This document shows, one piece after another, positions 1 through 37,318 of a stretch of DNA of 37,318 nt. A model generated the notes under the pieces. The model was not told the DNA's origin, did not search any database, and was given only the letters and a program-made list of their open reading frames with translations. Origin of the DNA: Planctomycetota bacterium (GTDB lineage: Bacteria > Planctomycetota > UBA1135 > UBA2386); assembly GCA_947501605.1 (NCBI GenBank), contig CANMWZ010000041.1, positions 1 to 37,318 on the forward strand, given 5' to 3'. Position numbers and translations under genes: made by a program. How positions within the stretch are numbered: the first letter of the stretch is position 1; every line of letters starts with the position of its first letter.

Positions 1-321
1 GGCCTCGACGTGCTGGCCGAAGCGGGCTTTGCCGGCATCTCGGTGATCGAGACGTCGAGCACGCCGCAGGATGCGCGCGTGCCGCGCGTGCCGATGACGA
101 CGGACCCCGTGCAATGGAAGCCCGTCGCCGTCCATCGCCCGTGGGCCGGCACGCTGCAGGAGATCGCGGCGCGCCTCGAGCGGGACGGCTATGCCGGGCT
201 GGAGCTGCACCACGAGATCATGGATGCAGAGGCGGCGGCGGGGCTGGACTTGCTGCTGGTCGGGCTGAAGGGTGTGGGGTTGCCGACGATGCTCGAAGTG
301 GCGCAGGCGCGGCGCGCGTAG
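1..321 (+). CDS. 3' end of a gene truncated by the window edge; possibly a SAM-dependent methyltransferase C-terminus
   Basis: Frame is open from base 1 to TAG at 319-321. 'LAEAGFAGISV' and the terminal 'LEVAQARR' resemble the last strands of class I methyltransferases. No SAM-binding motif is visible. Confidence 0.4.
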   Translation, partial: GLDVLAEAGFAGISVIETSSTPQDARVPRVPMTTDPVQWKPVAVHRPWAGTLQEIAARLERDGYAGLELHHEIMDAEAAAGLDLLLVGLKGVGLPTMLEVAQARRA

Positions 322-436
322 CGCGGCAGCAGATTTCCGGATCGGCTGTCCAGCTCACGCAGTTCCTGGCCATTGGAGAGGACCTCGACGCCACGCGGCA
401 CGGTTCCCTTGCCCCGCATCGACGACAGGATCCGCC

Positions 437-997
437 ATGAAGCTGCTCTCGTCCCTGGTTCGCTCTCTGACACTGGCTGCCGTCGTTGCGCCGCTCGTCG
501 CCCAGACGACCGGTGTCGCCGGCATGAACGACTACACCGTGAACGGGTCGACGCCGGGTTCGACGTCGTGCCCGCAAGTGTGCATCCCGACGCCCGGGAC
601 CATTTCGATGAGCGTCAACACGGCGCCAGGTGCCTTCGTCGTCATCATCTGGACCGACTGCCAGTGTCTCGGCTGCGCGATTCCGTGGGCGCCCAACAGT
701 TGCGTGCCAGTGATTCCGAACGGCACGGCCGCAGGGTGCACGACGACCAACCAGTCGATCGACTTCCTGCCGGCGCCGGGCTGCAACATCCTTTGGTCGG
801 GGACCGCCGTCGCCAATGCCGCGGGCCAGGCCACGATCGTGTTGACAGTGCCGTCGCTGGCCAACGGGACGGTGCCGTGCGGTCCGTTCAATCGGCTCAC
901 GACGCAGGCCATCGTGTTCGATCCGTGCGGCGTCGGTGGTGTCCCGATCGGTCCGGGGCCGTTCGTGCTGACGCAGGCATACGACGTCGGATTCTGA
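437..997 (+). CDS. Secreted Cys-rich hypothetical protein (186 aa)
   Basis: ATG at 437 preceded by AGGA; signal peptide MKLLSSLVRSLTLAAVVAPLVAQ; 10 Cys; beta-rich; host-like codon usage. Confidence 0.8.
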   Translation: MKLLSSLVRSLTLAAVVAPLVAQTTGVAGMNDYTVNGSTPGSTSCPQVCIPTPGTISMSVNTAPGAFVVIIWTDCQCLGCAIPWAPNSCVPVIPNGTAAGCTTTNQSIDFLPAPGCNILWSGTAVANAAGQATIVLTVPSLANGTVPCGPFNRLTTQAIVFDPCGVGGVPIGPGPFVLTQAYDVGF

Positions 998-1363
998 GTG
1001 GGTGGTTCGCGGCCGCGAGGCGTCTCCGGGGGGGCGACGCTTCGCGGCCCGGGCCGTTCTGGCCGTTCGGCACGTTGTGGCTCGACCCGCAACACTGGTG
1101 CTCGAGGCCTTGCGGATTGCTCCGCCGGACGAAGAGCGCGTCGAGCTGCTCACACCGATCCCCGACCTCGCGGTCTGAAGGGCGTCGCGACCATCCGCAC
1201 TCTGTGACCGGTGAGGATCGTCAACCGCGCAGTCCCAGAAACCGGCAGCACGGAGACAGGCGCGACCCCGCCGACCGGCCGCCCTTTCCCTTGCGCAGCC
1301 CGCCCGTTCCCAATACTCCGGAGCCCCCGAGAACGCGATTTGACGGCGTTTCGGACCTTCGCC

Positions 1364-2395
<1,032 letters not shown>

Positions 2396-2417
2396 GTGGG
2401 CGGCGGGGGTGAGGGGC

Positions 2418-2759
2418 TCAGCGCCGTCGCTTGCAGTCGCGCCGTTCGTCATCCTCCCCCGCGAAGAACGACTGCACCGGGCAGGTCAGCGCATCGAGGC
2501 CGATCGCGATCGGCGTCAGCAGCAAGCGCCCGAGGAACAGGTCCCACGTCCACTCGGTGTCGTCGTCGTCGCACTCGCGCCCGAACTCGCCGGTTCCCTC
2601 ATCGCGTCCTCGATCCGAGTCGAGGCCCCAAAGACTCATCGTGAAGCAACTCTGCAGCAGGAAGCAGCAGAGCAGCATCGCGAGCGACGCGCAGCGCTTC
2701 TGCGATCGAACACGGCACTGCTGTGCGAACAGCGACGACGAACGGCGAGTCGAGATCAC
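2418..2759 (-). CDS. Small putative lipoprotein / membrane protein (~113 aa)
   Basis: GGAGG upstream of GTG at 2759; hydrophobic stretch ending in lipobox-like LQSC; C-terminal 'LLLTPIAIGLDALTCP' hydrophobic segment. Confidence 0.6.
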   Translation of the reverse strand: MISTRRSSSLFAQQCRVRSQKRCASLAMLLCCFLLQSCFTMSLWGLDSDRGRDEGTGEFGRECDDDDTEWTWDLFLGRLLLTPIAIGLDALTCPVQSFFAGEDDERRDCKRRR

Positions 2760-2915
2760 GGCTTCTTCCTCCACGGCGTACGCGAAAGGGGTGCCGCAGC
2801 GGGCCTCGAACCGCAGTGTTGCCGTGGCATCGGACTTATCTGAACCGCGCCGGGCCCTTTCGGCGTAAGAGGTGCGTGCCGTGTGCCCGTGCGGTGCGCG
2901 CGAGCCGCACCGTCG

Positions 2916-4142
2916 ATGCCCGACCACCCACGGACCCAGAACCCCAGCGACGAGGCGGCGACGAAGCCGCACCAGCAGAGGCGCGTCGGGATGGTGTTGA
3001 CGACCATGGGGTTCGGCGGTGTGCCGGAGGTCGTGTTCCAGCTGATGCGCAACTTGCCGCGCGATCGCTACGCCACGTCGCTGTGCGTGCTGAAGCGCGA
3101 GGCCGATGCGGACAACGTCTGCGACCAACGGCGCGATCGCTTCGCCGAGCTCGGGTTCGACGTGCACTACGCCGCGGAATCGTCGCGCAAGCTCGAGACC
3201 GTCGCCTCGGTCGCGCAGTGGATCGAGGACCAGGAGCTCGATGTGCTGCACACGCATTCGAACCGCCCCAACGTGATCGGCCGCATGGCCGGCACGCTCT
3301 GTCGCAGCAGTGGCCTGCGCATCGTCGCGCACTACCACAATCAGTACGACGACAAGTGGGAACGCGATCCGGCGATGCTCGCGTTCGAACGACGGCTCGC
3401 CCACACCACGGATGCGATGATCGCGGTGTCGGAGTCCGTGCGTCAGCACGTGGCGGCCAACATCGGCGTGCCGAGTTCGCGGCTCGATGTCATCGGCAAC
3501 GGCGTCGATGCTGCGGCGTTCGCCAGTGGCGATCGCTCGTCGGCGCGCGCGGTCCTCGGCGTCGACGACGGTCTGCTGCTCGTCGGTCTCGTCGGTCGCA
3601 TCACCGAGCAGAAGGGGCAAGAAGACTTCGTCGCCGCCGCGCTGCGACTGTGTGCTGTTCGCGGTGACGTGCAGTTCTGGATGGTCGGGTTCGCCGAGGA
3701 TCACGCGCTGCACCAACGGCTACTGCAAGTGGTCACCGATGCCGGCATGGCCGCGCGCATTCGATTTCTCGGCAACCGCGACGACATGGCCCGCATCTAC
3801 GCCGCGCTCGACCTGGTCGTGGCGCCGTCGCGCTGGGAGGGGTTCGGCATCATGCTGATCGAAGCAATGGCTGCTGGTCGCGCGATCGTGGCGTCTGACA
3901 CTGGCGCGATCCCCGAGATCGTGCGCGACGGCGAGACGGCGGTGCTGGTCCCGCCGCGCGACGTCGACGCGCTCGTCGCCGCGATGGACGCGTTGCTGCG
4001 TGATCCAGCGCGGCGCGCGCTGCTCGGTGCCGCGGGTCGACGCCGGGGTCGCGAGTTCGGTTGGGGTGCCGTCACCGAGAAGGTCGCTGCGGTCTACGAG
4101 CGCATCCTGCGCCTCCCGATCGCGAACCAGGCGGCTCAGTAG
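2916..4142 (+). CDS. Glycosyltransferase family 4 (GT-B fold)
   Basis: GFGG N-terminal loop, VGRITEQKG, PSRWEGFGIMLIEAMAAG (EX7E). Start uncertain (2916 or 2991). Confidence 0.92.
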   Translation: MPDHPRTQNPSDEAATKPHQQRRVGMVLTTMGFGGVPEVVFQLMRNLPRDRYATSLCVLKREADADNVCDQRRDRFAELGFDVHYAAESSRKLETVASVAQWIEDQELDVLHTHSNRPNVIGRMAGTLCRSSGLRIVAHYHNQYDDKWERDPAMLAFERRLAHTTDAMIAVSESVRQHVAANIGVPSSRLDVIGNGVDAAAFASGDRSSARAVLGVDDGLLLVGLVGRITEQKGQEDFVAAALRLCAVRGDVQFWMVGFAEDHALHQRLLQVVTDAGMAARIRFLGNRDDMARIYAALDLVVAPSRWEGFGIMLIEAMAAGRAIVASDTGAIPEIVRDGETAVLVPPRDVDALVAAMDALLRDPARRALLGAAGRRRGREFGWGAVTEKVAAVYERILRLPIANQAAQ

Positions 4143-5179
4143 CCAGCGGATCGATCGACGACGTTCTGCAGCTCCTCGCCTTTGCCGAAGCGGCGAAGGT
4201 TATCGAGCAGCATCGCGTAGCCGCGTTCGTCCGAGAGTTGGCCGTCACTCGCGACATGCGGTGTGATCACCACGTTGTGCATCGCCCACAGCGGGCTCGA
4301 AGCCGGCAGCGGTTCGGGCTCGGTGACGTCGAGGCAGGCGCCGGCCAGGTGCCCGCTGCGAAGGGCTGCCACCAGCGCGTCGGTGTCGGCGATCTTGCCG
4401 CGCGCGATGTTGACGAAGTACGAGCCCGGCTTCATCGCGGCGAAGGCGCGCGCGTCGAACAGGTTCTCTGTTGCCTTCGTCAGCGGCGCGCAGACGACGA
4501 CCACGTCGGCTTCGGGCAGCATGGCAACAAGGTCGTCGGGTTGGCCGATGCGAGCGATCCACTCGGGCGATGGCGCATCGGTGCGCCGCGTCGCCAGGAC
4601 GCGCATGCCAAAGCCGTGCGCCCGAACCGCGACCTCGCTGCCGATGCCGCCGAGGCCGACGACCAGCAAGGTCATCTCTTGCAGTGCTCGCGGCCTGCGC
4701 CCTGAGTCCTGGGGGTCCCAGATGGCGGCGGCTTGTTGTTCGCTGCGGTGACGCAGGTCGCGAACGAGCGAAAGCAGCATCGCGAACACGTGGTCGGCGA
4801 TGCAGGGGCCGTGAGCGCCGCGCAGATTGGTGAGCACGACGCGGTTGTTGCCGACAAACACGGGATCCGCCATGTAGCGGTCGACGCCGGCGCTCATCGC
4901 CTGCACCCAACGCAGTTTGGTTGCTTTGGCGAGGAACGCAGGCGTCAGAAGTCGACCGTCGGCGGCGTCAGCCTCGGCCGCGCGCAGAAGTGCCTGTTCG
5001 GGTGTGAGTCCGGCGAGGACCGTGACGCCAGGCGCCGTGCGCTGCGCGGCGGCGATCACGTCTTTGGGCAGCGTGCCAGCCAGATAGACCAGGGTCGCTG
5101 ACGAGCTCGGTGGCGGCGACGTGCACGCAGAAGTCAGCGACAACGCTGCCGCGAGCAGGAGAAGGGCGAAGACGCGCAT
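4136..5179 (-). CDS. D-2-hydroxyacid dehydrogenase family protein with N-terminal lipoprotein signal
   Basis: GLGGIG Rossmann motif, NIARG, LDVTEPEP, TPHV (R/E/H catalytic residues). N-terminus MRVFALLLLAAALSLTSAC from ATG 5179. Confidence 0.9.
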   Translation of the reverse strand: MRVFALLLLAAALSLTSACTSPPPSSSATLVYLAGTLPKDVIAAAQRTAPGVTVLAGLTPEQALLRAAEADAADGRLLTPAFLAKATKLRWVQAMSAGVDRYMADPVFVGNNRVVLTNLRGAHGPCIADHVFAMLLSLVRDLRHRSEQQAAAIWDPQDSGRRPRALQEMTLLVVGLGGIGSEVAVRAHGFGMRVLATRRTDAPSPEWIARIGQPDDLVAMLPEADVVVVCAPLTKATENLFDARAFAAMKPGSYFVNIARGKIADTDALVAALRSGHLAGACLDVTEPEPLPASSPLWAMHNVVITPHVASDGQLSDERGYAMLLDNLRRFGKGEELQNVVDRSAGY

Positions 5180-5540
5180 TCGGCAAGCTTCCAGGCTGCG
5201 GTCTGGTTCGTGCAAGCGGTCGTTTGTCGGCCCAGAAGTCGTTTCACGAAGCGCCAACTCGCCGCGGCATCTGTGGACTCCGCTGCGAACTCACTCCTTG
5301 CCCCCGACGTGCGTTGTTCGTCCGCGCTTGCAGGCCAAGGGTGAAGCCACTTCTGGCGACCATGGCTGCATGCATCCCGTCGGCGCGACCATCCGCTGCG
5401 CCGATCTCGGCGGCGTGCCGATGGCGAGAAGCGCCGGATCGGGCCCGTGATGCAAGGGGCCACGGTCGCTGCAATCTTCGTGCACCAGGATGGCAACGGC
5501 GCGACGTCTTGTCGGCAAGCAGCTACGGTCTCTGGTCGCC

Positions 5541-6776
5541 ATGTTGCATCCCGAGCACTGCTTGTCGTCTGCCGTCGTCGTTCTGTTGTCGCTACCTGGT
5601 TTGCTGCTCGCGCAGACACCGACGGCACCGCCGCCGGTGGACACGCCTGCAGCCACCGAACCAGCGAAGACCGAATCGACGTCAACCAAGAGCGACCCTG
5701 CTCTGCTGATCGGCAAGCCGCCGCCAGCGATCCACGTGGCCAAGTGGCTGAAGGGCGAACCGTTGACGATGCTGGAGCCTGGCAAGGTGTGGGTCATCGA
5801 CTTCTGGGCGACCTGGTGTGGCCCATGCAAAGCGGCGATCCCGCACCTGACCAAACTCGCGCGCGAGCACGCGGGCAAGATCGAGGTCGTCGGCATCAGC
5901 ATCTCCGAGCGTCAGAAGGACCCGACCGACACCGCCTACATCGAGCTCGTGCAGCAGTTCGTCGACAAACAAGGCGAACGCATGGACTACCGCGTCGCCG
6001 TCGACACTGCGGACAAGCAAATGCACGCGACTTGGTTCAAGCCGACCGGCACCGGCGGTATCCCCACCGCGTGGATCATCGGTCAGGATGGGTTGGTGGC
6101 GTGGACGGGGATCGGCAGCCCCGCGGTCATCGAGCGCATCGTCACCGCATTGCTCGAGGGCAGCTTTGACCCCAAGGTGGAGGCCCAGCAGCAACACGAG
6201 CAGGAGGCGTCGGCAAAGCTACGCGCCGAGGCGGATGCCAAGAAGGCTCGCGCGAACAGCAAGGGCGCGGACGACAAGCTCCCGGGCTATGGCGATGCCA
6301 TGCAACGCGGCGATCTGGCGGCGGCGCTCGCGGCGCTCGAAGCTGCCTTTGCCGCGGACCCTGGTCTCGAAGCGAGTGCCTATCAGCAGAAGTTCATGTT
6401 GCTGATGCAGCGGAACAAGCCAGAGGAAGTGAATGCCTACGTGCGCCAGATCTTGGCGAAGCACAAAGGCAACGACGACATGATCAGCTTTGCATCGGCG
6501 TGCATTGTTGGCTGCGACGAGGAGACGCCGCGGTTTGATCCGACGCTTGCGCTGCAGGCGGCGCAGAAGTCGCTGGCGGCGGCAAAGGACAACAGCCGGT
6601 GGCAGCAGTTCGCGCGGTGGCGCTATGGCTGGGCGCTCTACCACACCGGCGACAAGGGAAAGGCGATCGACCAGGTCAAGGCCGCCCGAGAAGCGATCGC
6701 CGCGTTGAAGGCCGAGATCGACTTCGAAGACCTCGACATGCACTGCGAGGACGCGTTGCGCGTCTTCCAGAAGTAG
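5541..6776 (+). CDS. Exported TlpA-type thioredoxin / disulfide reductase with helical (TPR-like) C-terminus
   Basis: DFWATWCGPC active site, GIP cis-Pro loop, signal-like N-terminus. Start uncertain (5490 or 5541). Confidence 0.88.
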   Translation: MLHPEHCLSSAVVVLLSLPGLLLAQTPTAPPPVDTPAATEPAKTESTSTKSDPALLIGKPPPAIHVAKWLKGEPLTMLEPGKVWVIDFWATWCGPCKAAIPHLTKLAREHAGKIEVVGISISERQKDPTDTAYIELVQQFVDKQGERMDYRVAVDTADKQMHATWFKPTGTGGIPTAWIIGQDGLVAWTGIGSPAVIERIVTALLEGSFDPKVEAQQQHEQEASAKLRAEADAKKARANSKGADDKLPGYGDAMQRGDLAAALAALEAAFAADPGLEASAYQQKFMLLMQRNKPEEVNAYVRQILAKHKGNDDMISFASACIVGCDEETPRFDPTLALQAAQKSLAAAKDNSRWQQFARWRYGWALYHTGDKGKAIDQVKAAREAIAALKAEIDFEDLDMHCEDALRVFQK

Positions 6777-6919
6777 CTCGCGGCGAGTTGCGCGGGTGTT
6801 GGCGGCGGCGCCAACGGTTCATGGTCGTGGTCGATGGCGTCCACATTCGTGCCATCGTGGTGGATCCTGCGCGTGGCAACTGCACGATGTCGCGCCAACT
6901 CTTCAGGATCAGAACAGCC

Positions 6920-7483
6920 ATGCACATGCAGAAGCCCACCAAGTTCCACAAGAAGCTAGAAGCCCTGGTCGGTCAGTGGTCAGGCGATGAAGTGATGTAC
7001 CCCTCGCCGATGAACCCCGAGGGCAGCATGACGACGGGCACCTACACCTCGCGCTGGGTCACCGACGGCTTTGCAGTCGTGCAGGAGTACGAGCAGCGGA
7101 CCGATGGCGAACTGACGTTCTCTGGCCACGGCATCTTCACCTACGACCCAAGCGAGAAGTGCTACCTCTGGTACTGGTTTGACTCGATGGGCAGCGTGCC
7201 GCACACCGGTACGAAGGGTCAGTGGAGCGGCAACAAGGTCGTGTGGCTGAGCCAGAGCCCGATGGGCCATGCTCGCTACACGCACGCGTTCGCCCGCAGT
7301 GGCGCTTGTGCGTTCACGATCGAGTATTCCGAAGACGGCAAGAAGTGGGGGCTGATGATGGAGGGTCACTACTCCAAGTCGAGCGGCACCAAGACGGCAG
7401 CAAAGCCAGCGAAGAAGGCGGCCAAGAAGGCTGCGAAGAAGCCCGCGGCAAAGAAGCCAAGCAAGAAGACCGGCAAGAAGTGA
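6920..7483 (+). CDS. DUF1579-like beta-barrel protein with Lys/Ala-rich tail
   Basis: H-x-x-L-x-x-LVGQWSG, F-S-G-H-G-IFTYD and W-F-DSMG patterns; C-terminal AAKK/PAKK repeats. Confidence 0.75.
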   Translation: MHMQKPTKFHKKLEALVGQWSGDEVMYPSPMNPEGSMTTGTYTSRWVTDGFAVVQEYEQRTDGELTFSGHGIFTYDPSEKCYLWYWFDSMGSVPHTGTKGQWSGNKVVWLSQSPMGHARYTHAFARSGACAFTIEYSEDGKKWGLMMEGHYSKSSGTKTAAKPAKKAAKKAAKKPAAKKPSKKTGKK

Positions 7484-7485
7484 GT

Positions 7486-7508
7486 GCGGCGCCGCGGCGC
7501 TGCGCCGC
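7486..7508. terminator. GC-rich hairpin between convergent genes (possible terminator)
   Basis: GCGGCGC-N9-GCGCCGC inverted repeat between stops at 7483 (+) and 7515 (-); no U-tract. Confidence 0.25.
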
Positions 7509-7514
7509 TGGCTG

Positions 7515-8255
7515 CTAGCTGGGATCGAGACCGCGCTTCTTCTGCAACTCGGCAAAGAAGGCGTCCATCGTCAGCCCTCGTCCCGGCTTGCTCGGCGGCT
7601 TCTGTGCCGCCGATTCGTCGCGCGTAGCCTCGCCAGCGAGCGGCCATTCCTGGAAACCGGCAAGGCGCCGCGGCGGCTGCCCGCCGGCACGCAGTTGCCG
7701 TACTTCGAGCGCACCGTCTGCGATCGCGAGCACGACTTCGCGGGTCGTGCCGCGGCACAGCAGGATCGCCTCGTACGGCACGGGCCCGAGGTCCGCGGCC
7801 ACGCGAGCGAGCACTTCGCCGGTAGGGATGTCCCAGCCGGACAGGTCGAGGCACGCGCGCTGGGCACGACCCCACGCGAGCCACGGTCCGGTGTCGAACA
7901 GGCCGAAGGCGGCCTTGGGCATGACAAACGGTGGGATCGCGCCGCAGTTGGTGGTGACGTGCGCAAGGAAGCGATCTGGCGCGCGCACGTCGTGGCGTTC
8001 GATGTAGTGGACGAGTCCGTCTGGCCACACAAACGTGCCGTCGGTCAGATCGGCCCGGCCCATGTCGGGCTCGCCGCAGGCAAATCGACAATGCGACGGT
8101 TCGGGATAGCGCACGAGGACCTTGCCCGCGCGCAAGTAGCTCGCAACGGCTGCTCGCGCCGTGGCCGTCATGCCGCCGAGCAGAAGCTGCGGGCGCGGCA
8201 GACCGGTGGGCGCATCGTCGTTGAACCACCAACCGAGGACTTCGAGGCGCTTCAT
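7515..8255 (-). CDS. Hypothetical protein with Cys/His motif
   Basis: ATG start, host-like codon usage; SHCRFACG...DLTDGTFVWPDGLVHYIERH motif. Confidence 0.75.
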   Translation of the reverse strand: MKRLEVLGWWFNDDAPTGLPRPQLLLGGMTATARAAVASYLRAGKVLVRYPEPSHCRFACGEPDMGRADLTDGTFVWPDGLVHYIERHDVRAPDRFLAHVTTNCGAIPPFVMPKAAFGLFDTGPWLAWGRAQRACLDLSGWDIPTGEVLARVAADLGPVPYEAILLCRGTTREVVLAIADGALEVRQLRAGGQPPRRLAGFQEWPLAGEATRDESAAQKPPSKPGRGLTMDAFFAELQKKRGLDPS

Positions 8256-8359
8256 GGTGGTGGGCGATAGAGCCTAGAAGGCGAGGCCCAAAGCGCCAGC
8301 AGCTAGCAGCCGGCACGTCGGCCGACGGCTGCTTCGCATCAAGGCGCCCAGGACTTCGC

Positions 8360-9259
8360 CTACCGCTGCCAGTCCGGAACACTGCGTCGAAGCGTGTAGG
8401 CGTGGGGATCGGCTTGGATGCGCTCGAGGTCGATGCGCAGGGCCGTTCGCCACCACGGATCGTCGAGCGCCACGAGACGTCCCGACAGCGGTGCGCTGCA
8501 TTCGGACAAGAGCCACAACGCCAACTCCGCCGCGTCTTCCGGCCGGTGGTTGTGTGCGCGCATCGGGTGCGGCTCGCCACGAGCGCGCTCTTCGGCCTCG
8601 ACGCGCGCCAGATCGTGCTCGTTCCACACCATGCCAGGCTGAATGCAGTTCACCCGCACACCGTCCGACAGCAGTTCGAAGGCGAGCTGGTCGGTCAGAC
8701 GGCACAGCGCTGCCTTGGCAACTGCGTAGGCGGTGTGGTGCGCCGAGGTCTCTGGAAACCAGGCGCCGCCGCCGGAGCAGAAGAGGACCGAGCCGCGATT
8801 GCGCCGAAGCTCGGGCAGCGAGGCTCGTGCGGATCGCGCGCTGGCGAACACGTTGTTGCGCACGATCGCTTCCCAGTCGCCGGCGGATTGGGTGTCGATG
8901 GGATCGTCGGCGCCGCCACCACCGGCGAAGCACGCGAGGTGATCGACGCTGGCAAAGTTCTGCAGTGCGAACGCTACGAGTGCCTCCGCCTGCCCATCGT
9001 GGGCGAGGTCGCCCTCGCGGCAGCAAAGCCGCGGACTCGCGGCGGGCAAGGACTCTTGCTGCAAGATCCAAGAGCGCGCGTCCTCGAGTCGGCGGCGGTC
9101 GCGGCCACCGAGCACGACGTTGCCGCCGGCGCGTAGATAGGCGCGGGCCACGGCACGGCCGATGTTGCGACTTCCACCGGTGACGATGGCGCAGCGGTCG
9201 AAGAAGGCGGGGGTGGACCGGGGATCAACGCTGGAAGTCGACACAGGCACTGAGGGCAA
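8360..9259 (-). CDS. SDR family oxidoreductase
   Basis: TGGSRNIG (TGxxxxIG), YAVAK (YxxxK), VRVNCIQPG. Start uncertain. Confidence 0.9.
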   Translation of the reverse strand: MPSVPVSTSSVDPRSTPAFFDRCAIVTGGSRNIGRAVARAYLRAGGNVVLGGRDRRRLEDARSWILQQESLPAASPRLCCREGDLAHDGQAEALVAFALQNFASVDHLACFAGGGGADDPIDTQSAGDWEAIVRNNVFASARSARASLPELRRNRGSVLFCSGGGAWFPETSAHHTAYAVAKAALCRLTDQLAFELLSDGVRVNCIQPGMVWNEHDLARVEAEERARGEPHPMRAHNHRPEDAAELALWLLSECSAPLSGRLVALDDPWWRTALRIDLERIQADPHAYTLRRSVPDWQR

Positions 9260-9620
9260 GTCGGACGCAGGGACCAGGGCCGAACCAAAGGCGTGCAGGC
9301 GGTTGCGAGAGTGGGCGCGCGCCCTGCGATCGAGGCCCCAATGCGGTCTCGTTCGCGTGGCTCAGCACACGGACCATCCGAGCGCTCAGTCGGATGGTAG
9401 TCCGCACTGATGTTGGCGTGAAGCAGCGGGGTCCGAGTCGTGCCAGAGAGTGGGATGCGACGCGGTGAACCAGCGCTCCATCGCGGCGTAGCAGGCCCCT
9501 GCGGCGCCATTCGCGTCGTGCTCTCTGGTTGCGCGCGCGTCGCCGTGCCACCATCCTTGGCGAAGCGACTCTCTCGATACGCGCTCTGATCAGCGACTCA
9601 GGCGCCATCACGAACCACCG

Positions 9621-12329
9621 ATGCCCTCAAAGAAACCGTCTATCGACCCCGAGTCGCTGCGTCTTGCCGAGGATTCCGACCGGACGCACAACTGGAAGCG
9701 CTTTGGTCCGTACTTGGCCGCACGACAGTGGGGCACTGTGCGCGAGGACTATTCGGCCGACGGTTCGTGCTGGCGCTACTTCCCGCACGAGCACGCACGC
9801 AGTCGCGCCTACCGCTGGGGCGAGGATGGGCTGCTCGGTTGGACGGATCGCCAATGTCGGATCTGCTTCGCAGTGGCGTTATGGAACGGCCGCGACCAGA
9901 TCCTCAAAGAGCGGTTGTTCGGACTCGTGCACGACGAAGGCAATCACGGCGAGGACGTGAAGGAGGAGTACTACTTCTTGGAGTCGACGCCGACGCATTC
10001 GTGGTGCAAGGCGCTCTACAAGTACCCACAGGGCGAGTTCCCGTATGCCGATCTGGTCGCGGAGAACGGTCGGCGAACGCGAACCCAACCCGAGTACGAA
10101 CTCGCGGACACCGGCGCGTTTGTCGACGACCGCTACTTCGATGTCGAGGTCGTCTATGCGAAGGCGAGCGAAGAGGACACCTGCATTCGCCTGCGGGTCA
10201 CAAATCGAGGGCCCGATCGCGCCCCGATCCACATTCTGCCGACGGTGTGGTTTCGCAACTCGTGGTCGTGGGGCTGCGACGAAGAAGGCTGCGGGCTGCG
10301 GCCGCGTCTGAAGCGCGTCGATGGCCGCCGAGTGCAGATCGACGAGCCGACACTCGGTCGCTACGAACTCGCGCTCGACGAGGTCGATGGCGTCGAAGCA
10401 GACCTCTACTTCACGGAGAACGAAACGAATGTCGCGCGCCTCTACGGCGTCAAGAACCCGATGTCCTACGTGAAGGACGCGTTTCACGATCGCGTGGTCC
10501 ACGATCGACTCGACGCCGTGAACGAGGCTGGCAGCGGCACCAAGGCTGCGTTCCATTTGCGACTCGATCTGGCGCCCGGTGAGACTCGCGAGCTGCGTTT
10601 GCGTCTGCGTCCAGTCGAGGGTGCGACAAAGGTACGCTTTGGCGCCCCCTTTCAGCGTGTCTTGGACACTCGCTACTCGGAGTACGACGCGTTCCATCGC
10701 CTGATCGAGCCCGCCGGCATCCTGCCCGCAGAACGCGAGGTCTGTAGGCAAGCGTATGCCGGCCTGTTGTGGTCCAAGCAGTTCTATCACTATGCAGTCG
10801 ATTCGTGGCTGCGTGGCGACAGCAGTCAACCACCGGCTCCTGAGGCGCGGAAGACCGGGCGCAATCACGAATGGCGGCACTTACATGCCCGCGACGTGAT
10901 CTCGATGCCGGACACGTGGGAGTATCCGTGGTTCGCGGCGTGGGACAGCGCCTTCCACATGGTTGCCATGGCGCGGGTCGATGCGCAGTTCGCCAAAGAC
11001 CAACTGCTGCTGTTCTTGCGCGAGTGGTACATGGCGCCGAACGGTGCCATCCCCGCCTACGAGTTCCAGTTCTCGGACGTCAACCCACCGGTGCACGCGT
11101 GGGCGTGCTGGCGCGTCTACAAGATGACGGGGAAGCGTGGGAGTCGCGATCGCAAGTTCCTCGCCCGCGCCTTCCACAAGTTGCTGATCAACTTCACGTG
11201 GTGGGTCAATCGCAAGGACCCGAAGGGCAATCACCTGTTCTCGGGCGGCTTCCTCGGCCTCGACAACATCGGCATCTTCGATCGCTCGCGGCCATTGCCG
11301 GGCGGTGCGGAGTTGCTGCAGGCCGACGGCACGGCGTGGATGGCCTTCTACTGCCTGACGATGTTCGCCATGGCGATCGAGTTGGCGCAGGGCGACGACG
11401 CCTACGAAGACATCGCCAGCAAGTTCTTCGAGCACTTCGTCGGCATCTGCGACGCGATGAACAAGATCGGCGGCCTGGGACTCTGGGACGAGAAGGATGG
11501 CTTCTATCACGACGTGATGCTGCTCGACGGCAAGCCGACACCCTTGCGCGTGCGCTCGATGGTCGGTCTCGTGCCGTTGATTGCCTGCGAGGTGATCTCC
11601 GAAGAGGCGTTTGCTGGCCTTCCGCGCATGCGGCGACGGATCGAGTGGTTCTTGCAGAATCGCCACGACTTGGCCGACGGTATCTCGTACTTCGACCGCG
11701 ACGCGAAAACCGGTCGGGGCCTGCTCGCGATTCCATCGCGGGCGCGACTCGAGCGTGTGCTGCAGCGCGTGTTCGACGAGACCGAGTTCTTGTCGCCGCA
11801 CGGACTGCGGTCGCTCTCGAAGGCGCATGAGGCGCAACCGTTCTCGATGCAGATCGCCGGCGAGGAGTTCGGCGCCGAGTACGAGCCCGGTGAGACCAAG
11901 CACCGCATCTTCGGCGGAAACTCCAATTGGCGTGGTCCGGTGTGGTTCCCGCTCAACTACCTCATCACGGAGGCGCTGCGTCGCTACCACTACTTCTTCG
12001 GCGCCTCGCTCACGGTGCAGGTCGGTAGCGACCCGTCGCAACGCATGGATCTGCGTCAGGCGTCCTTTGAACTCGAACGTCGGCTCGCGAGCCTGTTCAT
12101 GACCAACGCGGGTGGTGCAAGGCCATGTCACGGCGGCGACGCGCGCTACGCCCAGAATCCTGGCTGGAAGGACCTGGTGCTGTTCCACGAGTACTTCGAT
12201 GGCGACACCGGCAAGGGTCTCGGTGCCAGTCACCAGACCGGTTGGACCGCGCTTGCGGCTCGTTGCATCGAGGACCTGGCGGGCGATCGGCCGGCCGCAG
12301 CGGAGAAGGGGGCGCGCAAGCGCCGCTGA
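9621..12329 (+). CDS. Glycoside hydrolase family 63-like glucosidase (MGH1 / YMR196W-like)
   Basis: GPYLAARQWGTVREDYS, GNHGEDVKE, WEYPWFAAWD, GGNSNWRGPVW, GLGASHQTGWT; 902 aa. Confidence 0.9.
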   Translation: MPSKKPSIDPESLRLAEDSDRTHNWKRFGPYLAARQWGTVREDYSADGSCWRYFPHEHARSRAYRWGEDGLLGWTDRQCRICFAVALWNGRDQILKERLFGLVHDEGNHGEDVKEEYYFLESTPTHSWCKALYKYPQGEFPYADLVAENGRRTRTQPEYELADTGAFVDDRYFDVEVVYAKASEEDTCIRLRVTNRGPDRAPIHILPTVWFRNSWSWGCDEEGCGLRPRLKRVDGRRVQIDEPTLGRYELALDEVDGVEADLYFTENETNVARLYGVKNPMSYVKDAFHDRVVHDRLDAVNEAGSGTKAAFHLRLDLAPGETRELRLRLRPVEGATKVRFGAPFQRVLDTRYSEYDAFHRLIEPAGILPAEREVCRQAYAGLLWSKQFYHYAVDSWLRGDSSQPPAPEARKTGRNHEWRHLHARDVISMPDTWEYPWFAAWDSAFHMVAMARVDAQFAKDQLLLFLREWYMAPNGAIPAYEFQFSDVNPPVHAWACWRVYKMTGKRGSRDRKFLARAFHKLLINFTWWVNRKDPKGNHLFSGGFLGLDNIGIFDRSRPLPGGAELLQADGTAWMAFYCLTMFAMAIELAQGDDAYEDIASKFFEHFVGICDAMNKIGGLGLWDEKDGFYHDVMLLDGKPTPLRVRSMVGLVPLIACEVISEEAFAGLPRMRRRIEWFLQNRHDLADGISYFDRDAKTGRGLLAIPSRARLERVLQRVFDETEFLSPHGLRSLSKAHEAQPFSMQIAGEEFGAEYEPGETKHRIFGGNSNWRGPVWFPLNYLITEALRRYHYFFGASLTVQVGSDPSQRMDLRQASFELERRLASLFMTNAGGARPCHGGDARYAQNPGWKDLVLFHEYFDGDTGKGLGASHQTGWTALAARCIEDLAGDRPAAAEKGARKRR

Positions 12330-12485
12330 CGGCGGGATCGGCATTGCTGGCGGCTATAACCACCGAATGGCGCGTCAGGGGGAACTTGCTGTCGTCGGCC
12401 ATGAGCGGTGGCATTCTGCGTTCCTTGGCCGCTTAGGCAGGGGGCAGGATGAGGTCTTGCGTCGGCGCTTCCTCGCAGCGACCCG

Positions 12486-13910
12486 TCACCGCGTGAGCGG
12501 CACGTTCGTTCGCTCGGGCTTGACGTCAAAGGCCAGGGACTGGAACCAAGGGAACAGATCCTTGTCGACCGCCCTACTCCACACTGCGACCAGATCGTCG
12601 AACGAGTAGCTGTCGCGCCCAGGTTGCAGCACCTCGCGCTTGGTCCTGAAGTACTTCGCCAAGGCTCCCGGTCCGTGCCTTCGCTCCAGTTCGTCGAAGA
12701 CGAAGTACGACTTGCCCCACACCAGGTCGCGATGCGCGTCGTCGGCGAGTGCGTTCTGGCGATCGAACTTCGGGTCGTGCCGGCGCGCCTGCTTGATCTG
12801 TCGATCGAGCGTCTCTTGCGCTTCCTTCATGCCCAGGCGAAGTCCGACTTGGATCCCGAGGTAAGTGGCGATTGGCTCATTCCACAGCGGTTCCGGATAC
12901 GGCAACACCCACGAGTGGCCGGCCTCGTGACCGATCAACTCGATCATCGCGTAGCGGTTGCTTGGGTAGTCGCCCCACCAGGCCCCGATCGCAATGCGCT
13001 CACCGCTGGAGAAGCCGCCACCGCCGGTAGGCAACACCAGCAGCTTCTTGATCATGCCCGCCGCCGGTTCGACGCCGGTGATGGCGACGAGGTGGGGACG
13101 CACCAACTCGTACTCTTTGGCAATCGCCGCTGCGAATGGCGCGGTGCCGTCGTGGTACTCCAGCGTGAGCGGGCCCAGTTGTTGGGTGTCCTCGGCCCAG
13201 GTCGAACTGTGTGCCCGCTTGGCGTCGACCGACTTCGATTGGGTGGCATGCAACAACAGTGGCGTGATCCATGCTGCGTTGATCGGGTCGGACGCGTCGG
13301 GGTTGCTGCCAAACAGGCCGCGGCTCGACGCGAGCAGGCGGCCCTTGCCCACAGCGCGCTGCGCAAGGAGCGGCCGGCCGCCCTGGTCGGTGACGAGGCC
13401 CGACCACTCGAGATCGACCTCGAGCAGGTTGCCCGGGCGGTTTTCGATCGCGACGTTGTTGGCGCCCACCAGGACCTGCAGTGTTTTGGTGGAGTGCGGT
13501 TTCGTGCCGGCATCCACGTCCGTCGACGCCGCACCGTGACGTCGCAGGATGGCGTTGCCAGGACTGTCCTTGCCGTCGAGCAGCACCAGTACCGCGCCAC
13601 CACCCGCGAGGAACGCGTCGACGGTTCGCAGACTCGCGTCGCTGTACGGTAGACGGCGGTCACCGCCCGCGAGCACCAGCAGATTGGTGTTCGCCAGGTC
13701 GAGCTCAGCGAGGCTTCCCCAGTTGCGGGCGTCCTCACCATGGCCTTCCAGATACTGCCGGAAGAACCGACCATCCATGTAGAAGGTGAACTCCTGACTG
13801 ATGTCGCAAACGCAGTGCACACGCTGGGGTGTTGGCTTCGCTTCTGCCTGCGCGCCAGCGGTGGACGCAACCAAGAGGGTGGCGACGAGAACCGCCGCGC
13901 GTGCCGTCAC
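12486..13910 (-). CDS. Secreted HExxH zinc metallopeptidase-like protein (gluzincin / M60-like)
   Basis: Signal peptide ending AGA-Q; HEAGH followed 12 residues later by E (WNE); start overlaps the upstream stop (GTGA). Confidence 0.75.
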   Translation of the reverse strand: MTARAAVLVATLLVASTAGAQAEAKPTPQRVHCVCDISQEFTFYMDGRFFRQYLEGHGEDARNWGSLAELDLANTNLLVLAGGDRRLPYSDASLRTVDAFLAGGGAVLVLLDGKDSPGNAILRRHGAASTDVDAGTKPHSTKTLQVLVGANNVAIENRPGNLLEVDLEWSGLVTDQGGRPLLAQRAVGKGRLLASSRGLFGSNPDASDPINAAWITPLLLHATQSKSVDAKRAHSSTWAEDTQQLGPLTLEYHDGTAPFAAAIAKEYELVRPHLVAITGVEPAAGMIKKLLVLPTGGGGFSSGERIAIGAWWGDYPSNRYAMIELIGHEAGHSWVLPYPEPLWNEPIATYLGIQVGLRLGMKEAQETLDRQIKQARRHDPKFDRQNALADDAHRDLVWGKSYFVFDELERRHGPGALAKYFRTKREVLQPGRDSYSFDDLVAVWSRAVDKDLFPWFQSLAFDVKPERTNVPLTR

Positions 13911-14674
13911 TGCATCACCAGCGGCAGCAGTGCTTCTCCCCAGATGCGATAGCCGTCCTTCGACAAGTGCAGCGAGTCCGGCATCACGTCTTTGCTGATT
14001 GCACCGTTGGCGTCGACAAACAGATCGCCGACCGCGTGGATGCGCAACGGCTGCTGATCGGTCTTTGCGTTCTCATTGCGCTCACGCACGAACGCGCGCA
14101 ACGCTTGGTTGATCTGCGCGATGTCGCCGCGCATTGGATTCATCGCATCACCGCGCGGGAAGATCTCGAGCACGTGCACGGTCGCCTCCTTGCACTGCGC
14201 CTGCAGAGTGGTGATCACCGCCTTGACGCCGGCCAGAGTCTGCTCGGCATTGCTTTTACCGTGGCCGAGATTGTTGGTGCCGATCATCAGCACAACGTGC
14301 TTTGGCGCGAGGCGCGTCAAGGGCGCTTGTTCGAGGCGATACAAGACGTGCTCGGTGCGGTCGCCGCTATTGCCGAGATTGAGCGCACCGATCGAGTCGA
14401 AATGCAGCTTCCAGAACTCGCTGCCGGCGTCTTCCCAGGCCTGCGTGATCGAGTCACCGACGAACACAATCGAGACTGGCGCGGTATCCCGGGCTCGGCG
14501 CAAGACCTCCTTTTCGCGGGCGATGGCCCACTGATCGGTGCGCGGCACCGGCACGAGCGAACTCACCTTCTGCGTCTTGACTGGGTCCTGCGCGGCGTCC
14601 TTCTGCAACGGCAGTGCGAACAGCATGGCAGCGGTGGCGACCGCGAGAAGAGGCAGTGGCGAATGGACGAGCAT
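13907..14674 (-). CDS. Secreted SGNH/GDSL hydrolase (PAF-acetylhydrolase-like)
   Basis: FVGDSIT, SGDRT, IGTNN and DSLH blocks; hydrophobic N-terminus from ATG 14674. Confidence 0.9.
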   Translation of the reverse strand: MLVHSPLPLLAVATAAMLFALPLQKDAAQDPVKTQKVSSLVPVPRTDQWAIAREKEVLRRARDTAPVSIVFVGDSITQAWEDAGSEFWKLHFDSIGALNLGNSGDRTEHVLYRLEQAPLTRLAPKHVVLMIGTNNLGHGKSNAEQTLAGVKAVITTLQAQCKEATVHVLEIFPRGDAMNPMRGDIAQINQALRAFVRERNENAKTDQQPLRIHAVGDLFVDANGAISKDVMPDSLHLSKDGYRIWGEALLPLVMQ

Positions 14675-14727
14675 CGCCAGACGGTCGCCGGGTGCACCCT
14701 GCGCGTCAAGCGTGCACTCGGTGCAGC

Positions 14728-16302
14728 TCAGCGCGCGTGCTCGGCGGCGTCGTGCGCCAGCGCGGCGCGCAGATCGGCCTGTGCCCGGCGGTAGGCGAGT
14801 TGGGCATCGAGTTCGAGCACCTGGGCGTCCGCGAGCTGCACTTCGCGCAGTTGGATGCGAAGGAGGTCGCTGCGTCCGCGCTCGAGGGCGCGTTCTTCGG
14901 CGGTGACCAGTTCGCGTGCCAGTTGTACGTTGCGCTGCGTGCTGCCGATCTGGTCGAGCGCGGCGCGTGTCGCGGAGCGCGCGTCGGCGATGTCGTTGAC
15001 GATCCGTTCGCGAGCGAAGCGCTCTTCGATCAAGACCTGACTCAGACGTGCAATCGCCTGCTCGCGGCGACCGAGCGCGTCGCGGCGCTGGAGCGGCAGC
15101 TTCAGCTCGCCACCGATCCACAGCTCCAGGTCTTCGCGGTCGTTGTACGGACCATTGCTCAGCGATCGCGCCGCTTCGACGACAAAGTCGAGGCTCGGCA
15201 GGGTCTGGTTCTCGGCGAGCTCGAGGTCGGTGCGAGCGCGGTCGATGAGCAGCTGAAAGCGGCGCAGTTCTGGTCGCTGGCGCATGGCCGTGGCGATGTC
15301 GGCTTCGAGCGCATTCGGCAGCGCGATCGGGGGCGGCAGTTCGGTCGGCAGTCGCTCAGGACCTGGCACCAGAGGTGCGTCGTTGGCGTCGCGCAAGAAC
15401 AGCGAGATCTCGAGGGCAACCTGTTGGAACTGTCGCTCGGCATTGACCACGAAGACGCGGCGCTGGGCGATCAAGCGTTCGTTGTCGGTGATGTCGATCG
15501 GCGCCAAGAACTCGCGGGCGACGGCGCGCTGCAAGGCGTCCACGCGATCGGTTGCGAGGCGCAGCAGCTCGCGGGCGACCTGAATGCGTTGGCCGGCGGC
15601 GATCCAGGTGAAGTAGGTGCGCGTTGCCGCGCGCACATAGTCGATGCGCGCACGAGCGATGGTCGGATCGGCGAGCATCACGTCGATCTCGGCTTGGCGG
15701 ACGCCCGTGCGGCGACGGTCCATGGCGCGATCGCGCAGCAAGGGCACACGACCGCCGAAGACGAGTTCGCCGCTGTCCTGCGTGCGGTCCTTGTTGTAGT
15801 CCGGCAGATTGCCGTCGCTGATGCGGTAGCCGCCGTAGAGCGTGTCACCGGTTGCGAGCGGCTGTTCGAGCAGACTCTGACCCAGCGTGGATTGGTAGAA
15901 GCCCTGGATCTGGCCGCCGACCTTGGCACCCAGAGTCGTGTCGAAGGCGCCCATGGCCTGCGTCAGTCGGCCAGACGCCAAGTCGCGTTCGAGCAGCGTA
16001 CTCAGGTACGGCGGGTAGCGGCTGACGACGGAGTCGATGACGACGTCGAGCAGCAGCGGGCCGGCGACAGCGCTGTTGGGCTGCGCATCGGTCGCGGCGC
16101 CGGTGTTCGGCATCGTGCCGTGCTGTTGTTCAAAACCCGTGTCGAGCGCCTGCGCGCCATCGGGCAGCGCAAAGCTGAGTTCGACGGGGCGAGGTTGGTA
16201 TCGCTGCGGGGCGCAGGCAGCAAGCGCGACCAGCACGACAACAGCGCTGGCGGCGGTTGCGCGCACGCGCTCCGAGCGCAGGATCCGCGCGCTGGCCTTC
16301 AT
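14728..16302 (-). CDS. TolC family outer-membrane efflux lipoprotein
   Basis: Lipobox LAAC; repeated helical/beta OEP pattern ('RQRPEL', 'LPSLDF', 'G-x-SDLL'); ATGA overlap with the HlyD stop. Confidence 0.88.
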   Translation of the reverse strand: MKASARILRSERVRATAASAVVVLVALAACAPQRYQPRPVELSFALPDGAQALDTGFEQQHGTMPNTGAATDAQPNSAVAGPLLLDVVIDSVVSRYPPYLSTLLERDLASGRLTQAMGAFDTTLGAKVGGQIQGFYQSTLGQSLLEQPLATGDTLYGGYRISDGNLPDYNKDRTQDSGELVFGGRVPLLRDRAMDRRRTGVRQAEIDVMLADPTIARARIDYVRAATRTYFTWIAAGQRIQVARELLRLATDRVDALQRAVAREFLAPIDITDNERLIAQRRVFVVNAERQFQQVALEISLFLRDANDAPLVPGPERLPTELPPPIALPNALEADIATAMRQRPELRRFQLLIDRARTDLELAENQTLPSLDFVVEAARSLSNGPYNDREDLELWIGGELKLPLQRRDALGRREQAIARLSQVLIEERFARERIVNDIADARSATRAALDQIGSTQRNVQLARELVTAEERALERGRSDLLRIQLREVQLADAQVLELDAQLAYRRAQADLRAALAHDAAEHAR

Positions 16303-17711
16303 TTGCCGCCGCCACCCTTGTTGGCTTGGTCGTCGTCCGGTCGCTGCACCGTGGGCGGGAAGCCGTTGAGTTGACGCCAGATCTCGAAGCCCAACGACAC
16401 GCGGTCGAGCACGATCCAACCCTTGGCGCGTACGCCTTGCTTGAGCCACGGCTCGCCGGGCCATGCATGAGGATTGCCCGCTTGGCTGACCTTGTCGAAG
16501 GTCACGACGTTGCGGATCCACTCGACCATGGGGCCTTCGGGGCTGGCGAATGAGCGCTCGTCTGGCAGCACCATCACGCGGTAATTGCCGCTGCCGTCGT
16601 CAAAGCGATCGCCGAACGCAACCTGGCCACCGAAGGTGCCGATGGCGGCCGATGGCCAACCGACCCATTGGATCGCTGGCCAGCCTTCGAACTGAAGTCG
16701 TACGTGACGGCCGACGTCGACGAACGTGACATCGTTGCCGTCGATCAGCAGCTCGACGGCGAGCTGCTTGGTTTCGGGAATCAGGATCGCGAGCGTCGTC
16801 GATTGTTTGACAAACACCCCACCCTGGCCGTTTGCGCGCAGGTTCTGAACGAAGCCGGTGACGGGCGCGGTGATCTGTTGCTGCTTCTGTCGATCGAGGT
16901 CGCGGCGCAGGCGCGGAATGGTGCCTTCGGCCTCGGCGACCTCACCGTCGGCAGTGTCGCGCATCGCCTTGGCGGTCTGGATCTTGACCTGCTCGTCGCG
17001 CTCGACGCGCAATCGTGCACTCCGACGGGCCCGCAGGTTGGCAGCGGCGCCGACGACCGCGGCACTGCGCGAGTCGAGTTCGGCGTGAGCGATCGCGAGC
17101 AGTTGGCGGGCGTTCGCGAGTTCGATCGAGGCACCGATGCGATCTTCGACCAGACCAGCCCACATCGTCTCGCTGACGATGCGGAACTTGACGTTCTCTG
17201 CGGCAACCTTGACCGCTTGCTCAGCAACCACCACGGCCTGCTCGGCGGCGGCGATCTCGTCGTCGGCAAACTGCATTGCCGCCTCGCGCGCCTTCTCCGC
17301 TTCCTCGACCTGACGTGAGTACTGAGCGCTCTTCTGCTTGGCCGCGGCGAGCTTTTGCTGTGCGGCGGTCAGCTGTTCGGCCAGTCGCTGCAGGATCAGT
17401 GGGTCATTGTCGGCGAGGTCGACGATCGGGTCGCCCTTGTTGACCTGCTGGCCTTCGCGGACGTGCCATTGCAGGACGACGCCGTCGGTTCGTGCCTGGA
17501 GCGGCATGGGGCGATCGACCGGGTCAAACGCGATCACGCGACCTTGTCCGGCGAGGTTCTGTTGCCACGGTGCGAACACGAGCACGAAGGGCGTCACGAC
17601 CAGCACCAGCATCATGAAGCGGCCAAAGCGTCGCGTGACGCGGCGTTTGCCGGCGGTCTGCAGCGCCGGCAACTCGATCGCGGGATAGCCGGGTACCAGG
17701 GTGTCGGCCAT
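16299..17711 (-). CDS. HlyD family membrane fusion protein
   Basis: N-terminal TM helix, lipoyl half-motifs (VREGQQVNKGDP; ITAPVTG), long coiled coil, VRLQFEGWPA. Confidence 0.9.
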   Translation of the reverse strand: MADTLVPGYPAIELPALQTAGKRRVTRRFGRFMMLVLVVTPFVLVFAPWQQNLAGQGRVIAFDPVDRPMPLQARTDGVVLQWHVREGQQVNKGDPIVDLADNDPLILQRLAEQLTAAQQKLAAAKQKSAQYSRQVEEAEKAREAAMQFADDEIAAAEQAVVVAEQAVKVAAENVKFRIVSETMWAGLVEDRIGASIELANARQLLAIAHAELDSRSAAVVGAAANLRARRSARLRVERDEQVKIQTAKAMRDTADGEVAEAEGTIPRLRRDLDRQKQQQITAPVTGFVQNLRANGQGGVFVKQSTTLAILIPETKQLAVELLIDGNDVTFVDVGRHVRLQFEGWPAIQWVGWPSAAIGTFGGQVAFGDRFDDGSGNYRVMVLPDERSFASPEGPMVEWIRNVVTFDKVSQAGNPHAWPGEPWLKQGVRAKGWIVLDRVSLGFEIWRQLNGFPPTVQRPDDDQANKGGGGK

Positions 17712-19413
17712 GGTCAATTGAATGCCCGTCCTTGTAGTCCTGGCGGCGGCGCATTGGGCGCTTCGCGGAGGGGTCGATGTCGATCATGCGATCGCAGGCG
17801 GCGATGACGTCTTCCACCTGCGACACCACGAGCATGGTCCATCTGTGGCGCTTGTCGAACAGATGTTCGACGACCTGCTTGCGCGTGTCCCAGGGTAAGG
17901 CGTCGAGGGCTCCGTCGAGCAGTAGCACACGCGGCTCGCGAACGATGGCACGGGCGAGCATCAGGCGACTCGATTGACTGGCGGACAACGGCGTCCCTCG
18001 CGTGGTGAGCGGGGTGTCGAGGCCCTTTGGCAGCGCCAGGATCTCATCGAGCAAGGAGACGTCGGCGAGCGCGTTGCGGATGCGATCTGGGGCGATGTCG
18101 GTTCGGCCGAACTGGATGTTCTGCAGGATCGTGCCCTCGACGATCTCGGTGCCGTGCACCAAGGAGATCTGGTCCCGCATCTGATCGAGCCGCAATTGTC
18201 GAAGGTCGATGCCGTCGATCGTGACGTAGCCAGTGCTGGGATGACGCAGGCCGTAGAGCACGTCGAGTGCGTAACTGGAGCTGCCTCCGGTCGAACCGAG
18301 CAGGGCGATGCGCTCGCCGGCAGCCGCCGCAAACACGACGTGCTCGAGCGCGAGTGTGCCATCGGGCCGCAGGCAGGAGACATCGTGCATTTGCAGCGTC
18401 AGCCCGTCCTTCCCGTCCGGCAGTGCTGCACCGGCTTGCCTTTGGAGCGGGAGGTCGATCAGGTGCCCGAGTTTGTCCGACGCGGCGCAGACCTGGTACC
18501 ACTCCTGCAAGGTCTCGCCGAGCTTGGTGATGTTGGCGACGACCGACGTGACGATGAGTTCGCTGGCAACCAACTGACCGGGCGTCAACTGCTGGCTGAT
18601 GACGAGCCAGCCACCGATGCCGAGGACGGCGGTGCTCGCCACGATCTGCAGGCCGAGGGCGCTGAGAATCTGGCGGAAGAGGATGCGAAAGTGCTTCCGG
18701 CGCGCAGCGACGTAGTCGCGACACAGCGTGTCGGCGCGATCGGAGGCAAAGTCGGCGCCGCCTTTGGTGCAGAACGCGGTGGTGTGCCGCGCCAGTTCTT
18801 GTAGCCACGCCCCGGTCTCGTACTTGGCCAACGAGGTGTCGATCGCCGTGCGCACGCCACCGACACCGAGCCCGAAGACGAGCACAAGGATGGCAACCAG
18901 CAGGGCCAGCACGAGGATCAGCAAGAACGGGTGGTAGAAGGACAACACGACCATGCCGACAACGGTCGACAGGACGATGTTGGTGAGCGTGAGGCAGAGC
19001 TTGGACGAGCTCTTCTGCACGGTGGCGGTGTCAAAGAAGCGATTGACCAACTCCGGCCCGTAGCGTCGGTCGAACGCGGCGATATCAACGCGAGGCAGTC
19101 GCCACGACAGGTCGCTGGTGACGCGGACGAAGATCCTCCGCTCGATCACTTCGGCGACGAAGATCTGCAGTGCACGCAGAATGCCCTGCAGCACGAGACA
19201 TCCGAGCAAGACGCCGACGAGGACGACCAGCGGTGTCAGCAACGTGCCGAACATGATGCTGCTGATCAGCGCGTCGACCGTGAGCGGTACGGCCAGCATC
19301 AGCACGGCACTCGCAGCCCCGTAGACGACCATGATGCCGAGGTCGCTGGCCTCCGGACGGAGGAGGCGGAGATACTGCTTCCAGGCCTTGCGCCCGTGAT
19401 TGGAATCCGTCAT
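17524..19413 (-). CDS. ABC exporter (TMD + NBD fused, type I secretion-like) with degenerate ATPase motifs
   Basis: Multiple TM helices, then NBD with GTILQNI, LSASQ, LARA and VLLLDG. The ORF overlaps the HlyD gene by ~190 nt, so the true 3' end may be 17714. Confidence 0.85.
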   Translation of the reverse strand: MTDSNHGRKAWKQYLRLLRPEASDLGIMVVYGAASAVLMLAVPLTVDALISSIMFGTLLTPLVVLVGVLLGCLVLQGILRALQIFVAEVIERRIFVRVTSDLSWRLPRVDIAAFDRRYGPELVNRFFDTATVQKSSSKLCLTLTNIVLSTVVGMVVLSFYHPFLLILVLALLVAILVLVFGLGVGGVRTAIDTSLAKYETGAWLQELARHTTAFCTKGGADFASDRADTLCRDYVAARRKHFRILFRQILSALGLQIVASTAVLGIGGWLVISQQLTPGQLVASELIVTSVVANITKLGETLQEWYQVCAASDKLGHLIDLPLQRQAGAALPDGKDGLTLQMHDVSCLRPDGTLALEHVVFAAAAGERIALLGSTGGSSSYALDVLYGLRHPSTGYVTIDGIDLRQLRLDQMRDQISLVHGTEIVEGTILQNIQFGRTDIAPDRIRNALADVSLLDEILALPKGLDTPLTTRGTPLSASQSSRLMLARAIVREPRVLLLDGALDALPWDTRKQVVEHLFDKRHRWTMLVVSQVEDVIAACDRMIDIDPSAKRPMRRRQDYKDGHSIDHGRHPGTRLSRDRVAGAADRRQTPRHATLWPLHDAGAGRDALRARVRTVATEPRRTRSRDRV

Positions 19414-19585
19414 CGCGAGCAAGAGGGCAGTGGCAGAGTCGGCGCCGAGGCGATGCGGCGCGAAGTCTCTGTGACCCGTTCGAAGGGGCCCGAAACGGGG
19501 GTGAATCGGGGGCGGAGTTAGGGGATGGGGTGGGCCGAGTCAACGGACGAAATCGCGCCACTGTGCACCGGCGCGAACAACGGCC

Positions 19586-20104
19586 TTACTTGGTGCGCGA
19601 CCGCCGCTTGCGCCACTTGGGCCAAAGCCACATCACGTAGCCACTGAGACCGAGGTAGAGCAAGGCCAGGGCGGCGACCGGCAGAACCACGGCGTGGGCG
19701 AAGTTGCCGAACCAGGAGCCATCGTGCAACTGCTCCAGCCAGTCACTGAGCCGGCGCTTGGGTCCCGCGGTCTTCAGCGTCGTGGCGCAGACCTGGACCT
19801 CCATGTGGTCGTGGATGCTGATGACCTTGTGCACGCGTTGCTGCGGCCGGAAGTCGATGCGCGCGATGTCTGCCTCGCTGCGAAACTCGGGCAGGCCGAG
19901 CGCGAACACGGCGGCGTAGACCTCTTGGAGTGGCTTCAACTGCTCCGGCGGCCCCGGCGCGCCCTTCACCACCGGTGGCTGGAGAAAGTCCCAGTCCTTC
20001 TTCTTCAGCAACAGGAAGCCAGTGGTCGCGGACAACAACAGCACGAAGCCGAGGCCCACGCCGATCCAACGGTGCAGCAGCCAAAGGAGTCGAAACAGGC
20101 TCAT
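19586..20104 (-). CDS. PepSY-associated TM helix protein
   Basis: LHRWIG...TG and LHDG motifs with flanking TM helices. Confidence 0.8.
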   Translation of the reverse strand: MSLFRLLWLLHRWIGVGLGFVLLLSATTGFLLLKKKDWDFLQPPVVKGAPGPPEQLKPLQEVYAAVFALGLPEFRSEADIARIDFRPQQRVHKVISIHDHMEVQVCATTLKTAGPKRRLSDWLEQLHDGSWFGNFAHAVVLPVAALALLYLGLSGYVMWLWPKWRKRRSRTK

Positions 20105-20152
20105 CGACGGACACCATGCCCGAGCGGGTTCGCTGGTGCCACCGCTCGTCGT

Positions 20153-21361
20153 TCAGTACTCGAACCCCTCGTCGCCGGCGAGTTCCGCGTTGGGGTAGAT
20201 GAGGTAGCACTTGCGGCACTTGCCGTAGGGCTTCTCGGTGTAGACGTGCTTTCGGTGCATCTGGTAGGTCGAGTTGTTCCAGATGTCCCAGAAGGGTTCT
20301 TTGAGCATGTTGCCGAAGTTCGGCATGCCGGCGACGCAGCACGGAATCACGTCGCCGTACGGGGCGATGTAGACGCGGCGCCACAAGAACCAGCAGCGGT
20401 ACTCGGGCATCGTGCAGGGGCGGCCTTTCGGCGCCGCCGGGGCAACGGTGCTGGGCGCAGTCGTCGCGGTGGCGAGCACGGCGGGCGAGGTGGACGCAGC
20501 GACCGCGGCAGGCTCCTCGACGAGCGTGAAGTTCGGCGGGATCTTGATGTTGACGCCAAGGGCCTTGGCGACCTCGCGCGTGCGGTCCTGCCAATAGTTG
20601 GTTTCTTCGCGGCAATACTGCAGCGACTCGTCCTTGAGGCTCTCGTGGAATGACACGAGGTGGTTGAACACCACAAGGTCCGCGCCCCATTTCGCCGTCA
20701 TCTCGACGAACTTCGGTGCTTCCTTCAACGTCCGCTTCATCAGGATGAAGTTGAAGTTGAGTTGCGGCCGCTGCTCCTTTGGCATCACCCAGCGCAGGTC
20801 GGTGAAGCGAGTGATGTTGTCGACGACTTCATTGAACTCGGCGCCGGTGCGGATCGAGTTGTAGGTCTCGCGCGTGGCCCCATCCATCGAGAAGGTGATG
20901 AGCTCGAGCTGCTTCACCAGCTTCTCGCGGAACCGCGACTCCTTCATCATCAGCGTGGCATTGCTGACCATCTCGAGCTTCATGCCGTAGCGCTCGAGGT
21001 CGTCGAGCTTCTGCTCCATCTTCGGCGTCATCAGTGGCTCGCCGAAGGCCGACAGCTGCATGGTCTTCGCGTACGGATACAGCTCGCGGACCACCTTGTC
21101 GTAGACCTCGTCCTCCATGATCACCTTGGGTGAATTGGGGTCGAGGAACTGGTTGCACATGAAACACTTCAGGTTGCAAACCGTCGTGCTCGTGAGGTTG
21201 ATCCACGTCGGCATGGCGCGCGCGAACGGCAGCAAGCCCGCCTCGTCCTGCAAGGCGAGGCGTTCGTTGGCGGCTTTGAACTCCGGGCTGCCGAACGGCA
21301 GCGATGCGAGTTCTGCGGGCCAGGTCTCGAGGACGCGGGGGTCTGATGGCGTGAGGGTCAT
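20153..21361 (-). CDS. Radical SAM protein with SPASM/twitch domain
   Basis: CNLKCFMC (CX3CX2C), GEPL, SMDG; C-terminal C..W...G-x-V-x-PCC...GN...IWN...CxxC. Confidence 0.92.
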   Translation of the reverse strand: MTLTPSDPRVLETWPAELASLPFGSPEFKAANERLALQDEAGLLPFARAMPTWINLTSTTVCNLKCFMCNQFLDPNSPKVIMEDEVYDKVVRELYPYAKTMQLSAFGEPLMTPKMEQKLDDLERYGMKLEMVSNATLMMKESRFREKLVKQLELITFSMDGATRETYNSIRTGAEFNEVVDNITRFTDLRWVMPKEQRPQLNFNFILMKRTLKEAPKFVEMTAKWGADLVVFNHLVSFHESLKDESLQYCREETNYWQDRTREVAKALGVNIKIPPNFTLVEEPAAVAASTSPAVLATATTAPSTVAPAAPKGRPCTMPEYRCWFLWRRVYIAPYGDVIPCCVAGMPNFGNMLKEPFWDIWNNSTYQMHRKHVYTEKPYGKCRKCYLIYPNAELAGDEGFEY

Positions 21362-21380
21362 GCGGCTAGGGCAGGTCAGG

Positions 21381-24300
21381 TTACAGCGTCACATCGACCG
21401 TCTGCCCGGCAGAGATGGTCACGACCTGACCGGTGTTGGAACCAGCGTTGGCACCGCCGCCTTGGCCGCCGAAGCCGCCCATGCCAGCGCGGATGGCGAT
21501 GCGCCATTGGCCCGGTCGAAGGCCGTCGAGGGTCGCCTTGCCGTTGCCGAGGATGCCGATCACCGGCTGCACGCCCTTCACGTCCTGCCCTTCGTAGGTC
21601 GCAATCACGGCGGCGAACGGGGTCGAGGTCGCGGTCGTCACGTTCACTTTTCCCGCCTGCAGCAGGCGCACTTCGATGTCGTTCTTGGTCGAACCCGAGG
21701 CGACCTCGACGGGCGCCGACTCGCTGCCGGCGAAGCCGGCCTTCTGCGCGCGCACGACCAAGGCGGTCTGCGGCGACACGCCGGGCAGTGAGAAGCGCCC
21801 CTGCTCGTCGGTCTTGACGTCGGTGCTGCCGCCACCGCCGAACATGTTGCGGCCATTGCGCCCGCCGCCAAACGACATGCCTTGCATCATCGACTCCAGC
21901 GACAGCGACGTGTCGCCGGCGACCACGACGCGAACGCTGGCATCGGCGACCGGCTTGCCTTCTGGATCGAGCACGACGCCAGCGAGGGCAGCCGAGTCGA
22001 GTTGGATGTCGAGCACGTTCTCGCCCAGTCGCAAGAACACCGGGGCAGTGACTGGCATGCTGCGGCCGCTCACTGTGACCCGCACGCGATGCTGGCCGGG
22101 CTGCAGTTCCTTCAGGGTGTAGCGACCCGACTCGTCGGTGCGCTGATTGCGACCGCCAGCGCCGCCGCCCATGCCGCGCATCCCGCGCATCATGTCGGCC
22201 ATCGGGTCAGCGCTTCTGGCTTCGTCCTGCGCGCCGCTGACGAATTGAACCCGCGCGTCGGCGAGCGGCGTGCCGTTCTCCGTGACCAGGCCGGTCAACG
22301 TCGCCGACTGCGCCTTGCTCAGGGTCAACTCGACGGTGGCGCCGTCCTGGATCTCGGCTTCGAGCCACGCCGCCTCTGCACTCGCATCAGGGGCACCGCC
22401 GCGCCGTCGCGCTCCGCCAAACATGCCGCCGCCCGCACCAGCCGCTGCGAGGCGGAACTTGTGCACACCTGGCGTCAGGTGTTCGAAGGTCGCGACACCA
22501 TCGCCGGTGCCGTTCTTGAAGTCGCTCTCCCCGCTTGCCGCAGCGAGTTGGCACTCGATGCGGGCACTGGGGATGGCCTTGCCGTCGCCGTCGAGCGCCG
22601 TGATCACCGCGGTGCCGCCGGCGACCAGTGTGACCGCGTGCTCGAGGTTGGCCGTCGTGGGCGGCTGCAACTCGGCGCTGCGATACGGCGCATGCGCGTC
22701 CTGCTCGACGACGACGGCGAAGGGCGCGTCCGTCAATGCGTTGAGCGTGGCGCGACCGTCGCGATCGGTCGTTTGCGTACCGATGCTCTGACCCATCATG
22801 CCGCCAAACGGGTTGGCGGCACCGCCGCCGCGCCGCCCCCCGCCTTGGTTCATGAAGGTCTCGACGCGCGCGTTGAAGTCCCCACCGCCGCCGCCGTTGC
22901 CAGACGTGCTGGTGCCTTGCAGGCGCACGGTGGCGCCTTCGACCGGCCGACCGGTGACCTTGCTCGACACTTGGACGAGCACGACGGGCACTGGCTCCAT
23001 CGTCAGCGTGCCGAGATCGAGCGTGCCGCTGGCGGGCAGCACGATGGAGCGCTGCTCAAAGCGGCGATAGCCGAGCGCGTCGATCGTGAGCCGCAGCGTT
23101 TGCGCGGTCTTGGGCCTTAGATCCCCGATCGACAGTGCCCCGCCGGGATACTTCTTCATCTGGCCACCGCGACCCATGAAGCCTTGCACCATCGACGCCA
23201 TGTCATTGCCGCCGTCGAGCTGGTGGCGAACGATCATGCTCTCGAGCGGCGCGCCCGTCTTCTGGTCCGTGATCTTGGCGAGGACCGTGATGCCTGGGTC
23301 GTAGACGAGTTCGACGCCGCTGACACCGGCGGCGACTTCGGCGCGCCGGCTGCAGACTTTGTTGTTGAGGAACCCGCGCGGCCCCTGGGTGACCCAGACT
23401 CGGAAGCGGGCACCGACCGGCAGTCCGCGCACACAGAAGGTGCCATCAGACATCACCTCGGCCGAACGCTCCGCCGTGAGCGCGAAGTCCCCGGCCATCT
23501 CCATGATTTGCGCGCCCATGCCACCAAATGGGTCATTGCCGGCATTGGCTCCAGTGCTGGCAACCGTGGCTGGCGCGGCGAGCACGCGCACTTCTTGGGT
23601 GCCCGCTGGCACGCCGTTCACCGTGCCGCGGATGTCGGCACCTGGCGCCAGCACGATCAAGATGTCGGCGAGAGTTTGGCCACTCACGACGCTCAAGCCG
23701 TCGCGCATCTCGGCTGGATGTTCGTTGTGCCGCGCCCGCAGCGAGAACGCGCCCGGCTGCGCATTTGGCAATTCGAAGCGGCCGTCCGCGTCGGTGAGGA
23801 CGTCGCCCATCATGCCGCGCATGACGTCAGCCATCTCGCCGGGCATGAAGTCCGTTCCACCGGCACCGATGCCGAACATGCCGAACGGGTTCATGCCGCC
23901 CGCACCAGGGAGAGCGGGGCTGGCTCCTGTCGGCGCGTCACGCTTCTGCACACGGATTACTGAGGCGCCCGCGATGGGCTGGTTCTGGTTGTCGGTGACG
24001 CGTCCGCTGATCACGGCGCCGCGCTGCAGGACGAGCGTGCCGACGTCGACGTCTTTGTCCTTGGGCCGATCGGCGCTGCGGTTGTTGACCAAGTAGGAAC
24101 GCGCCTTCGCCTCGATCTGCACCTGCGGCCCTTCGCCGTCTGGCACGAGTCGGAACGTGCCATCGGCTGCGGTGGCGACTGTGACTCGATTGGCCATCCG
24201 TTCGCGCATGCGATTGGCCATTCGCGTCGCATCCTCGATGTCGAAGTCCGGGCTGGCGAACGAGCGCGGCGACATCAGTGTGGTCAACCCAGTGCTGACG

Positions 24301-24599
24301 ACGGCATTGGCGATCGCATTGCCATCCTCATCGACGACTTTGCCGACGAGCGCTGGGCCGCTGGCAAGAGAGCCGGTCGCCGTGACGGTGGTGCGCAGGG
24401 GCTCGCCATCGACGATCGGCGCGGTCGTTGACGCGCCAGTTGCGGTGGATGGGGACTCGGTGGACTGGTCGGTCGCGTTCGTCAGCTTCTCGGCAGGCAG
24501 CCCTGGCACATCGGCGGGCGGAGATTGGAGTAGCCAGAAGAGCGAGGCGCCGACGAGAGCGAGGACGGCGACGAGGCCGAGGGCGCGAAGGTTCTGCAT
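21381..24599 (-). CDS. Large membrane-anchored protein with repeated carboxypeptidase-regulatory-like beta-sandwich domains (1072 aa)
   Basis: N-terminal TM anchor; repeated G-x-V-x-D-x-x-G-x-P-I/V-x-x-A-x-V and TD-x-x-GRF units. Confidence 0.85.
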   Translation of the reverse strand: MQNLRALGLVAVLALVGASLFWLLQSPPADVPGLPAEKLTNATDQSTESPSTATGASTTAPIVDGEPLRTTVTATGSLASGPALVGKVVDEDGNAIANAVVSTGLTTLMSPRSFASPDFDIEDATRMANRMRERMANRVTVATAADGTFRLVPDGEGPQVQIEAKARSYLVNNRSADRPKDKDVDVGTLVLQRGAVISGRVTDNQNQPIAGASVIRVQKRDAPTGASPALPGAGGMNPFGMFGIGAGGTDFMPGEMADVMRGMMGDVLTDADGRFELPNAQPGAFSLRARHNEHPAEMRDGLSVVSGQTLADILIVLAPGADIRGTVNGVPAGTQEVRVLAAPATVASTGANAGNDPFGGMGAQIMEMAGDFALTAERSAEVMSDGTFCVRGLPVGARFRVWVTQGPRGFLNNKVCSRRAEVAAGVSGVELVYDPGITVLAKITDQKTGAPLESMIVRHQLDGGNDMASMVQGFMGRGGQMKKYPGGALSIGDLRPKTAQTLRLTIDALGYRRFEQRSIVLPASGTLDLGTLTMEPVPVVLVQVSSKVTGRPVEGATVRLQGTSTSGNGGGGGDFNARVETFMNQGGGRRGGGAANPFGGMMGQSIGTQTTDRDGRATLNALTDAPFAVVVEQDAHAPYRSAELQPPTTANLEHAVTLVAGGTAVITALDGDGKAIPSARIECQLAAASGESDFKNGTGDGVATFEHLTPGVHKFRLAAAGAGGGMFGGARRRGGAPDASAEAAWLEAEIQDGATVELTLSKAQSATLTGLVTENGTPLADARVQFVSGAQDEARSADPMADMMRGMRGMGGGAGGRNQRTDESGRYTLKELQPGQHRVRVTVSGRSMPVTAPVFLRLGENVLDIQLDSAALAGVVLDPEGKPVADASVRVVVAGDTSLSLESMMQGMSFGGGRNGRNMFGGGGSTDVKTDEQGRFSLPGVSPQTALVVRAQKAGFAGSESAPVEVASGSTKNDIEVRLLQAGKVNVTTATSTPFAAVIATYEGQDVKGVQPVIGILGNGKATLDGLRPGQWRIAIRAGMGGFGGQGGGANAGSNTGQVVTISAGQTVDVTL

Positions 24600-24707
24600 G
24601 GGGGACGGAAGGGCGGGTGCGCGGGCGGGGGGGGGCGGGCGAGGCGGCGACTGTAGCCGATCGCCCGCGAGGATCGGTCGCGGGCTGGTAGGTCAATCCC
24701 AGCGTGC

Positions 24708-25370
24708 CTACTCGCCTGTAGCGGATGTGCTGTTCCAAGCGCCCGTCGGGGCCGGCGGCAGGTGCTGGCGGTTCGTGAAACCACTTCTACCCCACTGCAC
24801 TGGATGCCCAGGATCCGGCCACCGCTGTGGTACGAAGCGGACCTTGCTCACGTCGTACCCTTGCTGGCCCAGTTCGTGCACCAATTTCGCAAGCTCCGCC
24901 TCGCCGATATCGGGCCGCCGCGCCATTACCCACGCATAATCCCGGCGCGATCGAGCGACGATCACCGTCTGATACTCCGGATCCAGGTAGGTCACCAAAT
25001 ACTCAAATCGCAGCGGCCAGAAGAACTGCATGCCCCAAGTCGCCTTGGTGGTTTCGTCCCACACCACGGCATTGGGCCGCAGAACTCGCAGGTCTTTGTC
25101 GAACCCGCCGTCGCGAAATGTATACGTTGTCGCAATCGTCCCGTCTTTCTCCAGCCGGTACGATTCGACCGCATTGAAGGCAGCCGCCTCGCTCGAGGCT
25201 GGAATATGAGCGATGACATACCAATCGCCCATGAATCTTGATAGGTCAACCTCCGCCACGGTCGGCAGCGGCGGGTACGACGCGCAGCCTCCCAGCAGGG
25301 CGCAAAGCGCACTCCCGCCAGCGATACTCCAGCCAGCCAAACGCCGCCCGGCGCGGGCCAGCGGGTTCAC
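24708..25370 (-). CDS. blc: Bacterial lipocalin (Blc-like) lipoprotein
   Basis: Lipobox LGGC; VDLSRFMGDWYVIA (GxW), LDPEYQ, WVMAR; GTG start overlaps the upstream TGA. Confidence 0.88.
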   Translation of the reverse strand: MNPLARAGRRLAGWSIAGGSALCALLGGCASYPPLPTVAEVDLSRFMGDWYVIAHIPASSEAAAFNAVESYRLEKDGTIATTYTFRDGGFDKDLRVLRPNAVVWDETTKATWGMQFFWPLRFEYLVTYLDPEYQTVIVARSRRDYAWVMARRPDIGEAELAKLVHELGQQGYDVSKVRFVPQRWPDPGHPVQWGRSGFTNRQHLPPAPTGAWNSTSATGE

Positions 25371-26011
25371 TTTGCGCCCCCGAGCATTGCGTTGCGGAGA
25401 GTGGCCGACGGCGGCTTGTCGCCGAGATACATCTTCACGAACAGCACGCGAAAGTCCTCGTCGTTGATCACCGCCGCCTGTTGACCGTTGCGAAGCACAG
25501 TCATGCCGCGCGCGGGGCGCAGCACGAAGGTGTAGGCATCCCCATCGCTGACGTCTTCCATCGCCGCGCACAACTGCTCGACCGCGGCGGCGTAGCGCGG
25601 CATCGTGTCGCCGGTGTTGGCCTTGGCCGAGCCTTCCCAAGCGGACCGCAGTTGACCCTTGGACAGGCCGCGCACGAAGTCGAGGTGGATGACCAGACCC
25701 ATGTCGGCGCGCAGTCCGTCCGCGGCGCAGGTCAATGGCCGTTCGACCCACAGTGCGGCGTGGTAGAGGTCGATGCCCAGGATGCCCCATTCGCAGAGGC
25801 CTGAGCCTTGGAGTCGGAGCGAAGTACCGTCGACATCGAGACGCGCTGGAAACGAGTCGTCCGGGCTGCGCGCGATCGGCAGGTGCAGCGCGTTGGGGTC
25901 GAAGGTGACGGCCGCTCTTGGCACGCTCGGGACCACGGGGCCGCCCATGCAGCTCCACAAGGTCACCGAAGCAACGGCACAACCGAACAGCAAGGAGGGC
26001 ATGCGTCCCAT
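25367..26011 (-). CDS. Chalcone isomerase-like (lipid-binding fold) putative lipoprotein
   Basis: L-x-L-Q-G-x-G...IDLYHAALW and F...YLGDKPPSATLRNAMLG; lipobox-like LWSC. Start 26011 or 26002. Confidence 0.8.
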   Translation of the reverse strand: MGRMPSLLFGCAVASVTLWSCMGGPVVPSVPRAAVTFDPNALHLPIARSPDDSFPARLDVDGTSLRLQGSGLCEWGILGIDLYHAALWVERPLTCAADGLRADMGLVIHLDFVRGLSKGQLRSAWEGSAKANTGDTMPRYAAAVEQLCAAMEDVSDGDAYTFVLRPARGMTVLRNGQQAAVINDEDFRVLFVKMYLGDKPPSATLRNAMLGGAK

Positions 26012-26230
26012 GACAGGCTGCACATCGTCGCACAGGCGACTGCGGATGCACGCGCGGCCGTACAGCAGTCGGGCGTTGCTTGATCTCTTCGTGCGCAAGC
26101 GGGGGAGAATGGCCCGGTGGCACGGAGCCGGCGCGCTATCATCCCGCGCTCTGCCCCGATGCCATCGGTCGGGCGCGGCCGTCGCCTTGCTGGCGGCGGT
26201 TCCAGCGATTCTCTCACTGCTTTGATCGCC

Positions 26231-27508
26231 ATGACCGACTGGACTCGCCGAGCCTTCTTGCAGAGGAGTGCTGCTGCTGCGATTGCCGGCCCCCTGCTCG
26301 GCGCCGCGCCGCAACGAGGGGCCAGAGGGACTCTGCTGGCGCGGGCAGACGCTGTCATCCAGATCCACCTGGCAGGTGGGCTGAGTCACATCGACACGTT
26401 CGACCCCAAACCCGAGGCTCCGGTCGAAGTGCGCGGGCCATTCGCCGCGATCGAGAGCAAGGTGCAGGGGCTGCGGCTCAGTTCGTTGCTGCCGCGAACG
26501 GCCGATGTCGCCGACAAGCTCACTCTGATCCGCTCGATGACGCACACGGAAGCCGACCACGACCGTGGGTCCCACTCGGTGTTGACCGGTTACGCGCCCA
26601 GCCCCGCAATTGTCTATCCCTCGTTTGGCGCCGTGGTCGCACACGAGCTCGGCGGCCGCAATGACCTGCCCGCATATGTATGTGTGCCGACGGCCAACAG
26701 CGGCTTCCTGGCCAACGGGTATCTCGGCAGTGCCTACGCGCCGTTCGCGGTCGGCGGCAATCCCGGCAGTGGCCGGTTCAAGGTGCGCGACCTCGCGCCG
26801 ACGGATGCGATCGACGAGGCTCGCCGTCAGCGCCGCAAGCAGATGCTGCACGACCTCGATGCCGATCGGCCCGAGTTGCAGACCGCTGGCTCGGTAGTCG
26901 CGAGCGAAGCGTTCTACCAACAGGCGTGGGCGCTGCTCGAATCGCCGACCGCGCGGGCGGCATTCGATCTCGCCGCCGAGCCCGATGCCAAGAAGGATCG
27001 CTACGGCCGCAACACGCTCGGCATGAGCACGTTGCTGGCGCGGCGGTTGGTGCAGGCTGGCACGCGCTACGTCGTCGCCACCCACGGTGGCTACGACCAC
27101 CACACGCGGATCGGCAACGAGTTGCCGCCGCGCATGGGCGAGTTCGACGTTGCGTTCGCGGCGTTGCTCGAAGACCTCGAACGCGAAGGGTTGCTCGATC
27201 GCACCTTGGTGCTCGTCACCAGTGAGTTTGGCCGCACACCGCGGCTGAACGCCGATAGCGGCCGCGATCACTGGGCCCGCGCGTTCACCGTTGCCATTGC
27301 GGGAGCCGGCATCAAGCGCGGTCACGTGCACGGCGAGACCAACTCCAGTGGGGCCGAGCCCGAACGCGACGCAGTCAAGCCCGCGGACCTCGCCGCGACA
27401 GTGTTTGCCCAACTCGGTATCGATCCAGAAAAGAAACTCATGGCGCCAGGCGATCGGCCGATCGACCTGGTTCGCGATGGTGCCGTCATTGCCGGAGTGC
27501 TGGCGTGA
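26231..27508 (+). CDS. DUF1501 domain protein, Tat-exported
   Basis: TRRAFL twin-arginine signal; GGLSHIDTFDPKP, YGR...LARRLV-x-AG, YDHH, SEFGRTP, GRDHW. Confidence 0.93.
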   Translation: MTDWTRRAFLQRSAAAAIAGPLLGAAPQRGARGTLLARADAVIQIHLAGGLSHIDTFDPKPEAPVEVRGPFAAIESKVQGLRLSSLLPRTADVADKLTLIRSMTHTEADHDRGSHSVLTGYAPSPAIVYPSFGAVVAHELGGRNDLPAYVCVPTANSGFLANGYLGSAYAPFAVGGNPGSGRFKVRDLAPTDAIDEARRQRRKQMLHDLDADRPELQTAGSVVASEAFYQQAWALLESPTARAAFDLAAEPDAKKDRYGRNTLGMSTLLARRLVQAGTRYVVATHGGYDHHTRIGNELPPRMGEFDVAFAALLEDLEREGLLDRTLVLVTSEFGRTPRLNADSGRDHWARAFTVAIAGAGIKRGHVHGETNSSGAEPERDAVKPADLAATVFAQLGIDPEKKLMAPGDRPIDLVRDGAVIAGVLA

Positions 27509-29871
27509 ACGGGCTGCTGTTGTTCGCGACGATCTCTGTCGTCGTCGCTGTCGGTGCGATGTTGCCGCCGCGCGTGGCGTCGGTGATGCCGCCTGGCGCG
27601 CAGCGCGGTACCGAGGTCGAGTGGACTGTCAGTGGCGAACGGCTCGTCGACGTCAAGGACCTGTTGCTGTGTGATCCGGGGCTCGAGCTGCTCACCGTCG
27701 TGGCGGGCAAGAACGCCGAATCGTGCATGCTGAAGGTTCGCGTGCACCAAGATGCCAAACTCGGTGCCCACGCGATGCGGTTGCGAACGGCCGGCGGGCT
27801 GTCCAACTTGTTCCACGTCTTCATCGGCGCGCAGCCAGAAGTCGCCGAGGCGCGAACGGACAACGGCGCGCAGGTGCTGCAGTTGCCCTGCACCGTCGGC
27901 GCCGAGATGACCGGTGAGGATCCCGATCGCTACGTCGTGGCGCTGGCGGCGGGCGCAAGGTGCGTCTGCGAGATCGAGGCCATGCGCCTCTTGCGTTCGC
28001 CGATCGACCTCATGCTGTCCGTGCGTGGACCCGACGGCAACGAGCTCGGTCGCGTCGACGACACGGCGTTCGGGCACAAGGATCCCGTGCTCGCCTTTGT
28101 CGCTGGCGTGGCCGGCGCCTATGAGATCGTGGTCGAGCAGGCGTTTGCCGATCGCGTCAACACCGGCGCCTATCGATTGCACGTTGGCGATCTGCCGCGG
28201 CCGACAGCGACTGTGCCCGCGGGTGTGCAGCCAATGCAGAAGACGCCGCTCGCGCTGCTCGGCGATGGCGCGTTGGTCACAACCGAAGTCGAACTCAGCG
28301 ACGATGGCACCGGCTACGCGCCGGTGTTCACGCAAGACGCGCGCGGCGTGTCGCCGACGCCAGTTTGGGTTCGCGTCGGTGGGCCGATCGAAGTCGCGAC
28401 CGAACCGTCGAGCGATCCAGAGAAGTTGCCGCTGTTGCCATATCCATCGAGCACGACTGGTGTGGTCACCGATCGCGCCGGCGTGCGCTATCGCATCGCG
28501 GCCAAGAAGGGCGAGGCCTTCGAGTTTCGCGTGCTGACGCAGGGCATTCGATCGCCGCTCGATCCGGTGATGGGTGTGCGCAACAAGGATGGCTTGCTGC
28601 TGGCCGGCGACGACGACGCCGGGGCGCCAGCTTCCGACGCGTTCGTGCGCCTGACTGCACGCGAGGATGGCGAACTGTTTCTCACCGTGCGCGACGTGAT
28701 GCGACGGCACTCGCCAATGCACGTGTTTCGCCTCGAGTGCGGCGTTCGCGCCCAGACTACGAAGTGCCGCCTCGTGGTTGCGCGCGGCCAGGACCCGGTG
28801 GTCACGATCCCCATCGGGTCGCACGGTGGCATGGTGCTCCAAGTCGATGACGCTGATGTCGAGGCTGGCCTCACGTTTGTTCTCGATGGCCTGCCGCCCG
28901 GCGTGACCGCGGTCTTTGGTCGGGTGCAGAAGGGCCAGAACCTCGTGCCGTTCGTGCTGCACGCGGTAGGCGACGTGCCGTTGGCAGCGAGCCTCGCGTC
29001 GCTGTCGCTGCGCGCCGAGAAGGAGCCGTTGGTGCGCTCCGCTGGCTACGCGCAAGTGTTGCCGCTCGTCACGGCTCGCAACGACCAGGCGATCCTCTCG
29101 GTCCTGCAACAGAAGTTGCCAGTCGCGATTGCCGCGCAGGTGCCGTTCGGCCTCGAACTAGTGCCGCCGACTGTGCCGATCGTGCGCGGGGCGCCGCTGG
29201 CGGTGCAGGTGCGCATTCGCCGCGTGGCTGGCTTTCTAGGCGAAGTGCGGCTGCGGGCGCTGTGGACGCCGACTGGTGTCGGTGCTGGCGAGGTCACGGT
29301 GCCGGCGGCGCAGGACGTCGCCATGCTGCCACTCGACGCCGGGGCGAATGCGCCGCTCGGTCCCTTTGCGCTCGCGGTGCGCGCTACGGCCGTGGGCAAG
29401 GACGAGGCTTTCGAAGTGTGCTCCGGCTTCTGCGAAGTGGTAGTCGACAAGCCCTGGCTCACCGCCAAGGTCGAAGGCGGGCGCGCGACACTGGGCGCCG
29501 AACTTTCTCTGCCGCTCGTCATCGAGAAGGACGCCGAGCAGAAGCGTGCGATCGTCGGTCCGCTGCAAGTGCGATTGTTGTCGCTGCCGCGCGGCGTCAC
29601 GGCCGAAGCAGTCGCCGTCGCTGCCGAGGCGGTCGCGGGCGCGTTCACCGTGCACATCGCCGCGGACGCCGCGGTCGGCAAGCACAAGAACGTGGTGCTC
29701 GAAGTGCGCGTGCCCGTCGAAGGCGGCGAGGTGGTACACCGCTACGGCATTCCTGAGTTGCGCATCGACGAACCGAAGCGGCCGAAGAAAGCGAAGCCCA
29801 CGGCGGTCGATGCCAGCGTGACCAAACCAACTGCGGCGCCGAGCGGCGAGAGCAAAGGCGGACCGCGATGA
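27505..29871 (+). CDS. Secreted multi-beta-sandwich protein with PPC (pre-peptidase C-terminal)-like domains
   Basis: P-x-GAQRGTEV start, D-x-Y...SPID/SPLDP...DD repeats; usual member of this cluster; GTGA overlap. Confidence 0.8.
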   Translation: MNGLLLFATISVVVAVGAMLPPRVASVMPPGAQRGTEVEWTVSGERLVDVKDLLLCDPGLELLTVVAGKNAESCMLKVRVHQDAKLGAHAMRLRTAGGLSNLFHVFIGAQPEVAEARTDNGAQVLQLPCTVGAEMTGEDPDRYVVALAAGARCVCEIEAMRLLRSPIDLMLSVRGPDGNELGRVDDTAFGHKDPVLAFVAGVAGAYEIVVEQAFADRVNTGAYRLHVGDLPRPTATVPAGVQPMQKTPLALLGDGALVTTEVELSDDGTGYAPVFTQDARGVSPTPVWVRVGGPIEVATEPSSDPEKLPLLPYPSSTTGVVTDRAGVRYRIAAKKGEAFEFRVLTQGIRSPLDPVMGVRNKDGLLLAGDDDAGAPASDAFVRLTAREDGELFLTVRDVMRRHSPMHVFRLECGVRAQTTKCRLVVARGQDPVVTIPIGSHGGMVLQVDDADVEAGLTFVLDGLPPGVTAVFGRVQKGQNLVPFVLHAVGDVPLAASLASLSLRAEKEPLVRSAGYAQVLPLVTARNDQAILSVLQQKLPVAIAAQVPFGLELVPPTVPIVRGAPLAVQVRIRRVAGFLGEVRLRALWTPTGVGAGEVTVPAAQDVAMLPLDAGANAPLGPFALAVRATAVGKDEAFEVCSGFCEVVVDKPWLTAKVEGGRATLGAELSLPLVIEKDAEQKRAIVGPLQVRLLSLPRGVTAEAVAVAAEAVAGAFTVHIAADAAVGKHKNVVLEVRVPVEGGEVVHRYGIPELRIDEPKRPKKAKPTAVDASVTKPTAAPSGESKGGPR

Positions 29872-32297
29872 ACTCGCTCGTGTTCCTCACTGCGCTGTTG
29901 GCCCAAGACCCGCAGACCCCGCAGACGACGACTGCGGCGCTGCACTTGTGCGTGTGGCCAGCCTCGATCCAACTCGACTCGCAACGCGATGTGCAGCGCG
30001 TCGTCGCAGTAATGGTCGACAATACCGAGGTCGCGCGCGGAGCCGCCGCGTCGGTGACGTTTGCGATCGGCGATCCGACCTTGGCGACGGTCGAGACGCG
30101 GGGCAGCACTGCGGTCGTCAGACCCGTTGCTGACGGGGACACTGAGTTGATCGTCACCGATGGCGATCGCGAAGTGCGCGTCAAGGTCGCGGTGCGCAAC
30201 GCGGGTGCGGTGCCATTGGCCAGCTTCCGCAACGAGATCATCCCGTCGCTCACGGCCTCGGGCTGCAATGCCGGCAGTTGCCACGGTGCGGCGGCGGGAA
30301 AGAACGGTTTCGGCCTCACGCTGTTTGGCTACGACCCCGAGCGCGACCACCGCGCGATGACGCGCGATCTGCGCGGCCGGCGCATCGACTTCGCAGCGCC
30401 GGATCAGAGTCTGTTGCTGCAGAAGGCGACGACCGGCGCTTCACACCAAGGCGGCAAGCGCTTGCAGCTTGGTGACGACAACTACCGTCGCATGATCGAG
30501 TGGATCGAGCAGGGTGCAGGCGACGATGGCGACCAAGCGCCGGTGGTCACTGGCATCGAGCTGATGCCGTCGCAAGCGGTGTTGACCGGCCTTGCTGTGG
30601 CTTTGCCGTTTGTCGTGCGCGCGCGCTACAGCGATGGCACCGACGCCGATGTCACGGCGCAGACGCTGTGGTCGTCAGGCAACGACGGGACCGCGCGAGT
30701 CGATCGCGGTGAGCTCGTGACGACTGGTCGCGGCGCGGCGGTGATCCTCGCCCGCTTTCATGGCCATGCTGCGATTTCGCGCCTTCGCGTGCACGAGACG
30801 GACAGTCCGTTCACGTATGCAGGTGAGCCAGCGAGCCTGGCGATTGACAAGCATGTGCAGCGGGCCCTGATTGACGCGCGCACGCAGCCCGCCGAGCGCT
30901 GCGACGACGTAGCCTTCTGTCGCCGCGTTCACCTCGACCTAACGGGCGTGCTGCCGACACCCGAGGCGACGCGCGCGTTCTTGAATGACGCCAGCAAAGA
31001 CAAGCGCGCGTTGCTGATCGATGAGCTGCTCGAGCGTCCCGAGTTTGCTGCAGCGCAGGCAGCGATGTGGGCCGACGTGTTGCAGGTCGATGCGCAGACG
31101 ATGGAGCCCAAAGGAGCGGCGTTGCTCGGGCGCTACCTGCGCCACGCGTTTGCGACGAAGCGACCCTTCGACCAAGTTGTGCGCGAACTGCTGACCGGCA
31201 GCGGCGCGACCTTCACTTCGGCGCCGGCCAACTTCCAGCTGGTAGCCAAACAGCCGCACCTCGTTGCCGAGAAGACTGCGCAGGTCTTTCTTGGTGTGCG
31301 ACTGCAATGCGCGCAGTGCCACAACCACCCGTTCGAGCGGTGGACGATGGACGACTACTACGGCTTCGCCGCCTTCTTTGGCCATGTCGGCAAGAAGCGC
31401 GGTCTTGATCCGTACGAGACGGTGGTGTGGGACAAGGGCGACGGCGAGGTGCGCAATCTGCGCAACAACCAAGTCATGCCGCCGCGCCTGCTCGGCGCCG
31501 GAGTCGTTGCCATCGCGAAGGGCGAGGATCGGCGCGAGGTCCTCGCCGCCTGGGTCACGGCTGGCGACAACCCGTTGTTTGCGCGCAACGTGGCCAATCG
31601 GCTGTGGGCACGGCTGTTCGGCCGTGGCCTCGTCGACCCTGTCGACGACGTTCGCATCGGCAACCCGCCGTCGCACCCCGAGCTGCTCGACGAACTCGCC
31701 AAGTTGCTGGTCGACTCACACTTTGAAGTGCGCCACGTGGTGCGCGCGATCGCGAACTCGCGGACCTACCAAGCGGCAGTCGCCGCTGCCGGCGCTGAGC
31801 CTCGGTTGTTTGCTGGCAGCGCGCCGCGGCGCTTGCAGGCCGAGCTGTTGCTCGACGCGATCGCGGCGGTCACCTTGGTGCCGACGAAGTACCCAGGCGC
31901 CCCGCTCGGCGCCCCGGCTTCGGCCGTCGATGGCGGCAAAGGCAGCGTGCAGTTCCTCGATGCGTTTGGCCGACCCGCGCGCGACAGCGCCTGTGCCTGT
32001 GATCGTCGCGACGATCCCACTCTCGGGCAGACGCTGCACCTTATCAACGGCGACACAATCACGCAGAAGCTCGGCAATTCGCAAGGTCGTCTGCGCCGTT
32101 CGCTCAAGGATCGGGCCTCGGCCGAGTCGATGCTCGACGACTTGTTCTTGGCGGCCTACTGCCGCCCGCCTACGGCAGCCGAGAAGCAACGCATCCTGTC
32201 GCTGTTCCCGGCTGCGGATGCGAAGGCCGCGATCGCCGCTTGGGAGGACATCTACTGGTCGGTTCTGAACTCGAAGGAGTTCTTGTTTCAACATTGA
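29868..32297 (+). CDS. DUF1549/DUF1553 protein with Ig-like domains and putative heme-binding motifs
   Basis: GCNAGSCHG, RRVHLDLTG-x-LP, FLGVRLQCAQCHNHP, NRLW...GRGLV-x-PVDD, PSHPELL, LNSKEFLFQH. Confidence 0.93.
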   Translation: MNSLVFLTALLAQDPQTPQTTTAALHLCVWPASIQLDSQRDVQRVVAVMVDNTEVARGAAASVTFAIGDPTLATVETRGSTAVVRPVADGDTELIVTDGDREVRVKVAVRNAGAVPLASFRNEIIPSLTASGCNAGSCHGAAAGKNGFGLTLFGYDPERDHRAMTRDLRGRRIDFAAPDQSLLLQKATTGASHQGGKRLQLGDDNYRRMIEWIEQGAGDDGDQAPVVTGIELMPSQAVLTGLAVALPFVVRARYSDGTDADVTAQTLWSSGNDGTARVDRGELVTTGRGAAVILARFHGHAAISRLRVHETDSPFTYAGEPASLAIDKHVQRALIDARTQPAERCDDVAFCRRVHLDLTGVLPTPEATRAFLNDASKDKRALLIDELLERPEFAAAQAAMWADVLQVDAQTMEPKGAALLGRYLRHAFATKRPFDQVVRELLTGSGATFTSAPANFQLVAKQPHLVAEKTAQVFLGVRLQCAQCHNHPFERWTMDDYYGFAAFFGHVGKKRGLDPYETVVWDKGDGEVRNLRNNQVMPPRLLGAGVVAIAKGEDRREVLAAWVTAGDNPLFARNVANRLWARLFGRGLVDPVDDVRIGNPPSHPELLDELAKLLVDSHFEVRHVVRAIANSRTYQAAVAAAGAEPRLFAGSAPRRLQAELLLDAIAAVTLVPTKYPGAPLGAPASAVDGGKGSVQFLDAFGRPARDSACACDRRDDPTLGQTLHLINGDTITQKLGNSQGRLRRSLKDRASAESMLDDLFLAAYCRPPTAAEKQRILSLFPAADAKAAIAAWEDIYWSVLNSKEFLFQH

Positions 32298-32310
32298 GCT
32301 GCGAAGGCCC

Positions 32311-34188
32311 ATGACGATCCGCATGTTGATTTCGGCGTTGCTGCTCAGCGCGGCACTGGCGGCGCAGGAGCAGAAGCCAGAAGCGGAACCGGCTGCGCCG
32401 TCGGCCGAGCAACTGCGCGCGATGCTGCAGCAACTTCGCGGGCTCGATCAGAAGGCGTGGGAAGCGCGCGCGCTGGAACTCGAACAGAAGGCTGTGGAAC
32501 AGGACCGCGCGGCCGTCGCGGCGCGCGAACAGAGCAAGCAGTTGCTGGAGCAAGCGAACGCGAGCGAGGCGCGGGCGAAGGCGCTGCGCGACGAACGCAA
32601 GCAATTGGAGGAGTTGCGGAAGCTGTTGCAGAACCTGCCGGTCGAGGCGGGTGGAGGCGGCGGTAAGGCGGAGGTGCCGTCGCCGATGCCGATGGCGGCG
32701 GGCGCGGCGGTTCCGGCGGCAGCGCCGCAAGGGATGCAGGCGGCGGCACCGGCGGTTGCACCAGCGGCGACACCTGCAGCGACACCGACACCCGCAGCTA
32801 CACCGGAGAAGGACCCTGCCAAAGAACCGGCGAAGGACGCAGTCCCGCCCAACGCCTCGGTGCCGCTGCTGACCTGGGCCGACGTGGAACCGCTGTTCTC
32901 CGAACACTGCGTGGGCTGCCACGACCCGGACAGCAACAAGGGTGGATTGGACCTCTCCTCCTACGCAGCAGCATTGCAGGGCGGCGGCTCGGGCAAGTCG
33001 ATCGTCCCTGGGCAACCGGACCAATCGCGGCTCTTCCGCATGATCGCGCTGCAAGAGCGCCCGTTCATGCCGCGCGACGCGGACGCGCTGTCGGCGTCGG
33101 ATCAGTTGCGCATTCGTACGTGGATCGAGCACGGCGCTGCCGAGGATCACTCAGCGGCGCAGGCGTTCTTGCGCGAACGCGACCAGAAGGCAAAGGCTGC
33201 AGCTGCAGCGATGGAAGCGACCTCGAGCGGGCCTGCGCCGATGCCGATCGATTGGCCTGCGGCGGGGTTGCGCACGTCGTCACGCGCGGTGCCGTTGGCG
33301 GCGATGGCTCGCAGTCCGCGCGCGGCGTTGCTCGCGGTGGGCGGGCTCGGCCAAGTTCTGCTACTCGACGGCAATGGCAAGCTCGCGGCGGTGATGGACT
33401 GCGACCTCGCGCGCATCGGCAGCGTCGGCTTTTCCCCGGATGGTCGGCTTCTCGCAGTTGGCGGTGGCGATGCGGGCCGCAGTGGACGCGCGATCGTGCT
33501 CGACGTGGTGACGGGCGTTCGGGTGGGGACGTTCGGAAAGGAACGCGACGTGCCGCTCGCGGTCGCAGTGCATCACGGGGCGCGGGTGGTGGCCCTCGCG
33601 GGCAGCAGCAAACGTGTGCGCGTGCTCACGCTCGATCGGGGTGCGGATGGTGCGGACGAGATGGTGTGGGAAGGCAAACACGACGACTTCGTGCTGTCGC
33701 TGGCCTTCTCGCCGGACGGGTCGCTGCTGGCCGCGGCGGACCGGAGCGGGGCCTGCGTGCTGTGGGAAGTCGACGGCGGCGAAGTGGCGACGACGCTGCG
33801 GGTGCCGCAGGGTGCAGTGAACGCGGTGGCCTTCCATCGGACGGGGTCGATGGTGGCGCTCGCGTGCGGCGACGGGACGGTTCGCGTGTTCGACACCAAG
33901 GACGGCAAGGAACGCTGGCAGAAGAAGGCGCACGCGCAGGAGGCGCTGGCGGTGGCGTTCGGGCCCAAGGACGCGATCGCGACGGGTGGCGCGGATGGAA
34001 AGATGGCGCTGTTCGCGAGCGACGGGAAGGTGTTGGGGACGAGTGCGGCGGCGGGGGACTACGTGCTGGGCGTTGGGTTCGGTGAGGTGGATGAGGTGGT
34101 GTTCGGCGGGGACGCGATGGGGCGAGTGCAGCGGTGGGAGGGGAAGAAGGTGGAGGTGGTGGCGGAGCTGCGGGGGGTCGGGCAGTAG
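32311..34188 (+). CDS. Planctomycete cytochrome c domain + WD40 repeat protein
   Basis: Signal peptide, coiled coil, Pro/Ala linker, CVGCH...GGLDL...MP...WI-x-x-GA, then WD40 blades (AFSPDG). Confidence 0.9.
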   Translation: MTIRMLISALLLSAALAAQEQKPEAEPAAPSAEQLRAMLQQLRGLDQKAWEARALELEQKAVEQDRAAVAAREQSKQLLEQANASEARAKALRDERKQLEELRKLLQNLPVEAGGGGGKAEVPSPMPMAAGAAVPAAAPQGMQAAAPAVAPAATPAATPTPAATPEKDPAKEPAKDAVPPNASVPLLTWADVEPLFSEHCVGCHDPDSNKGGLDLSSYAAALQGGGSGKSIVPGQPDQSRLFRMIALQERPFMPRDADALSASDQLRIRTWIEHGAAEDHSAAQAFLRERDQKAKAAAAAMEATSSGPAPMPIDWPAAGLRTSSRAVPLAAMARSPRAALLAVGGLGQVLLLDGNGKLAAVMDCDLARIGSVGFSPDGRLLAVGGGDAGRSGRAIVLDVVTGVRVGTFGKERDVPLAVAVHHGARVVALAGSSKRVRVLTLDRGADGADEMVWEGKHDDFVLSLAFSPDGSLLAAADRSGACVLWEVDGGEVATTLRVPQGAVNAVAFHRTGSMVALACGDGTVRVFDTKDGKERWQKKAHAQEALAVAFGPKDAIATGGADGKMALFASDGKVLGTSAAAGDYVLGVGFGEVDEVVFGGDAMGRVQRWEGKKVEVVAELRGVGQ

Positions 34189-34198
34189 GGGGGGACGT

Positions 34199-34692
34199 TC
34201 AAGCGAGAAGCGCCAGTCCGCGGATCTTGTCCAAGTCGCGGCGCACTTGTCGCGGATCGCAACGAACGGTCCGCGCGATGGCGCGGATGGGCAGGTTGGA
34301 TTCGAAGTGGAGCTCGTAGACGCGAAGCCGCCGAGGATCGAGGCGGCTCTTGACGCGTTCGCGACCGACTTCGATGTCCCAGCCTCGGGTGATCTCGGTG
34401 TGCACGTGCTGAGCATCGAGCAGGGCCGGGTCGGTGGCATGGTGCATGCGCTGCGATGCTCTGCGGGCGCCGTGCAAGAAGTGGGCGGCAGCGACACGGA
34501 AGTAAGCGAGAGGTCGGTCGATGCTGGAGCCGTGAGTGAGCGCCACCCACGTAGCGATGCGAATGTCCTGTTCTGCTTCGTCACGCAGGTGTGTAGGGAC
34601 GCTCCTTGCGATGACGTCCGGGATTAGCGAGAAGAGCTGGTCGAGGTCGGCGTCAGCCTCGTTCCTCGTTCCTCATTCCTTCGTGCTTGCAT
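34199..34692 (-). pseudogene. ECF-type sigma-70 factor-like gene, frameshifted at its 5' end within a 7-bp repeat
   Basis: The frame of the listed 34199-34546 ORF is open up to 34672 and reads region-2-like DEAEQDIRIATWVAL...IDRPLAYFRVAA and region-4 HTH-like LDPRRLRVYELHFESNLPIRAIARTVRCDPRQVRRDL. The ATG with a good SD (34692) is in another frame. Confidence 0.65.
34657..34680 (-). repeat. Heptanucleotide tandem repeat AGGAAYG x3 + AGG
   Basis: Minus strand reads AGGAATG AGGAACG AGGAACG AGG. Confidence 0.85.
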
Positions 34693-34701
34693 GAATGTTC
34701 T

Positions 34702-34707
34702 CTCCTT
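34702..34707 (-). promoter_or_regulatory. Shine-Dalgarno sequence for the sigma-like gene
   Basis: AAGGAG on the minus strand, 9 nt before ATG at 34692. Confidence 0.6.
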
Positions 34708-34946
34708 CCGTTGAGTGCGCGCCCAACGCGCGGACGTGACTAGTATGCCCCGCAGAACCCGCAGCCTCAACCGGGGCGACGGAGAGGCGAAGCGGAATGG
34801 CATGAGCCCGAGGGCCCAACCGCCCTCTGCCCGCCAGGGAATTCCGCGCCGCAAATGTCCTCCCCCTGCCTCTTAGATGTTGGAGGCGTCCGATCCGCGC
34901 GTGCGGATGCAGTGCGCCTCGAACCCTACAACGACCAGGCACGACG

Positions 34947-35309
34947 ATGACCGAGAACATCCCAGGCCGCCGCATTTCAGGTGGCGAGGCCTTCTACACG
35001 GACTGGGTTGCCCGCACGGGTGACAACATGCTGCTGCGGGTTGAGGCCATCGAGACGGCCGGGACTTCACCGCAGGTGGAGTTCGTGGTCGAGACGCGCG
35101 CAGAACCTGGCGCTACCATCACGACCCCCGTGTCCCCGACCTATCCTACGACGCCGCCGTTGAAGTTGACGTCCGAGACGGTCGCCACTGGCTACTACAA
35201 GGAGAACCTCAAGGCGGAAGTCCGTCTGAAGATCTCGTGTACGACCAGTAGTTCCACATACGCGGTGATTCGCGTGTTTCCCCCCATCTTCTTCGACTCG
35301 GCCAAGTAG
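34947..35309 (+). CDS. Hypothetical beta-rich protein (120 aa), paralog of the next gene
   Basis: ATG start, host-like codons; motifs shared with 35325-35663. Confidence 0.8.
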   Translation: MTENIPGRRISGGEAFYTDWVARTGDNMLLRVEAIETAGTSPQVEFVVETRAEPGATITTPVSPTYPTTPPLKLTSETVATGYYKENLKAEVRLKISCTTSSSTYAVIRVFPPIFFDSAK

Positions 35310-35324
35310 GCCAGGAGCCCAGCC

Positions 35325-35663
35325 ATGATCATCGGACAAACGTTGAACGGGGATTACGGTGCGGTGCGCGAGCACTTCACGCCGTGGTTCCCGCGCCAGG
35401 CCGACAACGCGATCTTCACCTACGAGCGGATCTTCAGCACGATGGGCACTGAGACGGTCGAGGTCTTCCACAAGAACGAGGAGGACACGGGGCTCGGCAC
35501 GTCGCTGGGCAGTTTCTCCGATCTCGGTTCGACGGGTCTGCTGGAATCTGTGTGCAGCGGGCTCAAGGAAATGATCCGGTTCAGAGTTCAGATCAAGAAC
35601 GCGAGTGGGTGGGTGCACTTCCGGTTCCTGCAACCGACTTGGTACTTCACGGGTAGGGTGTGA
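35325..35663 (+). CDS. Hypothetical beta-rich protein (112 aa)
   Basis: AGGAG SD before ATG; FTPWFPRQADNA, GLKEMIRF and WVHFRFLQPTW motifs. Confidence 0.85.
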   Translation: MIIGQTLNGDYGAVREHFTPWFPRQADNAIFTYERIFSTMGTETVEVFHKNEEDTGLGTSLGSFSDLGSTGLLESVCSGLKEMIRFRVQIKNASGWVHFRFLQPTWYFTGRV

Positions 35664-35745
35664 AGAGGAAGGCTGGGCTGCAGTTAGAAGTGGTGCGTGG
35701 TGCGGTGCACCCGTGTCGAGTGAGTTTGCTGTGAGAAACGACATC

Positions 35746-36678
35746 ATGCATGCGACCCAGGGCTTCAACATAGCGGGCGATGAGTTGTGGCAGTTTGAGG
35801 CCGCTGGCATGCGCGAGAGATGTGGAGGAGGGTGTGGTAAGACGGCGGGGCCCAGAGAGGCAGTGTCCGAGCATTTGCGCGGTCCTTGGAGCATTGGCGC
35901 TCAACCTGAGCCGTTCAGCGCAGGTTGTCGTAGTGGCGGTGTAGCCGGGATCGAGAGCGACTCGCTTGCGCGAGGGGACTTCGAGGAAGATTGTTGCCGG
36001 AGATGCAATCTTGGGAATGATAGAAGGGCCAGTAATGCCGTGCCCACGGACATCTTTGGCGAGCCGTGGGGCGGTGGGAATGGCCGGCCTTGGCTCGGCA
36101 CTTGTCAGAGCGGCGAGAAGTGGGCGCAAGGCGTTCACGAGAAGATCTGCGGACCGGATGTTACAGACCTCGTCATCGAGCAGTACCAGTCCATCGCCTT
36201 TGACCCTGGCTGGCCAAAGCTGTTGGACGTGACGCCACATGTGTCGGCCATCGACTTCAAGAACATAAAGCCTGTGATCGACAGGCCGCCCGCCAAATGT
36301 CCATCGAATTGTGGAGAGTCCATTACCTTCTGCGGCCAGTGCACTCATGATCAAGTGCCTGGAAACATCGGATTGGGAGTTGCGTATAGCCTAGAGGTGG
36401 CACTCGCTATCGGTGAATTAGCGGCCTGGATCGGAGGGAGCAAGGAGTCAGAGCAAGACAAGAAGTCCTACAAGTTTGGGCAGGAAGTAAAGAGGATCAT
36501 GAACCCATATGTTAGCTTCCCGGCGCCGATTGGGCCCGGAGCTTGGCCAGCGCCAACATGGAAGGATGGGGCTCACGATGCGATCAAGAAGGAACTCTGC
36601 GCCGCATTCACCAAATTCCAATTCACAGATTTCGGTAAGACGCAAAATTGCGAGCTTTGCCCGCACGCCTATAAGTAA
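35746..36678 (+). CDS. Cys-rich protein with candidate polymorphic toxin (Ntox44-like) C-terminal domain
   Basis: CGPDVT...CPSNCGESITFCGQC-x-HDQVPGNIGLG...ESEQDKKSYKFG; visibly lower GC than the flanks. Start uncertain. Confidence 0.55.
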   Translation: MHATQGFNIAGDELWQFEAAGMRERCGGGCGKTAGPREAVSEHLRGPWSIGAQPEPFSAGCRSGGVAGIESDSLARGDFEEDCCRRCNLGNDRRASNAVPTDIFGEPWGGGNGRPWLGTCQSGEKWAQGVHEKICGPDVTDLVIEQYQSIAFDPGWPKLLDVTPHVSAIDFKNIKPVIDRPPAKCPSNCGESITFCGQCTHDQVPGNIGLGVAYSLEVALAIGELAAWIGGSKESEQDKKSYKFGQEVKRIMNPYVSFPAPIGPGAWPAPTWKDGAHDAIKKELCAAFTKFQFTDFGKTQNCELCPHAYK

Positions 36679-36974
36679 TGAGCGCGCGGCATAGTGATGC
36701 GTCGATTTGTGAATCACGCGTGGGAATTGGGGCGTGCATCGCTTCTATTGCGATTGGGCCCGGCATCATGCTCGCCTGTCTAATTGTCGGTCGACTCTTT
36801 GGTGCGGATGGAGATCTAGGAATACTCTTGGTCGGCGTGTGTTTCTGCGCGTACTGCGTTGCCTTGTTCGCGTGCGTTCTCGCGCTAATTTACGCTCGGC
36901 GTGGGTGGTGGCTACTTGCTGTGCTCTTGGCTTTGTACGAATCGTGGTTCCTGAGCGGGTTCATGGGCGCGTGA
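36678..36974 (+). CDS. Small membrane protein (~3 TM), candidate immunity protein
   Basis: TAATG stop/start overlap with the previous gene; three hydrophobic segments; atypical codon usage. Confidence 0.6.
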   Translation: MSARHSDASICESRVGIGACIASIAIGPGIMLACLIVGRLFGADGDLGILLVGVCFCAYCVALFACVLALIYARRGWWLLAVLLALYESWFLSGFMGA

Positions 36975-37029
36975 GGGCCGCGCGAACGGAGATTGCATAC
37001 ATGGCAATAACAGCAATCTGCTACTCGTA

Positions 37030-37318
37030 CTACGGAGTGCCGCCGAGGTAACGCTCGAGCGTCCAGAGGATCTTCTTCGAGCCCCACGTCGGGTGCGCTT
37101 TGCGTACTCGCAGGATCGCTCCTTCGACCTCTGGCTTGGTCTGGTTTGGGTGCGACTTCGGCGTGCGAGATCCGTCCTTCCGGCCCGCCAGGCCGAGCTC
37201 GGCGTGCCTCGTCAGCATCTTGTCGCCGGTCTTGTGGTTGATCCCGTACGGGGCACAGCGCGCTCATCGACACCTCGCGCCGCAGTGCGGCTTGGACCAA
37301 CTTTCGTCGCTCCATCTC
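37030..37318 (-). mobile_element. IS481-family-like transposase remnant (frameshifted, truncated)
   Basis: One frame gives ERRKLV...SMSALC, another continues YGINHKTGDKML...G-x-x-G-x-x-D-x-SRTP-x-SHP...ILRVRKAHPTWGSKKI, then stops before any DDE domain. Confidence 0.8.

Follow-up and report, generated by a model that had tools for sequence, protein, structure and literature searches.

What does the small gene block at the end of this planctomycete contig encode, and does it belong to a wider system? The window, i.e. the whole 37,318-nt stretch of DNA that was analyzed, is an entire contig (G000:C41). In the initial annotation the block was read as an undescribed toxin module made of a sigma-like gene, two small paralogs, a lower-GC Cys-rich ORF, a coupled membrane ORF and an IS remnant. 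An ORF check of the window found all of these ORFs in place, and the block is real. Its features are as follows.

34199..34692, minus strand: ECF-like sigma-70 gene with putative regions 2 and 4, its reading frame broken close to the 5′ end.
34661..34681, minus strand: heptamer repeat in the interval between start codon and sigma body, two exact units and one degenerate unit.
34947..35309, plus strand: p1, predicted jelly-roll paralog of the first-position subtype, 120 aa, by family profile match.
35325..35663, plus strand: p2, predicted jelly-roll paralog of the second-position subtype, 112 aa, by AlphaFold2 model.
35746..36678, plus strand: cargo, 310 aa with 15 Cys; N-terminal leader, Cys/Gly-rich linker and putative Ntox44-like tip.
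36678..36974, plus strand: small membrane protein, 98 aa, candidate immunity protein by its hydrophobic segments and position.
37030..37318, minus strand: transposase (IS) remnant at the contig end (ORF 37030-37218; HTH_32, E 3.7e-7).

GC3 was 0.80 in p1 and 0.83 in p2, and 0.64 in the cargo and 0.61 in the membrane ORF. In public run X5, one contig covers 34095-37038 with 5 substitutions and 0 gaps relative to the window. Several contigs in runs X5, X12 and X13 fork at ~37051, by the transposase remnant. RNA run X15 yielded contigs that bridge p1 and p2 and others over the sigma body and portions of the cargo, for all of which DNA carry-over is a possible source.

p1 and p2 are true paralogs. 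Both match the family profile (E 8.5e-20 for p1 and 1.5e-31 for p2), and their direct pairwise similarity is weak (21% identity, E 2e-4). p1, which received no name from Pfam, PHROG or NCBIfam, clusters with the first-position paralogs of other cassettes. The subtypes hold a fixed order within cassettes, and two-domain fusions also occur. The p2 model is all-beta (pLDDT 91.3) and matched jelly-rolls at Z 7-8.5, scores not above the generic jelly-roll range; p1 and p2 are each predicted to be a single jelly-roll fold. Foldseek returned 0 matches for the p2 model at E≤0.001 in PDB and BFVD, and a match to 8cjz_B had an E of 0.42.

Of 91 genomes of the family, 31 contained relatives of the jelly-rolls, as did 31 of 401 sampled genomes of the phylum, in runs of 1-4 genes; at 50% identity there are 1010 representatives. 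The profile search and neighbor tabulation bore out the earlier proposal that the paralogs are the conserved part: they belong to a widespread cassette in which the toxin-like cargo varies and a membrane protein accompanies it. The window block is one copy of this unnamed cassette family, which is common to many planctomycetes.

The cargo begins with a conserved leader of ~20 aa, followed by the linker and a helical tip (residues ~131-305) with six conserved Cys; its model is mostly helical (pLDDT 70.5). The first 21 aa are 76% identical to the leader of the cargo at locus L114, whose tip is unrelated. Of the N-terminal similarity links between cargos, 103 of 104 connected cassettes that share a jelly-roll class (shuffled mean 27), a count in which related cassettes are not independent and in which the coupling could be plain genetic linkage. 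For C-terminal links the figure was 17 of 26. The tips of 97 cargos formed 69 classes, and that of the window (n=9) is spread over several architectures. GC3 was lower in the cargo than in the paralog in 94 of 97 cases, and Cys exceeded 3% in 77 of 97. At E≤0.01, enzyme- or toxin-like Pfam matches were obtained for 11 of the 97 tips, several of them below cut-off, and transposase matches for 2; the other 84 had no hit. The recognizable tips were Ntox44, DUF4329, DUF3750, DUF6973, phospholipase A2-like and AMOP. When the tip profile was used in reverse, 4 matches lay outside the alignment, 3 of them beside jelly-roll genes and 1 carrying a cassette leader.

The window cargo had no Pfam hit. Its tip model gave no match at Z≥5, and profile search found no solved relative. 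Long tip relatives of 544-2000 aa were not found, which is weak evidence, and those of similar length were two near-identical proteins only. The tip is nevertheless predicted to be Ntox44-like (PF15607): it is mostly helical, its Atlas neighbors score 0.87-0.88, and it carries DxK, GNxxxG and D/ExxxD in that order (D170-x-K172, G206-N207-x3-G211 and E234-x3-D238, position 234 being D in 7 of 8 rows). Its best relative scored 18.6 bits against PF15607 (E 0.0024; cut-off 24), and the window tip itself falls below that cut-off. The predicted RNase role of Ntox44 fits poorly here, since the six conserved Cys of the tip and the membrane location of its partner point to action outside the cytoplasm.

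Coupling of the membrane ORF to the cargo held up, since its ATG overlaps the cargo stop; of the three transmembrane segments proposed for it, two are clear and the third fell below threshold. No homologs were found among the fetched loci. Over the whole set, the gene after the cargo was hydrophobic in its first 70 aa, as in a membrane protein or lipoprotein, in 58 of 84 cases versus 74 of 405 controls. From its position and coupling, the membrane ORF is a candidate immunity protein.

In anatomy, the cassette appears to be a polymorphic toxin. As in the systems described in PMC3482391 (Zhang et al. 2012) and PMC12419801, there is a constant N-terminal part, an exchangeable C-terminal tip, an adjacent, variable candidate immunity gene, and both tandem and orphan copies. 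In contrast to them, Rhs, PAAR, WXG/LXG, MuF, HINT and a signal peptide are all absent, the constant part consists of a short leader and, encoded by genes of their own, the jelly-rolls, and the cargos are small and Cys-rich. This architecture is missing from the accounts of polymorphic toxins in PMC3482391 and in section 29 of PMC12419801, and no description of the cassette was found in the literature; the supplements of these two papers could list such loci. The cassette looks like an undescribed means of fighting rival bacteria. We consider it probable that the window block is a self-contained polymorphic toxin cassette with a jelly-roll carrier, an envelope-acting tip and a phase-switched sigma.

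Alternatively, the cassettes could display variable extracellular enzymes or adhesins for feeding, surface attachment or kin recognition, with the jelly-rolls as stalk or fiber tip and the next gene as anchor or partner. The beta-helix enzymes that follow the second-clade clusters L245 and L246 fit this, as do the AMOP tips and the membrane proteins encoded by partner genes; in other second-clade clusters (L251-L253) no toxin-like gene follows, which speaks against the toxin reading. The Ena fiber subunit Ena2A also ranked near the top in the fold comparison (Z 8.3, rmsd 4.0, 94 aligned). However, the tips have lower GC3 and include toxin-type domains that recur in several architectures, with a partner that is tightly coupled and differs each time. 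Signal peptides were also missing from all 226 paralogs and from 96 of 97 cargos. Their absence had been noted for p1, p2 and the cargo of the window, and indeed none of the three has an N-terminal hydrophobic stretch; a twin-arginine signal considered in p1 was rejected, as no hydrophobic stretch follows the motif. We regard display as unlikely.

A second alternative sees the jelly-rolls as decoration proteins through which cargo is loaded on a particle (phage, gene-transfer agent or contractile) whose genes lie elsewhere. In the Atlas, clusters of phage proteins lie closest (0.93-0.94), followed by XepA, DUF6385 and Bbp16 (0.89-0.90), and in distant subtypes there is similarity to PHROG 9522 over its C-terminal part (E 1.9e-7 to 7e-4). 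Of 11 second-clade proteins, 2 match DUF6385 at E ~0.01. Fold comparison brought up XepA (Z 7.8) and the BPP-1 cement protein (Z 7.6), tied with unrelated jelly-rolls. XepA/YomS pentamers (PMC6834076), the BPP-1 cement protein, PirA/PirB and Ena fibers share with p2 a jelly-roll of similar size (Z 7.6-8.5, rmsd 2.7-4.0), but at 7-10% identity and with scores in the generic range. None of these systems is known to have variable cargo-immunity pairs or, apart from the paralogous subunits of Ena, such position-specific paralogs.

Phage_sheath_1 was commoner in cassette genomes (7 of 31 versus 3 of 60 others), yet 24 of 31 had no sheath match. The window genome G000 (91% complete) had no T6SS, tail-sheath, capsid or encapsulin match, which agrees with the earlier view that the cassette comes without a known delivery marker. 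Neither VipB nor Phage_sheath_1 was found in 18 of 31 cassette genomes, G000 included, some of the genomes being incomplete. No jelly-roll relative was seen among viral contigs or phage records, and the decoration reading is, in our judgment, very improbable. The same low standing falls to the proposal that the jelly-rolls are cytoplasmic adaptors, not themselves released, which pass cargo to T6SS or another known secretion system: signal peptides are absent and T6SS loci commonly have adaptor genes directly upstream of effectors, but, as regards T6SS, VipB occurs in 13 of 31 cassette genomes versus 19 of 60 others, with none in G000, G008 (17 matches) or G040 (15 matches).

The sigma-like gene of the window matches Sigma70_r4_2 (E 0.0068) and TIGR02937 (E 0.0014), both below the Pfam and NCBIfam cut-offs. 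Against the cassette-sigma profile it scored E 5.9e-32, the window gene being among the seeds of that profile, which picks up ordinary ECF genes too. Its open frames are absent from the exact-sequence collection, and intact divergent relatives are present at L113 and L114. Judged by sequence, the gene belongs to a fast-diverging sigma group beside the cassettes. A ribosome binding site and the ATG at 34692 start a peptide of 22 aa only, with a stop at 34672, and the sigma body begins behind this stop. The frame is broken across the twice-repeated heptamer (34674-34661). Among the 39 sigma-like domains of G000, a doubled 7/8-mer in the 5′ region was found only in this gene. The repeat state in run X5 is identical, and as its contig is gapless over the region, the frameshift cannot be put down to a slip in the window assembly only; an assembly error is unlikely.

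A divergent sigma had been taken as a standard part of the module, which was not borne out. Where the available upstream DNA reached 900 nt or more (91 cassettes), a sigma-like gene preceded 31 (24 co-oriented and 7 divergent) and 60 showed none; the window copy is frameshifted. The upstream regions of 80 cassettes revealed no promoter motif in common.

Repeat arrays in the cassette sigma genes had been overlooked in the initial annotation. In ~1.2 Mb of loci, 19 of 22 tandem arrays with a unit that is not a multiple of 3 lay within or just before sigma-like genes (one set of 1011 kb contributed 12 of 14, and a second one, 211 kb long, 7 of 8). Units of 3, 6, 9 or 12 nt gave 3 arrays, two of them from one locus, and 0 at sigma. 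A start lies in frame downstream of the array in 3 of 19 cases and is ambiguous in 3 of 19. At L250, two ~98% identical copies in one genome differ by 57 nt in array length; arrays showed the same length when a locus was compared across its re-assemblies, and run X5 gave no difference either. One array-bearing sigma (L231) had no jelly-roll neighbor within the 3.4 kb seen.

A frameshifting repeat at the coding start or within the body is what marks an SSR phase-variable gene, and such repeats are found here, the window array being short (2 exact units). As in known SSR phase variation, the repeat units are not divisible by three, lie at the 5′ end or in the linker and vary in number between copies. 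In contrast, the target is a cassette-linked sigma-like gene, of which no case was found in the literature on SSR phase variation, and almost every locus has a unit of another sequence. The concentration of arrays at sigma genes, together with the unequal near-identical copies, suggests that cassette-linked sigma genes are phase-varied by tandem repeats. The window heptamer is a candidate slipped-strand ON/OFF switch, now OFF.

For the toxin cassette that we favor, the spike base of RcGTA offers a working model. There, a small jelly-roll oligomer, the head-spike base Rcc01079, binds a short N-terminal peptide of the fiber Rcc01080 (PMC7296036). The cassette jelly-rolls would assemble into a homo- or hetero-oligomer and hold the cargo leader in the way the spike base holds the first residues of the fiber; in an AB-like particle, they may be the component that carries the cargo or binds the target. 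No sequence or fold match to Rcc01079 was seen for the cassette jelly-rolls, and no capsid was found in G000. A model of two p1, three p2 and the cargo leader scored 0.02 for the leader, the only part scored, which is evidence neither way.

The Cys-rich tip would fold and act outside the cytoplasm, on the envelope of neighboring bacteria, and for this reason the immunity proteins would sit in the membrane or periplasm. Since the particle lacks signal peptides, it might, less surely, exit by lysis of a producing minority or by another route. The sigma-like gene, where present, would drive the operon. Slipped-strand changes in its 4-8-nt repeat would switch it, the window copy being in the OFF frame, so that only part of the population would produce. 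More tentatively, and with the odds in our view somewhat against so broad a claim, a jelly-roll from the phage capsid vertex may have become, in planctomycetes, the free-standing, hetero-oligomeric carrier of an AB-type antibacterial toxin that needs no secretion machine, with leader-carrier codes, hundreds of envelope-acting tips and production gated by a sigma that is phase-varied by independently arisen 4-8-nt repeats.

If true, this would give polymorphic toxins a new delivery class, and in a phylum where weapons used between bacteria have barely been studied. The family also provides many tip domains that lack annotation, along with candidate immunity proteins for them. A role of Ntox44-like domains outside the cytoplasm becomes testable, and the cassettes offer a clear test case for repeat-driven phase variation of a toxin-linked sigma factor.

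The cassette consists of one or more small jelly-roll paralog genes, a cargo gene with a leader and a variable tip, a partner gene and sometimes a sigma-like gene. We consider it probably a polymorphic toxin-immunity cassette. In the window, which spans all of contig G000:C41, the block lies after a planctomycete cluster (PSCyt1, PSCyt2, PSD1, WD40):

Next after the planctomycete cluster, minus strand: sigma-like gene
34947-35309: p1, first jelly-roll paralog
35325-35663: p2, second jelly-roll paralog
35746-36678: cargo, 310 aa, 15 Cys
36678-36974: membrane ORF, 98 aa, coupled to the cargo
Last element, after the membrane ORF: transposase remnant

GC3 was 0.80-0.83 in p1 and p2 versus 0.61-0.64 in the cargo and membrane ORF. 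This arrangement, including the out-of-frame sigma-like gene, recurs without gaps in the public sequencing run X5. In four genomes of the same genus, unrelated DNA follows the WD40 ortholog, so the block is, on sequence comparison, an accessory element inserted 10 nt after the WD40 stop. In locus L257 (G075:C56), a WD40 3′ fragment converges on a window-like sigma beside a different cargo and partner, and in run X5 the 3′ end of WD40 exists in two versions (window 34003-34124). The island may therefore integrate at the end of the WD40 gene and duplicate that end. GC skew is unusually strong (0.25-0.34) at window 33501-34500, which covers the WD40 3′ part and the island edge.

A family profile built from neighbours matched p1 (E 8.5e-20) and p2 (E 1.5e-31), which bears out the paralogy proposed in the initial annotation. 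The profile matched 31 of 91 family genomes, with up to 23 matches in one genome, and 31 of 401 sampled phylum genomes, spread over several families. The relatives comprise 1010 representatives at 50% identity, two-domain fusions among them. Twelve titled records carried MAG labels of planctomycetes (9), "bacterium" (1), Nannocystaceae (1) and Rubrivivax (1); the cassettes in the last two (L101, L106) reflect transfer beyond the phylum or binning error. Among the 94 clusters away from locus edges (out of 127 de-duplicated), 19, 46, 24 and 5 had one, two, three and four paralogs, counts that broken genes blur. Subtypes retain their order within clusters.

A second, distant jelly-roll clade was found in 11 of 91 family genomes and cross-matches the first (E 1.4e-9). 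At L245:4272-7402 and L246:4465-7451, three second-clade jelly-rolls precede a beta-helix (tailspike or pectate-lyase-like) protein that replaces the toxin-like cargo. The host genome, G000, carries another cassette, truncated by the contig start (G000:C36:28-2638, L081), with another jelly-roll subtype, leader and tip and a lipoprotein-like partner.

Cargos were taken as the best closed ORF behind each jelly-roll cluster (n=97, with a few wrong picks, including 2 transposases; 7 were dropped before the partner count). Their median Cys content was 4.5%, and GC3 was lower in cargo than in paralog for 94 of 97. The C-termini sort into 69 classes. N-terminal similarity links stayed within one jelly-roll class in 103 of 104 cases (shuffled mean 27) and C-terminal links in 17 of 26 (shuffled mean 6.7), although the shuffle overstates leader-class coupling because related cassettes are not independent. 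The expected variable cargo behind conserved paralogs was thus found. In the closest case, L114, the first 21 residues are 76% shared with the window cargo and the tips are unrelated. At L169:2307-7813, two tandem cargos have the same leader, different tips and a membrane partner each; no jelly-roll gene was detected within 13 kb.

Pfam named 11 of the 97 tips, several under cut-off (AMOP 2, DUF3750 4, phospholipase A2-like 2, DUF6973, DUF4329, Ntox44), and 84 had no match. The window tip belongs to a nine-member class with six conserved Cys and the motifs DxK, GNxxxG and D/ExxxD, which PMC3482391 lists for Ntox44. Since it misses the Ntox44 cut-off, we call it Ntox44-like by sequence, not an Ntox44 member. 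Its profile gave 9 matches in 91 genomes, 4 of them outside the alignment; 3 of these adjoin jelly-roll genes and 1 bears a cassette leader. On visual inspection, the tips at L039:6601-7326, L055:1198-2232 and L097:7248-8171 resemble Lipocone-type domains; of the three, L097 alone gave a profile match (DUF6973).

A strong hydrophobic stretch occurred in the first 70 residues of the partner in 58 of 84 cassettes versus 74 of 405 G000 controls. In their first 40 residues, none of 226 paralogs and one of 97 cargos had such a stretch. This fits the proposed pairing of a toxin with a membrane immunity-like protein, in which the usually hydrophobic partner is a candidate immunity protein. Membrane or lipoprotein immunity candidates combined with Cys-rich tips suggest a site of action outside the cytoplasm, a pattern reported for TelC (PMC12419801, section 29).

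G000 had no match to VipB, Phage_sheath_1, Phage_capsid or encapsulin. VipB was present in 13 of 31 cassette genomes versus 19 of 60 others, Phage_sheath_1 in 7 of 31 versus 3 of 60, and neither in 18 of 31, many genomes being incomplete. These 18, G000 among them, gave neither match, so the cassette seems to be independent of a contractile machine.

The p2 model is a single jelly-roll (pLDDT 91.3). Its best fold matches, PirA (Z 8.5, rmsd 2.7, 94 aligned), collagen-binding and GOLD domains and Ena2A (Z 8.3), with XepA (Z 7.8) and the BPP-1 cement protein (Z 7.6), all stay inside the generic jelly-roll range. Hints of phage ancestry (nearest Atlas clusters; PHROG 9522 for distant subtypes; DUF6385, E about 0.01) are leads only. 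Structurally, the strongest precedent comes from RcGTA, whose spike base is a pentamer of jelly-rolls binding the fibre at residues 2-10 (PMC7296036), an analogy rather than tested homology. We lean towards released jelly-rolls that would act as a carrier gripping the cargo leader.

Of the 91 cassettes having enough DNA, 31 have a sigma-like gene no more than about 900 nt upstream, 24 of them co-oriented and 7 divergent, and some few of these could be ordinary ECF genes. The divergent sigma-like gene first described is thus present in the window but not general. There, an ATG at 34692 with a strong ribosome-binding site encodes a 22-aa peptide, and the sigma body sits in a different frame across a doubled heptamer. 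Among 39 sigma-like domains in G000, the window gene alone starts with a doubled 7/8-mer in its 5′ region; none of the 39 has an array (three or more tandem copies of a 4-11-nt unit whose length is not divisible by 3, spanning at least 21 nt).

The first set of loci, 1011 kb in all, contained 14 arrays. Twelve of them (two being identical copies in L039) fell within a sigma-like gene or directly ahead of it, at 187-1502 nt upstream of the first paralog; G000 has 7 arrays in 4.65 Mb. In a second, later set of loci (211 kb, chiefly from the second clade), seven of the eight arrays were in sigma-like genes and one in a signal-peptide ORF. At L246:8758-9078, a signal-peptide-like ORF contains a tetranucleotide array of 27 units and is a further phase-variable candidate. 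One of 13 other sigma loci had an array, a heptamer just upstream of the sigma match (L231:1452), and no jelly-roll gene was seen next to it. At L231:1452 and L256:4965-7707, related sigma-like genes that lack jelly-rolls have small secreted proteins with Cys, as well as membrane proteins, for neighbours.

Of 19 sigma arrays read, the window's included, 10 left the gene out of frame or split, 3 in frame and 3 ambiguous; the remaining 3 were out of frame with an in-frame start downstream. Two copies in L250, about 98% identical, differ by 57 nt in array length. Unit sequences vary between loci, and this suggests that the arrays arose independently more than once. No switching within a population was observed in the contigs of run X5 or re-assemblies of the same loci. 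Decay of unused genes is an alternative reading that we regard as unlikely. Phase-variable sigma control, where a sigma is present, is the reading we somewhat favour.

No description of the cassette was found in the literature searched, which included few subscription journals; the comparisons draw on PMC3482391, PMC7296036, PMC12419801 and PMC6834076. There is a real chance that the cassette represents a new delivery class.
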